The notes: generated by a model from the sequence alone, not told the origin. A stretch of DNA of 64,000 nucleotides from Synechococcus sp. (GCA_047284725.1 JBJBEO010000001.1:1944203-2008202), one strand, 5' to 3'; counted from the stretch's first letter, positions 1-64,000 are shown. Translations and numbers: made by a program.

Positions 1-854
1 GGGTTCTCTATCTGGTGGGCACGCCCATCGGCCACCTCGGAGACCTCTCCGATCGGGCCCGGCAGGTGCTGCGCCAAGTGGACGTGATCGCTTGCGAAGA
101 CACCCGGCACAGCGGACAGATGCTGAGCAGCCTTGGGGCAGTGGGCAAACGACTGAGCTTTCATCAGCACAACACCAGAGGCCGCATTCCCCAGCTGCTG
201 GAGCTGCTGGAGCAGAGGCTCAGCGTTGCCGTGGTCAGCGATGCCGGGCTACCTGGCATCAGCGACCCAGGCGAAGACCTCGTGGCTGCTGTCCGGGCTG
301 CCGGACGCGAGGTGATCTGCGTGCCAGGCCCCTGCGCAGCCACCGCAGCCTTGGTGAGCAGCGGCTTGCCGAGCGGCCGCTTCTGTTTTGAAGGGTTCCT
401 GCCCGTCAAAGGCAAGGAACGCCGGGATCGACTCGCGCTCATCGCCACCGAACGACGCACCACAGTGCTCTACGAGGGCCCGCACCGCTTGCTGCAGCTC
501 CTGAGCGAACTTGCACATCACTGCGGCTCAGAACGCCCCCTGCAGGTGGCCCGGGAGCTGACCAAACGCCATGAGCAGCAGGTAGGCCCCACCATCGCTG
601 CTGCCCTGGTGCACTTCGAGGACCACAGACCCCAAGGAGAATTCACCCTTGTGCTGGGAGGAGCCCCGGCACCGATGCATGAGGAGCACGATGACACCTA
701 CTGGCGCAAGGCGCTGCAGGAGCTGATCGATGCTGGCCTCAGCGCCAACGCCGCCGCCAAACAACTTGCCGCCCGCGGTGTTCGCTCCAAACGGGAGCTA
801 TACGCCCTCCTTCACAGCGATGAAGGCAACGTTGAAGCGCAACGAGCAGACTGA
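1..854 (+). CDS. rsmI: 16S rRNA (cytidine-1402-2'-O)-methyltransferase, 5'-truncated by the window
   Basis: Frame is open from the window start (VLYLVGTPIG). Contains ACEDTR, VSDAGLPGISDPG, FEGFLP and VARELTK motifs. Confidence 0.95.
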   Translation, partial: VLYLVGTPIGHLGDLSDRARQVLRQVDVIACEDTRHSGQMLSSLGAVGKRLSFHQHNTRGRIPQLLELLEQRLSVAVVSDAGLPGISDPGEDLVAAVRAAGREVICVPGPCAATAALVSSGLPSGRFCFEGFLPVKGKERRDRLALIATERRTTVLYEGPHRLLQLLSELAHHCGSERPLQVARELTKRHEQQVGPTIAAALVHFEDHRPQGEFTLVLGGAPAPMHEEHDDTYWRKALQELIDAGLSANAAAKQLAARGVRSKRELYALLHSDEGNVEAQRAD

Positions 855-873
855 CATCAGTTCTTCCGGATTG

Positions 874-1101
874 ATGCTTCAACGTGTGCGTCTGTTGGTG
901 CTCAGCTGCGGCAGCGCGGGGTTGCTGTTTGTTGTGCTCTGCCTCGGGGCTCAGAACCTGAACGACCGTCGCAACCTCAATCTTGGTTTTGGCAAAACAG
1001 CGCCGTTACCAACAGGCTTCATCGTGGGAGTCAGCGCCATCCTGGGCGTGCTCAGCGGTGGAGCAGTGGCCGCTGTGCTGCTGCCGCAACAACGGGACTG
1101 A
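874..1101 (+). CDS. Small two-TM membrane protein (LapA/DUF1049-like)
   Basis: ATG at 874, 75 aa. Two hydrophobic segments flank GAQNLN..LNLGFG..PLP. Confidence 0.7.
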   Translation: MLQRVRLLVLSCGSAGLLFVVLCLGAQNLNDRRNLNLGFGKTAPLPTGFIVGVSAILGVLSGGAVAAVLLPQQRD

Positions 1102-1110
1102 CGGGGCCGA

Positions 1111-1917
1111 TCAGGCGTCGAGGGCGATCAGTGCTCCTTCCAGCACCAAACGGGTAATGCCCCGCGCCAACAGATACCTCGTGGTGAGCGTGAACACACT
1201 GGTATCGGGAACCCGTATCACCCGTTGTTGACGACCGCACTGACGCTTCGCTAAGCGAGGGCTGGCGTAAAGGCAGAGAGCCTGGCGTTCCCGGTCAGAG
1301 GAGTCGAGCGTGCCCAACTCAGGGAAATCACTGAGGGGGCGTGGGTCCAGTTCCACCACCTTGTCGACCAACATGTAGACGCTCTCTGGCAACACGCCTG
1401 GCCCCATGGGTTGGCAGACCAAAGGCTCGTGACTGTCCCCATGGCTGACCCCAGGCAGAATCGCCACTTCATGGAATTGGTTAGCGAAAGGGTCCTCGCC
1501 TTCAGAACCATCAATCTCGACGGAGGCGTCGCCTTCGCTGGCCTCGTTCTCATTGTCGTTGCCACCAAAATCATCGGCGTCATCAAGGGCAAGGGTGCGG
1601 CCATCCCCCTCTTCCTCAAACTTGTCTTCTGCGGTCACCACCGCGCCTGCAACCTGACGCGCTTCAGACTCAGAAGAGGCCTTCGCAACAACGGACGGAT
1701 GCGAGATCGGGGGGTCAGACTCTGAAACCACGAGGCCTTTGGCCCGCGCTGATTTCAAGGCGTCGTACTCGTCTGCGGGCAGGAGGTTTCGGACGGTGCG
1801 ACTGACTGTGTTGACGCTGCACTCAAAAGCATCCGCCAGGGCTGAACTCGGCTCTCCAGAGCGATAACGGGCGACAAGCTCCTGCTTCTGTGTGTCGTTA
1901 AGCCGACTCGCAGCCAT
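1111..1917 (-). CDS. Conserved cyanobacterial protein with N-terminal helix-turn-helix
   Basis: N-terminal LADAFECSVNTVSRTV HTH-like segment, acidic linker and conserved-looking C-terminal domain. Confidence 0.75.
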   Translation of the reverse strand: MAASRLNDTQKQELVARYRSGEPSSALADAFECSVNTVSRTVRNLLPADEYDALKSARAKGLVVSESDPPISHPSVVAKASSESEARQVAGAVVTAEDKFEEEGDGRTLALDDADDFGGNDNENEASEGDASVEIDGSEGEDPFANQFHEVAILPGVSHGDSHEPLVCQPMGPGVLPESVYMLVDKVVELDPRPLSDFPELGTLDSSDRERQALCLYASPRLAKRQCGRQQRVIRVPDTSVFTLTTRYLLARGITRLVLEGALIALDA

Positions 1918-1986
1918 TTCTTATTAGGCACAGTCTCCAACATTAGGTGCCGCCACTCCCGGACCTACTGCCAAAATGGCGCCGTT

Positions 1987-2060
1987 GCTCCCTTAGCTCA
2001 GCTGGATAGAGCAGCTGCCTTCTAAGCAGCCGGTCGTTGGTTCGAATCCAACAGGGGGCG
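1987..2060 (+). tRNA. tRNA-Arg(TCT)
   Basis: Cloverleaf with GCTGC-CT-TCT-AA-GCAGC anticodon arm and GGTTCGAATCC T-arm. Confidence 0.97.
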
Positions 2061-2073
2061 TTCAGTCACACCA

Positions 2074-2106
2074 ATGGCTCTCGATCATGCTGAGAACCAT
2101 TTTTTT
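2074..2106 (+). terminator. Putative intrinsic terminator after tRNA-Arg
   Basis: ATGGCTCTC/GAGAACCAT stem (1 mismatch) followed by a T-tract. Confidence 0.5.
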
Positions 2107-2125
2107 GTGTGGGCACTTAATGATT

Positions 2126-2145
2126 GTGCGCAGCTTGGTGCGCAG
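2126..2145 (+). repeat. Left arm-type site GTGCGCAG-N4-GTGCGCAG
   Basis: gtgcgcagcttggtgcgcag is 19/20 identical to the reverse complement of 5681-5700. Confidence 0.8.
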
Positions 2146-2554
2146 AAGTCCTGCAAAAAATCCGCCTCACCGCGGCAAAGCCGGGCAACAAATCGGCACA
2201 TTCCCTGCGGAAGCGCACTCACGAGCACCCGTCACAACATTTCCAGCTCGTTAGGAGCAGAGTGATGGCACCAATGCATCACCTGTCTCCCTTGAAGCAT
2301 GCAAAGGGTCGTGCCGAAGCTGCTACTCAAGGCCTGGTGCTGACGACTGATGCGCTGACTGCCATGGGTGTCAGGCATCGATGGTTTCGGTAATTGCGAT
2401 GAGACGCTTGGTGATCGCTTTGGGGAGCACCGCCAAGGCAATCGGGACCGTTGAGCGATCCCTTGCAGTCAAAGCTGCCTGATCGCTGAAAAAACGCCAA
2501 CCACAAAAAATTCACTTTTGATGGACGACACTTCAAAAGCAAGGATGGGAGGAA

Positions 2555-2686
2555 TCACGCTTCCTTGTCCCACCTGGCTATTCGATCATTGATCGCCAAT
2601 TGAGATACCGCATAACGCCAAGCGATCAGAGTGCTCAGGCTTGCGCCAAAGGTGAGGAACACCAACAAAGCTTGCTTGACAGTCAC
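2555..2686 (-). CDS. 43-aa single-TM microprotein
   Basis: Manual translation from GTG: MTVKQALLVFLTFGASLSTLIAWRYAVSQLAINDRIARWDKEA*. Confidence 0.5.
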   Translation of the reverse strand: MTVKQALLVFLTFGASLSTLIAWRYAVSQLAINDRIARWDKEA

Positions 2687-3102
2687 AGCATGAGACTCGT
2701 GTATCCCGTCTTATAAGGCAGCGAAGCCTATTGGCGCTTTTGCTACCGAAACACAGCAAACCCACCATTCACGCCTCAACCGCTGCACTCTGGTTCAGAC
2801 GTGACTGCCTGAGGTGCTCCCTGCTTGCCTGTGGGCTTACGGAATGCCTTTTATGTTCCGTTAGTCACTCCCCAGATCTTCGATTAAGTCAGAGAGGTGT
2901 TCGAGCAGGTGGATACGCATCCATCTACTCGACGGAGACGAGATCATCGAGTCGTTGATACAACTTGAACAACGCCACCACCCGATCGGCGGTGGTCATC
3001 GGTTGTGAATGCTGTGGTGATCGACTAGTGCAGAGTGCGGCGCTGTCGATTCCCCCATTAGCTCACGAGTGATCCCTGCATGTTGCGAACACTTTTTGCT
3101 CG

Positions 3103-3222
3103 CTAGAGGAAATCTTCATCATCATCCACCTCAAACGCTTGCAAGGAAAGCCCCGCGACGACCAAGACAAGACCCAGGATTAAGCCCATGACCAAAAATT
3201 GAATATATAGCGACCATCCCAA
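3103..3222 (-). CDS. 39-aa single-TM microprotein with acidic tail
   Basis: Manual translation from TTG: MGWSLYIQFLVMGLILGLVLVVAGLSLQAFEVDDDEDFL*. An internal ATG is an alternative start. Confidence 0.5.
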   Translation of the reverse strand: MGWSLYIQFLVMGLILGLVLVVAGLSLQAFEVDDDEDFL

Positions 3223-3386
3223 ACAGAGCGAGCCTCAGAAAGACTCAATAAATACCTTTTCTAAATTGCAGTGAATAAACCACAATCAAATGAGCATAAA
3301 CCCCTAAAGCGATCAATTTGTAGCTTCCGATGCATCCATGAGACGCCTAGCCCAATTAACACGAAAACGACCTCTGTCATCCACAC

Positions 3387-3473
3387 ATGGAACTAATCCT
3401 AGTGATTTCAGCAATAGCAGCCTCTTCACTCATGGCGCTCAAGATGACACCCAAAAAGGAGGCATCCCAATGA
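3387..3473 (+). CDS. 28-aa hydrophobic microprotein
   Basis: MELILVISAIAASSLMALKMTPKKEASQ*. Its stop overlaps the next start (ATGA). Confidence 0.55.
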   Translation: MELILVISAIAASSLMALKMTPKKEASQ

Positions 3474-3553
3474 CGTTCACGAGCGCAACTCTTGCCGCCT
3501 CCGTTGCAATGACCAGTTTCTTCTACTGGCTCTTGTCACCAGCCATCAATTAG
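3470..3553 (+). CDS. 27-aa hydrophobic microprotein
   Basis: MTFTSATLAASVAMTSFFYWLLSPAIN*. AAGGAGG Shine-Dalgarno 7 nt upstream of the ATG. Confidence 0.6.
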   Translation: MTFTSATLAASVAMTSFFYWLLSPAIN

Positions 3554-3843
3554 GAGTCCCTCTTCCGAACGCCTTCCCATGCTTCCCGCCGTCGGCGTTA
3601 ACAACCAATTCACAGCTGGCCAAACCCGCCCTCAGGGCGCAGACCCGCCGACGGCTCTGACCATTTGATCAGTGTTTTGCCATCGCTGGGCGTGGTCTGC
3701 GCTGAACAGTTGTGCTTGAGGGTGCGGCCAGGGAAAGCCGATCCTGCCTGGGCTGAGCACAGCATCATGCCTAGTGGTAGTGCGCTGGCTTGCGCAAGGA
3801 CTATGACATCACTATGGATAGCAGCCGAACATCCGAGTAACCC

Positions 3844-4020
3844 CTAAAAAGCTTTTGTGTCGCCTTCCTCGTTCCCGTTGAGATGTGTAACCATGCACTT
3901 GGTGATGCAGGTCTTGTCGTCAAGATCGCACTCAGTAATGCACTCAAAGTAGCTATCGACCGTAAGCCACCTCTCGGTGATTGATGCAACGTTGTGCTCA
4001 TTCCTAAAGGTGTCTCTCAT
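3844..4020 (-). CDS. 58-aa Cys-rich protein with C-x3-C-x6-C-x3-C motif
   Basis: MRDTFRNEHNVASITERWLTVDSYFECITECDLDDKTCITKCMVTHLNGNEEGDTKAF*. GGAAGG lies just upstream. Missed by the 60-aa ORF track. Confidence 0.75.
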   Translation of the reverse strand: MRDTFRNEHNVASITERWLTVDSYFECITECDLDDKTCITKCMVTHLNGNEEGDTKAF

Positions 4021-4104
4021 GGCCTTCCCAATTCAGGGCAATAGCCTATGAGTTTCTTTTTCTAGGATCAAATTAATCATTACGCGAAATAAAGTGCCTA
4101 GGCA

Positions 4105-4133
4105 ATTATACTTTTTGCAATAATGATTCTCGC
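4105..4133 (-). promoter_or_regulatory. Perfect TATAAT -10 (4105-4110) with Fur-box-like pseudo-palindrome (4117-4133)
   Basis: The minus strand reads GCGAGAATCATTATTGC-N6-TATAAT and points at the 3844-4020 gene. Confidence 0.55.
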
Positions 4134-4167
4134 TTTAACGCAAGACGGCGTAGTTAGAGCCTGGCGT

Positions 4168-4222
4168 CAAAGCACTAGCTAGCTAGCACCTCCAGGGGGG
4201 GGGCTAGCTAGCTAGTGCTTTG
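4168..4222. repeat. Perfect 20-bp inverted repeat containing (CTAG)3 in each arm
   Basis: caaagcactagctagctagc-[acctccagggggggg]-gctagctagctagtgctttg. Confidence 0.9.
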
Positions 4223-4468
4223 CTTTATGGCCCCCTTTCCGCGCCATCAACGCTCCAAAAGGACTCAACCCCCGACCGATAAGCCATCGAGACCCCTAAG
4301 CAGCAACAATGATCGCGTCGAGGAACAGGCCGCGGCCTACTGTCTTAGCGTTGAAAGGCGGAGGCCAAGGATGACACCTCCAAAACTCCAAGAAAGTGCG
4401 AATTTTATTTCACGAGAGCGCTGCAGACGACTTGGTGATGCTAAGGAGGCAATTGCGAGCACCAGTTT

Positions 4469-4852
4469 ATGTTTTCTAAAAAGATTGCAACCATTTCATT
4501 TTTTGGCATAAGCTCGTTTCTGCTCCATCCCGAGCCTGTCTATTCAAATGTCAATTATTGCGCTGGCATTGGCAGGCATCTTTCTGATGAAATAGCAAAA
4601 GGCAAGTCAGTCCCAGGATCTGGGCCCTACACCACCAACTGGTATATCCGACAATGGGTCTATAACGATTGCGAAACGAAGACAGGTAAAAGCCCATTCT
4701 CCTTTATGGACACCAAACCATCAAAGCCGATAACGGCGGAAGAGATTCAGGTAAAAAAACTTGAGCAGCAAAGACTTCGGGAACACAAAAGAAGGGCAGA
4801 GAAAAATTGCACCAACTTTATGGTTGTCAACGGACACAAAAGATGCATTTGA
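4469..4852 (+). CDS. Hypothetical secreted protein, 4 Cys
   Basis: 127 aa. Basic-then-hydrophobic N-terminus. Visibly AT-richer than the core genes. Confidence 0.6.
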   Translation: MFSKKIATISFFGISSFLLHPEPVYSNVNYCAGIGRHLSDEIAKGKSVPGSGPYTTNWYIRQWVYNDCETKTGKSPFSFMDTKPSKPITAEEIQVKKLEQQRLREHKRRAEKNCTNFMVVNGHKRCI

Positions 4853-4994
4853 TGATCAACAAAATACCAGACTACCGCCCATTAGTTGAACGCATCTTTG
4901 ATCACTGACTCTGCATTGGCTGCCATTTCAGGCAGAAGCGTACTGGCTTGGCGCATGTATCTGGGTAGCTGTCCTCTTGCCCGTGGCCTAAGGA

Positions 4995-5240
4995 TCAAAC
5001 GTTTGGTGCCACAAAGGCAACCAACACGATGAACACGATCGCCGAGATGATGATCCAGATCCCGATCGGCGTCGATGCTCGCTCCCACCAGCCATGCATC
5101 CACCGCACATGCTGAGTGAGCCAGTGGAAGACGCAGGCACCGACGATTGAGCCACAGAACAGTGACCAGCCGCTAACAAAAATCCGTCCACACAGTTCCT
5201 TGTCGACGGCATCCCACTCACAAATGGGTCTGCCGCGCAT
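4995..5240 (-). CDS. Hypothetical two-TM protein
   Basis: Two hydrophobic segments (SLFCGSIVGACVFHWL; IGIWIIISAIVFIVLVAFV). Start is uncertain (5240 or 5285). Confidence 0.4.
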   Translation of the reverse strand: MRGRPICEWDAVDKELCGRIFVSGWSLFCGSIVGACVFHWLTQHVRWMHGWWERASTPIGIWIIISAIVFIVLVAFVAPNV

Positions 5241-5424
5241 ATTGTCGGTCCCCAGCAGTTGAAACGCGATCAGTGCGAGATGCATTGTCTTCGGTTTGCT
5301 GCTGTTCCTCTCTAGATCGAAATTCAGCGAATGTCTCGTTTATTGAACAGAGGCGGCTTACTGCCTCTCCGGCAAGTCTGACCAGTCTGATCAATGTTGT
5401 GCCGTCGCTGCTGATGCTCTGCAT
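5218..5424 (-). CDS. Hypothetical protein
   Basis: 68-aa ATG ORF directly upstream of the 4995 ORF. No motif recognised. Confidence 0.3.
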   Translation of the reverse strand: MQSISSDGTTLIRLVRLAGEAVSRLCSINETFAEFRSREEQQQTEDNASRTDRVSTAGDRQYARQTHL

Positions 5425-5680
5425 GGAACAATTGTCCCCCTGGGCGCTGTCAGAGAGCCGTCAATCCTATGTGGGTTGAGCACGACGGCAACGCCACGGG
5501 GTTGGCGTCGTCGAGGGCAGGTCTTAAACGCGTGACTGATCATCCGCGTCACCAAACCTCTCGCCGCTGTGGAAATGAGACAGTTCATCATTGCCATGGC
5601 CCAAGGATGCAAAAGCGAGCAGACCAAGGGCAAGGCCGATTTTCCTTTTGCTTGGGCTCTGAGCGACAGTGGTCAGTGGC

Positions 5681-5700
5681 CTGCGCACCAATCTGCGCAC
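5681..5700 (-). repeat. Right arm-type site (inverted copy of 2126-2145)
   Basis: Reverse complement is gtgcgcagattggtgcgcag. Confidence 0.8.
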
Positions 5701-5770
5701 TTCCTGTACACGAACGGGAGTTTGTGTAGTCACAGCCTGCGATCTGAATGGCTGACCGATGGCCGTTGCG

Positions 5771-5808
5771 GCAGCCGGCCGTTGGTTCGACCCAAGAGGT
5801 GGAGTCCA
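5771..5808 (+). repeat. attR-like degenerate copy of the tRNA-Arg 3' half
   Basis: gcagccggccgttggttcga-cccaagaggtggagtcca versus 2026-2064 gcagccggtcgttggttcgaatccaacagggggcgttca: 19/20 in the first 20 nt and 32/39 overall by manual alignment. Confidence 0.85.
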
Positions 5809-6056
5809 CACAACCCAGACAGCACTGAGCCCGCTCATGTCTCTCTGAGCGCTCGAACGCCGTACCAGCCTGTTCATCAACATCATGTCCAAGCGGTAGC
5901 CCAGAGCTGCGGCGAGACATTCCAAGCCTCAGGGGGCTAGATCCAAGCAGCCTGTAAGCCCAAAACAGAGGTGCTACCACACCCCTCAAACGACGTCTCG
6001 CGTACAGCCCTGCTTCTTCGTTATGATTGTTTACAATCTTGTCCACACGAGCGATA

Positions 6057-6158
6057 ATGGCCTTCACCACCGCAGACGCAATCGCACTGTTCGCCAGCTT
6101 CGGCGTAGCGCTGTTTGCGCTGAACCTCTACAAACTGACGACCAGCACCAAGAGCTGA
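6057..6158 (+). CDS. 33-aa single-TM microprotein
   Basis: MAFTTADAIALFASFGVALFALNLYKLTTSTKS*. TACAAT -10-like hexamer at 6032-6037. Confidence 0.55.
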   Translation: MAFTTADAIALFASFGVALFALNLYKLTTSTKS

Positions 6159-6176
6159 TAATCCCAAGACAGGGCC

Positions 6177-6377
6177 ATGACGATCGACAGACGATGCAGA
6201 GAGCAGCAACGAGTTGCCAATGAGATCCTGATGGACTTCAAACACACGAAACCAGGCTCCCAGGAGCAATTTCGCTCGTTGAAGACCTTGTCATTCTTGA
6301 TTGGCATGTGGAGCAATTTCTTCAGGCGAGAAGAGACCCGCATGAACGCAGCCCTGGCCCTTGAAGAAAACAGTTAG
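6177..6377 (+). CDS. Small hypothetical protein of a type seen in marine Synechococcus
   Basis: 66 aa. The MDFK.T.PGS.EQ...L.TLSFL.GMW pattern is recalled from picocyanobacterial hypotheticals (not checked). Confidence 0.7.
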   Translation: MTIDRRCREQQRVANEILMDFKHTKPGSQEQFRSLKTLSFLIGMWSNFFRREETRMNAALALEENS

Positions 6378-7351
6378 GTCGTGATAAGCCCTGCAGCCGA
6401 TGCGACAACCAATCGGCACCGGCTACCAAAGAGAGATGGACTGATAGGCCAATGCAGAGCAGGTTGCAGCGTCGAGCCAATCTTCAATGCGTAGAGGAGA
6501 AAAAACATCCCCAGAGGGCCTTCAATCCAATGCGATGTAGCCAAAATCAAGCGAAGCGCGAGTCATTCAATTAGCCGACAGGCCTGTGGTGCGTCGAAAC
6601 TGGCAAATGTGATCCCATGGATCGCTCCAACATTATTTTCTCTGCCTGGCAGCGTCGGACCGCAGATTGAAGCTCTTCCACGACCTTTTCGAGGTGGCGC
6701 AGTCGTTCCTGGGGGGTAGAAAAAGTCATCGCAACTTAGGCTGGTTAGCGACCTTCCATCGCTTTTCAGCTTTGGCATCTATTCATTGAGTCAAGCAGCT
6801 AGACATCAGCGTCACATGAGCTGGCGCCAAGCTTCGACTGAGAGACCTGTTAGCTTGCATGCCAGATTCGCAGCATCCTCTCACCATTTCCGATGTTGCC
6901 AGTGTGCCGTGATCGACAGCACCAGTTGAGCCGATGCACACGCACACCGATTCGTCCCATCGCCCGGGTTGCATCACACTCTGGCCAAGAGCTGAAGATC
7001 TGAACAGACAAACGTCTCGCTTGTCAGCGACCTGACAGACATCAATAGCGAGTCAGTTGACCATCATCCAGACACAACACGGAACGGCCTCCAACAGCGC
7101 AACCAGGCATACGATTCCCTCAGGGTACGTACCCAATACCTCCCTCTCACAGCCATTCGCCTGCTTAAACGGAGTCATTACGCCAAGCTCTTCCTGAGAT
7201 GAAAACAAGGAGGTCGATCAGGCCCAGACAGAGCCTCGGAGACACCGGATCAGGAATCGCGACAACACCGAGATGCCGCGGAGGGAAAGCATCAACGCGC
7301 TTTTGATTCCAACAAATACATGATACCATCAATCAAAATATTCTCCCGCAA

Positions 7352-7834
7352 GTGAAGATTTCCAAGTCTACTTTTTTGGCATCATTCATTGCCGGAGTCA
7401 CCCTTTCAAGCTGCTTTTCTTCTCCCATCACTGACTGGAATACTTCGATCAAAGAGAGATTTTCTGACAAGGCATGGGCATCATCTTTGCAAGAGAAAAC
7501 ACAAAGGCTCCGTGAAACATGGGCGAGAGAAGCCGAGCAGAAGCAAACACAGGATTCAATCAAGTCTCGGCAAATCTCCCTGATCAAGGCTGATCACGAG
7601 AAAGCACTCAAAGCCTGGACTGCGCGCAGGAGATCGACCTGCGAGGCGATTGGCAACAACGATCTGACCTCATTGCCACAGATCATAGGGATGGAAGATG
7701 CTGGCTTTGAACTCAACCAATTGTCATGGGAGAAATGCCTGGAAAGCTACAGCGCCTATCAACCTCAACCTCAGCTAAAGGATTATTTTTATGCCGCTGG
7801 CCGCATCGATCTTTATCAAGATCTCAATCCTTGA
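7352..7834 (+). CDS. Hypothetical lipoprotein
   Basis: 160 aa. Signal peptide with LSSC lipobox, then a charged helical segment. Confidence 0.65.
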   Translation: MKISKSTFLASFIAGVTLSSCFSSPITDWNTSIKERFSDKAWASSLQEKTQRLRETWAREAEQKQTQDSIKSRQISLIKADHEKALKAWTARRRSTCEAIGNNDLTSLPQIIGMEDAGFELNQLSWEKCLESYSAYQPQPQLKDYFYAAGRIDLYQDLNP

Positions 7835-7970
7835 GGTGCATCGCCACCTGTTGGAATCAGTGGCTGTACATTACGGGCAGTCGCGAGGACTGATGATAAT
7901 TTCGATGGCATCGCCGAATCCATCAAGCTTCTCAAGGATCTGCAGCACATTCAGACCGATTATCCAGAAC

Positions 7971-9410
7971 TCACGCCGAGGCTTGACTGAAGAGCAGCGC
8001 CGATTGAGGAGCTAGTTCCGAGGAGAGGGAGGCAGGCACCCCTACCAGCAATGTATCGCTGAGCTCCCCACCGATTGTTTGCCCCCCTGGTACAGAAGCG
8101 CCAAGGTTCAACGAATGCGTGCGGCTGCGATTCAGCACAACGCACAGCCCCGGCCCCTCACCAATCAGGCCATCCCTCCCCAGGCCCTGCCAGCGGAGGC
8201 CACGTTGCCTTAGCTCAGGCAGGCGGCTCCGCAAGGCCAACAGAGCACGAATGGTTCCGTGGAGTGAATCTGGCCAGGGTTCCTCCCAGGGCATCGCTTC
8301 TCGGCAACCAGGTTCTGCCCCACCCTGCAGACCCGCCTCAGTGCCGTAGTAAAGACATGGGGCCCCCAGTTGAAAGACCAACAACACCAGGGCCAGGGAA
8401 AGGGCTTTGGTGTCGCCTTGGAGAGTATGCAAGGCCCTGGGGACGTCGTGACTATCAAGCAGATTGAGCTGAGCGCGATTGACCTCAAGGCGGCCGCTGT
8501 TCATGCAGTCCTGCCAGATCGACAACAGGGCTTCGGTGTCCAGGGGCTGCAAGGGATAGAGAGGATTGGAATAGGTCCGGTCCAGCCGTCCGGCGGCAGC
8601 CCAGCAGAGACAGCTCCAACCCAGGCGGTAATTCATCACCCCATCAAATTGATCTCCGGCCAACCAGGCCCGGGCATCCCCCCAGATCTCCCCAACAATC
8701 CAAGCCTCAGGGTTCAAGGCCCGCGCCATCCGTCGGAAAGCGATCCAAAACGACGACGGCACTTCATCGGGCACATCCAGTCGCCAACCATCAATGCCCC
8801 GCTCCAACCAATGACGTCCCACCTCGAGCAGGTAGTCCTGCACCGGGGGGTGAAGATGGTTGAACTTCGGCAAGGCTGGATCATTCCACCAGCAGCTGTA
8901 TCCACAGGTCTCCCCCTCGGAGGGATAGGCCCGCAGCGGCCAGGCATGCACATGGAACCAATGGCGGTAGGGCGATCGCTCTCCGTTCTCAACCAGGTGA
9001 TGAAACGCCCAGAAGCCGCGGCCACAGTGGTTGAACACCCCATCCAGGATCAAACGCATCCTGCGGCGATGCACCTCCGTCAGGAGGGCATCAAACGCCG
9101 CATCACCACCGAGCAGGGGATCCACCTGCAGATAGTCGTAGGCGTGATAACGATGGTTGGCCGCTGAGCTGAAGATCGGTGTGAGGTAGAGGCAACTCAC
9201 CCCGAGGTCCTGCAGATAATCCAGGGCATTGCACACCCCCCACAAGTCGCCTCCTTGAAAGCCCTGAAGAGAGGGCTCACTCCCCCAGGGCATCCAGACA
9301 AGTCGATGAGGCGATCGGTCACCTCGGCGAAACCGATCCGGAAAGATCTGATACACCGCGGCATCGGCCACCCAGGCTGGCGGCAGGGCGAAATCATCTC
9401 TCAAGACCAA
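7971..9410 (-). CDS. GH13 neopullulanase/cyclomaltodextrinase-like glycosidase
   Basis: YQIFPDRF, DGVFNH, GWRLDVPDEV, IVGEIW, LLDSHD and YYGTE motifs. Start is approximate (TTG at 9404 or 9410). Confidence 0.9.
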   Translation of the reverse strand: MVLRDDFALPPAWVADAAVYQIFPDRFRRGDRSPHRLVWMPWGSEPSLQGFQGGDLWGVCNALDYLQDLGVSCLYLTPIFSSAANHRYHAYDYLQVDPLLGGDAAFDALLTEVHRRRMRLILDGVFNHCGRGFWAFHHLVENGERSPYRHWFHVHAWPLRAYPSEGETCGYSCWWNDPALPKFNHLHPPVQDYLLEVGRHWLERGIDGWRLDVPDEVPSSFWIAFRRMARALNPEAWIVGEIWGDARAWLAGDQFDGVMNYRLGWSCLCWAAAGRLDRTYSNPLYPLQPLDTEALLSIWQDCMNSGRLEVNRAQLNLLDSHDVPRALHTLQGDTKALSLALVLLVFQLGAPCLYYGTEAGLQGGAEPGCREAMPWEEPWPDSLHGTIRALLALRSRLPELRQRGLRWQGLGRDGLIGEGPGLCVVLNRSRTHSLNLGASVPGGQTIGGELSDTLLVGVPASLSSELAPQSALLFSQASA

Positions 9411-9463
9411 AGTCCTTTGCAGGAGCCGCTCTCCACGGCTAGCAATTGAAAAACGACTCGGCC

Positions 9464-10981
9464 ATGGCAGTGACGCCTCTTCTCCTGGCCCTCGATCAGG
9501 GCACCAGCAGTTCAAGGGCCGTGGTGTTTGACCCCCGCGGCAAGCTGATCGCCAGCGCCTCGGCACCTTTAGAGATTCTCTACCCAGCCGATGGTTGGGT
9601 AGAGCAGGACCCCATGGCGATCTGGAGGAGCCAATGCCAGGCGATGGCCTCCCTCGAAACCAAGCTCACGGCGGAGCAGCGTCAGGCCGTGGCCTGCTGT
9701 GGCATCACCAACCAGCGTGAAACAACCGTGCTGTGGCAACGCAGCGATGGCACTCCCTGTGGACCCGCCCTGGTTTGGCAAGATGGACGCACAGCCGATC
9801 TTTGCGATCACTGGAAAAACCAGGGCCTGGAAGCCGACTGGCGACAACGCACCGGCCTGCTGCTCGACCCCTACTTCAGCGCCAGCAAAATCCATTGGTT
9901 GCTCCAGCACGAAGACGCCGCCCGAGCAGCGGCAGACCGCCACGATCTCTGTTTCGGCACAGTGGAAAGCTGGTTGCTCTGGCAGCTCAGTGGCGGGAAG
10001 CAGCACAGCTCCGACATGAGCAATGCCAGCCGCACCTTGCTGATGGACCTGGAGCTCCGGCAATGGGTCGACGATTTCTGCCAGGAGGTGGGGCTGCCCG
10101 CGTCTGCCCTGCCGGAGCTGATGCCGTGTCGAGGCGACTTTGGAGTAATTCATGCGGGGCTGCCCTTTGCGGGGGTGCCGATCCGAGCCCTGCTGGGTGA
10201 CCAACAGGCCGCCACCCTGGGTCAGCTCTGCCTGGATCCCGGTGACGCCAAATGCACCTATGGAACTGGTGCCTTCCTCGTCGTGAACACCGGTTCAGAG
10301 ATGCGCCGCTCCGATTCCGGTCTGCTCACCACGTTGGGCTGGACTGACGCCGACGGCGCCCCCACCTACTGCCTCGAAGGCAGTTTGTTCAACGCCGGCA
10401 CCGTGGTGCAGTGGCTGCGTGACGGCCTGGGACTGATCGACAGTGCAGCCGAGATCAACGACTTGGCCACGAGCGTGGAGTCGTCCGCAGGCGTGATGCT
10501 GGTGCCAGCCTTCACTGGGTGGGGGACACCCCACTGGGATCCGAGTGCGCGCGGATTGATCATCGGCCTCACCCGTGACAGCGGTCGCGGCCAGATCGCC
10601 CGGGCCGCCCTGGACGGCATCGCCCTTTCGGTCGCCAACCTGGTGCAGCTGGCGGAGGCAGCACTGGGGCATGGCCTGGGGGAGCTGGCGGCCGATGGCG
10701 GTGCGGCCGCGTCGGATCCCCTGCTGCAAGCCCAAGCCGACAGCACAGGCCTGCCGGTCAGGCGCCCCGCCAGCCTGGAAAGCACCGCCAGAGGGGTGGC
10801 CTTGCTGGCCGGCGTTGAAGCTGGGCTGATCGGTGATCTACTGGACCTGATCCCAACCCGGCTGGATGGGGCCCAGCGATTCACACCCAAGCTGGACGCG
10901 GAGCAACGGCACCGCTGGTGCCAGCGCTGGGATGACGCCGTCCTTCGCAGCCTGCACTGGAGCGAGAGAGGCCAGGCATGA
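9464..10981 (+). CDS. glpK: Glycerol kinase
   Basis: LALDQGTSSSRA, GWVEQDP, ITNQRETT, DPYFSASK, GDQQAA and KCTYGTG motifs. Confidence 0.93.
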   Translation: MAVTPLLLALDQGTSSSRAVVFDPRGKLIASASAPLEILYPADGWVEQDPMAIWRSQCQAMASLETKLTAEQRQAVACCGITNQRETTVLWQRSDGTPCGPALVWQDGRTADLCDHWKNQGLEADWRQRTGLLLDPYFSASKIHWLLQHEDAARAAADRHDLCFGTVESWLLWQLSGGKQHSSDMSNASRTLLMDLELRQWVDDFCQEVGLPASALPELMPCRGDFGVIHAGLPFAGVPIRALLGDQQAATLGQLCLDPGDAKCTYGTGAFLVVNTGSEMRRSDSGLLTTLGWTDADGAPTYCLEGSLFNAGTVVQWLRDGLGLIDSAAEINDLATSVESSAGVMLVPAFTGWGTPHWDPSARGLIIGLTRDSGRGQIARAALDGIALSVANLVQLAEAALGHGLGELAADGGAAASDPLLQAQADSTGLPVRRPASLESTARGVALLAGVEAGLIGDLLDLIPTRLDGAQRFTPKLDAEQRHRWCQRWDDAVLRSLHWSERGQA

Positions 10982-12546
10982 ACCAGACCTTCGACCTTCT
11001 GGTGATCGGTGGCGGTGCCAGTGGCGTCAGCGTGACCTATGAGGCGGTGCGTCGTGGCCTCAAGGTGGCGCTGCTGGAAGCCACCGACCTGGGCGCCGCC
11101 ACCAGCTGCCGCAGTACCAAGTTGCTGCATGGCGGCGTGCGGTATTTGGAGCTGGCATTCAAAACCGCTGATCCCGCCCAGCTGCGCCTGGTGCGTGAAG
11201 CGTTGATGGAGAGGGGCCATTGGCTGCAGCAGGCGCCTTTTCTGGCGCATCGCCTGGAATTGGCTTTACCCACCACCAACCTTTTAAGCCAGACTTACTA
11301 CCGCATCGGTCTCGGGCTCTACGACGCCCTTGCCGGGCGCAAAGGAATTGGTTCCAGCCGTTGGCTGTCACAACAGCAACTGTGTGATGCACTGCCACAA
11401 CTGAAGCCAGGTCTCAATGGGGGCGTGGCCTACAGCGATGGGCAGTTCGATGACGCCCGCCTCAATCTGCTCCTGGCCCTCACCGCCGAACACGCCGGAG
11501 CACAGATCCAGACTGCCTGCCGCGTGACCCAACTCGAGCTTGATGCACAAGGGCGGATCTGTGGAGCCATCAGCCTCAGAGCCGATGGCCGCGAAGACCG
11601 TTGGCAGGCCCGGGTGGTGGTGAACGCCACCGGGATTCAGGCCGATGCCCTGCGACATCTGGCGGACCCCTCGCTACCGGAGCGGATGCTCACGAGCCGA
11701 GGGACCCATCTGGTGCTCAAAGCCAATCTCTGCCCGCAGGGAATGGGCTTGTTGCTCCCCGCGACCGATGACGGAAGGGTGCTGTTCATGCTGCCGTTCT
11801 ACGGACGCACGCTTGTGGGGACCACCGACACGGCCTGCCCCCTGGCTGCAGCCGCTACCCCCTCCCCCGAGGAAGAGAACTACCTGATCGATTACGTGCG
11901 GCGCTGGTTCCCCCAGCTCAACGACCAGAGCATCAGCAGCAGCTGGGCCGGAGGGCGCCCCCTGCTCAGGCCTGCCGGTGCAGAGCTCAGCAGCAGCCGA
12001 GTGGTGAGAGAGCACGAGGTGGAAACCCTGCCCTGCGGTCTGGTGAGCGTGATGGGCGGGAAATGGACCACTTGCCGGCCGATGGCCCTCGACACCCTGG
12101 AGGCGGTGGAGGCTCAGCTCGACCGCCCCCTTCCACCCCCAAAGCCCTTGCCTTTGCTCGGGGCCGCGGCCGACCCTGCACAGACACCCACCCGGCTGGC
12201 TCACCAACGCACCGACCTCGAGGCTCTGTTACCCGACACCCCTTGGCGCACTGCGCAGAGGAACCACCTGGAGAGCAGCTTTGGCCTCAGGGCAGCAGCG
12301 GTGGTGAACCAGTGGGCTCCTGCCGATCGACAACCCCTTAGCGACGTGATCCCTTTGTGCCGCGGCGAGCTTGCCCACGCCATTCACGCCGAACATGCCC
12401 GCAGCGTCACAGCGGTGTTAGCGCGCCGCTCCCGCCTAGCCATGGTCGATCTGAAGGCCGCTGAAGAGCTGGTTCCGGTGGTGAATGAACTGCTTGACCA
12501 ACACCCTGAGGGGAGCGGTGGGCAAAGCCTCAACCTGGCCCAATAA
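10978..12546 (+). CDS. glpD: FAD-dependent glycerol-3-phosphate dehydrogenase
   Basis: IGGGASG, STKLLHGGVRYLE, DGQFDDARL and GGKWTT motifs. ATGA overlap with glpK. Confidence 0.93.
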   Translation: MNQTFDLLVIGGGASGVSVTYEAVRRGLKVALLEATDLGAATSCRSTKLLHGGVRYLELAFKTADPAQLRLVREALMERGHWLQQAPFLAHRLELALPTTNLLSQTYYRIGLGLYDALAGRKGIGSSRWLSQQQLCDALPQLKPGLNGGVAYSDGQFDDARLNLLLALTAEHAGAQIQTACRVTQLELDAQGRICGAISLRADGREDRWQARVVVNATGIQADALRHLADPSLPERMLTSRGTHLVLKANLCPQGMGLLLPATDDGRVLFMLPFYGRTLVGTTDTACPLAAAATPSPEEENYLIDYVRRWFPQLNDQSISSSWAGGRPLLRPAGAELSSSRVVREHEVETLPCGLVSVMGGKWTTCRPMALDTLEAVEAQLDRPLPPPKPLPLLGAAADPAQTPTRLAHQRTDLEALLPDTPWRTAQRNHLESSFGLRAAAVVNQWAPADRQPLSDVIPLCRGELAHAIHAEHARSVTAVLARRSRLAMVDLKAAEELVPVVNELLDQHPEGSGGQSLNLAQ

Positions 12547-14209
12547 CAGGGCGCTCTTCCTGGAAAGCCTCCTCATCCACTTCACCGATCAGCCACCAGC
12601 TGAAGCCATGGGCTGGCAGGTAGACAAACCAATCACGATCCGCCTCGGGGAATTCACTCCCCCAGAGCACTTCACGGGTCCGCTGCCCCTGCCATCGGCT
12701 GAGATCAAGACGTAGGGAAGCCCCCGCAGCCGAGAGATTCGCTGCCACCAACACCGTCATCGACTCACTGGTACGCACGTAGACGATCACAGCCGGGTGG
12801 CTGCAGGGCAGCAACGCAAAGTCGCCATAGCGGAGGGCCGGCAGCAGACGACGGCAGGTGAGCATGCGCCGATGCCAGTTGAGCAAGGAGCCCTGCAGTT
12901 GCTTCTGCACCTCCACGTTGACGACCCGGTAGTCGTACCCAGGAGCGGTGATGGCAGGCAGCACGAGCAAAGGATCCGGGGCTGTGGAGAAGCCACCGTT
13001 GCGCGCCGGCGTCCAGGCCATTGGGGTGCGGTTGGGGTCCCGATCGCGCAAGCCCGGCCAATCGCCCATCCCCAGCTCATCGCCGTAATAGAGACAAGGC
13101 ATACCGGGCAGGCTGTAGATCAGGGCATGGAGCACCCGATTGGAGCCGGGGTCGCCATTCAGCAACGGGGCCAGGCGTCGATTAATCCCCCAATTGAGCC
13201 AATGTCCCTGACCTTGATGCAAACCCGTGCGAATCGTCTGCACCACCTCATCGCTCACAAGATGGCCGTCCCCCAGCCAGAGTTCGTCGTGGTTGCGCAA
13301 TGGCAACGCCCAACGACAGCCATGCACCGCCGCCTGCGCCTCGCCCAGACACAACCGCAACGCCTCCGTACGACCACTGGCAATGGCAGAGAACAGATGA
13401 GCTGTCAGAGCGAAATTGAAGGCGCCATGCAGTTCATCGTCATCGAGATAAGGGGCAGCCTCGTCCACAGGCTGAATGGCCTCAGCGAGCAACAGGACGT
13501 CGCGATCGTGAGACTCCACCCGCGCCCGCAGCCGCTTCAGGAAGGCATGGGTGGCCGGTAGCCCCTCACAACGGGAGTTCTCCTCTTCAAAGAGGAAGGG
13601 AATGGCATCGAGCCGAAACCCATCCACCCCGCGGTCGATCCAGAAATCAACCACCTCCAGCATGGCCTCCTGTACCAGAGGGTTCTCGTAATTCAGATCA
13701 GGCTGATGCCTGAGAAAACGATGCAGGTAGTACTGCTGAGCGACCTCATCCCATTCCCAGTTGGACGATTCGAAATGGCGGAATAACACCGGCGCCTCGG
13801 CGTAGCGATCGGGGTCATCACTCCAGACATAGACATCCCGTTCAGGACTGTGCTTCGGAGCCCAGCGGGCCCGCTGGAACCAGGGATGCAATGTGCTGGT
13901 GTGATTGAGCACCAGGTCAAGCACCACCTTGAGGCCATGGTTGTGGGCTGTCGTGAGAAAACGATGGAAGGCAGAGAGGTCGCCAAGATCGGGATGGATC
14001 GCTTTGAAATCGGTGATGTCATATCCCCCGTCCTGCAGCGGTGAGGGATAGATGGGAGTCAACCAAATCGCATCCACGCCAAGCCAACGCAGGTAAGGCA
14101 AGCGGCTGGCCAGACCTTGCAGGTCACCAATGCCATCGCCATTGCCATCGGCATAACTGCGCATGATCAGTTCGTAGATCACAGCGCCGTTCCACCAGGC
14201 CTGCTGCAT
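12530..14209 (-). CDS. treS: Trehalose synthase (maltose alpha-D-glucosyltransferase), GH13
   Basis: DGNGDGIGD, DGGYDI, DLVLNHTS, QPDLN, GFRLDAIP, LRNHDEL and GINRRLAPLL motifs. Confidence 0.85.
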   Translation of the reverse strand: MQQAWWNGAVIYELIMRSYADGNGDGIGDLQGLASRLPYLRWLGVDAIWLTPIYPSPLQDGGYDITDFKAIHPDLGDLSAFHRFLTTAHNHGLKVVLDLVLNHTSTLHPWFQRARWAPKHSPERDVYVWSDDPDRYAEAPVLFRHFESSNWEWDEVAQQYYLHRFLRHQPDLNYENPLVQEAMLEVVDFWIDRGVDGFRLDAIPFLFEEENSRCEGLPATHAFLKRLRARVESHDRDVLLLAEAIQPVDEAAPYLDDDELHGAFNFALTAHLFSAIASGRTEALRLCLGEAQAAVHGCRWALPLRNHDELWLGDGHLVSDEVVQTIRTGLHQGQGHWLNWGINRRLAPLLNGDPGSNRVLHALIYSLPGMPCLYYGDELGMGDWPGLRDRDPNRTPMAWTPARNGGFSTAPDPLLVLPAITAPGYDYRVVNVEVQKQLQGSLLNWHRRMLTCRRLLPALRYGDFALLPCSHPAVIVYVRTSESMTVLVAANLSAAGASLRLDLSRWQGQRTREVLWGSEFPEADRDWFVYLPAHGFSWWLIGEVDEEAFQEERPVIGPG

Positions 14210-14321
14210 GCCGTTCTGCGTGAGCCAATCCCATAGCTAGGCCTGGACGGGAACGACGTCATCCCCCCACGGATCTGAGTTGCCAGGATGAGTTCCCGTT
14301 AGGGACTAGCCCTACGCACCC

Positions 14322-15725
14322 ATGACGTTCGCTCCAACGACCGCGGGTCACAACCTTCCGGATGTAGCGGCCTTACGCGCCCGAGTGGAGCGGGGAGAAA
14401 CGCGGAGCGAACACTGGCGGCGGGATCAGCTGCGCGCCCTACGTCATCTGCTGGAGAGGCACGAAGACGACATTCTCGAGGCCATTCATGCAGACCTCGG
14501 CAAGCCCATCACTGAGTGCATGATGGAAATCCTGGCTCTGCGTCAGGAACTGAACCTCTGCGAGCGACACCTGCGCCGCTGGATGCGCCCCAGGAGCGTG
14601 AGGGTTCCACTGCCCCTGAGGCCAGGGCGCGCAGAGATCATTCCTTCCCCTCTGGGCTGCGTGCTGGTCATCGGTCCCTGGAACTATCCCTTCCTGCTGA
14701 CTCTCCATCCACTCATCAGCGCGCTAGCCGCCGGCAACACCGCCGTCGTTAAACCTTCAGAACACACCGCAGCCACTGCAGCTCTGATCGAAAGACTGCT
14801 GGGGGAAGCCTTTTCGAAAGACGTGGTGCAAGTGGTGCAAGGGGATGGCGACACCGCTGCGGCCCTGGTGGACCAGGGATACGACCATATTTTTTTCACT
14901 GGCGGCGGCAGCATCGGCCGCAGGGTGTTGGCGAGTGCTGCGCGCCATCTCACGCCGGTCACCCTCGAACTGGGAGGCAAGAGTCCTGCGGTGGTGCTGT
15001 CGGGGGCTGATCTCACCATCACCGCCCGCCGCCTGATCTGGGGCAAAGGCGTGAATGCGGGTCAGACCTGCATCGCTCCGGACCATCTCATCGTGGAAGA
15101 GAGGCTGAAGGAACCGCTGCTGGCAGCCCTGGCCGATGCCCGGTCGGACCTCTACGGCAGCACCCCTCTGGAGTCGAAAGATCTCGGCACAATCATCAAC
15201 AGTCGTCAGTTCCAACGACTCGAGGAACTGCTCACGACGGCCCGGGCCAAGGGGCAGGTCCTGATCGGAGGCGAAAGCGACGCAGCCAACCGACGGATTG
15301 CCCCCACCGTTCTTTCGGTGACGAACGCCATCGACGACCCGCTGATGGGCGATGAGCTGTTCGGTCCGCTCCTGCCCTTGATCAGCGTGCGCAATCTCAA
15401 TGCAGCCATCCAGCAGATCCGCAGTCAGCCCAAACCCCTAGCCCTCTATCTGTTCGGCGGTGACGCACAACAGCAACAACAGCTGCTGGAGGAGACCAGT
15501 TCAGGAGGAGTGTGCTTCAACGACGTGATGATGCACCATGCCATCCCCGATCTGCCCTTCGGGGGCGTGGGGGCGAGCGGCATGGGGAACTATCACGGAG
15601 AAGCCGGTTTCCGCACCTTTTCGTATGAACGCTCCGTCCTGCGCCGTCCGTTTGCCTTGGATCTGCGTCTGCGCTACCCCCCTTATCGCGTGAACCGCGC
15701 ATTGATGCGACGCCTGCTTGGCTGA
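14322..15725 (+). CDS. Aldehyde dehydrogenase (class 3-like)
   Basis: IGPWNYP, KPSE, FTGG, LELGGKSP, NAGQTCIAPD and ELFGP motifs. Confidence 0.93.
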   Translation: MTFAPTTAGHNLPDVAALRARVERGETRSEHWRRDQLRALRHLLERHEDDILEAIHADLGKPITECMMEILALRQELNLCERHLRRWMRPRSVRVPLPLRPGRAEIIPSPLGCVLVIGPWNYPFLLTLHPLISALAAGNTAVVKPSEHTAATAALIERLLGEAFSKDVVQVVQGDGDTAAALVDQGYDHIFFTGGGSIGRRVLASAARHLTPVTLELGGKSPAVVLSGADLTITARRLIWGKGVNAGQTCIAPDHLIVEERLKEPLLAALADARSDLYGSTPLESKDLGTIINSRQFQRLEELLTTARAKGQVLIGGESDAANRRIAPTVLSVTNAIDDPLMGDELFGPLLPLISVRNLNAAIQQIRSQPKPLALYLFGGDAQQQQQLLEETSSGGVCFNDVMMHHAIPDLPFGGVGASGMGNYHGEAGFRTFSYERSVLRRPFALDLRLRYPPYRVNRALMRRLLG

Positions 15726-15781
15726 ACAGGACTGGCGCCTGTGCGGAATCACCTTATGGTTCGCCCAGAGGAAAACCAACG

Positions 15782-16801
15782 ATGCGCCGAGCCCTGTTTG
15801 CTGCCCTGGCCATGACGGTCCTGATGCCGCTTCAGGCCGTTAGCGCAACGGTGACCGTCCGAGCGGGCGACACCCTGTCGGAGATCGCCGATCGCCACGG
15901 CATCTCTGTTGGTACGTTGATGCGGCTCAACGGATTGAGGGATTCCAACCATGTGGAGATTGGCCAGCAGCTGCGGCTGCCAGGCCCGGCAGTCACCGCG
16001 GGGAGAGGACTCCACACCGTGGTGAGCGGCGACAGCCTGAGCACGATTGCCAGTCGCTATCGCGTCAGCCAGCAAGCACTGATCAGTCTCAACAACCTCG
16101 GGAATGCTGACCATGTGGAAGTCGGCCAGCGACTGCGCTTGCCCAACAACGCCGTGCTGCCACAACCCCGAGCAGCCACACCCAAACCCAAGCCTGTGCC
16201 TGTGAAGGCCGACCCCAACGCCACCAGCCACACTGTGGCCCGGGGCCAGACCCTGACCCAGATCGCCAAGGCCTACAACATGTCGGTGCGTTCCTTGGTC
16301 GACATCAACGACATTGGCAATCCAAATGCCGTTGATGTGGGCACAAAACTGCTCCTGCGCCAAACCCCCCAGACCAGCAACGCACCCCTCCAGACTCAGT
16401 CGGTCCAGGAAACCGGACCCACGATCAAGCCCACAGCCAGCGACGAGACCTCCACACCTTTGCTCAGCAGCACAGGATCCGGGGCTGAGGAGCCTGAATC
16501 CACCGTGATGGCATCCAGCACCACTGCAAAAGCCTCCGCCAACCCAGCGGCATCAGCGGCGCCTCAAGAGGTCGACTGGCGAAGCTATGGCCCATTAAAA
16601 GTTGATTGGGGTAACTGGCAAACCATGGCTGGCAGCGAAGTGGTCCCCACCCTCAACGGTCAAGGTCAGCCCCTCTATGTCGCCGTGAATTGCGATGCCC
16701 AGAAAATCAATGTGACCGGGGCCAACGGAGCCTGGAAATCCTGGACTTCACCGCAGAAAGACTATGAGCAGGATCTTGTGAAAGATCGCTGCAGCACGTG
16801 A
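15782..16801 (+). CDS. LysM-repeat peptidoglycan-binding protein
   Basis: Signal peptide plus three LysM repeats (VRAGDTLSEIA, VVSGDSLSTIA, VARGQTLTQIA). Confidence 0.9.
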   Translation: MRRALFAALAMTVLMPLQAVSATVTVRAGDTLSEIADRHGISVGTLMRLNGLRDSNHVEIGQQLRLPGPAVTAGRGLHTVVSGDSLSTIASRYRVSQQALISLNNLGNADHVEVGQRLRLPNNAVLPQPRAATPKPKPVPVKADPNATSHTVARGQTLTQIAKAYNMSVRSLVDINDIGNPNAVDVGTKLLLRQTPQTSNAPLQTQSVQETGPTIKPTASDETSTPLLSSTGSGAEEPESTVMASSTTAKASANPAASAAPQEVDWRSYGPLKVDWGNWQTMAGSEVVPTLNGQGQPLYVAVNCDAQKINVTGANGAWKSWTSPQKDYEQDLVKDRCST

Positions 16802-16816
16802 AGCCTGCTGCAGCGA

Positions 16817-18301
16817 TCAAGCGGCGTAATGCAAGGGCCAAGGTTGTTTCAGGAAGCGGCGACCGCTGTCTCTGAGGAACAACCGTTGAGCCCCATCGTT
16901 GCTTTCAGTGATCAACTCTTCCTGCACCAGCCGGCGGGTTAACCAGCCCCAACGAAGGGGCTCGACCTCGGCAAGGGTTTCGCTGAGGCTGCGAATATCG
17001 GCACCATGAGCGTCTTCGAGAGCCTGCAGCAACGTGAGCGCAGCCTCCGACCAATCGTCCCGTTGAAGCCGCCCTTGACAGCGATCGCATCGACCACAGG
17101 GTGGCGCCAGTTCTCCCACCGCCAGCAGAAGCGCCTGCTGACGACACATCTCCCCCTCTGCCACTGCTTCCATACGCCGCAACTGTTGCTGCGCCAGCTC
17201 AACCCGACTTCGTTCTTCTTGCTCCATCTCAGCGGATAAAGGCCGCCGCAACGACGCCTGCATCGCCCAAGCCAGGCTGGTGCGATCACCGGGAGAAAAC
17301 AGCACGAGGCACTGGGCAGGCTCACCATCACGACCAGCACGGCCTGACTCCTGGAGGTAGCCCTCCGGCGTGGAAGGGAGATCGAGGTGCAGCACCAACC
17401 CGACATCACCGCGATCCACGCCCATGCCAAAGGCCACTGTGGCCACCAGAACGGGTCGTTCCGCCTCAAGGAAATGGCACAACGCCTGATGGCGCAGTTG
17501 AGGATCCAACCCTGCGTGATAAGGGATCGCCTCCGCACCATTGGCGCTGAGACGCTCTGACCACCGCTCCACCGAGCGCCGGGTACGTGCATAGATCAAC
17601 GAAGCACCGCGCCCTTGATCAAGAGCCTTCAGCACCTGCGCCAGAGGATCCTTGGGGCGCCTGCGCATCACGTAATGGAGATTGTCACGCTGAGCAGAAC
17701 ACACCTGCACCAATGGGCGCTGCAGTTCAAGAAGACGAAGGATGTCAGCTCGCACCCTGGGCGCTGCAGTGGCACTGAGCGCGACCACCGGCACGCCTGG
17801 GCAGAGAGCCCTCACCTCCCCAAGTCGGCGGTAATCAGGGCGAAAGTCGTGGCCCCATGCACTGATGCAGTGAGCTTCATCCACGGCCAAAGCCACCAAA
17901 CGTCCCTGGGCATGGGTGGCAGCAATCAAGTCACGAATCTGCGCCGTCTGCAATCGCTCTGGCGCCAGATACAACAGATTCAGCGCCCCTTCCGCCAGGG
18001 ACCGACACACCTGCTGACGCACCTCCGGAGCAAGACCGGCATGGAGACAGGCCGAGGGGATCTTGCGCTGGCGCAACTGGCGAACCTGATCCTCCATCAA
18101 GGCCACCAAGGGAGAAATCACGAGCACTAATCCTTCTTTCACCAAGGCTGGAAGCTGATAGCAGAGTGATTTCCCCCCGCCAGTGGGTAGAACCGCCAAG
18201 GCGTCGCGACCGCTCAACAACGCCTCAATGACAGGACGCTGACCCGGACGGAAGCCGTCCCAGCCGTAATGGCGCGCGAGGGTCGCCAGCAGGGGATCCA
18301 A
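16817..18301 (-). CDS. recQ: ATP-dependent DNA helicase RecQ
   Basis: [33 protein letters not shown] and [10 protein letters not shown] motifs plus Zn-binding Cys. Confidence 0.93.
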
Positions 18302-18350
18302 ACCACACCAGAACTAGGTAAAAGCAGCTTAACCACACCAGATCTAGTGC
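18301..18350. promoter_or_regulatory. Tandem NrdR-box-like sites upstream of recQ
   Basis: 17-bp direct repeat (16/17, period 30). The second copy forms the palindrome ACACCAGATCTAGTGC. Confidence 0.5.
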
Positions 18351-18367
18351 TTTACCGTGATGCAATC

Positions 18368-19453
18368 TCAGGGTGCGAGCGGTGACTCGAGCTGATCCGG
18401 GGCTTCCTCCACAAGCTGAAGACGAACCCGCTTTCCACCCGCCAACTCACCCAACGAAACCCGCATCGTTGCCCCGCTCAGCGTTTGAAGGGCATTCAAC
18501 ACGTCACGCAAGTACGGCGTGCTGCTGCCGCTTTCAACCCAGAGACGCTCCTGAAGTCCTCCCAGTCTCCGCCACGAGGTGTGCAGCTTCAGCACGGCGG
18601 ATTCGAGCGCCTGGGCCTGGCCGACCGCATCAGCAAGAAGCCCAAGGGCATCAAGGCGCTGGGCTTCCTGCATGGCCTTCTCCAGATCCAACTCGCCCTG
18701 CTGGAAGGCCCTCACCGCCACGCTGCTTTCTGTGGCCTTCGTGATCCACCGCGCCGTATTGGTCACATCCTTGATGCGATCGAGCTCCGGTTCATCGCGC
18801 AATACCTTGCGGAGATCCTCCTGCTGCGGTTCCGGCAGCTTGGCCAACTCCTTCACCAGGGGAGCAACAGCCCGCGGAGGCAGAAGATTCTCCTGCGTGC
18901 GCTGGCGAATTTCCTCGGGCAAGAGCGGACTGGTGGCTGCCGTGAATTCATCGGTGAGGCGACGGACCTGCTTCCGCGTGATCTCTTGGCCATCATTCGC
19001 CGCCTCCGAAATCATCAGCTGCACTTCTGGATCCGCCTGAGCGGTCTCCAGAAACGCACGCTTCGAAAACTGATTCACACTCGATTGCTCGAGCATTCCA
19101 CCGCCCACCAGATCTTCTGCGGACTCCGCCAGCTGAATCAGGGCATAGGCACGCGTTTTGCTGATCTCACGCTCTCTGAGCCATTGCAAAAAACCTGCAC
19201 CACGACCTTCTCCGCCACGTTTCTCGCGGTCGCGCACGGCTTTGAGGATACGGCCCCTGAGGATTTCGGTCTGAAGGTCAAAGCGGTCGCACACCGCCCA
19301 GGCTTGCTCCAGCTGCGCCAGAAACTCCATCGTGCTGATGTCGTCGCGCTCTGGATCAGGAAGATCCAGCTGCAACATGGGCGGCTCAGGGCTGAGGCTG
19401 GAACTCACGACAGCTGCACGAACAGGCACGGATGCTGCCATGGCGGACGACAT
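18368..19453 (-). CDS. Conserved cyanobacterial hypothetical protein
   Basis: Long helical ORF with host-like composition ([19 protein letters not shown]). Start is 19453 or 19480. Confidence 0.8.
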
Positions 19454-19525
19454 TGTGTGACGCTCCACGGTCGAGGCCACCCACCCGGAGATACGCTCAC
19501 ACTGCTTCTTCGATCCTCCGCAGCG

Positions 19526-19735
19526 ATGGCGATCTCCCGCGGTGACATGGTGCGCATCAAGCGCCCTGAGTCCTACTGGTACAACGAAGTGGGCAAAGTC
19601 GCCTCCATTGACACCTCAGGCATCCGCTACCCAGTTGTGGTTCGCTTTGAGAAGGTGAATTACAACGGAATTTCCGGTTCTGAAGGTGGCATCAACACCA
19701 ACAACTTTGCCGAATCTGAACTGGAGAAGGCCTGA
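19526..19735 (+). CDS. psaE: Photosystem I subunit IV
   Basis: [23 protein letters not shown]...[12 protein letters not shown]. Confidence 0.97.
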
Positions 19736-19741
19736 GGCTCC

Positions 19742-20608
19742 TTGCCCGAACTTCCTGAAGTTGAGACGGTTCGCCGAGGGTTAGTCAACCGTCTCAACCA
19801 TTTCAGAATCCATGAACTTGAAGTCCTCCGCGAACGCGCCATCGCGAGTCCAGGAGGATCTTATGTCTTTGTCTCTGCTCTGAAGGGCGCCTGGGTTGGC
19901 GACTGGCACCGTCGAGGCAAGTACCTCTATGCAGAGCTCAATGAGCAAAAAGCAGGCCCCTCGTCTGCCACCAGAGGTCTTTGGGGTGTTCACCTCAGAA
20001 TGACCGGCCAGTTTCTATGGGTTGACCATGAGGGAGATCAGACCCCTTGTCGTCACACCCGTGTCCGCATCTGGGATCAGCAAGGGAATGAACTGCGCTT
20101 CATCGATATGCGCAGCTTTGGGCAAATGTGGTGGGTACCGCCAGTACAAGCCCCTGAAACAGTCATCACTGGCCTCAAAAAACTTGGACCAGAACCTTTC
20201 AGTGAGAGCTTTAACGCCAGATACTTGCAACAAAAATTGAAGGGAAGCAGCCGTTCCATCAAGGCTGCATTGCTTGACCAAACTCTGGTGGCAGGTACAG
20301 GAAATATCTACGCCGATGAAAGCCTGTTTGAAGCAGGCATTGCTCCGCACACACCGGCTGGGCGCCTGAAGCGAGAGCAATTGCAGGGCCTCCATGATGC
20401 ATTGGTCTCTGTACTGGAGCGAAGTATTGGAGCCGGCGGAACCACATTCAGCGACTTCCGTGATCTAGAGGGCGTCAATGGAAACTACGGAGGCCAGGCA
20501 TCTGTTTATCGTCGAACGGATCAACCGTGCCTCATCTGCGGAACGCCGATTCAACGAGACAAGCTGGTTGGTAGGAGCACCCATTGGTGCCCGAAGTGTC
20601 AGCACTGA
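19742..20608 (+). CDS. mutM: Formamidopyrimidine-DNA glycosylase
   Basis: PELPEVET, RRGKYL, HLRMTG and GNIYADE motifs plus a C-terminal zinc finger. Confidence 0.96.
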   Translation: MPELPEVETVRRGLVNRLNHFRIHELEVLRERAIASPGGSYVFVSALKGAWVGDWHRRGKYLYAELNEQKAGPSSATRGLWGVHLRMTGQFLWVDHEGDQTPCRHTRVRIWDQQGNELRFIDMRSFGQMWWVPPVQAPETVITGLKKLGPEPFSESFNARYLQQKLKGSSRSIKAALLDQTLVAGTGNIYADESLFEAGIAPHTPAGRLKREQLQGLHDALVSVLERSIGAGGTTFSDFRDLEGVNGNYGGQASVYRRTDQPCLICGTPIQRDKLVGRSTHWCPKCQH

Positions 20609-20915
20609 ATCGATTAACAAGGATCCATTACCTTGCGGGGGAATGAACCTTCACCAATCAGAAGCAACATGAGGCGATCAGACATCCTGCACCAGTGAAG
20701 GTGATAAAAGCCCACAAGAGGAAATTTTAATGTTGTGCGCCAGAACAATCCTCTGACATCAGCAACGGTTGTTCTTGAAGGAGCTCACCTTCATGGGTGA
20801 GAAGCAGACCGAGTGCAATGCCGCAAGCAGCGAGACCGAGTCCGGCGGCAGTTTCAGTACCGCTTGTTCAGAACCAGAGGGCGATCTCTCATCAACACGC
20901 AGCAAACCAGAACAC

Positions 20916-20945
20916 AAAAAAAGCCGCCCCATCAGGAACGGCTTT
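20916..20945 (-). terminator. rRNA operon terminator
   Basis: AAAGCCG...CGGCTTT stem with an A7 run (U-tract on the minus strand), downstream of 5S. Confidence 0.7.
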
Positions 20946-21013
20946 CTTCGCGGGAGTCAGACAACAATTGTGTTGTTCAATCTGAATCCAACAGTTAGTC
21001 AAGAATTGGTTTT

Positions 21014-21131
21014 ACCTGGCATCGAGTTATTTTCTCAGGGGGCTACCCCCCAAATATCGTCACCGCTGCTGCGTTTCACAACCGAGTTCGAGATGGATCG
21101 GAGTGGGACCACAGCGCTATGGACACCAGGA
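21014..21131 (-). rRNA. rrf: 5S rRNA
   Basis: TCCTGGTGTCC...GCCAGGT ends and the conserved CCATCTCGAACTCGG. Confidence 0.95.
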
Positions 21132-21242
21132 TAGTCTCAATTCTCAAGGATGAACCCTGAGAACTGCATAGGTTCTGATTACTGTCGTAATCACATCATG
21201 AAAAGAATCAAGCTTGCTTCAAAAGGCAAGAACCAAAATGTT

Positions 21243-24106
<2,864 letters not shown>

Positions 24107-24491
24107 AATTAACATCCAACACGCTTGCCGTCGTTGAAACGGATTCTTTCTGATTCATTGCTGAATCAGAAATCAAACTCCCAATTGCTCGACACAATCA
24201 GAAGAACGTGATGGAGTCTCGGCTCTTGCTCAAGAATCAAACATCATCCAAAAAAGAATGATGCATCCATGAGATGCTTTATTCTTTCCAGACTCACCTA
24301 TGCAGTTGTCAAGGTTCTGCTAGAACTTCAAACTGATTGATCAGTTTGAGCCCAGCATCTTATCAACCAAAATCAAAGTTGTTTTCTGACTTGGAATGAC
24401 AGGAAGCTGGGATCGTCCAGCGGACACATCTAAATCACACTCCATTCGAGCTCAACTCCATACTCTGAAGTTGGGGACAAAGTTCGGTCAG

Positions 24492-24564
24492 TGGAGGTTA
24501 GGAGACTCGAACTCCTGACATCCTGCTTGCAAAGCAGGCGCTCTACCAACTGAGCTAAACCCCC
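24492..24564 (-). tRNA. tRNA-Ala(TGC)
   Basis: ITS tRNA with CCTGC-TT-TGC-AA-GCAGG arm. Confidence 0.97.
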
Positions 24565-24573
24565 AACACCGAA

Positions 24574-24647
<74 letters not shown>

Positions 24648-24831
24648 AGGAGTCTCATCCCTTTTGGGGTGTGACCTAGACAAAGTTTAGGAACTGAAAA
24701 TCTCCATCAAGCAACTCACATCGCTGCAAGTTCTTGACTTCAAAGCTGAGGTACCGATCGACCTAAGGTGACAGGATTTCGGCCTAAGAATAAAAGCACT
24801 CAGGCATCAAAATCATTGTGTTGTCTCCCTG

Positions 24832-26316
<1,485 letters not shown>

Positions 26317-26742
26317 AGATCAATTCCTCTCGGACATTCTCATATCCTCAAATTGATTTGCTTCACCCACACTGCAAGCTTCCGCTCAGTGCAGTTGTCG
26401 CCTCCTCTCCGCTGACACAGAAAGGGTTCTTAAGAGTGCACTTCTAGATCTCTCTATCCATGACTTTCCAGGATCTCAGATCCGGTTGTTGCTCCACCAT
26501 TTGCACACCGGCAACAAAGAGGCTCGTGAAAACCTCCTCGTTGCAGCAAATGACTTCTTCGCAACGAAATTGTTTGACGGGACCTCACACCTTTATCGCA
26601 ATTTCATTTAATCTCTCCCCTCACCTCGCGGCTTGGCTCAACATTAAACGCGATAAAAGCGTCAGTTCCTAAACTTTTCAATTGTCCAGGTTCTCGCCTC
26701 CCTTCTCCCTCTCAGGAGTCGTTCAGCGCTGCAGCCTCGCGG

Positions 26743-26843
26743 CCGCTTGTTGAACTTACAACACCGTGGGATCTCTCTCCCGGCCTCATAAGTGACGCGG
26801 TCTCTCAACCGCTTGATGAACCTACAACATCGTGGGATCGCTC
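26743..26843 (-). repeat. Two 35-bp direct repeats in the rrn leader (probable tandem promoters)
   Basis: 26743-26777 versus 26809-26843, 31/35 identical, period 66. Each holds TG-TAAGTT or TG-TAGGTT on the minus strand. Confidence 0.7.
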
Positions 26844-27063
26844 CCCTTCCGCTCTCGGCTCACTACCGTCAAACAAGCACTCGCGTACTCGCTTCCAGCA
26901 GTCCGCACGCTCGCCTCTCGGCTCCCGCGCAGTCCAAAACCATAACCCATACATCCCCCTACACGCAACCCTTTCTTCAATTCACCACTTCTCCAGACTT
27001 GCTTCCACTCCCCTCTCCCTTTGCCATTACTAGCGTTTAGCTCGAAGGACTCCAGCGCGAGTA

Positions 27064-28551
27064 ATGGCAGGACGCTTCAGCCAGCAACATCAACGTGTAC
27101 GGCCAAGCTCCAAAGAAGACCAGGTCGTCGACAAGGCAAGGGAGCACTTCGAGCGCACGCTCATTCACGCAGCGGGATCAGTGGCAGGCAGCGTTGCCGC
27201 TCTTGAGCACCCAAGCCACGACGAAGCCCTTAATTACGGGGAGATCTTCCTGCGCGACAACGTGCCCGTGATGATCTACCTGCTCACGCAGAAGCGCTAT
27301 GCGGAAGTCAGGCATTTCTTGACTGTCTGCCTCGATCTTCAGAGCACGACTTACCAAACCCGTGGGGTGTTCCCCACCAGCTTTGTGGAAGAGGGCCATG
27401 ACCTCATTGCTGACTATGGCCAGCGGTCGATCGGCAGGATCACCTCTGTTGACGCCAGTTTGTGGTGGCCAGTGCTGTGCTGGCTTTATGTAAAACGCAG
27501 TCGTGACGAGGAATTCGGCTCCAGCCAAAAAGTGCAGCGTGGTGTGCAGTTACTGCTGGACCTCGTCCTGCATCCCACCTTCGAAGGCACACCGGTGCTG
27601 TTTGTACCGGACTGCGCCTTCATGATTGACCGTCCGATGGACGTCTGGGGAGCCCCACTCGAGGTAGAAGTGCTGCTGTACGCATCCCTGCGCAGTTGCA
27701 TCAAGTTGATGGAGCTGAGCAGACGTCACCACGACAGCCGCTTACTGGATCAACGATTAGTGCTCACGCGCCAGTGGGTGCACGATCTGCGCCAATTCCT
27801 ACTGAAGCACTACTGGGTGACCAGTAAGACGATGCAGGTGTTGCGGCGCCGGCCAACCGAACAGTACGGAGATAATCAGCACCAAAACGAGTTCAACGTT
27901 CAGCCGCAGGTGATTCCTGACTGGCTACAGGACTGGCTTGAAAACCGGGGCGGTTACCTGATCGGCAATATGCGCACCGGTCGTCCTGATTTTCGTTTTT
28001 ACAGTCTGGGAAATTCCCTTGGCTGTCTTTTCGGACTGCTGACCAGTCCTCAACAACGCGCGCTGTTCAGACTCGTCCTTCATAACCGCGACCATCTCAT
28101 GGCCCAGATGCCGATGCGTATCTGTCACCCGCCGATGGACGGCCTCGAATGGCAAAACAAAACGGGGTCAGATCCGAAAAACTGGCCCTGGAGTTACCAC
28201 AACGGAGGGCACTGGCCAAGCTTGCTCTGGTTCTTCGGAGCCGCCATTCTTCTGCATGAGCGCCGACATCCCCACGCTGATGTGTTGCTGATGGGCCAAA
28301 TGAAAGCGCTGCTGGAAGAAAGCTACTGGAGTCAGCTCAATCAACTGCCGCGTCAGCAATGGGCGGAATACTTTGATGGCCCCACTGGCACATGGGTTGG
28401 GCAACAGTCACGCACGTATCAGACCTGGACCATCGTTGGCTTTCTCCTCCTTCACCACTTCTTGCGAACAAGCCCAGAAGACGTGGAAATTCTCGACCTG
28501 GACGACCTCCTCCCCGAAAAGATGGCGGAAGAGGATGAAAAAACACAATAA
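27064..28551 (+). CDS. Alkaline/neutral invertase (GH100)
   Basis: LNYGEIFLRD, ADYGQRSIGRITSVDASLWW, MIDRPMDV, WSYHNGGHWP and WAEYFDG motifs. Confidence 0.93.
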   Translation: MAGRFSQQHQRVRPSSKEDQVVDKAREHFERTLIHAAGSVAGSVAALEHPSHDEALNYGEIFLRDNVPVMIYLLTQKRYAEVRHFLTVCLDLQSTTYQTRGVFPTSFVEEGHDLIADYGQRSIGRITSVDASLWWPVLCWLYVKRSRDEEFGSSQKVQRGVQLLLDLVLHPTFEGTPVLFVPDCAFMIDRPMDVWGAPLEVEVLLYASLRSCIKLMELSRRHHDSRLLDQRLVLTRQWVHDLRQFLLKHYWVTSKTMQVLRRRPTEQYGDNQHQNEFNVQPQVIPDWLQDWLENRGGYLIGNMRTGRPDFRFYSLGNSLGCLFGLLTSPQQRALFRLVLHNRDHLMAQMPMRICHPPMDGLEWQNKTGSDPKNWPWSYHNGGHWPSLLWFFGAAILLHERRHPHADVLLMGQMKALLEESYWSQLNQLPRQQWAEYFDGPTGTWVGQQSRTYQTWTIVGFLLLHHFLRTSPEDVEILDLDDLLPEKMAEEDEKTQ

Positions 28552-28575
28552 AAAAGCCCGGTCTGAAGACCGAGC
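28550..28575 (-). terminator. Terminator between convergent invertase and petD
   Basis: A6-GC.CGGTC-TGAA-GACCG.GC hairpin. Confidence 0.6.
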
Positions 28576-28597
28576 CTCTATTAGTTCAAAGAACTGA

Positions 28598-29080
28598 TCA
28601 GAAAAGGCCGAGGGTCAAGGACTTGTCAATGGGCAGTGCAGCACCAATGCCGAGATAAATCGTGGTGACAGTTCCGAACAGGAAAACTGCCATAGCAACA
28701 GGCCGACGGAAGGGATTTTGAAACTTGTTAAAGCTCTCGATAAAAGGCACCAGCATTAACCCGAGGGGAACCAGTGTTTGAAGAGCGATACCCAAAAGCT
28801 TGTTGGGAACAACCCTGAGAATCTGAAAGACCGGATAGAGATACCACTCAGGCAAGATCTCCAGAGGGGTAGCGAACGGATCGGCCTTGTCGCCGAGCAT
28901 GGCCGGATCAAGGACAGCCAGACCGACCACACACGCAATAGTCCCCAGAATCACAACAGGGAAAATGTAGAGAAGGTCGTTGGGCCAAGCAGGCTCACCA
29001 TAGTAATTGTGGCCCATCCCTTTGGCGAGCTTGGCCCGGAGGTTGGGATCAGTGAGGTCAGGCTTCTTGAGGATGTGCAT
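28598..29080 (-). CDS. petD: Cytochrome b6f subunit IV
   Basis: [16 protein letters not shown] and PEWY motifs. Confidence 0.98.
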
Positions 29081-29128
29081 GGGATTGACCAGAGAATGTT
29101 CGTAGTGGACTGAACGTGGATCGCTGGA

Positions 29129-29785
29129 TCACAAGGGACCGGAAATACCCTGCTTCCGGATCATCAGGAAGTGCATGAGCATGAAAACGGCCAAGAGCCA
29201 GGGCATCACGAAGGTGTGGAGGCTGTAAAAGCGAGTGAGTGTGGACTGACCAACACTCTCGCCGCCACGCAGCAACTCGACCATGAAGTCACCGACAACC
29301 GGAATGGCAGCTGGAACACCGGAAACGATTTTGACGGCCCAATAACCAACCTGATCCCAGGGCAGCGAGTAACCGGTCACACCGAAAGAAACGGTGATCA
29401 CAGCCATGGTGACGCCGGTCACCCAAGTGAGCTCACGGGGACGCTTAAAGCCTCCGGTGAGATACACGCGGAACACGTGAAGGATCAGCATCAGAACCAT
29501 CATCGACGCACTCCAGCGGTGAACGGAGCGGATCAGCCAGCCAAAGCTGACGTCGGTCATCAGGTACTGAACAGAGGAATAGGCCTCAGCAACAGTCGGC
29601 TTGTAGTAAAAGGTCATCGCGAATCCAGTCGCGAACTGGATCAGGAAGCAGACCAGAGTGATCCCACCAAGGCAATAAAAAATATTGACGTGAGGGGGCA
29701 CGTACTTGGTGCTGATGTCGTCAGCGATGTCCTGAATTTCAAGACGTTCCTGGAACCAGTCGTAGACAGGTGAGGAGTTCGCCAT
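29129..29785 (-). CDS. petB: Cytochrome b6
   Basis: [21 protein letters not shown] and [10 protein letters not shown]. Confidence 0.98.
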
Positions 29786-29844
29786 GCAGAAGTGGGCTTG
29801 GATTGCGAGAGTCTACTGAATGCATCCCAACGAACGCGCCCGGT

Positions 29845-31125
29845 ATGAAGCCGATGTTGCCGACTGTTAACTCCCGCCAGAAAGTCGTTCGTGCCCTGGC
29901 CTGTGGCCTGATCAGCCTGATGCTGACGGCCTCCCTCTGGTCAAGACCAGTGCTGGCCCTCAACGATGCCCAACAGCTGGTGGTGGAAAGCTGGAAACTG
30001 GTGAACCAGAGCTACGTCAGCCCCGAACGGTTCGAAACTATTCATTGGAAGCGTCTGCGGCAGAAGGCACTGGAAGGAACGATTGAAAGCAGCGACCAGG
30101 CCTACAGCGCCATCGAAACAATGCTGGCTCCTTTGGGGGACCCCTACACCCGTCTGCTGCGGCCGGATGACTACTCGACGATGAAAGCCAGCAACCAAGG
30201 CAATCTCAGCGGTGTAGGACTCCAGCTAGCCCATGGGGACAAAGCGGGAGACGTTGTTGTGATCGCTCCCCTGGAAGGGTCTCCCGCCGCAGAAGCAGGC
30301 GTGGTCAGCGGGACGGCGATTCTCACGGTGAACGGAGAGTCAACAGAGTGTCTTGGCCTCGAGGGAACTGCAGCGATGCTGCGAGGTGATGCGGGCACGC
30401 AGGTGGTGTTGACCCTGAAAACCCCCTCTGGCAGCAGCGAAGAATTGACCTTGGAACGACGCAGTGTGGATCTGCGACCTGTGCGAACTCGCCGGCTGCG
30501 CCGTGACGATCACACGCTCGGTTATTTGCGCATCACCCAGTTCAGCGATGGGGTGCCCGAACAGGTGGGTGAAGCGCTAAATGAGCTCTCAGACAAAGGC
30601 ATCGAAGGCTTGGTGCTGGATCTCCGCAACAACTCCGGAGGGTTGGTGAGCGCTGGTCTGGCCGTGGCCGACACCTTCCTCAGTGGCGAGCCGATTGTGG
30701 AAACGCGTAACCGTGATGGGATCGCTGATCCGATTCAGGCCAGCCAAGCCACCCTCTACGACGGACCGATGGTGACCCTTGTCAATGGAGGGACCGCCAG
30801 CGCCAGTGAGATCCTGGCGGGAGCTCTGCAGGACGATGGACGATCCCAACTCGTGGGAAGTCGGACCTTCGGCAAAGGGCTGATCCAGACCCTGACCAAT
30901 CTCAGTGATGGCAGTGGCCTGGCTGTGACGGTGGCCGGCTATCTCACCCCTAGCGGCCAGGACATCCAGGGCCAAGGCATTGAACCCGACCGTTTACTGG
31001 ACCAACCAGAACCTCTCAACCCTGGAGGTGATGGCGATGGCTGGCTGACGGATGCGGCCAGGATCATGGAAAGCATGCTGGATCGTGTCGAAAATTCAGA
31101 GGTCCCAACCACCCAGGTCAGCTGA
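29845..31125 (+). CDS. ctpA: Carboxyl-terminal processing protease (S41, PDZ)
   Basis: LGDPYTR, DLRNNSGG, TASASEI and TFGKG motifs. Start and paralog identity are approximate. Confidence 0.85.
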   Translation: MKPMLPTVNSRQKVVRALACGLISLMLTASLWSRPVLALNDAQQLVVESWKLVNQSYVSPERFETIHWKRLRQKALEGTIESSDQAYSAIETMLAPLGDPYTRLLRPDDYSTMKASNQGNLSGVGLQLAHGDKAGDVVVIAPLEGSPAAEAGVVSGTAILTVNGESTECLGLEGTAAMLRGDAGTQVVLTLKTPSGSSEELTLERRSVDLRPVRTRRLRRDDHTLGYLRITQFSDGVPEQVGEALNELSDKGIEGLVLDLRNNSGGLVSAGLAVADTFLSGEPIVETRNRDGIADPIQASQATLYDGPMVTLVNGGTASASEILAGALQDDGRSQLVGSRTFGKGLIQTLTNLSDGSGLAVTVAGYLTPSGQDIQGQGIEPDRLLDQPEPLNPGGDGDGWLTDAARIMESMLDRVENSEVPTTQVS

Positions 31126-31133
31126 CCAACGCC

Positions 31134-32414
31134 ATGGGATGCCGCACCTATCACGACCCACTGCACGGCAGCATTCATCTGGATGACAGCGATCCCGCGG
31201 AAGCCATGGTGCTTGGGCTTGTGGAAAGCGGACCCTTTCAACGGCTGCGGCGTATCCGTCAGTTAGGTCCGGCTTTTCTCACGTTTCATGGAGCCGAGTC
31301 GAGCCGCTTCACCCACTCCCTCGGCGTCTTTCATCTGGCGAGGCGAGCTCTGGGCAAATTGCTTCCTCTCGATCCAAGCCTGGAGCAGCACAAAGCGGTG
31401 CTCTACGGCGCAGCGCTTCTACACGACCTGGGCCATGCCCCCCTCAGTCACACAGGAGAGGACATGTTCGGGCTGCATCATGAGGCGTGGTCGGCGCGAC
31501 TGGCCAGAAAGCATCCCGACGTGTGCCCCCTGCTCGAGGACAGCGGAGAAGGCACGGCAGAGGCTGTCGCCAGCCTGCTGGAGGATGGCCAAGCAGAGCG
31601 CCGGGTGATCAAGGCTCTCATCAGCAGCCAACTCGACTGCGATCGCCTCGATTACCTGATGCGCGACAGCTACAGCACAGGGGCCCGCTACGGCCAACTA
31701 GATCTGGATCGCATTCTCGAAGCCCTCACCTTGGCTCCGGATGGCGATCTAGCCATTCATCCGAAGGGCTTGATGGCCGTTGAGCACTACCTGGTGGTCC
31801 GCAATCTGATGTATCGCAGCGTCTACACCCACCGTCTCAATGTGGTGTGCAACTGGATGCTCGAAAAGGTCGTGCATCTTGCGCGGCAGCTGGGAGCAGA
31901 TCGGGTCTGGAGCGATGCCGTGATGGCGAACTGGCTTTGGGACACCGCTTCCCTGACAGCCGATGACTTTCTCGCCAATGACGACCTGAGAACGGGCTAT
32001 CACCTTCAGCGCTGGGCAGAGGATGCCCCTACGCCGCTCGCACAATTGTGCTCCCGCTTTCTGAATCGAAAGCTGTTCAAAGCCACCAACGTGGCTGCGC
32101 TGTCCACAGAGCAACAACTGGAAGCCCTAGCCCTGGCAAGACGTCTGAGCGAGGCCGCCGCCCTGGATCCCGAACACTGCTGCGGACTACGCCATCAGCA
32201 ACTCAGGGGTTATCACCCCTATCGAGGAGGTTTACGACTGTGGGATGGCGCCATGCTGCGCGGCCTAGAGACGACCTCCTCTCTCGTGAACAGCCTCTCG
32301 AAACCTGCTGCGATGGCTTGGTTGATCCACCCGGGGGAGATCCAGGAGTCATTGCGACAGACACTCGATCTGACGACTCAACACCCCACTGGCAATGGGG
32401 CACATGCCGATTAA
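31134..32414 (+). CDS. HD-superfamily phosphohydrolase
   Basis: FQRLRRIRQLG, SRFTHSLG, LLHDLGH and LDCDRLDYL motifs. Confidence 0.9.
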   Translation: MGCRTYHDPLHGSIHLDDSDPAEAMVLGLVESGPFQRLRRIRQLGPAFLTFHGAESSRFTHSLGVFHLARRALGKLLPLDPSLEQHKAVLYGAALLHDLGHAPLSHTGEDMFGLHHEAWSARLARKHPDVCPLLEDSGEGTAEAVASLLEDGQAERRVIKALISSQLDCDRLDYLMRDSYSTGARYGQLDLDRILEALTLAPDGDLAIHPKGLMAVEHYLVVRNLMYRSVYTHRLNVVCNWMLEKVVHLARQLGADRVWSDAVMANWLWDTASLTADDFLANDDLRTGYHLQRWAEDAPTPLAQLCSRFLNRKLFKATNVAALSTEQQLEALALARRLSEAAALDPEHCCGLRHQQLRGYHPYRGGLRLWDGAMLRGLETTSSLVNSLSKPAAMAWLIHPGEIQESLRQTLDLTTQHPTGNGAHAD

Positions 32415-32449
32415 CGTTTCACCAGTCTGTTTAGGTTCATCGCCTCCCG

Positions 32450-33166
32450 ATGGCTGCTGATCACACCTCCGGTCTGCGCCAAACACTCCTGTTGCCACCG
32501 ATGCGGCAAACGCACTGGAGAGAGGCCGTAGCGGATCAGCTGCAACAGCTACGCCCTGGATCTCTGGAGTTGATTTGCCATGAATGGCCGCTGGCCTGTC
32601 GCGATCTCACCGCGCTTGTTGAACTCCTGGGGGCATCGAATTTCAGCGTGGGGGCGGTGCAAACCACAGAACCCACCACCGCCATCGCAGCCCAGGCATT
32701 GGGCCTGACGGTGCAGCTCATCGAATGCAACGCAACCACCAACAAGGTCATCAGTCCTGACGTCCTCGTAGAGGACACCCCCAGGCTCCGTCTGCATCGG
32801 GGCACCTTGCGTTCGGGCGACCATCTTCAAACTCAAGGGGACCTTCTGGTGCTGGGCGACGTCAATCCTGGAGCCCGTGTCTCCGCGTCAGGCGATGTGA
32901 TGGTCTGGGGTCGCCTTCGGGGCATTGCCCACGCCGGCCAAGATGGTGACAGAGCAGCACGCATCATCGCGCTGCAACTGCGGCCCCTCCAGCTGCGTAT
33001 TGCCGACCGGGTGGCCAGAGGCCCTGACGACGACCCCCTGCCGGGCCTGACGGAAGAAGCCCACATTGAAACCGACGAAATTGTGATCAAACCGGCCAGT
33101 CCGCGGCTGAACGCACGGCTCATGGCTGCAAGCAATTCCCACGATCAGAACCAATCGCTGGCCTGA
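32450..33166 (+). CDS. minC: Septum site-determining protein MinC
   Basis: GTLRSG, GDVNPGA and GRLRGIAHAG motifs. Confidence 0.92.
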   Translation: MAADHTSGLRQTLLLPPMRQTHWREAVADQLQQLRPGSLELICHEWPLACRDLTALVELLGASNFSVGAVQTTEPTTAIAAQALGLTVQLIECNATTNKVISPDVLVEDTPRLRLHRGTLRSGDHLQTQGDLLVLGDVNPGARVSASGDVMVWGRLRGIAHAGQDGDRAARIIALQLRPLQLRIADRVARGPDDDPLPGLTEEAHIETDEIVIKPASPRLNARLMAASNSHDQNQSLA

Positions 33167-33208
33167 ATCTTCCGTCGCCATTAAGGTGGCGCGACTTCTT
33201 GGGACACC

Positions 33209-34024
33209 GTGGCGCCCACTTCGCGAACGATCCTGATCTGCTCCGGCAAGGGGGGGGTCGGCAAGACAACACTGACTGCAAACCTGGGCATCGCCCTGGC
33301 GAGGCTTGGTTTGCGCACGGTGGTGCTCGATGCCGACTTCGGCCTGCGCAACCTTGATCTGTTGCTGGGGCTTGAAAACAGAATTGTCTTCACAGCGCAA
33401 GAGGTGCTGGCTGAAAGCTGCCGCCTGGAGCAGGCTCTGGTGAAGCACAAACAGGAACCGAACCTGGCCCTGCTGCCAGCCGGCAACCCGCGGATGCTCG
33501 AGTGGCTCAAACCTGAAGACATGCAAACGATCGTGAGCATGCTTCAGAAACAGTTCGATTACGTGCTGATCGACTGCCCAGCAGGCATCGAGGATGGCTT
33601 TAAAAACGCAGTCGCCGCGGCCCAGGAAGCGATTGTGATCACCACACCTGAGGTCTCAGCCGTTCGTGATGCGGACCGGGTGATCGGTCTGCTCAACACC
33701 AACGGCGTGACCCCCGTGCAGCTGGTGTTGAACCGGGTACGGCCAAAAATGATGGTCAATCAGGAAATGTTGGCGGTGGACGACGTCACTGACATTCTGG
33801 CTCTTCCTCTGCTGGGTCTCGTACTCGAAGACGAACAGGTGATTGTGAGCACGAATCGAGGTGAACCCCTCACCCTGAACGGCAGCAGCTCACCAGCGGC
33901 CCGCGCCTATGGCAACGTAGCCCGTCGCCTGCAGGGGGAGGATGTTCCCCTGATGGATCCAGCAAAAGAGGGACGAGGGCTCCGAGCCAAGGTGCGCCGA
34001 CTGATGCAAAAGAAGATTTTTTGA
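33209..34024 (+). CDS. minD: Septum site-determining ATPase MinD
   Basis: [18 protein letters not shown] and IDCPAGIE motifs. Confidence 0.97.
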
Positions 34025-34029
34025 ATTCG

Positions 34030-34311
34030 ATGACCCTGCGCGACATACTCGACAAATTGCTGAGACGGCAACCCGCCAGTGCCAGCACCGCCAGAGAACG
34101 GCTGCAGCTGGTGCTGGCCCATGACCGCAGTGATCTGAGCCCTGAACTGCTTGATCAAATGCGTCGTGAAATTTTTGAAGTCGTTGCCCGTTACGTCGAA
34201 GTGGACCTCGACGAGGGTGATGTCAGCCTTGAAACAGAAGACCGGGTGACGGCACTGGTTGCCAACCTGCCGATCCGCAGACCGCTAGCGGTCAACCGCA
34301 ACGACGTCTGA
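34030..34311 (+). CDS. minE: Cell division topological specificity factor MinE
   Basis: [13 protein letters not shown] and ANLPIRR. Confidence 0.95.
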
Positions 34312-34368
34312 GCCTTTCAGGCTGCAATCGCAGGGGAAGACTTTCAACAGCTTTTTGGACGTTCTGAG

Positions 34369-34611
34369 ATGCCTCCGGTTTGCCTGAGTCCCGCCGAACG
34401 GGCCGTCACTGATCTCCTGTTGGTCGGTCTGAGCAACAAATCCATTGCCCGGGAGCTCGTTCTCAGCGTGCGCACCATCGAATCGCATGTCAGTCATGCC
34501 TTGATGAAAACCGGCTGCCGCAACCGGCTCGAACTGGCGATGTGGCTATTGCGTCACCAATCCGGCGCCGCCGTGGAGCAGGCCGGTAAACTTCCCAAGA
34601 CGCCGGCTTAG
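34369..34611 (+). CDS. Stand-alone LuxR-type HTH regulator
   Basis: LSPAE...GLSNKSIARELVLSVRTIESHVSHALMKTGCRNR. Confidence 0.88.
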   Translation: MPPVCLSPAERAVTDLLLVGLSNKSIARELVLSVRTIESHVSHALMKTGCRNRLELAMWLLRHQSGAAVEQAGKLPKTPA

Positions 34612-34673
34612 CTCAGCGGTAGAGCAGCGCTTTTGTAAAGCGAAGGCCATCGGTTCAAATCCGTTAGCCGGCT
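34602..34673 (+). tRNA. tRNA-Thr(TGT)
   Basis: GCCGGCT acceptor, TT-TGT-AA loop and GGTTCAAATCC T-arm. Confidence 0.95.
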
Positions 34674-34705
34674 TGAATCTCTTCATGGCTGCCACAGCAA
34701 ACGGC

Positions 34706-34870
34706 TCACTGCTCCCTGGGCCGTCCTGTCAGAAGCCAGAACCCAAGAAGAGCAAGCAGCCAGGGCAGACTCGTCAGGCTGAGCCACGCCGTGGCGAGGT
34801 GCGCTAATGGATCGAGCACCCAGAACCCCACCACCTGAAGCCCGAGAATGATGGCGATCAACCAGAGCAT
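34706..34870 (-). CDS. 54-aa membrane protein
   Basis: MLWLIAIILGLQVVGFWVLDPL...LLALLGFWLL. Overlaps the tsaC 3' end. Confidence 0.6.
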   Translation of the reverse strand: MLWLIAIILGLQVVGFWVLDPLAHLATAWLSLTSLPWLLALLGFWLLTGRPREQ

Positions 34871-35490
34871 GACGGCTTGGGAACAACTCCATCGGGCATC
34901 ACAGCACCCTGGCGCAAGAGGCGCCACTGACCGCAGGCCTCCCACGCCAACACCGTACTGGCCTGCGCCTGCGGTAATGGCCAGGGGGCTGGTCCAAGGC
35001 AGGGCAAAGCCGGAAAATATGTTTGCGCCTGCGGCGGATTCAAGGCGGCCGGAAGGCCTGACGGATTGGCACTCGTCGTCGCCAGAGGACCGCTCAGAGT
35101 CATGAGATCGCGGGCTTGTGCACAAGCGGGGAGCCTGAGGCCCAGCGTCGATGCTCCTGGATGAAGAGATTGAAGAATGGCTTGAGGCAAGGGGTCCGGC
35201 GCCACAGGCACCACCAGCGTTAAGGCCCCTGGCCAGTACTGCTTAGCAAGAAAGACCAAGTCAGCTTGAGCCTCCGGCGCCGCACACTGAACAAGAGGTA
35301 CAGGCGAGGACGCCATCAAGATCAGCGGCTTATCCGCCGGACGTTGCTTCAACGTCCAGATCTGCTCCGCATGGGCAGGCAAGGCCACCAAGGCCGGGAG
35401 CGTATCAGTCGGCATCAGCCCTGCAGATCCTGCTTGCAGGCGCGTAGCGAGCTCAGCCGCTGACAGAAACAGAGGCTGCTGGCCACCCAT
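34858..35490 (-). CDS. tsaC: L-threonylcarbamoyladenylate synthase (Sua5/YrdC)
   Basis: PTDT, LKQRPADKPLIL, WPGALTLV and TTSANPSG motifs. Confidence 0.9.
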   Translation of the reverse strand: MGGQQPLFLSAAELATRLQAGSAGLMPTDTLPALVALPAHAEQIWTLKQRPADKPLILMASSPVPLVQCAAPEAQADLVFLAKQYWPGALTLVVPVAPDPLPQAILQSLHPGASTLGLRLPACAQARDLMTLSGPLATTSANPSGLPAALNPPQAQTYFPALPCLGPAPWPLPQAQASTVLAWEACGQWRLLRQGAVMPDGVVPKPSCSG

Positions 35491-35516
35491 GACACGTTTA
35501 CTGGGGAACAACCCCT

Positions 35517-36410
35517 TCAGACTGCACGACGGGCGATCGCAAAACGCCGAATGCCTTGACAATCCTTGACGGCTTGCATCTCTTCAAGTCCCGCCGCTGC
35601 CATCAGAGCCAACACACCAGCGCTCTGATCGTGGTGATGCTCCAGCAACAACCAACCTCCTGGGGCCAGGGCGACGGGAGCGCCCGCAATGATGTCGCGG
35701 CAGCAGATCAGTCCATCACGACCGCCATCCAGGGCAAGGAGGGGCTCGTGATCGCGCACAACCGGATCCAAATGATTCACCACCTCAGTGGGGATGTAGG
35801 GGGGATTCGACACCACCAAGGTCAATTCTCCCCAGAAGGCCTTCAGTGGTTGCCACCAATGACCTCGATGCAGACACCAGGTCGCAGAGCTGGCCCACTG
35901 CTCCAGATTGCAACGGGCCAGGGCAAGGGCCTTCTCACTGCAATCCACCGCGTGCCCCTGCCATCCCTGCAACAGACGCGCCAAGGCAACAGCCATTGCA
36001 CCGGAGCCGGTACCAAGGTCAGCCCATCTCGGCTTTTGCAGCGGAGATGGGGGCAGCGACGCTGCGACCTGAACAGCCAAATCAACGAGTTGCTCAGTGT
36101 CCTGACGAGGGATCAGAGCATCGGGAGACACCCTCAACTCGAAATCGCGCCAGGGACAACACCCCACCAGATGCTGCAAGGGCTTGTGATCAACCAGATG
36201 ACAGCGCCACCACCGGTCAAGATCATCAAGCGAACAGCTCAGCTTCACGTCCGCTGACTCAGGGTCGAGCTGAAGTTTCTGCAGGTCCGCCCAGCGAAGA
36301 CCTCCACCGAGGTCCAACAACCAATCCAGGTCAACCGACCGACCACCCTCTGCAAGGCGCGCGCGACGCCACGTCAGTAGATCGGATCCCCTGATTGGCT
36401 GTGATCGCAT
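35517..36410 (-). CDS. prmC: Release factor glutamine methyltransferase
   Basis: PLQHLVG, LIPRQDTE, DLGTGSG, SNPPYI and HEP.LALDGG motifs. Confidence 0.93.
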   Translation of the reverse strand: MRSQPIRGSDLLTWRRARLAEGGRSVDLDWLLDLGGGLRWADLQKLQLDPESADVKLSCSLDDLDRWWRCHLVDHKPLQHLVGCCPWRDFELRVSPDALIPRQDTEQLVDLAVQVAASLPPSPLQKPRWADLGTGSGAMAVALARLLQGWQGHAVDCSEKALALARCNLEQWASSATWCLHRGHWWQPLKAFWGELTLVVSNPPYIPTEVVNHLDPVVRDHEPLLALDGGRDGLICCRDIIAGAPVALAPGGWLLLEHHHDQSAGVLALMAAAGLEEMQAVKDCQGIRRFAIARRAV

Positions 36411-36418
36411 CCATCCAG

Positions 36419-37540
36419 CTAAGCAAGACGCCAACGCATGCCGGGCTCAGCCCTCAGCACTCCCTCCAGCTCGAGCTGCACCAACTGCTCAGCCAGGTGC
36501 GACGACGACCTGCCCAGCTGACTGGCCAACCGAGGAAGGCTGGCACCATCTTCGAGCAGCGCCATCAGAGCTGGATCAGCCTCCGCGAGGCGATGCTGCG
36601 CATTCACTGTGTTCTCCGTGGAGGCAGATGCTTCCGCAAGCGCCCGAAGTGGTGAGGGCAGCGGTGGTGCCCCCAGCGACTGCACCCATGACGCCACATC
36701 CACAAGGGGCTGGGCATCCTTCTGCAGCAAGTGGTTGCTCCCCTGGGCGGACGACCGCATCACGTCTGCAGGCATGGCCCAAAGAGAACGTCCCTGGAGC
36801 AACGCCTCACGCGCCGAGATCAATGCACCGCTCTCCATCGGGCACTCCACCACCACCACCGCTCGCGACAGCGCCACCAGCAGGCGGTTGCGCAAGACAA
36901 AACTCGATCGCCGAACCCGACCGCCAAGAGCCAGCTCAGTGACAACCAAACCCGAATCAGCCACCTGAACCTGCAAAGGGGCATGTTCAGGTGGATACAC
37001 ACGGTCCAATGGCGTTCCCACGACAGCCACCGGTTGACCTCCACCAGCCAAACAGCCCCGATGGACGGCAGCATCAATTCCCTCGGCCAACCCACTGACC
37101 ACAGGCCATCCAGCCCTGGCAAGAGCCTCGCCAAGGGATTCAGCCGCTCGAAGTCCGTGCAGAGAAGGTCTTCGAGACCCCACCACGGCAATAGCCTGAC
37201 CTGCAAGAAGCGAAGCCAGGCGACTGGGGTGACCTTGCCAAAAGAGAGCGACGGGGGGCCGCCTCAAACGGGCCAAGCCCTTTGGCCATAAACGGTCAAC
37301 CGGAAGCAGAACCTGATCAGGCACCTCCAAACCTGGCTCTGAGCCCAGGCTGACTCGATAAGCATCAACTGAATTCAGCAGGCTGAATGGCCAACCCAGT
37401 TCAGCCTGCAGGCGCTTGCTCGACCACGTCCAGAGCATGGCCAGGCTGATGCCTTCACGGCAAGCCAGGCCTTGCAGCTGAGCCATCCGAGCCACCCCAA
37501 CCCCCGGACACCGAGACCAGATCCACCACCAACGCCTCAC
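36419..37540 (-). CDS. dprA: DNA-processing protein DprA
   Basis: AVVGSR, VSGLAEGIDAAVH, RNRLLVALS, SGALISA and GSNHLL motifs. GTG start at 37540 is inferred. Confidence 0.92.
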   Translation of the reverse strand: MRRWWWIWSRCPGVGVARMAQLQGLACREGISLAMLWTWSSKRLQAELGWPFSLLNSVDAYRVSLGSEPGLEVPDQVLLPVDRLWPKGLARLRRPPVALFWQGHPSRLASLLAGQAIAVVGSRRPSLHGLRAAESLGEALARAGWPVVSGLAEGIDAAVHRGCLAGGGQPVAVVGTPLDRVYPPEHAPLQVQVADSGLVVTELALGGRVRRSSFVLRNRLLVALSRAVVVVECPMESGALISAREALLQGRSLWAMPADVMRSSAQGSNHLLQKDAQPLVDVASWVQSLGAPPLPSPLRALAEASASTENTVNAQHRLAEADPALMALLEDGASLPRLASQLGRSSSHLAEQLVQLELEGVLRAEPGMRWRLA

Positions 37541-37549
37541 ATCACCAAT

Positions 37550-37565
37550 TAGTACGCATGAACTA
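37550..37565. promoter_or_regulatory. LexA-box-like palindrome upstream of dprA
   Basis: TAGTAC-GCAT-GAACTA, one mismatch from the cyanobacterial AGTAC-N4-GTACT. Confidence 0.55.
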
Positions 37566-38027
37566 TTCTCCCATGGGCTTGCCGGGCGGGCCAAGGACCA
37601 ATGCCTGCAAGCCCTCCCTGAGCACAAGAGGTGGACGCCTGAGCACCGAAGCACGCCCACCTTCCAGCTGCACAATCACCAGCTCAACCTCAGCCTCGGC
37701 CATACAGGTCCCATCGGGCAGGCAAAAACGAGCCGACCAGGGCCAGCGAGCACCACGACGCGGCAATGCAATGCTCTCGAGCACCACAAGGTCGCCGTGA
37801 CAGAGCGACTGGCGGTAGTGAATCTGCAGTCGCACCACTGGCATTTCATAGCCCTGGCCAGCAACGGAGGCATACGACAAGCCAGCAGCAGCCAGAGCTT
37901 CCACCCTCGCTTCCTCCAACCAGGCCACATAGGCTCCATGCCACATCACGCCAGCGTGATCGGTGTGCTGAGGAAGCACTGTCTTCTCAAGTCGCCAGGG
38001 CTGCGTCGTAACGCTCTCAGTCACCAT
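37563..38027 (-). CDS. Acyl-CoA thioesterase (4HBT/YbgC family)
   Basis: HTDHAGVMWHGAYVAWLEEAR. Confidence 0.88.
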   Translation of the reverse strand: MVTESVTTQPWRLEKTVLPQHTDHAGVMWHGAYVAWLEEARVEALAAAGLSYASVAGQGYEMPVVRLQIHYRQSLCHGDLVVLESIALPRRGARWPWSARFCLPDGTCMAEAEVELVIVQLEGGRASVLRRPPLVLREGLQALVLGPPGKPMGE

Positions 38028-38079
38028 GTCTCTTGGGCGGGAGTCTCGCCATAGGCTGCTTCACAGCAAAACCAAGCCC

Positions 38080-38928
38080 GTGTTCAAGAACCTGCTGATC
38101 GCCGATTCCGGCAAAGGGCATGTGGAAGAAATGGTGAAAATGCTGAGGGATCTGCCGGGATTCCGCGCCGCCAGGGTCAACCTTCTCCATGTCGTTCCCG
38201 AGCAAGGCAAAGCCGGTGCGGAAGACCACTGGGCAGACGCGGCCAACCTGATGAAGGAGGCCATCAGCCGGATGGGCCTCGATGCAAGCGAAGTGAATTC
38301 GATCATTCGCAACGGCGATGCCAAGCAAACCGTGCTCAAGGTGGCCGAAGAACTCGACGCCGATCTGATCCTGATGGGCTCTCGCGGCCTGGGACGCCTG
38401 CAGTCAATCCTCTCCAACAGCACAAGCCAGTACGTTTTCCAGCTGTCCACGCGTCCAATGCTTCTGGTGCGCGACGACCTCTACGTGAGGCACGTCAATC
38501 GGGTCATGGTGACCGTGGACGGCACCGGGGTGGGCGATGACGCCCTGAAATTGGCCTGCGAGATGGTGCGCGACATTCCCGGCGGCCAGCTCACAGGAGT
38601 GCACGTGGCACGCCAGGAGCCTGTGGCATCAAGAGGAGCCAGCAACAAAGGTGATGAGCTCCTCAACGCCGCAGTGCAACGCGCACGAAGCTTGGGGGTC
38701 GACATGAAGCCCCTGCACGTCACCGACGCCGACATCGGCCGGGGAGTTTGCAAAGCAGCTGCAGACTCCAATGCTGATCTGGTGGTGATCGCCTCCCAGG
38801 ATCGCCGTCCACTCGTTGCCCGCGGGCTTGTGGATCTCGACAAACTGCTTGGGGGCTCCGTGAGTGACTACATCAGGGTTCATGCCCCTGCACCAGTGAT
38901 GCTGGTGCGGGAACCGGAGCGGCGCTAA
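38080..38928 (+). CDS. Tandem-domain universal stress protein
   Basis: Two Usp domains (DLILMGSRG; LLGGSVSDYIRVHAPAPVMLVR). Confidence 0.9.
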   Translation: MFKNLLIADSGKGHVEEMVKMLRDLPGFRAARVNLLHVVPEQGKAGAEDHWADAANLMKEAISRMGLDASEVNSIIRNGDAKQTVLKVAEELDADLILMGSRGLGRLQSILSNSTSQYVFQLSTRPMLLVRDDLYVRHVNRVMVTVDGTGVGDDALKLACEMVRDIPGGQLTGVHVARQEPVASRGASNKGDELLNAAVQRARSLGVDMKPLHVTDADIGRGVCKAAADSNADLVVIASQDRRPLVARGLVDLDKLLGGSVSDYIRVHAPAPVMLVREPERR

Positions 38929-38953
38929 GCGCTCGCTCCGAGGCGATGCCGGA

Positions 38954-39058
38954 TCAACCCTGACGGCTGTTGGTCTGGATATAAAGGATGATCAAAAAAA
39001 CAGTTGGAACCAGAACGAACAGAAGACTGGCAACAAAGCCGAGATCGTTGGTTTCCAT
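38954..39058 (-). CDS. psbM: Photosystem II protein M
   Basis: Manual translation [34 protein letters not shown]. Confidence 0.95.
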
Positions 39059-39117
39059 GACTGAAAAAAGATGCATCTGGAAGGTATCACCGTTCGGGGA
39101 CCTTCCGAAGCGATGCT

Positions 39118-39624
39118 TCAGCGCTCGTCATCGGGCGTAGCAGCTTCAGCATCAGCTGGTGAAGCAACGGAAGCCCTGATGACATCACCGTCGCTGACGT
39201 CGCCGGATTGTCCCTCCGCCTCATCATCATCAGACTCAACCACCGGCCAGGAGGTCGGCCCTGAAGGGAGAGGCTCAGCCGATGCTTCAGCAAGCTTGCC
39301 GTCGCGATCTGGGAGACCCGTCTGCGGCTTGGTGAGAACTATCACTGACTGCCGCACCAACGTCTGACAACCCAGGCGCCATTGCTCGGGTCGACGCTTC
39401 AACTTGAGCTCTTCCACCGAGGTCCGAGGGGATAACGCATCAGGCCCAGCCATGCCCGCCACTTCAACGAAGCAGGTGATGCACTGACCACAGCCGTTGC
39501 AGTTCCCAAGACGGCCCTTGAGGCCGTAGAGCTCGATCCCCTCCCGCAAAGCGACGTCGCGCAGATTTTCGCCTGGATAGCACTCCACATCACGCCCCTC
39601 ACGAACAAAACGGATCACGGGCAT
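39118..39624 (-). CDS. 2Fe-2S ferredoxin-like protein with acidic tail
   Basis: [11 protein letters not shown]...RLGCQ. Confidence 0.88.
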
Positions 39625-39879
39625 GGGCGCCACCAAGAGCAATTGGCAACCATTGTGGGGCTCAGCGTTTCGTTTTGTAACCGCGGCAACTCCAGCAGCG
39701 GTCACGCGCCATAACCCCACGAGGGAGCGGCACGACAGGGGCAAGAGATCCACAACACCACCAAACTCCACGCCCTGGCACGTTGCAGCTCGCGACAGCT
39801 GAGCACGAAGGATCAGCCACGCCCCTTACGATCACCGGGTCTGGCTGCATCAGCAGCTTCGTTCCCCCGAACCTGACCC

Positions 39880-41439
39880 ATGGGATTGCCCTGGTATCGG
39901 GTGCACACGGTCGTGATCAACGACCCCGGCCGACTGTTGGCCGTGCACCTCATGCACACAGCCCTCGTCGCCGGCTGGGCCGGCTCGATGGCCCTCTACG
40001 AACTCGCCATTTTTGACCCATCGGATCCAGTCCTGAATCCGATGTGGCGTCAGGGCATGTTTGTGATGCCCTTCATGGCCCGCCTCGGTGTAACCGGGAG
40101 CTGGGGTGGCTGGAGCATCACCGGTGAAACCGGTGTTGATCCTGGCTTCTGGAGCTTTGAAGGCGTTGCGGCGGCCCACATCATTTTCAGCGGATTGCTG
40201 ATGCTTGCCGCCATCTGGCACTGGACCTACTGGGATCTCGAGATCTGGCAGGACCCCCGCACTGGAGAGCCTGCACTCGATCTCCCCAAGATCTTCGGCA
40301 TCCACCTGCTTCTCGCCGGTCTTGGTTGCTTCGGCTTTGGTGCCTTCCATCTCACCGGAGTCTTCGGACCCGGCATGTGGATCTCCGATCCGTACGGTCT
40401 CAGTGGGCACCTCGAAGCGGTGCAACCGTCCTGGGGGCCGGACGGATTCAACCCGTTCAATCCGGGCGGCATTGTTGCTCACCACATCGCAGCAGGCATT
40501 GTTGGCATCGTTGCCGGTGTTTTCCACATCAGCACGCGTCCACCCGAACGCCTCTACAAAGCTCTTCGGATGGGCAACATCGAGACCGTGCTCTCCAGTG
40601 CGATTGCAGCCGTTTTCTTCGCGGCATTCATTGTTGCTGGAACTATGTGGTACGGCTCTGCGGCAACCCCTGTTGAGCTGTTTGGCCCTACCCGTTATCA
40701 ATGGGATCAGAGCTACTTCAAAACTGAAATCAACCGTCGCGTGCAAACCGCGATGGATGAAGGCTCTTCCGTGGAAGACGCCTATGCCTCCATCCCTGAG
40801 AAGCTCGCCTTCTACGACTACGTTGGCAACAGCCCTGCTAAGGGTGGCCTGTTCCGCGTCGGACCCATGGTGAATGGTGATGGTCTGCCAACAGGCTGGC
40901 TTGGACATATTGCTTTCACCGACAAAGAAGGACGCGATCTCCAGGTGAGGCGTCTTCCCAACTTCTTCGAGAATTTCCCTGTTGTTCTGGAAGACAGTGA
41001 TGGAGTCGTTCGAGGTGACATCCCCTTCCGTCGTGCTGAAGCGAAGTACTCCTTCGAGCAGCAAGGCATCACTGCTGCCGTTTATGGCGGCGCCCTGGAC
41101 GGACAAACCTTCACTGATCCCGCTGACGTGAAGCGTCTTGCTCGCAAGGCACAACTCGGTGAAGCGTTCGAATTCGATCGCGAGACCTACAACTCGGACG
41201 GCACCTTCCGCAGCTCACCTCGTGGTTGGTTCACCTTCGGCCATGCCACGTTTGCGTTGTTATTCTTCTTTGGCCATATCTGGCACGGTGCTCGCACCCT
41301 CTACCGTGATGTGTTCGCTGGTGTTGATCCTGACCTTGGTGAACAGGTGGAATTCGGCCTGTTCCAGAAACTGGGCGACAAATCCACCCGTCGTCTACCC
41401 GAGGGCTATGTGCCCCCGGCCGGTTCACCCCTTAGCTGA
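39880..41439 (+). CDS. psbB: Photosystem II CP47
   Basis: [18 protein letters not shown], full-length. Confidence 0.99.
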
Positions 41440-41460
41440 TCGCCCCTCCGGAGATTCTCG

Positions 41461-41556
41461 ATGGAAAGCTTCGCTTACATCCTCATCCTCACCCTGGCGA
41501 TTGCCACCCTCTTCTTTGCGATCGCCTTTCGCGATCCACCGAAGATCGGCAAGTAA
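41461..41556 (+). CDS. psbT: Photosystem II protein T
   Basis: [31 protein letters not shown]. Confidence 0.96.
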
Positions 41557-41575
41557 TCCAGAACGTGACCACTTC

Positions 41576-41600
41576 ACCTCGCCATCAGGCGGGGTTTTTT
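41576..41600 (+). terminator. psbBT terminator
   Basis: ACCTCGCC-ATCA-GGCGGGGT plus T-tract. Confidence 0.8.
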
Positions 41601-41715
41601 ATTGCCCATACCAAGCACAACTGCCAGAAACCGATCCTTGGAAAACAAACAACTGTTCAGGACTCGACACCGCGTCTAAAGTTGGTACAAAGATGACATT
41701 CGGAGATTGCCGGGC

Positions 41716-42189
41716 GTGCAGTGCCCTTCCTGCCAAAACACAGATAGCCGTGTGTTGGAATCACGCTCTGCCGACAGCGGCAAAAGCGTGAGGCGGAGAC
41801 GCGAATGCCTCAATTGCGAATTTCGTTTCACCACCTACGAGCGGGTGGAAACGATGCCGATCACGGTGCTGAAGCGCAATGGAACCCGCGAAAGCTTCAG
41901 CCGCACGAAACTTCTGCACGGTCTTGGTAGAGCCTGTGAAAAAACCGGAGTGAACGCGAGCCGACTGGAAACCGTGGTGGATGACATCGAGTCGGCACTC
42001 CAGCAACGCAGCAACCGTGATGTGACCAGTCAGGAAATCGGCGAGATGGTGCTCGCTCAACTGAAAGACCTCAGCGAAGTGGCCTATGTGCGATTCGCAT
42101 CGGTGTATCGCCAGTTTCAGGGCATCAGCGATTTCATCGCCACGCTCGAAGACATGCACACAAGCCCTGAAACGTTGGTGATGCTCTGA
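41716..42189 (+). CDS. nrdR: Transcriptional repressor NrdR
   Basis: CPSC..SRVLESR..RRRREC..C..RFTTYE, ATP-cone and [10 protein letters not shown]. Confidence 0.96.
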
Positions 42190-42290
42190 GCCGAAGGCTC
42201 ATCTGTAGAGTGTGAGATTGATTGTCTGAGGTCGGCGGGCCTCGGCCTTCACTCACTTCGCACTGCCTCCGGGCAGACCGCCAACCCCCT

Positions 42291-43376
42291 ATGTCTGTCA
42301 CCTCCACCGATCAGGTTCAGGACCCCGCAGCAACCAGCGAGCAGGATGCGGCGGTCGAAGCCACCGACGTGATGGCTGATGCCTTTCCCGACGAGGACCT
42401 GAGCATTCCGGAGGATGTGCCCAGCGCTGATGATCCCAGCAGCAGGGCCAACCCACGCGATCTCGAGAGCGCTGGCTTCTCCATCGACGAGTTCGCTGCC
42501 CTGCTGAGCAAATACGACTACAACTTCAAGCCTGGCGACATCGTCAACGGCACCGTATTCGCCCTTGAATCCAAGGGCGCGATGATCGACATCGGCGCCA
42601 AAACGGCTGCCTTTATGCCGATGCAGGAGGTGTCGATCAACCGCGTTGAAGGACTGAGCGACGTTCTCCAGCCGGGAGAGGTGCGCGAGTTCTTCATCAT
42701 GAGTGAGGAGAACGAAGACGGTCAGCTCGCTCTCTCCATCCGCCGCATCGAGTACCAACGCGCTTGGGAACGGGTTCGCCAGCTGCAAAAGGAAGACGCG
42801 ACGATCTACTCCGAAGTGTTCGCCACGAACCGCGGTGGTGCACTTGTCCGTGTGGAGGGCCTGCGTGGCTTCATCCCCGGCAGTCATATCAGCACCCGCA
42901 AGCCGAAGGAAGAGCTGGTCGCTGACTTCCTTCCTCTCAAATTCCTTGAGGTCGACGAGGAGCGCAACCGCCTGGTGCTCAGCCATCGCCGCGCCCTTGT
43001 GGAGCGCAAGATGAATCGCCTCGAGGTGGGCGAAGTGGTGCTCGGGACCGTTCGTGGCATCAAGCCCTACGGAGCATTCATCGATATCGGGGGCGTCAGC
43101 GGTCTGCTGCACATCTCCGAAATCAGCCATGAGCACATCGAGACTCCTCACTCTGTGCTGAATGTCAATGATCAGATGAAGGTGATGATCATTGACCTTG
43201 ATGCAGAACGTGGACGGATATCCCTCTCCACAAAAGCCCTCGAGCCAGAACCCGGAGACATGCTCACCGACCCCCAGAAGGTGTTCGACAAAGCTGAGGA
43301 AATGGCCGCTCGCTACAAGCAGATGCTGCTCGAGCAGGCTGAGGAAGGTGAAGAGGCTTACGGCATGATGGGCTGA
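42291..43376 (+). CDS. rpsA: 30S ribosomal protein S1
   Basis: Three S1 domains (IDIGAKTAAF, NRGGALV, GLLHISEIS). Confidence 0.95.
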   Translation: MSVTSTDQVQDPAATSEQDAAVEATDVMADAFPDEDLSIPEDVPSADDPSSRANPRDLESAGFSIDEFAALLSKYDYNFKPGDIVNGTVFALESKGAMIDIGAKTAAFMPMQEVSINRVEGLSDVLQPGEVREFFIMSEENEDGQLALSIRRIEYQRAWERVRQLQKEDATIYSEVFATNRGGALVRVEGLRGFIPGSHISTRKPKEELVADFLPLKFLEVDEERNRLVLSHRRALVERKMNRLEVGEVVLGTVRGIKPYGAFIDIGGVSGLLHISEISHEHIETPHSVLNVNDQMKVMIIDLDAERGRISLSTKALEPEPGDMLTDPQKVFDKAEEMAARYKQMLLEQAEEGEEAYGMMG

Positions 43377-43394
43377 TTCTTCAATCACCAATCC

Positions 43395-44201
43395 ATGGCC
43401 CAGTTGCTGCTGCGTGGCGAGCTTCTGGGAACCATCGACGGGGTGCTGTTCGACAAGGACGGCACCCTTTCCCATAGCGAGCCTCGCCTAGTCGAACAGG
43501 GACGCAGTCGTATTGAGGCAGCTTGTCAGTGCTGGATGGCGACGTCTTCTACCAGCATGGTCATTGACCAAGCTCCCGCAACCGAGCAACTGCGGCAGCT
43601 GCTCCAAAAGGCCTATGGCATCAGTGGCCAACACGTCAGTCCCGACGGGTTGCTGGCGGTGGCATCCCGTCAGCACAATCTTGTGGCGACAGCGACGGTT
43701 TTCAGCCTGCTGGGCCACAGCTGGCCGCAAGCCCTGGTCTTGGCCACAGAGAGTTTTCGCCAGGCCTCAGCGGCAAGACATTCCCGTGACTCAAGCCAGG
43801 ATGGATCCGCACCAAGCGCGCTGCTCCCGGCTGCACGGGAATGCCTGGATCAATTGCAAGCCGCAGGAGTGATCTGTGCCGTGATCAGCAATGACACAAG
43901 GGCTGGGATTGAAGCCTTCCTGAAGCACCACGGGCTGGACAGCCACATAACAGCTCTCTGGAGTGCGGAAGACCTCCCCAGCAAACCCAACCCCGGTGCC
44001 GTCCACGCCCTATGCGACCAACTGGGCCTGGATCCCGGTCGTTGCGCGCTGATCGGGGATGCCGATTCAGATCTGTTGATGGCCCGTGAAGCCGGCATTG
44101 GCCATGGTCTCGGTTACGTGGCTGGTTGGGAGCACTGCCCAAACCTCAGCGCCCACGATCATTTGATCCGCCACTGGAGCGAACTTGAGGTCGCCACCTG
44201 A
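43395..44201 (+). CDS. HAD-family hydrolase
   Basis: [13 protein letters not shown] and IGDADSDL motifs. Confidence 0.88.
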
Positions 44202-44250
44202 CCAGCCCGCCAGGATTGAGTCGTACTCTTGGCCCAAGTATGGATACCTA

Positions 44251-45477
44251 ATGAGTCAGCACGTTTTCACCTCCGAGTCGGTCACCGAAGGGCATCCCGA
44301 CAAGATCTGTGACCAGGTCAGTGATGCGGTTCTGGATGCACTTCTGGCTCAGGATCCCTCCAGCCGCGTGGCCTGCGAAACGGTTGTGAACACCGGTCTC
44401 TGCATGATCACCGGTGAGGTGACCTCCAAGGCGCAAGTGGATTTCATCTCCCTGGTGCGGAGCGTGATCAGGGAGATCGGCTACAGCGGTTCCCGGGCCG
44501 GTGGATTCGATGCCAACAGTTGTGCGGTGCTGGTGGCACTGGATCAGCAGTCTCCCGACATTGCCCAGGGTGTGGATGAAGCTGATGACCACGCCGGGGA
44601 TCCCCTGGATCTCGTCGGTGCTGGGGACCAGGGCATCATGTTCGGCTACGCCTGCAACGAAACGCCCGAGCTGATGCCACTACCCATCAGCCTGGCGCAC
44701 CGTTTATCGCGCCGTCTGGCGGAAGTGCGTCACAACGGCACCCTCGACTACCTGCTGCCTGATGGCAAAACCCAGGTGAGTGTTGTTTACGAAAACGATC
44801 GCCCCGTCGCCATCGACACGATCCTGATCTCCACGCAACACACGACTGACGTGGCAGGGCTGACCGATGAGCCAGGGATCCGCGAAAAGATCAGCTCAGA
44901 CCTCTGGACCCACGTGGTCGAGCCAGCCACTGCAGATCTGAGTCTGAAGCCGATCGCCGGCACCACCAAATATCTCGTGAATCCGACGGGCAAATTTGTG
45001 GTGGGTGGCCCGCAGGGGGATGCTGGTCTCACCGGCCGCAAAATCATTGTCGACACCTACGGTGGCTACGCACGCCACGGCGGTGGAGCCTTCTCCGGCA
45101 AAGACCCCACCAAGGTGGACAGATCCGCCGCCTATGCAGCCCGCTACGTGGCCAAGGCCCTCGTGGCAGCAGGCTTGGCAGAACGTGCCGAGGTTCAGTT
45201 GAGTTACGCCATCGGGGTCGCCAAACCGGTGTCGATCCTCGTGGAATCCTTCGGCACCGGCACAGTCTCCAACGCGGAGCTCACCTCACTGGTTCAGAAG
45301 CACTTCGATCTACGCCCAGGCGCAATCATCGAAAGCTTCGGCCTGCGCAACATGCCCCAACAGAGAGGAGGGCGCTTCTATCAAGACACCGCTGCCTACG
45401 GTCACTTCGGTCGCCCAGATCTCAACTTGCCCTGGGAAGACGTCGCCGAGAAGGCAACGAGCCTCCAGCAAGGATGA
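44251..45477 (+). CDS. metK: S-adenosylmethionine synthetase
   Basis: [19 protein letters not shown] and GGGAFSGKD motifs. Confidence 0.98.
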
Positions 45478-45481
45478 CGTC

Positions 45482-46714
45482 ATGACGCCACTGGCTCTGG
45501 GGATCGACCTCGGCACCAGCGGCGTCCGCATCGCGGTGATCACGCGGGGTGGAGATCTTCTCCACACAGAAGCCACGACCTACCACCGTGGACTGAACGA
45601 CCCTTCCGACTGGCTGCGCTGCTGCACAACGCTGATTCGGACCATCCCCGAATCATTGCGTTTACGGATCCACACCCTGAGCATCGACGGAACGTCAGGC
45701 ACGCTTCTGGCGTGCGATGCCGCGGGCAATCCCCTGGGCGGTGCCCTTCCCTATAGCCTCGCCTTTCCGGAGCACTGCGAAGAGCTGCATGCCTTGGTGC
45801 CTGAAGGAGGCCCCGCCGCAAGCAGCAGTGGCAGCCTGGCCAGAGCCTTGACGCTGATCCAGCTCCACGGTGACGACATCCTGCTGCGACACCAAGCCGA
45901 CTGGATGAGCGGCTGGCTCCTCCAGAACTGGTCCAGCGGGGAAGAAGGCAACAATCTGCGCTTGGGGTGGAATCTGCTGGTTCGTGGTTGGCCCGCATCC
46001 TTCGCCCAACAGCGCTGGGCCAAAGCTTTGCCGTTGATCTGCGCCAGCGGCCATGTGATGGGACGTATTGATGGTGACGTCGCTCGAGAGCTAGGGCTCA
46101 GAGAAAGCGTCAGCATCGTTGCGGGCACCACCGACTCCAACGCAGCCGTTCTCGCCGCCGATCCTGGCGACAGCGAGGGCATCACCGTGCTGGGCAGCAC
46201 CGTGGTTGTGAAATGCTTCAGCGACGCACCGCTCATTGGAGCAGGTATCACCAACCACCGCGTGGGAGGCCGCTGGCTCTGCGGAGGTGCCTCCAACACA
46301 GGCGGAGCTGTTCTGCTTCAGCAGTTTCCGGGCATCGACCTTGATGAGCTCAGTCGCCAGATCGATCCAGAGCAGGCCAGCGGGCTGGATTACTGGCCAT
46401 TGACAGGCCAGGGCGAACGCTTCCCGATCGATGACCCGCTGCTCATGCCACGTCTCACACCAAGGCCGGTGAGTGACGCACTCTTTCTGCATGGCCTCCT
46501 GGAGGGAATGGCCAGAATCGAAGCACAAGGATGGAAACGCCTGATGGCGCTGGGGGCTAACACTCCCCGTCGGGTGATCACTCTGGGAGGCGGTGCACGC
46601 AACCCGCAGTGGCGGCGAATCCGTGAACGCATCATCGGGTGTCAGGTCACGCGTTGCCTGACACCTCCTGCAGCTGGTGTGGCCCGTCTGGCCCTGCCTC
46701 ACCTCAAGGATTGA
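45482..46714 (+). CDS. FGGY-family carbohydrate kinase (D-ribulose kinase-like)
   Basis: GIDLGTSG, DGTSGT, GTTDSNAA, GGASNTGG and GGGARN motifs. Confidence 0.87.
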   Translation: MTPLALGIDLGTSGVRIAVITRGGDLLHTEATTYHRGLNDPSDWLRCCTTLIRTIPESLRLRIHTLSIDGTSGTLLACDAAGNPLGGALPYSLAFPEHCEELHALVPEGGPAASSSGSLARALTLIQLHGDDILLRHQADWMSGWLLQNWSSGEEGNNLRLGWNLLVRGWPASFAQQRWAKALPLICASGHVMGRIDGDVARELGLRESVSIVAGTTDSNAAVLAADPGDSEGITVLGSTVVVKCFSDAPLIGAGITNHRVGGRWLCGGASNTGGAVLLQQFPGIDLDELSRQIDPEQASGLDYWPLTGQGERFPIDDPLLMPRLTPRPVSDALFLHGLLEGMARIEAQGWKRLMALGANTPRRVITLGGGARNPQWRRIRERIIGCQVTRCLTPPAAGVARLALPHLKD

Positions 46715-46764
46715 GCAACGGAAGCTGATCCTGGAGAATCAAGGGGCTTGCGCTGCAGTGAACC

Positions 46765-46878
46765 ATGCCCACAAAATTGCGCGATGCTCTGGCGATCGCT
46801 CTGTTTGTTGTTCTGGCGGGCTACGTCACCTTCAGCGGCATTCGCCTCGGGCTGCTGCTCTGGCAGCGGTTCGGCTGA
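46765..46878 (+). CDS. 37-aa membrane microprotein
   Basis: MPTKLRDALAIALFVVLAGYVTFSGIRLGLLLWQRFG*. Fills the gap between co-oriented genes. Confidence 0.7.
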   Translation: MPTKLRDALAIALFVVLAGYVTFSGIRLGLLLWQRFG

Positions 46879-46914
46879 GCGCCACCCTCTTTCGTTCCCC
46901 TTGCTCCTTCACCA

Positions 46915-47187
46915 ATGGCTGCAGATCCCCTCACCACCGCCGTCAGCGAGCGCATCTGCCGGCACATGAATGATGACCACAGTGATGCGGTGTTGCGCTT
47001 TGCACAGCATTACGGAGGTCTCAGCACGGTTCAATCAGCAACCATGACAGCGGTGCGCCCTGATGCCATGGAGCTTGCTGTGGATGGAACCACCATTGAA
47101 ATCAACTTTGATCACACCCTGACCGACAGCGAAGACGCTCACCGAACGTTGGTGGCCATGCTGAGGGCCATGCCATCGGCGGAATGA
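46915..47187 (+). CDS. DUF2470 (HugZ-like) protein
   Basis: RICRHMNDDH...AHRTLVAM. Confidence 0.85.
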   Translation: MAADPLTTAVSERICRHMNDDHSDAVLRFAQHYGGLSTVQSATMTAVRPDAMELAVDGTTIEINFDHTLTDSEDAHRTLVAMLRAMPSAE

Positions 47188-47231
47188 TTGGCAGGTCGTA
47201 GGGGAATGCTTATGACTGCAGTCCCCGCGCC

Positions 47232-47903
47232 ATGTTCGGACCCATCCTCGTTGGGCTGGTTGAAATCCTGGCTCAGCCCTGTTGCATCCTCTGCCATCAA
47301 CCGCTGGATCCTGTTCAATCCCAACACGAGGTCTGTTCATCGTGTTGGAGCAACATCGGCCTGCCCACCCAGCCGTTGCAAGGCAACGATCCCCTGCACT
47401 GGATCGCGGCCGGGAGCTATGCGGGTCGATGGCGCTCCATGGTGCTGATGTTACGCAGAACACGCAATCTGGCCATGGTGCGCGTCCTGAGCCTCCAGCT
47501 GCGTGAGCTCCTACCCAAGGACACCGTTCTCGTACCGGTACCGAGCTGGAAACAGAACAATCGTGCCAACCCTTTACCGAAACTGCTGGCGATCGCACTG
47601 CAACGTCCATCGATGGGTTTACTGAAACGCACGACAGCCTGCTTCCCGCAGCACGGACTGCATCGACAACAACGTTGGCAGAACAGTCAAGGCACGATGC
47701 GTTGCAGCTCGACCGCAAAAAACACCGTGAACTGGAGCAAGCACCGGGCTTGGATTGTGGATGACATCCTCACCACCGGCGCAACAGCGTGTGCAGCAGC
47801 TGAAGCCTTGCGAAATGCCCATGTTCCCGTAGGAGGGGCCGTTTGCCTCGGCCGAACGCCAAATCGCTGGTCACAGCTTGGAACAACGCAAAGCACCCAG
47901 TGA
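47232..47903 (+). CDS. comF: ComF-family phosphoribosyltransferase-like protein
   Basis: N-terminal CxxC/CxxC, LVPVP and IVDDILTTGAT. Confidence 0.85.
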   Translation: MFGPILVGLVEILAQPCCILCHQPLDPVQSQHEVCSSCWSNIGLPTQPLQGNDPLHWIAAGSYAGRWRSMVLMLRRTRNLAMVRVLSLQLRELLPKDTVLVPVPSWKQNNRANPLPKLLAIALQRPSMGLLKRTTACFPQHGLHRQQRWQNSQGTMRCSSTAKNTVNWSKHRAWIVDDILTTGATACAAAEALRNAHVPVGGAVCLGRTPNRWSQLGTTQSTQ

Positions 47904-47933
47904 TCTATACTTTCGCTGTCGCTAAGGCGACGG

Positions 47934-48006
47934 GCCGGGATAGCTCAGTTGGTAGAGCAGGCGACTGAAAATCGCCGTGTCCCCAGTTCAAATCTGGGTC
48001 CTGGCA
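47934..48006 (+). tRNA. tRNA-Phe(GAA)
   Basis: GGCGA-CT-GAA-AA-TCGCC arm. Marks the 5' border of the phycobilisome rod region. Confidence 0.97.
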
Positions 48007-48021
48007 TTTCGCCTCACAAGC

Positions 48022-48243
48022 ATGGATAAAGTTTTTAATAATGCCGACAGCCTTGCCATGGCATTTGATGATGCTTGGCGCAACCAGCTAAAGAACAAGA
48101 ATTTCTTAGATCTATCGACACAAGAACGCAAACGCTATTTATTCGAGAACTGCATCAAGGAACATCCCTTCCTAACAAATAGCCCCGAAGAAGCCAGTCA
48201 AGTCGCCGATTTCAGAATCCGACTATTAGGGCTCGACCAATAG
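48022..48243 (+). CDS. Conserved hypothetical protein (unk1-like of the PBS region)
   Basis: NADSLAMAFDDAW...HPFL...QVADFRIRLL and its position next to tRNA-Phe. Confidence 0.8.
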   Translation: MDKVFNNADSLAMAFDDAWRNQLKNKNFLDLSTQERKRYLFENCIKEHPFLTNSPEEASQVADFRIRLLGLDQ

Positions 48244-48270
48244 CAGAACCGAAGACCACCGCCAGCGTCA

Positions 48271-48684
48271 TCAGGCAGTCATCGAATCATATTCAGGCTC
48301 ATCGACATACACAGTTTCCAACAATTCCTCTTCCTCATGGTGCTGGCAATCACCAATCCCACCACCGATCGGATCAGCCTTCGAATCCTGCTCGCATTCA
48401 ACAAGTGACAAGTCAGGCGCAGCTGAAGAGGCGCTGATCACAGGATCCTCGACGGCCAGGAGCTCCTTGAGATCACCGAGGCGACCGCCAACTGCATCCA
48501 AGAGTTCAGCCAAACCCTCAGATTCCATGGCCAGAGAGACTCCCTTAACAGAAGAATCCAGGGCATCCAGACGACTTTCAAGCTCAAGCAGCCGCAAAGC
48601 AAGGCCCTCACACACTTGAGTGACAACCTGCATCTGTCGACAGAGCTGCCGAAGGAGTCGCTCATCAAGCCCATGCGAGTCCAT
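48271..48684 (-). CDS. Coiled-coil hypothetical protein (unk2-like)
   Basis: LRLLELESRLDAL heptads, acidic tail and position. Confidence 0.7.
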   Translation of the reverse strand: MDSHGLDERLLRQLCRQMQVVTQVCEGLALRLLELESRLDALDSSVKGVSLAMESEGLAELLDAVGGRLGDLKELLAVEDPVISASSAAPDLSLVECEQDSKADPIGGGIGDCQHHEEEELLETVYVDEPEYDSMTA

Positions 48685-49294
48685 ACCTGACGCTCCCGAA
48701 AGACCGCTCGAATCGTATCGATTCAAAGAAGAGTGTCCAGCACCATCGCCGGCCCTGGCAACATGGCAAGTGTGACAACGTCAGGCTTGCGCCTGGTCCA
48801 GACTCCCACCACTCCCAGCAGACTCCCGGGAATGACCGCGTCCTTAGCTCGACTGACACAACAGCTCAGCGCGAGCTTCAGCAACCAAAGTCAGAGGTTC
48901 AAAACTCCCTCTTTGCACGGAAACATCCTTGCAAGCTTTCGCCCCCTGCCTCACTTTCAATCAGCATCCCTATTGCTGGAGCAGGCCAACAGAGTCGCCT
49001 CAAACGAATCCTATGAAATTCGAGCTTTTAACTCGAAAAGCTTCTGCGCAAGGCCTGGCAATTGAAAACAATGAAGTCTTACCTTGCCAGCAGCGTTCAG
49101 CTCTTCTCACAAGCGATGGGCCACTGCATGTGGATATGACACGATACAGCACTAACAACGCCTGCAGCCCCGCGGAAGGCCAAATTCTTTTTGAGAAACG
49201 CAGAATCCTTCCAACAAAAGGACGGGCAAAGTAGTTCAGCCATCAATCCAATCGCAGACCGGGACCAAATCAAGCAATTCAAACCACAAGTACC

Positions 49295-49702
49295 ATGACA
49301 TCAATCGAGAAACTGATTCAATCAGCCGACGAAAATAGTGAGATTATTCATGCAATTGATCAATTTCGCTTTCGAATTGATCTCAAGCCAGATGACTTGA
49401 GACTATGGTCAGAAACCTTACGATCCCGCAAAGAGAGATGCAATCTTCTTCTCGCCTGCGAGCATGGCGATGGAGCTATCGAGCACACTGCGCTGACATG
49501 GGTTGTTGGGGCAGCGATCCGCCCTTTTTATGTTCAATCTCCTGAAGACGTAGGTCCTCTTCTGGCAAGCCTTGGAGTGAACAATGCCCTAGCGAGCAAA
49601 CTCCCAAACTTTTGCCCAGGCCTTGGAACAGAGCTGACATGGGCCTTTTACCTCGACCGCAGCGGAGCCTTAAGCGCATCTCCTGTGCCACGGAATTCCT
49701 AA
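49295..49702 (+). CDS. Conserved hypothetical protein (unk3-like)
   Basis: NLLLACE, LTWVVGAAIRP and CPGLG motifs. Directly upstream of aplA. Confidence 0.75.
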   Translation: MTSIEKLIQSADENSEIIHAIDQFRFRIDLKPDDLRLWSETLRSRKERCNLLLACEHGDGAIEHTALTWVVGAAIRPFYVQSPEDVGPLLASLGVNNALASKLPNFCPGLGTELTWAFYLDRSGALSASPVPRNS

Positions 49703-49709
49703 ATCTGTC

Positions 49710-50288
49710 ATGAACACTGCCGAAGACCGCACCACCATCAGACAAATTATCAGCAAAGCGCAGGTTTGTGGCCTCCAAAACAATCCCGCAGTAGATGATC
49801 TGTCTCGATCATTAATTCGAACTGCCGACCAAGAGAAGCGCATGCTAACAGACGTGGAAATCATCTCGATCTGCACACACTCATCTACCAACCCAACGGC
49901 CATCAGCTCAACAATCAGGAATGCTGCACATTACGTTGATCGCTGCAAGCAAACACTGGTTACTGAACAACCCCAGCTCTTTCAAGAGGGAGGAGCCTTG
50001 CATCCAGTCGAACGATCAGAGGCCTGCTGGCGGGATTGCTGGAATTTTCTACGTGTCGCCAGTTATGCGATGGCGGTCGGCACGCCTCAATGCACGGACA
50101 CCGCAGGTATTCGATTCGTTCGCCAGCTCTATGAACTGATGAATGTTCCTGTTTCAGGCATGAACCTTGCTCTTAGCGCACTGTCTCAAATGATCACAAG
50201 AGACCTACGGCGTCAAAACCATCAAGCCGAAGCCGAATGCATCGCCATGGCTTTCACCGAAATGAGAAGAGCTCTTTACAAAGATTAA
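49710..50288 (+). CDS. aplA: Allophycocyanin-like protein
   Basis: Phycobiliprotein fold signature ADQEKR..GGALHP..RSEACWRDCWNFLR. Confidence 0.8.
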   Translation: MNTAEDRTTIRQIISKAQVCGLQNNPAVDDLSRSLIRTADQEKRMLTDVEIISICTHSSTNPTAISSTIRNAAHYVDRCKQTLVTEQPQLFQEGGALHPVERSEACWRDCWNFLRVASYAMAVGTPQCTDTAGIRFVRQLYELMNVPVSGMNLALSALSQMITRDLRRQNHQAEAECIAMAFTEMRRALYKD

Positions 50289-50381
50289 GCAAACACCTGA
50301 TACATTATTCCGGCCCAAGAAGGCTGATCGCGTACATAAAGGCGAGAATGCCACCAAGTATTTGTACTCACCGCGGCTGCC

Positions 50382-51128
50382 ATGGCTCTGCCTCTTCTGA
50401 ATTACCCCCTGGAAACTCAGAACTCCCGCGTCAGCAACCTCGCCGGAGACGCCAGCACCGTTCGCAACCAGTTCCAAGGCTCCAGCAGTGCAGGGAGCGA
50501 GGGTGCACGGGGCACCGTTGCCGATCTGATTGAAGCGGCCTATCGGCAGGTCTTCTTCCATGCGATGCGCTGCGACCGCGAACCTTTTCTCGAATCACAA
50601 CTGCGGGCAGGCAACATCACCACCCGTGATTTCATACGAGGATTGCTGCTGTCGGAACGATTTCAGCAGGGCTATTACCAGTGCAACTCAAACTACCGAA
50701 TGGTGGATCAAGTGGTGGGTCGTGTGCTCGGTCGCTCGGTACACGGCGATACTGAGCGCCGCGCCTGGTCGATCGTGATTGCATCACAAGGCTTCACCGC
50801 ATTCGTCGACCAACTCCTCAACAGCGAGGAATACATGGCGAGCTTTGGCTACGACTTAGTCCCACAACAACGGTCGCGCGTTCTACCAGGTCGTTCCGTG
50901 GGTGAAACCCCGATCTATCAGCAATTTCCTCGCTACGGTAGCGATTGGCGAGATCAGCAATGGGAGCAGAATCTACAGACAAGACCTGAGGACAGCAACC
51001 TCACAGCTGCTTGGACGACACCACCAGCGTGGGTTACCAAAATTTGGCTGGGTCTTGCTGTGATTGGAGGCATCGAAGTCACACGAATTCTCCTCATTAT
51101 TGCTTCCGAAATGTACGGAACTCGCTAG
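50382..51128 (+). CDS. cpcL: Rod-membrane linker CpcL (CpcG2)
   Basis: MALPLLNY..QNSRV, LESQLRAGNIT linker domain and a hydrophobic C-terminal helix. Confidence 0.88.
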   Translation: MALPLLNYPLETQNSRVSNLAGDASTVRNQFQGSSSAGSEGARGTVADLIEAAYRQVFFHAMRCDREPFLESQLRAGNITTRDFIRGLLLSERFQQGYYQCNSNYRMVDQVVGRVLGRSVHGDTERRAWSIVIASQGFTAFVDQLLNSEEYMASFGYDLVPQQRSRVLPGRSVGETPIYQQFPRYGSDWRDQQWEQNLQTRPEDSNLTAAWTTPPAWVTKIWLGLAVIGGIEVTRILLIIASEMYGTR

Positions 51129-51561
51129 TTGAGACGAGCCAACAGACCTTAACGATTAGCGACGACAGCCAGCCTCTCTATATAAATTGAGAGTCCGGAT
51201 TGATTGCTTGGAGACTTGGCGGAAATTCAAAGCAGGTGGAACGATAAATATCCTAGTCATCCGCCCGCATAAAACTAGTTCATAGGAGCACGTAGACCAC
51301 AACAAAATGTGCTCATAAATCAATTTGACCGATCAGGAAAGACACAGCGAAAACCAGAGGAAGTGAGTTCAATCAAGGCCTAGCCTGATGGCGAAAAACA
51401 TCAAAGCCAGGGACAACAGCCTCGCGATAAGAGCTCTGGCGCTATTAATAACTCCGAAGAGGAGGCTCCAGAAAACATTTTGTTGCGAACCAGCAACACT
51501 GACCGAACGAAATCATGGCAAGCCGTAGGATCCTTAATAGAAACGCCTCCCAGAGTCAAGA

Positions 51562-52464
51562 ATGGTTGCCATCAAGCCGACCCGCGATTTCACAAGCCTC
51601 AACAGAGTTTCATACGCCGCCAGAAATGAGGGGAAACTTAAGCAAGGCAAGGCAATCAATGTTTACAGAGAAGAAGTCGAGAAGAACGCGCTCCTCACAC
51701 GCATAGGCCTGCCATCGAGCAGTATGCATGCCTTCAAAGAAAACACCTGCAACGCCATGGGCCTTGGCATGGGCCCAAGGGTTCATAGCGAGTGCCCCTT
51801 CAGCACAGTTGCTGAACAGTTCGCTGCCACAGGGAGCGATGCACTGAGTTCAACAATCTCTGCGACCTACAAGCAAGTTCTCGGCAACTTGGGGCCCACA
51901 AGCAGCCAGCGTTGCACCGAACTCGAATCAAGGCTCTGCAATGGGGATATCACAGTACGAGACTTTGTTGCTGGCCTAGCCAAGTCAGACCTCTACAAGC
52001 AGAATTATTTTTTCAAGGTTTCTCCCATCCGTGGCGTAGAACTCACTTACAAGCATCTGTTGGGGCGTCCTCCCATCAACCAAGCAGAGGTCAGCTCTGC
52101 CATCAGTCTGATTGCAGAGCAAGGTTTCGACGCCTTTGTCGAGCACATCACCCACTCAGGCGAGTATCTCGAAGTGTTCGGAACACAGACTGTTCCCTAT
52201 CCACGAGCCTGGACATCTGAAGCAGGCAAATACTGCTCAACATTTGTCAACTTGGCTCGGATCTCTCCGGCCAATGCGGCCTCAGACGTAATCATCGAAG
52301 GCCGTAGCCAGCTCGTGATGGAATTCAGCAATGCCCGCAGCATTAGCGGCGCTAGCAAGGGCTACGACGTGAGCGGGTTCGTTTACTCCAAAGCAACCAG
52401 CGATCCGACGTCTGGGGCGTTCCGCAGGATGTACCAATCCAAAAACTGCAAATCATGGGCTTGA
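51562..52464 (+). CDS. mpeE: PEII-associated rod linker (MpeE-like; MpeE/F/G subtype not certain)
   Basis: CNAMGLGMGPRVHSECPF chromophore-type extension plus linker domain. Confidence 0.7.
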   Translation: MVAIKPTRDFTSLNRVSYAARNEGKLKQGKAINVYREEVEKNALLTRIGLPSSSMHAFKENTCNAMGLGMGPRVHSECPFSTVAEQFAATGSDALSSTISATYKQVLGNLGPTSSQRCTELESRLCNGDITVRDFVAGLAKSDLYKQNYFFKVSPIRGVELTYKHLLGRPPINQAEVSSAISLIAEQGFDAFVEHITHSGEYLEVFGTQTVPYPRAWTSEAGKYCSTFVNLARISPANAASDVIIEGRSQLVMEFSNARSISGASKGYDVSGFVYSKATSDPTSGAFRRMYQSKNCKSWA

Positions 52465-52527
52465 AACAAGCCAAGGCATTAACTATCTGAATACCTTAAA
52501 AGATAGTTCTCACAATGTCTTGATTGA

Positions 52528-52560
52528 AAGCACCGGATCACTCAAGATCCGGTGCTTTTT
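52528..52560 (+). terminator. Intrinsic terminator
   Basis: AAGCACCGGATC-N6-GATCCGGTGCTT plus T-tract. Confidence 0.85.
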
Positions 52561-52744
52561 AGTGATCCTATGACGACCCTTATCTAAAGGCTTCAACAAG
52601 CACGGCACTGGAGCGAACGCATCAAGAAATCAGCCCATTGCAGAAGATCAGGGTGATGATCGACCATCAACTACCGGCACAGGAACGGAGGGTAACCCTT
52701 CACAAGCTCTGAGGTTTGAAGACTTGGGTTAGTATGAGAACAAC

Positions 52745-53467
52745 ATGAACAAGAGAGCTGGATTACCTGTGAAAGATCCTGAATCGTTGAATCTTTGGGA
52801 ATGGTCGCCCCCTGAGGATGCAAGAACAAATGACCTCGACCAAAAGCCTCTCGATGCAAGAGGGGCGAACTGGAATAACAAAGATTTGGGGACAGCAGAC
52901 TTACGAGAAGCTCAGCTCTGCCGATGCGATATCAGGGGTGCGAACCTCAGTTTATGTCAGCTCGAAGGAGCGGATCTTCGACTTGCACTTTACGACCATC
53001 AGACAAATGTGCCTGAAGACTTTGAACTCCGAACAAGTGGGGCAGTCGGACCCGGCGCAAAACTCAATGGAGCATTCCTCAATAATAGTGATCTACGAAC
53101 AATGGATCTCAGAGGAGCAGTGCTTCTAGGTTCCTATTTGAGTGGAGCTGATCTCAGTGGGGCAATCCTTGACGGTGTCTCCATGGCTGGGTCGGATTTA
53201 CGATCAGCAAACCTGCGAGGTGCCATGTGTCGTGGGACCCGCTTCGGCACCTGCGAAATGCAGATGGTTGACATGAGAGGATGCGATCTAGAGCAGGCCT
53301 CATTGGACACGGTCGAATCGATCAAAGGTGCTGATTTTTCCTTCTGTACTGGGCTGGAGCAAGGGCAAATTGAAGCACTGCTTGCCAGAGATGCAGAAGA
53401 GTTGGATTGCTGGAACCCCTTGACCAGAACAACAACCCGGAAAAGCCTGGAATCGTTACTCGCTTGA
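52745..53467 (+). CDS. Pentapeptide-repeat protein (unk5-like)
   Basis: Multiple A(D/N)LxG repeats. Confidence 0.88.
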   Translation: MNKRAGLPVKDPESLNLWEWSPPEDARTNDLDQKPLDARGANWNNKDLGTADLREAQLCRCDIRGANLSLCQLEGADLRLALYDHQTNVPEDFELRTSGAVGPGAKLNGAFLNNSDLRTMDLRGAVLLGSYLSGADLSGAILDGVSMAGSDLRSANLRGAMCRGTRFGTCEMQMVDMRGCDLEQASLDTVESIKGADFSFCTGLEQGQIEALLARDAEELDCWNPLTRTTTRKSLESLLA

Positions 53468-53646
53468 AACTGAGCCTATTGATACAAGGCGAGACCAGAG
53501 AGCCAGGAGTCGCTGGACGACCCATCGCAGACACGGAACTGTCATGTCACGCAACATTAGGACATACTTGATTGAGGTTTATAAAGAAGCAGGCCTCTCA
53601 CGGCGCTTCTGAAGGAGCATGGTCAGGCGAAAACGCGAGTACCTTC

Positions 53647-54531
53647 ATGCCCTTCGGTCCTGCCTCGCTTTTGGGGGTCGAGCGCTTCTCGGACGAGAGT
53701 GAGGCTCCCCTTGAACTGCTTCCCGGTGACGAAGACGCCAAGAAGGAGCAAATCATCCGCGCTGTCTACAAGCAAGTGCTTGGCAACGCCTACGTAATGG
53801 AGAGCGAGCGTCAACTCATAGCTGAATCGCAATTCAAACTTGGTGAGATCAGCGTGCGCGAATTGGTGCGACGCATCGCCAAAAGCGAGCTCTACCGCAG
53901 CCGCTTCTTCGACAGCTGCTCGCGGTATCGGTTTATCGAGCTGGCATTCCGTCACCTGATGGGCCGCGCACCGGAAGACTTTGAAGAGATGCGTGCGCAT
54001 GCCGAACGACTGGATAGCCAAGGCTTCGAGGCCGATATCGATAGTTACCTCGATTCGGCTGACTATCAGAATGCTTATGGCGAATGGACTGTTCCCTTCC
54101 AACGCGGCTGGAAGACCGAATGCTGCACCACACTTCAGGAATTCACTTGGACCTTCAAGCTGCTGCGCGGAAACAGCAGCAGCAGCTTGAAGGGAGACCT
54201 CTCAGGTAAAAGCAGCAAACTTGGGGGTGCTGCCTATCAGAACCTTCCACTCCCAGTGGTTCCACCATCCTCTACACAAACCACTGGTTGGAGCTTCCAA
54301 AGATCCAAGAATCTGGAAGATGCACCGACACGACTTGGTGTTGGTGCCGGTGCTGAAGGCATGAGCTACCGCGTGGAAGTGACTGGGTACAGCGCCAATA
54401 ACGTGCGTCGGATCTCACGCTATACCCGTTGCAACAGGGTCTTTTATGTGCCGTTCGACAAGCTCTCAGAGCAATTCAAACGGATTCACAAGGAAGGCGG
54501 AAAAATCGCAAGTATCACGCCTGTGACCTGA
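53647..54531 (+). CDS. cpeC: PEI-associated rod linker CpeC
   Basis: MPFGPASLLGVERF, linker domain and C-terminal CpcD-like GGKIASITPV. Confidence 0.92.
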   Translation: MPFGPASLLGVERFSDESEAPLELLPGDEDAKKEQIIRAVYKQVLGNAYVMESERQLIAESQFKLGEISVRELVRRIAKSELYRSRFFDSCSRYRFIELAFRHLMGRAPEDFEEMRAHAERLDSQGFEADIDSYLDSADYQNAYGEWTVPFQRGWKTECCTTLQEFTWTFKLLRGNSSSSLKGDLSGKSSKLGGAAYQNLPLPVVPPSSTQTTGWSFQRSKNLEDAPTRLGVGAGAEGMSYRVEVTGYSANNVRRISRYTRCNRVFYVPFDKLSEQFKRIHKEGGKIASITPVT

Positions 54532-54588
54532 GCAATCCAGGAACAAGTATTCAACATCCGACCACTCCAACAACCCCCTCTCTGAACC

Positions 54589-56235
54589 ATGGCTAGCAAT
54601 CAAGTCTCAACCGGATTCGGCGCTGAAACCAAGTGGAGCAGCCCAGTCAGCTTTAAGCACAAAGCGAAGGCGTCCACGAAACCTGCCCTGACGAACGGAG
54701 AGTTCCTCAAACAATCCTGTGATCAAATGAGCACCGGGGTGGGCCCCCGCAGCCATGAAGACTGCCCCCATCGCGTCACATTTGAGTGCTACAGCCCATC
54801 CGATGCCTCAGCACTGAATGAAGTGATCGCCGCCGCCTACCGCCAGGTATTCGGCAACGCCCATGTGATGGACTTCGAGCGTTCAAACGAGCTGGAAGCC
54901 CAGCTTTGCAACGGCGAACTCGACGTTCGCAACTTCATCCGTGGTCTTGCGAAGTCAAGCTTCTACAAAAATCGGTTCTTTGCGGCCGTGGCCCCACAAC
55001 GGGGAATTGAGTTGAACTTCAAACACCTGTTAGGACGCGCACCACACGCTCAATCTGAAGTTTCGGCCAAAATTGCCCTTCAGGCCGAACACGGGCACGA
55101 TGCTCTGATTGACAGCATCATCGACTCTGCCGAATACCTCGAAGTGTTTGGCAGTGATGTCGTTCCTTACGCACGGGCCTGGAATTCCCCAGCAGACCTG
55201 TCAGCAGCAGCATTCCCTATGCTGGCGGCTGTTCAGAAGAGCTTCGCCGGCAGCGATAGTGCCCGAGGCGGAAGCAGCGCACTCACAAGCAGCATGGGTA
55301 GCGGCATCGCACCTCGCATCAGCCTGACTTCTGAAGCAGTAGGTGTACGCCCAAGTGCAAGCTTCACCACCGGCAGGATTGCCAGCAAAGATCCCGGCGT
55401 CACAAGCGGAAAAGATACAGCTCCGATGCGCGGTGATTCGTACGTCTTCTTTGGACTTGGGCAAAGAGAGCAGGAAACGTATCAGCGTTGCCCAGGAGAC
55501 ACCGCCGATCAACTGAGCGCTCTAATCCGAGCCACATACAAACAAGTGATGGGCAACCCCCATCTCATGGAGTTCGAAAGAGCGATTTCCGCTGAAAGTA
55601 AATTCATCGATGGATATCTGAGCACACGCGAATTCGTTCGCGCAATCGGGCTCTCTGCTGAATACAAGAGACGGTTCTTTGAAACCAATGCTCCATACCG
55701 GTTCATTGAGCTGAATTTCAAGCACTTCTTAGGCCGTGCTCCTAAATCTCAAGCAGAGATCAGTGAACACACCCGGATCCTCGCCGAAGGTGGCTACGAA
55801 GCAGAAATCTGCAGCTATGTGGATTGCGAGGAGTACCAAAGCACTTTTGGGGAAGACACTGTTCCGTTCGCACGCATCCTTTCCGAAAATGGGCGTTCAC
55901 AGGTTGCCTTCAACCGCCATCTCAAACTGGCAGAAGGCTATGCAGCGAGTGACACCGTACAAACCAGTTCGGCTCTGGTGACTTCAGTGGCCACTGGCAC
56001 AGTTCCTGGGGGATGGAGCTCCACCACGACACGGATTAACCGCACCGGCACCCAATCTGGGGCAGCCGATCCAACCAAAAAGCGCTTCCGTATTGTTGTT
56101 GCAGCTCAGTCTGCACGGACCCGTCAGCGCACAGCAGGTAGTAGCTACCTTGTGTCGGGGAAGGATATGTCGAGCCAAATGAAGTACATCCATGCTCGTG
56201 GTGGGAAAATCGTATCCATCACTGAGGTGATGTAA
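54589..56235 (+). CDS. mpeD: Double-domain PE rod linker MpeD
   Basis: 548 aa with two linker domains, SCDQMSTGVGPRSHEDCP and a C-terminal CpcD-like domain. Confidence 0.9.
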   Translation: MASNQVSTGFGAETKWSSPVSFKHKAKASTKPALTNGEFLKQSCDQMSTGVGPRSHEDCPHRVTFECYSPSDASALNEVIAAAYRQVFGNAHVMDFERSNELEAQLCNGELDVRNFIRGLAKSSFYKNRFFAAVAPQRGIELNFKHLLGRAPHAQSEVSAKIALQAEHGHDALIDSIIDSAEYLEVFGSDVVPYARAWNSPADLSAAAFPMLAAVQKSFAGSDSARGGSSALTSSMGSGIAPRISLTSEAVGVRPSASFTTGRIASKDPGVTSGKDTAPMRGDSYVFFGLGQREQETYQRCPGDTADQLSALIRATYKQVMGNPHLMEFERAISAESKFIDGYLSTREFVRAIGLSAEYKRRFFETNAPYRFIELNFKHFLGRAPKSQAEISEHTRILAEGGYEAEICSYVDCEEYQSTFGEDTVPFARILSENGRSQVAFNRHLKLAEGYAASDTVQTSSALVTSVATGTVPGGWSSTTTRINRTGTQSGAADPTKKRFRIVVAAQSARTRQRTAGSSYLVSGKDMSSQMKYIHARGGKIVSITEVM

Positions 56236-56317
56236 TTCAGGCAAAAACTCTGAACAATTGGAGCCTCGCAGTAGCAAGGCTCCACAACCTGCCCTTCTCT
56301 CCACTCCCAGATCAACG

Positions 56318-57049
56318 ATGGAAACCACAACACTTTCAGCACCCGCTAATAGCGACCTCGGTCATGCTGAAGAGGTAATTCAGAGCATCTACAAACAGGT
56401 GTTTGGCAATCGTCATCTGATGGAACTGGATGTGAACCAGTCACTTGAGGCCTTGTTCATTAATGGAGACCTGACTGTTCAGGGTTTTGTCACAGCACTA
56501 GCACAATCCGATACATACAAGAAACTATTTTTAGATACCAATAGTGCCTATCGCTTTGTTGAGCTCAATTTCAAACACCTCCTTGGGCGCTCACCCCATG
56601 ACCAAACTGAGCTCAGGGAGCATGTTCGTCGCTTACAAGATGAAGGCTATGAGGCAGAGATAGACAGTTACACATATAGCGAGGAATATCTTGCTTCTTT
56701 TGGAGTCGATCAAGTTCCTTACAACCGTTCTAAGCAGACAGTTGTAGGTGGTAGAACAATCAATTTCACACGATCCAATGCCATGGATGCCGGATTCGCT
56801 GGATTTGATGGCGCAGAGCAGAGCCCGAAGCTGCTGAACAGCCTGACAACTGGAGAGGTCCCAAATATTGTCAATCGCAAGAGTGTTGGTAATGCCAATG
56901 CTTTGACGATTACATGGAGCTCCGGGAAACAGATTGGCGCGAACCGACGTGCTGTACAAAAATCGGTCGTTAGCCAAAGCTCAATGTCTTCCACAATTCA
57001 GAGCATTCTGGCCCAAAAAGGAAAGATCCTCTCTATTGCGAAGGCTTAA
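56318..57049 (+). CDS. cpeE: PE rod linker CpeE
   Basis: IYKQVFGNRHLMELD linker domain and GKILSIAKA end. Follows mpeD. Confidence 0.88.
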   Translation: METTTLSAPANSDLGHAEEVIQSIYKQVFGNRHLMELDVNQSLEALFINGDLTVQGFVTALAQSDTYKKLFLDTNSAYRFVELNFKHLLGRSPHDQTELREHVRRLQDEGYEAEIDSYTYSEEYLASFGVDQVPYNRSKQTVVGGRTINFTRSNAMDAGFAGFDGAEQSPKLLNSLTTGEVPNIVNRKSVGNANALTITWSSGKQIGANRRAVQKSVVSQSSMSSTIQSILAQKGKILSIAKA

Positions 57050-57175
57050 GTCTTTCTGGATCACCGCTCTCCTCTACAGCCGAATCTGCGATGATTGAGA
57101 TTGGGCAAAATCCATCCTCAATCATCTCAGAGAAACCAGTTGTAACTGCCAGGCCAGCCTAAAGAGTCACAAACC

Positions 57176-57361
57176 ATGCCAATCCTCAGAAATACAACAA
57201 GCAAACAATCCAATCAAACAGACGAGTTTCAAAATTCTGTTTCTTCAAGCCCCATGGCCATGTCAATGATGGTCGACTCAATGGTGAGCATGATGAAGAA
57301 CAACCTTGATCAAAATCCAGGAGACACACCCGACTCAACAACCAATAACCATGAATATTGA
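57176..57361 (+). CDS. Small conserved hypothetical protein (unk6-like)
   Basis: SPMAMSMMVDSMVSMM Met-rich core. Overlaps the cpeS start. Confidence 0.65.
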   Translation: MPILRNTTSKQSNQTDEFQNSVSSSPMAMSMMVDSMVSMMKNNLDQNPGDTPDSTTNNHEY

Positions 57362-57887
57362 GCAATTCGTTGCTCAAAGCATTGGTGAATGGCGATCGAT
57401 GCGCTCGGGCCACTCACTGGCTTTTCAACAATTCGAAGATGTTTTAAGTGAAATTTCAATCAAAGAGATAGATCAAAAAACTGAATCAATCGCAAACTTG
57501 ATAGAAAAATCAAGATTCTCCTCTGAGTCAGAAATCAAATCCCCATTCACAATGGAATGGAGCGCAGAGAGTGATTGGGAGCCCGATGATCCAAGCGAAG
57601 TATCCAGCGGATCATGCATCATCGTGCCCATACCAAATGATAATCATTCAGGGCATCTTCTGAGAAGCATGGGTTACGCAGAGTCTGTACCAGCAGAATC
57701 AGAATACCGATTCCTCGAAGACGGAACATTTATACTCACAACCCAATACGATCAATCGATTGCAGAGGAGCGAATCTGGTTTTTATCAGACAACTTAAGA
57801 TGCAGATCATCAGTCCTAAAAACTTCAGCAGGCTCTGGCATCTTGCAAACCTCATTTGCATCTGAGGTCAAAAGAATCAGCGCATAA
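57351..57887 (+). CDS. cpeS: Phycobiliprotein lyase, S/U family
   Basis: SIGEWRSMRSGHSLAF, EERIWF and TSFASEVKR. Confidence 0.92.
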   Translation: MNIEQFVAQSIGEWRSMRSGHSLAFQQFEDVLSEISIKEIDQKTESIANLIEKSRFSSESEIKSPFTMEWSAESDWEPDDPSEVSSGSCIIVPIPNDNHSGHLLRSMGYAESVPAESEYRFLEDGTFILTTQYDQSIAEERIWFLSDNLRCRSSVLKTSAGSGILQTSFASEVKRISA

Positions 57888-57905
57888 AAGACAATCATTT
57901 CAAAA

Positions 57906-58517
57906 ATGTCTCAAGTGAATATTATACGGTTCGCGGAAACACTGGCTGGCATTTATGATAATTTTGCTCAGTCTCAGGCGAATCCAAAAGACTTTGCTCG
58001 CATCAATATTGTATTCAGGCCGTTACCAAGGGATATCTTTAACGGACCAGGATTTTATTCTGAGCAATACTACGACCACTCCCCCTGGGATCCCTATCGC
58101 CAAGGCATCCATCGCCTTACGATTAAAGACAAGACATATGTAATGGAGAACTTTGGATTCCCAAATAAAGAAAGACTTGCAGGTGCTGGACGAGTTCCAG
58201 AACTGCTGGACTCAATTAACAAAGAAAATCTTGAGGCTCGTTGTGGATGCGCAATGCATTTTGTTGAAAGCAACTCAGGCCATTACATTGGTAATGTTGA
58301 GCCTGGGAAAAAATGCCTTGTCCCTAGAGATGGAAAACTAACGTATTTAGTTAGCGAAGTCGAAGTCAATGAGGAGACCTGGATTAGTCGTGATCGAGGA
58401 TTTGATCCAGAGACAGATGAGCCCAAATGGGGATCTGAACATGGCCCACTTCGTTTTGCGAGGATTCAATCATTTTCTGAATTAATAACGGAAGAATGGG
58501 CTAGAAGAGACCCTTAG
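57906..58517 (+). CDS. cpeT: Phycobiliprotein lyase, T family
   Basis: DNFAQSQANP, YSEQYY, PYRQ, SRDRGFD and WGSEHGP. Confidence 0.92.
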   Translation: MSQVNIIRFAETLAGIYDNFAQSQANPKDFARINIVFRPLPRDIFNGPGFYSEQYYDHSPWDPYRQGIHRLTIKDKTYVMENFGFPNKERLAGAGRVPELLDSINKENLEARCGCAMHFVESNSGHYIGNVEPGKKCLVPRDGKLTYLVSEVEVNEETWISRDRGFDPETDEPKWGSEHGPLRFARIQSFSELITEEWARRDP

Positions 58518-58520
58518 AAT

Positions 58521-58826
58521 ATGCAAGATAGCCAGAAGCAAATCAAAAGCTGGATACGATCACAACACTTGATTTGCGCAGGGACTGATTTTATTTTTGA
58601 GACGGTAGATCAAACACAACTTGAGAAATTTGAACAGTGTATTGAAAAACTTGGTGGACGGGTGAGGAGTGTAAAAGCAGTGGGTAACTGGCCCATGGGG
58701 CCAAACAGATCCTTTAAAATCCTAAGAGCGATTGCAAGCGTACCTAGGCCAGGAGGGGAAGAACTTGTTACATACTGGGCAAAAAAAGGAAGCAATCAGA
58801 CACGTTACTCAGAGATTAACAGCTGA
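58521..58826 (+). CDS. cpeR: Phycoerythrin regulator CpeR
   Basis: WIRSQHLIC.G..FIFETVD and YWAKKGS. Confidence 0.9.
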   Translation: MQDSQKQIKSWIRSQHLICAGTDFIFETVDQTQLEKFEQCIEKLGGRVRSVKAVGNWPMGPNRSFKILRAIASVPRPGGEELVTYWAKKGSNQTRYSEINS

Positions 58827-58827
58827 T

Positions 58828-59049
58828 TCAATCTTCAAACCAACCCAACCATGTAGGCCTTGAGAAATCACTATGCTTATTCCACTTACGAAGAATAGCA
58901 AGAGGATCCAATGAAAAACCTTTCGCTTGAGCAATAGCTATGATCTCGTCTTGATTACGTGCAGATTTGATCTCATCCCTCAAGGCTTGATCAGAACGCG
59001 CAAGCAATATAAAATTCTCAAGCAACTGATCTTGTTCAGCATCAGACAT
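58828..59049 (-). CDS. Nif11-like small protein (unk7-9 group)
   Basis: LENFILLARSDQALRDEI...IIAIAQAKGFSL. Confidence 0.8.
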   Translation of the reverse strand: MSDAEQDQLLENFILLARSDQALRDEIKSARNQDEIIAIAQAKGFSLDPLAILRKWNKHSDFSRPTWLGWFED

Positions 59050-59082
59050 AAGAATCGGAAGCCAAGTTGATGGTTTGGGGAT

Positions 59083-59379
59083 TCAAGACCGACCGTCTCC
59101 AGCACCCTCCATTAGCATAGCCCTCCAGGAAGACAGTTGGCGAAATGCCCACGACCAGTGACCAGGATCAGCCAGACGAATGGACTCTTGAACGGCACTT
59201 GACTGATTCAGCAAATCCTGCTGATGCAAATCAGACCATTCTGAAAGCGTAAAGTCAAATCCCTGCTGTTGTCCATAGGCAATGATTTGTTGATGCGTAG
59301 TGAGGGGCTTGAGCCCAGTAGCCAACTCATGGGAGCGGACCACAGAATCAACAAAACGAGTTAACTCATGAGAAGACAT
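59083..59379 (-). CDS. Nif11-like protein (unk7-9 group)
   Basis: MSSHELTRFV...IIAYGQQQGFDFT..EW. TGATG overlap with the upstream gene. Confidence 0.8.
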   Translation of the reverse strand: MSSHELTRFVDSVVRSHELATGLKPLTTHQQIIAYGQQQGFDFTLSEWSDLHQQDLLNQSSAVQESIRLADPGHWSWAFRQLSSWRAMLMEGAGDGRS

Positions 59380-59699
59380 CAGCAACTCTCGATCCAAACA
59401 GCAAAATTTGCTTTTTTACAGATTAGTTGCAAGACCAACGGCCCACCAGGACAGCGAAGTAGGCGCCAGGGAATCTCTTGACTCGTAACTCCAGAATTCA
59501 CAAGAATCTTAGGAGGCAGTGTTGCCTGCTCCAAAGGGATCACAGCAGCTCCTGTCAGCGTCGGATCAGCCGACTGAACGAGATTACGGAGGGCTTCAAT
59601 ATCTTCAACCTGGTTCAACTGATCCTGAAGCGCAGATTGAGAAACAATTGAATCCACAAAACGATGCAGAGCTTGCTCCACCTCAGCCGAGACAGGCAT
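59379..59699 (-). CDS. Conserved hypothetical protein (unk7-9 group)
   Basis: ALHRFVDSI..LQDQLN N-terminus and PWRLLRCPGGPLVLQLIC C-terminus. Confidence 0.8.
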   Translation of the reverse strand: MPVSAEVEQALHRFVDSIVSQSALQDQLNQVEDIEALRNLVQSADPTLTGAAVIPLEQATLPPKILVNSGVTSQEIPWRLLRCPGGPLVLQLICKKANFAVWIESC

Positions 59700-59819
59700 A
59701 AAACAGAAAGAATCTATACGCTACATTAGCAGACACAAGGCATAATCCCAAAACGCCAGCGGAGTGGCAGAAAACAGTAAGATGCCAAAGGCATTTTTAG
59801 AAAACAGCTCACATCGATC

Positions 59820-61016
59820 ATGGCTGAACGATTCGATATTTTATTCGAAGGTCTATCAGAAGAGAAAGCGTTAGAGTTACTGAGAACCAATCCTGAAGAT
59901 CTCTCCAATCCCGTCGAGAAATACACAGCCGCTACAAGGCTGGCTGCCAGTCGTAGCGAGCAATCTCTGGAAGGCTTGATTGAAGCCATTCAACTAGATC
60001 CAGAAAATCTATTCAACCGGATCACAAGGCGAAAAGTGCTGGAAGCACTGGGGAGGAGAAGAGATGCCCGTGCTTTGCCTGCACTTTTTACAGCTCTCGC
60101 GTTCGACGACGAAACATCGGTGATCAACGCGGTGGATTCGATTGCACAGATTGGAGCAGCTCTCAACAGCAATCAAAGCCAGAAGCTTCTTTGTGCACTC
60201 CGTGGCAGCGACAACCAGAAGCGTTCTGTGATTCAAACCCACACTCGTCTTGGCCTGGCCGGCGGTGAAGAGGAAATAGCAGCCCTTGAACAGGAGGAGA
60301 ACCCGCTCGTGGCCGGAGCAGCACGTGCTTACGCAGCTAGGGTTCACGGTCGATTGGATCGACTCGTACCGTTGATCCATCAACTGACGGATTCCATTGC
60401 TGGAAGACGGCGGGCGGCTGTGATCGACCTGGGTGATGCCGGGGACGTCAGCATGCTTCCCCATTTAGTGACATGCCCGGTCTCAATGCCTTTGCGGGCA
60501 AAAAGTGCCTTTCAGCTCGTCGATCCAGAAAAGACGGGGACGGTTCCACCAGCACATAGGGATCTCATCATTCAACTCCTGCAAGATGACCCCGCAATGC
60601 TTTCACTTCAAAAAGACTGGATCTGCAGCAGCAACTTGACGGAAATTGAAAAAAATTTACAACATAGAGACGAAGGGAAACAATATGGAGGGGCATTAAG
60701 CCTCATGAATATGCCCCAAAAGCTGCAGATTGAGACAATTGATCAACTCCGCTCTCGATACTGGAGTGATTACGGAGCCAACTATCTCTTGACAGCAGTT
60801 GTTGGCCTGAAAAACGTTCAAGAGCGCAGTGATGTCGTACGCACCGCATTGGCGGAGACACTGCCGCAGTACGCGAAGTCACGCGTTGCGGCCGCTTGGG
60901 CATGCCTGAGACTCGGACTGACAGACCAAGTGGAACTTCTCAGGGACATTCAAAACACTGCGACCTGGATACCACTCAAATGGAGCTGCGAACACGCCCT
61001 TAAAGGCTTGTCATAA
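59820..61016 (+). CDS. mpeY: E/F-clan PEII phycobilin lyase MpeY
   Basis: MAERFD, HEAT repeats, HRDE(282-285) and Y318-G319. Directly upstream of mpeBA. Confidence 0.88.
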   Translation: MAERFDILFEGLSEEKALELLRTNPEDLSNPVEKYTAATRLAASRSEQSLEGLIEAIQLDPENLFNRITRRKVLEALGRRRDARALPALFTALAFDDETSVINAVDSIAQIGAALNSNQSQKLLCALRGSDNQKRSVIQTHTRLGLAGGEEEIAALEQEENPLVAGAARAYAARVHGRLDRLVPLIHQLTDSIAGRRRAAVIDLGDAGDVSMLPHLVTCPVSMPLRAKSAFQLVDPEKTGTVPPAHRDLIIQLLQDDPAMLSLQKDWICSSNLTEIEKNLQHRDEGKQYGGALSLMNMPQKLQIETIDQLRSRYWSDYGANYLLTAVVGLKNVQERSDVVRTALAETLPQYAKSRVAAAWACLRLGLTDQVELLRDIQNTATWIPLKWSCEHALKGLS

Positions 61017-61173
61017 ATACTGCAAACGCTGCGCTTTGCTTCCCGGAAACGACAGGCCCATTCGGTTCCAATTTTTTTTACATTTCGCGCTGGGCTCACT
61101 TTTGCAAACTTGTGTGTCCTCACATTCCGGTTCAGGCTCGTGGGCCAGCAACCAGGGGTACTGTCATTCGTGA

Positions 61174-61749
<576 letters not shown>

Positions 61750-61792
61750 ACCAAGTCTTTTTGATCGTCCAACCCTAACTAGCTTCTAAATC

Positions 61793-62290
61793 ATGAAGTC
61801 CGTCATCACCACCGTTGTCGGCGCAGCCGACAGTGCATCCCGCTTCCCCTCCGCCTCCGACATGGAGTCCGTGCAGGGTTCCATCCAACGCGCTGCTGCC
61901 CGTCTGGAAGCTGCTGAGAAGCTGGCCTCCAACTACGACGGCATCGCTCAGCGTGCTGTTGACGCTGTGTACGCCCAGTACCCCAACGGCGCCACCGGCC
62001 GCCAGCCTCGTAAGTGTGCCACCGAAGGCAAAGAGAAGTGCAAGCGTGACTTCGTTCACTACCTGCGTCTGATCAACTACTGCCTGGTCACCGGCGGCAC
62101 CGGCCCTCTGGACGAGCTGGCCATCAACGGTCAGAAGGAAGTCTACAAGGCTCTGAGCATCGACGCTGGCACCTACGTTGCTGGTTTCGCCAACATGCGT
62201 AACGACGGTTGCGCCCCTCGCGACATGAGCCCCCAGGCTCTGACCGCCTACAACACCCTGCTGGACTACGTGATCAACTCCCTCGGCTGA
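61793..62290 (+). CDS. mpeA: Phycoerythrin II alpha subunit
   Basis: [29 protein letters not shown] carries Cys75 and Cys83; GCAPRD carries Cys140. Confidence 0.97.
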
Positions 62291-62330
62291 TCTTTCAGCT
62301 TAGCTGTTAATCACTTCGGCAATGTGAATT

Positions 62331-62360
62331 GGGTGGGCAATACTGCCCACCCTTTTTTTT
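62331..62360 (+). terminator. mpeBA terminator
   Basis: GGGTGGGCA-ATAC-TGCCCACCC plus T8. Confidence 0.9.
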
Positions 62361-62657
62361 ACCGCTGGAATGAGTTCAAAACCAATCAAGCTATTCAGCT
62401 TCGAAAGGTATCAGTCCATGCCAAGAGCATTGCCGGAATAGAGGCGTGAGCCAAAACCGCCAGGGCAAAAACTCCCTTATCAAACAATTAGCCAGTTGGC
62501 TCTAGTACATAAAACAAGTGTTGACAGCAAAAAGCTACCTAGAACAAGTTCTTGATGCTGCAACCTTTGTCAATGACGTAACTCTTGAGGTGCATACACA
62601 ACAGCATTGATCAGGAGTGAGTCCCGACAAAAAGTAATTCTCATCCCAATTCTCATC

Positions 62658-63539
62658 ATGCTCGGCACAGAAACCAGCCTGAAAGCCCTCACTTCAGCCA
62701 CCAGAACAGGGCCCGCGTCATTCTCCACATCAAGCAAAGCTGGCAAAAACACCGTTCCTCGCACCGTTGCAGGCGCCATTGCTGAGTACAAGCGTCAGCA
62801 TTGTGCTGCGATGGGGATTGGTATTGGACCAAGGCTGCACTCTGAGTGCCCCTTCGGAGTCACCTTTGATCAATACAGCCCAGAGAGCACAGCAGCACTG
62901 GAACGTGTGATTGTTGCTGCTTACCGTCAAGTGCTCGGCAACCTCCCTCCAACAGACAACCAGCGTGAAACTTCTCTGGAAGTTCGCCTGATGAATGGCG
63001 AGATCACAGTCCGTGATTTCGTGAATGGGTTAGCAAAGTCTGACTTCTACAAAGCCAACTTCTTCCATGCTGTTGGTGCTCAGCGTGGAATCGAACTGAA
63101 CTACAAGCATGTGCTCGGCCGAGCTCCTTTAAATCAGGCTGAAGTTCAGGCAAGCATTAAGCTGCAAGCCGAGGAAGGCTTTGATGCTCTGATTGACAGC
63201 TTGACTGATTCAGCTGAATACACAGAAGTTTTTGGCTCTGACATCGTTCCTTACGACCGCAGTCAAGATTCCTACGCAGGTATGTTTACACGTACCTTCA
63301 ACCTGATGCGTGAATTGGGTGGCACGAAGGTTGCCGTCAGTGATAATGCACAGGGCCGTAACAGCCGTACGGTGAATCCCTTGGCCATTGCAGCTCGCGA
63401 GAGTGCAAAGCCAATGCCATTCTCTTATACAGCAGTTTCTCGCACTCCGGTCAAACTGCCTCAGCAACAGTACACTGGCCACCAGACACCGAAGATGACT
63501 GACTACGTCGCCTTCCGTCCGTTCGGAGTTCACTTCTGA
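62658..63539 (+). CDS. mpeC: PEII gamma subunit / linker MpeC
   Basis: MLGTETSL, HCAAMGIGIGPRLHSECPF and linker domain. Follows mpeA. Confidence 0.92.
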   Translation: MLGTETSLKALTSATRTGPASFSTSSKAGKNTVPRTVAGAIAEYKRQHCAAMGIGIGPRLHSECPFGVTFDQYSPESTAALERVIVAAYRQVLGNLPPTDNQRETSLEVRLMNGEITVRDFVNGLAKSDFYKANFFHAVGAQRGIELNYKHVLGRAPLNQAEVQASIKLQAEEGFDALIDSLTDSAEYTEVFGSDIVPYDRSQDSYAGMFTRTFNLMRELGGTKVAVSDNAQGRNSRTVNPLAIAARESAKPMPFSYTAVSRTPVKLPQQQYTGHQTPKMTDYVAFRPFGVHF

Positions 63540-63571
63540 TTTGACAGAAGTCGAATAACTGCTCAAAGTTC

Positions 63572-63606
63572 AGCCTCCTCTGACTACGGTCTGAGGAGGC
63601 TTTTTT
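63572..63606 (+). terminator. mpeC terminator
   Basis: AGCCTCCTC...GAGGAGGCT plus T-tract. Confidence 0.85.
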
Positions 63607-63683
63607 AATTTCTCAAATCAAACAGATAAACTGCTAAATTCAATCAGAATCAGCTAGAGTCTCTCAACAAATTAGAGTTAATA

Positions 63684-64000
63684 ATGACCGAGCTTTCTGG
63701 AAACGCTCCAACGCTTGAGGTTGGGGAACTAACTGAAGATGAGGCCTACCAGCTGGCGGAAGCGTTGAAACTTCAACTTACAAACCAGCAACTACCCAGC
63801 TCAGATGAGGCATCGATCAAAAAAATGGTGGCCGGATTGGGTGACCAGCGTGGAGCCCTCAGGCTCACATTTGCGCAAAGTCTGGGCTCAGTAGGCGAAG
63901 CAGCGATCCCAATTTTGTGCGTGGCCTTGAAATCAAATCCCAATGTTGTCATCAGACGAGCATCTGCCAAAACACTCAATATCATCGGAAGTGAATTAGC
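63684..64000 (+). CDS. mpeU: HEAT-repeat phycobilin lyase-like protein MpeU, 3'-truncated by the window
   Basis: Manual translation MTELSGNAP...MVAGLGDQRGALRLTFAQSLGSVG...RRASAKTLNIIG. Follows mpeC. Confidence 0.85.
   Translation, partial: MTELSGNAPTLEVGELTEDEAYQLAEALKLQLTNQQLPSSDEASIKKMVAGLGDQRGALRLTFAQSLGSVGEAAIPILCVALKSNPNVVIRRASAKTLNIIGSEL

Follow-up and report, generated by a model that had tools for sequence, protein, structure and literature searches.

Near the start of a 64,000-nt stretch of Synechococcus sp. DNA (GCA_047284725.1, JBJBEO010000001.1:1944203-2008202; hereafter the window), a tRNA-Arg(TCT) gene has a decayed direct copy of its own 3' half 3.7 kb downstream. This arrangement raises the question of whether the DNA between the two (2062-5808, hereafter the segment) is a mobile element and, if so, whether it still moves. 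An earlier note on this DNA had proposed an integrase-less element that carries a cassette of microprotein genes and is moved by an integrase acting in trans. Our analysis indicates that the segment is probably what is left of a tycheposon-type integrative element at tRNA-Arg(TCT), now immobilised. It would then be a known kind of feature, a CIME-like remnant of a tycheposon-type island, which is an ordinary fate for such islands. The features of the locus are listed in Table 1, and the host genome is referred to as G000.

Table 1. Features of the tRNA-Arg(TCT) locus, in window coordinates.
Feature	Position	Strand	Remarks
tRNA-Arg(TCT)	1986-2061	+	Integration target, attL side; Rfam tRNA 66.7 bits
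tRNA trailer	2062-2111	+	Imperfect hairpin and T-run; hairpin read by eye
Left 20-mer	2126-2145	+	GTGCGCAG-CTTG-GTGCGCAG; tandem 8-mer, 12-nt period; proposed P'-arm integrase (arm-type) site
Small membrane protein gene, 43 aa	2555-2686	-	GTG start; homologues of ~35 aa in two other species; pN/pS 0.35-0.67
Pseudogene, ~50-aa protein family	2864-3000	-	In-frame TAG and frameshift; intact paralogues at G000 421.8 kb and 789.1 kb
Microprotein gene A, 28 aa from ATG	3103-3189	-	One TM segment and acidic tail; pN/pS 0.15 versus G061
Microprotein gene B, 28 aa	3387-3473	+	Stop overlaps start of gene C (ATGA); pN/pS 0.41
Microprotein gene C, 27 aa	3470-3553	+	Hydrophobic; pN/pS 0.27
150-nt dispersed repeat, copy 1	3647-3778	+	Homology to the paralogous block (G000 538 kb) stops inside
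Cys-rich 58-aa protein gene	3844-4020	-	C-x3-C-x7-C-x3-C; pN/pS 0.18-0.20
CTAG-rich hairpin	4168-4222		Genome-unique; 26-nt arms, -28.8 kcal/mol, z -5.1
127-aa protein	4469-4852	+	Lineage-restricted orphan; signal-peptide-like N-terminus, read from sequence alone
96-aa membrane protein	4995-5285	-	48% identical paralogue at G000 591.5 kb
150-nt dispersed repeat, copy 2	5368-5515	+	5440-5511 is a C-terminal 24-codon gene remnant
Right 20-mer	5681-5700	+	CTGCGCAC-CAAT-CTGCGCAC; proposed P-arm integrase (arm-type) site
Decayed attR	5771-5808	+	Copy of tRNA positions 41-76, without the anticodon-loop part
Distal part of the same low-GC island	5809-7970		Small conserved genes at 6027-6158 and 6177-6377; 160-aa ORF

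The tRNA gene and its partial copy

The target gene is the only tRNA with a TCT anticodon in the host genome. Its direct repeat (2026-2045 and 5771-5790) agrees at 19 of 20 positions; with up to three mismatches allowed, two matches were found in the window versus 0.01 expected from shuffles, and 5771-5790 stands alone, with no second such copy in the 2.58-Mb genome. Alignment of the 3' 47-mer of the tRNA with 5771-5805 gave 30 matches in 36 positions with one gap and a score of 40, compared with a maximum of 26 in 300 shuffles. The direct duplication reported in the earlier note thus stands above shuffle level, none of the 300 shuffles reaching this score. Its figure of 19/20 was reproduced and its overall 32/39 was recomputed as 30/36 with a gap, which is close enough. 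Mismatches in the copy are unevenly spread: one falls in the first 20 positions, and five, together with the gap, fall in the next 16. The 11 nt 5' of 5771, where the anticodon stem and loop would be expected (the first 11 of a 47-nt block common to relatives), agree at 4 of 11 positions. The copy is 36 nt long, versus 42-47 nt for the near-perfect copies in relatives and in the intact elements of G000, and it carries two lineage-specific bases of G000's own tRNA. The trailer type that follows the tRNA recurs in relatives 3' of the tRNA or of its partial copies; a terminator scan made no call at the trailer hairpin.

The same tRNA is a hot spot in other genomes. Partial tRNA-Arg copies of 44-60 nt lie on the same strand, 1.8-45 kb downstream, in 9 of 24 same-genus genomes. 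Integrases beside the tRNA or the att copy were found in G019, G017, G018 and G002; all four match phrog_1 (E 1e-10 to 8e-14), and two of them also give a weak PF00589 match. Tyrosine recombinases and primase/VapE-type genes occur at this tRNA site in relatives. Together with the right-arm motif described below, which is shared with other loci, the partial copies and the four integrases give good support to the proposed integration at tRNA-Arg(TCT).

Proposed arm motifs and the missing integrase

Two inverted 20-mers lie just inside the ends of the segment, the left one 65-84 nt 3' of the tRNA and the right one 70-90 nt 5' of the tRNA fragment. The pair is unique and agrees at 19 of 20 positions, with a score of 17 versus a shuffle maximum of 12, which confirms the matched pair that had been noticed 65-70 bp inside each end. 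The pattern TGCGCA-N4-10-TGCGCA occurs five times in the genome, two of these being the 20-mers. Similar arrangements were found at other loci. In the metagenomic contigs L185, L191 and L238, CTGCGCAC-N4-CTGCGCAC precedes the att core by 70 nt, compared with 79 nt in the window; L189 and L237 have TGCGCACAA tandems 84 nt past the tRNA and then an integrase homologue (a 420-aa ORF in L189), and L251 has a CCTGTGCGCA tandem at 80 nt and then a partial integrase match. In the integrase-bearing element of G002, a 22-nt tandem motif is found, exactly matched, 61-82 nt past the tRNA and again 124-146 nt short of attR, and the two G000 elements with perfect att repeats have matched motifs in both arms. 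Exact tandems (8 nt or longer, period 10-13 nt) lying at most 180 nt downstream of the att core were present at 33 of 86 metagenomic loci versus 17 of 1720 shuffles. From these patterns we infer that the 20-mers are putative arm-type binding sites of a lost integrase. Such an arm signature (8-11-mers in tandem, repeating every 11-12 nt and located 55-130 nt away from the att core) could serve to delimit elements and to pair integrases with their sites.

That there is no element here at all, and that the repeats arose by chance or local duplication in an ordinary variable region, is scarcely credible. The BLAST E-values of each single 20-mer, genome-wide, are only 0.014-0.03 and the 20-mer pattern is present in many unrelated bacteria too, as such a reading would allow, but it does not account for the att alignment score that no shuffle reached, for a copy placed and oriented as in the nine relatives and bearing both lineage-specific bases of the G000 tRNA, or for a right arm motif at a similar distance from att in three independent contigs.

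Both 8-mers are perfect in each arm, so that the arm motifs, unlike the att copy, show no decay. The claim that cis sites are kept at both ends is supported in that the tRNA serving as attL and both arm motifs are intact, the attR core being decayed. Undecayed arms beside an att copy in which 6 of 36 positions and the whole anticodon-loop part are lost would be unexpected under uniform neutral decay, and the arms could still be under selection.

The integrase itself is missing, as the earlier note had claimed. None of 23 ORFs matched an integrase family in Pfam, PF00589 gave no match near the window, and tblastn queries with six candidates, including four integrase homologues, detected no integrase remnant at E up to 50 (best 0.36). 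Primase, helicase, excisionase or other mobile-lifestyle genes were likewise not found in the segment with Pfam and PHROGs. A PICI-like phage satellite was rejected, as no integrase, primase or packaging gene (terS or capsid) had a family match in Pfam or PHROGs, and a MITE was rejected on the ground that the termini are direct tRNA-derived repeats, with the inverted 20-mers set 65 and 70 nt inward of them.

An integrase-less segment might nevertheless be a still-mobilisable, non-autonomous CIME-like element, its microprotein cassette being moved in trans by the integrase of a resident or incoming element. We consider this decidedly unlikely. Both arm motifs are intact and belong to the motif family that adjoins integrases in metagenomes, and integrases of the same family sit in G000 at tRNA-Thr(CGT) and tRNA-Ala(GGC); these, however, share only 28-30% identity with the integrase found beside this arm motif in metagenomes, and such integrases are each tRNA-specific (Hackl et al., bioRxiv 10.1101/2020.12.28.424599). 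The two integrase-bearing G000 elements have perfect att repeats of 47 and 42 nt, unlike this segment, in which a crossover in the surviving 20 nt of an att copy without the anticodon-loop part would be predicted to place a T-stem mismatch and two acceptor-stem mismatches in the sole tRNA-Arg(TCT). Integrase-less segments with intact sites do exist and may move, because 3 of 96 metagenomic loci at the same tRNA (L206, L214 and L219) hold integrase-less inserts of 0.9-4.5 kb with perfect 46-47-nt copies and matched arm motifs. One contig from metagenome run X6 joins 2047 to 5792; its short side is only 22 letters, and the joint is ambiguous, as it could be the empty-site form and is explained equally well by a less decayed att copy. 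Against a still-mobilisable element, the segment is common to relatives at ~92-96% identity, and in a marine metagenome at this identity all 30 bins were covered, including the junction of the island with a GH13 gene.

The segment therefore looks immobilised rather than active, because it has neither an integrase nor a remnant of one, no close cognate integrase and an incomplete att copy, because it contains pseudogene fragments and is shared by relatives, and because excision would break the sole tRNA-Arg(TCT). The earlier suggestion that this copy is now fixed agrees with the att decay, the pseudogene fragments and the sharing by relatives; its integrase in trans finds no support in G000 integrases that are distant and sit at other tRNAs, and of its two descriptions, a deletion relic fits better than a minimal non-autonomous element. 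A broader proposal, that integrase-less 'mini' elements of 0.9-4.5 kb form a class of their own at picocyanobacterial tRNA-Arg(TCT), is rather unlikely to hold. Such an element would have nothing but an att core, two tandem arm-type sites and a handful of small genes, and it would use integrases in trans as CIMEs use those of ICEs; the segment would be a decayed member, and its cassette (translationally coupled hydrophobic 28- and 27-aa genes and a divergent 28-aa gene) would be typical cargo. What speaks for such a class is the three metagenomic contigs, which combine perfect repeats and matched arm motifs with no integrase.

Cargo and the wider island

The longest ORF lying fully within 2062-5770 encodes 127 aa, in agreement with the limit given before; mechanical ORFs of 123-160 aa across the right end (5524-6070) had no Pfam match. 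At least five microprotein genes are under purifying selection. The five small ORFs of 27-58 aa named earlier are conserved as coding genes in other species, and the microprotein cassette is real; these are genes that standard callers miss, and they may form a useful set. The Cys-rich protein has homologues in three other species, two paralogues in G000 and a weak match to phrog_665. The long central hairpin also proved genuine; a near-identical isolate has a version 4 nt shorter, and in a wild relative 99 other letters stand in its place. The 150-nt repeat has 10 copies in the genome, two of them direct copies within the segment, and the 115-aa gene from which the remnant in copy 2 derives has intact copies at G000 371 kb and 787 kb and a weak match to a phage family of unknown function. 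The idea that the small proteins are nutrient-regulated was not upheld: NtcA-type GTA-N8-TAC sites number zero in the island and three in the window, none before 22576. Promoter and terminator scans were at shuffle level.

The element, contrary to the earlier note, is not the whole story. Low GC runs on to ~7970, giving an island of 5.9 kb that ends there at the junction of a 1.36-Mb inversion with the GH13 gene. Parts of the segment also recur elsewhere. The block 2762-3724 (960 bp) is 89% identical to G000 537,672-538,580, with ~280 nt identical, and this paralogous block lies in an island near tRNA-Gly(GCC). Other modules recur at G000 421, 549 and 775-800 kb, and each module occurs singly in other species (G061, G011, G015 and G043), with no tRNA gene in the stretch examined around each.

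It is quite possible, though not the expected case, that the locus is a composite, in which a single old insertion left the att copy and arm sites as its scar, the cargo came later and piecemeal through homologous recombination or gene conversion, and the cassette never travelled with the element. The block shared with the tRNA-Gly(GCC) island at 89-100% identity, its end inside a dispersed repeat, the modules found alone in other contexts in the four genomes and the indels of 117 and 139 nt between G000 and the wild relative are all in line with this. However, the intact tRNA-Thr(CGT) element of G000 carries the same module types at its distal end, ~400 nt from attR, as here. The composite reading also overlaps our preferred one and does not exclude it, the order of events being undatable from present data.

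Under the preferred reading, that of an immobilised remnant, a tyrosine recombinase would have inserted the element into the 3' half of tRNA-Arg(TCT). The integrase gene, which in relatives starts just past the left arm site, would have been deleted or replaced, and the att copy would have decayed after this loss. Exchange with further tRNA-linked islands in this genome, through recombination or gene conversion, may have replaced part of the cargo, and the inversion would later have joined the far end of the island to the GH13 gene. What is present today would be a fixed piece of the island, with microproteins, a putatively secreted orphan and a small membrane protein amid pseudogene debris.

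Comparison with known systems

Among the seven island tRNAs named for Prochlorococcus is tRNA-Arg(tct), and the islands of that genus are described as also containing scattered degenerate remnants that include partial tRNAs (Hackl et al., 10.1101/2020.12.28.424599). Like the tycheposons of that work, the segment lies directly downstream of an island tRNA and at the proximal end of a low-GC island; a full tRNA and a partial tRNA repeat flank it, the latter being decayed (30/36, one gap). In contrast to tycheposons, it has no tyrosine recombinase, not even a fragment, and no genes for replication or a mobile lifestyle; its att copy is a decayed 36 nt versus an attachment motif of ~40 nt, its cargo consists of microprotein genes rather than nutrient-uptake operons, and its host is a marine Synechococcus rather than Prochlorococcus. 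No description of arm-type tandem motifs was found in the passages of Hackl et al. consulted, and the supplements of that work may hold such cases. Neither the arm signature nor the small-gene set overturns current views.

CIMEs resemble the segment in arising when an integrated element decays and in forming tandem accretions at tRNA 3' ends, but they are defined within the ICE/IME systems of Firmicutes and move with a conjugative helper (Guedon et al. 2017, PMC5704250), whereas the segment has a decayed attR and no known helper; the likeness would be one of logic alone. CALINs and MITEs, derived from integrons and IS elements, have also lost their recombinase and are in principle movable in trans (PMC11389934), whereas the segment lacks attC sites and a target-site duplication, and the recombination chemistry is different. 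Closer in host are the tycheposon-like insertions at tRNA-Phe(GAA) of marine Synechococcus, for which iterative integration has been proposed (Grebert et al. 2022, PMC8995045). They share with the segment the genus, the link to a tRNA and a tRNA remnant at the far end; they differ in the tRNA used and in their complete or partial tyrosine recombinase genes, none of which is present here. Beside these systems, the segment would be a worked example of how a tycheposon-type island of Synechococcus ages, through integrase loss, decay of the att core, exchange of cargo between islands and a large inversion between two tRNA-linked islands.

tRNA-Arg(TCT) and its partial copy

The origin of the segment by site-specific integration at tRNA-Arg(TCT), proposed in the earlier note, is well supported by the att copy, an insertion hot spot in relatives and the arm motifs. 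ARAGORN and Rfam agreed on this tRNA, the single gene with that anticodon in the source genome (G000), and it was the sole Rfam match in positions 1–12000 at E up to 1, with four others far under their gathering scores. The direct duplication of its 3' half was confirmed: tRNA positions 41–60 recur downstream at 19/20 identities, and the 3' 47-mer of the tRNA aligned to 5771–5805 with 30/36 identities and one gap (score 40; the best of 300 shuffles scored 26). With three or fewer mismatches allowed, the window held two matches against 0.01 expected, and a third copy of the 41–60 stretch was absent from the 2.58-Mb genome. The two bases that distinguish the G000 tRNA from those of relatives (GCAGC, CGTTGG) are also present in the att copy, so the copy derived from a tRNA of the G000 type rather than from that of a relative. 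By manual count, only 4 of the 11 nt preceding the att copy match the tRNA; relatives' copies have the anticodon stem and loop there.

tRNA-Arg(tct) has been named as an island tRNA in the accessible text of Hackl et al. (bioRxiv 10.1101/2020.12.28.424599). Among 24 other same-genus genomes, nine carry between one and three partial copies of tRNA-Arg (44–60 nt) on the same strand, 1.8–45 kb downstream, and four more carry such copies elsewhere or on other contigs. The DNA between the tRNA and these copies contains VapE-like, D5-type and AAA_25 primase/helicase genes. A family of 397–464-aa proteins adjoins the tRNA (G019, G017 and G018) or a partial copy (G002); all four match an integrase family of PHROG (E between 1e-10 and 8e-14), and two of them match PF00589 weakly. 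The island DNA of the window did not recur in any of 15 stretches taken from downstream of tRNA-Arg in 14 relatives. Elsewhere in G000 there are two apparently intact elements, one at tRNA-Ala(GGC) (26 kb, perfect 47-nt att repeats) and one at tRNA-Thr(CGT) (17 kb, perfect 42-nt att repeats), each with an integrase adjoining the tRNA and with cargo modules in common with the window's island.

Coordinates of the features discussed, in the window and in the source genome (G000)
Feature	Window	Strand	G000
tRNA-Arg(TCT)	1986–2061		
Segment from the tRNA to the end of the att copy	2062–5808		
Left 20-mer	2126–2145		
960-bp block and its recurrence	2762–3724		537.7–538.6 kb
Inactivated small gene	2864–3000		
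Microprotein A (28 aa)	3103–3189	-	
Microprotein B (28 aa)	3387–3473	+	
Identical ~280 nt within the block	3388–3670		537.7–538.0 kb
Microprotein C (27 aa)	3470–3553	+	
Dispersed ~150-nt repeat	3647–3778; 5368–5515		
Central hairpin	4168–4222		
96-aa membrane gene and its paralogue	4995–5285		591,489–591,815
Right 20-mer	5681–5700		
Copy of tRNA positions 41–60	5771–5790		
Inversion ends	5809–9566		588.8–592.1 kb
Small TM ORF	6027–6158		
66-aa ORF and its paralogue	6177–6377		1,762.9 kb
T-arm-like stretch	7903–7925		
tRNA-Phe(GAA)	47934–48006		
tRNA-Thr(CGT) element			421,199–438,000
tRNA-Ala(GGC) element			766,751–793,053

Candidate arm-type sites

A matched inverted 20-mer near each end of the segment had been described, and the pair was recovered at 19/20 identities (score 17; shuffle maximum 12), lying 65–84 nt (left) and 70–90 nt (right) inside the segment ends. 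Each 20-mer consists of an 8-mer repeated in tandem at a 12-nt period. The TGCGCA core is palindromic, so that 'inverted' or 'direct' is decided by the outer bases alone; in the direct reading the left 8-mers match GTGCGCAC at 7/8. TGCGCA-N4-10-TGCGCA occurs five times genome-wide, two of these being the 20-mers. A scan with the 20-mer gave 119 loci in genome contigs and 19 in viral contigs, and the 80 genome titles listed were all from unrelated taxa, so the scan did not lead to relatives.

Similar motifs recur at comparable places in other elements. An exact tandem motif of 22 nt stands 61–82 nt past the tRNA in the integrase-bearing element of G002 and is repeated 124–146 nt ahead of the att copy, and both G000 elements with perfect att repeats have matched motifs in both arms. 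We further collected 96 metagenomic loci holding the 3' 35-mer of tRNA-Arg(TCT), of which 86 had enough sequence downstream and 80 upstream. Exact tandems of at least 8 nt with a 10–13-nt period were found within 180 nt downstream of the core in 33/86 loci compared with 17/1720 shuffles, the loci being non-independent (~19 motif types downstream), and upstream in 19/80 loci compared with 34/1600 shuffles. Three loci (L185, L191 and L238) have CTGCGCAC-N4-CTGCGCAC 70 nt upstream of the partial copy, and both CTGCGCAC 8-mers are present in the window, 79 nt upstream of the att copy. In L189 and L237, TGCGCACAA tandems 84 nt past the tRNA precede an integrase homologue (in L189, an ORF of 420 aa), and in L251 a CCTGTGCGCA tandem at 80 nt is followed by a partial integrase match. 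Apart from the arm motifs, tblastx detected no similarity between the island and these six loci. For tyrosine recombinases, lambda Int among them, arm-type integrase sites are well established. The 20-mers resemble such sites, and we infer from their position, their recurrence and what is known of tyrosine recombinases that they may bind an integrase.

A probable decayed remnant

The segment is probably a fixed, decayed remnant of an integrated element, because it has no integrase, a decayed core, predicted damage to the tRNA on excision, pseudogene debris and a presence in wild relatives. The description of the segment as integrase-less was borne out: no integrase was found by Pfam among 23 ORFs (the 19 between the tRNA and the GH13 gene had no match at all), by a PF00589 search near the window or by tblastn for an integrase remnant at E up to 50 (best 0.36). 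The integrase starts directly past the left arm motif in L189, L237 and the tRNA-Ala element of G000, and unrelated DNA occupies that place in the window; G000's own integrases are 28–30% identical to that of L189. Read from the sequence, a crossover within the surviving 20 nt would leave the tRNA with a T-stem mismatch (CCAAG for CCAAC) and two acceptor mismatches. The interior of the segment contains a small gene inactivated by a stop and a frameshift, and the 3'-terminal 24 codons of a 115-aa gene, of which intact copies lie at G000 371 kb and 787 kb. A marine metagenome covers 30/30 bins at ~92–96% identity with a few indels (117 nt at the hairpin and 139 nt at 5287–5425), which indicates that the segment has been in place for some time. 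Together with the decayed att copy, these wild relatives support the earlier guess that the copy is now fixed.

Two features of the sites speak against this reading: an att core that has decayed beside arm motifs that are still perfect, and an uneven distribution of mismatches within the core. Moreover, in three metagenomic contigs (L206, L214 and L219) tRNA-Arg(TCT) is separated from a perfect 46–47-nt copy by 4.0, 0.9 and 4.5 kb, respectively, and the inserts have matched arm motifs (p 0.005–0.045 by shuffling) and no integrase match in Pfam or PHROGs. Two of these contigs stop at the second copy or shortly past it, so an adjoining integrase-bearing element is possible; in L214 an arm motif belonging to another element comes after the second copy. 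The cargo of these inserts includes TPR/trypsin-like proteins and unknown membrane proteins. ARAGORN called the second copy in L206 a tRNA, and its 5' half is unlike that of the real tRNA. One contig of sequencing run X6 joins 2047 to 5792, as an empty site would; with 22 letters on its short side, below the caution limit of the mapping tool, it was not counted as an empty site, and a less decayed att copy beside a contig break accounts for it equally well.

Island limits, cargo and related systems

GC content is 0.45–0.55 from the tRNA to ~7970, rather than to 5808, and 0.60–0.70 outside. The GH13 gene adjoins tRNA-Arg in no relative searched. In G007, G015, G009 and G016 it is followed by a tRNA-Thr(GGT)/tRNA-Tyr cluster, which lies at 592 kb in G000, and the DNA that borders the tRNA-Arg island on the right in G007 and G013 corresponds to G000 588.8 kb, running downward. 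G000 therefore has a ~1.36-Mb inversion relative to four relatives. Both of its ends fall in or at an island, one downstream of tRNA-Arg(TCT) and the other of tRNA-Thr(GGT), both named island tRNAs in Prochlorococcus in the accessible text of Hackl et al. (bioRxiv 10.1101/2020.12.28.424599). The island/GH13 junction is bridged in a near-identical isolate and in a wild population at ~96% identity. A second tRNA-Arg fragment at the other inversion junction (G000 588.7–592.1 kb) and a tRNA-Thr(GGT) fragment in 2062–8000 were sought, and nothing rose above noise; an 18-nt match at G000 592.2 kb was rejected as the T-arm of tRNA-Tyr. The T-arm-like stretch, at a distance of 45 nt from the stop codon of GH13, is placed as one would expect of an outermost att scar; it resembles the T-arm of relatives' tRNA-Arg (TCGATGG…CGAATCCATCA) and scored under the shuffle maximum. 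A paralogue of the 96-aa membrane gene, with 48% identity, also lies at this other junction.

That the microprotein ORFs are real genes was upheld by their conservation in other species with pN/pS below 1, the ratios resting on small counts: 0.15 for A, 0.41 and 0.27 for the overlapping pair B and C, 0.18–0.20 for a Cys-rich 58-aa ORF (intact homologues in G061, G011 and G015; two paralogues in G000) and 0.35–0.67 for a 43-aa membrane ORF (homologues in G061 and G043). A tRNA-Gly(GCC) call lies 1.7 kb upstream of the second copy of the 960-bp block. The two copies agree at 89% of positions and match perfectly over ~280 nt, a stretch that points to a recent gene conversion event from one island to another or to very strong constraint acting on the B–C pair and the region downstream of it. 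A third copy, in G061, has 70% DNA identity; A, B and C have exactly equal lengths there and differ mostly by silent changes. A search of 5.8 billion proteins gave just three relatives for the 127-aa protein (79–94% identity, metagenomic) and four clusters for the 58-aa protein; metagenome contigs queried with the former gave no related locus, and in a protein atlas neither the 58-aa nor the 96-aa protein had an informative neighbour. In other species each module stands alone in a fetched stretch that lacks tRNA genes, so the modules behave as independent flexible genes. Motif and promoter scans gave no support to the idea that the small proteins are nutrient-regulated. Contigs of run X5, labelled metatranscriptomic and flagged 'probably DNA', cover 11/30 bins, and the sole contig inside 2062–5808 belongs to the 538-kb paralogue; X5 was given no weight. 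The 66-aa ORF has matches of ~70% DNA identity at varied places in 12/45 other same-genus genomes and a 59% identical paralogue in G000; the small TM ORF beside it is also present in G057 and G061.

The long central hairpin was likewise found (26-nt arms, -28.8 kcal/mol, z -5.1). It contains six CTAG, a motif ~eightfold under-represented in G000 (1297 against ~10,084 expected from length), differs by one CTAG unit in a nearly identical isolate, and a wild relative has other sequence in its place. The ~150-nt dispersed repeat, with eight further G000 copies, combines end portions of genes from two small families (…PSLLMLCVEQL… and …LCGLSTTATPRGWRR), and between-island homology tends to end within it.

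The arm motifs and small genes are a modest side result. In the open literature within reach of a limited search, no paper linked tycheposons with the terms non-autonomous, integrase-less or arm-type, and one match applied them to other elements. Tycheposon-like insertions with tRNA remnants are described in Synechococcus at tRNA-Phe(GAA), in the accessible text of Grebert et al. 2022 (PMC8995045); the window also contains a tRNA-Phe(GAA), the reported head of the phycobilisome rod region and of tycheposon-like insertions in marine Synechococcus. In the source texts available, the CIMEs of Firmicutes have lost the integration genes and kept attL and attR (PMC5704250), and CALIN and MITEs are analogous derivatives of integrons and IS elements (PMC11389934).
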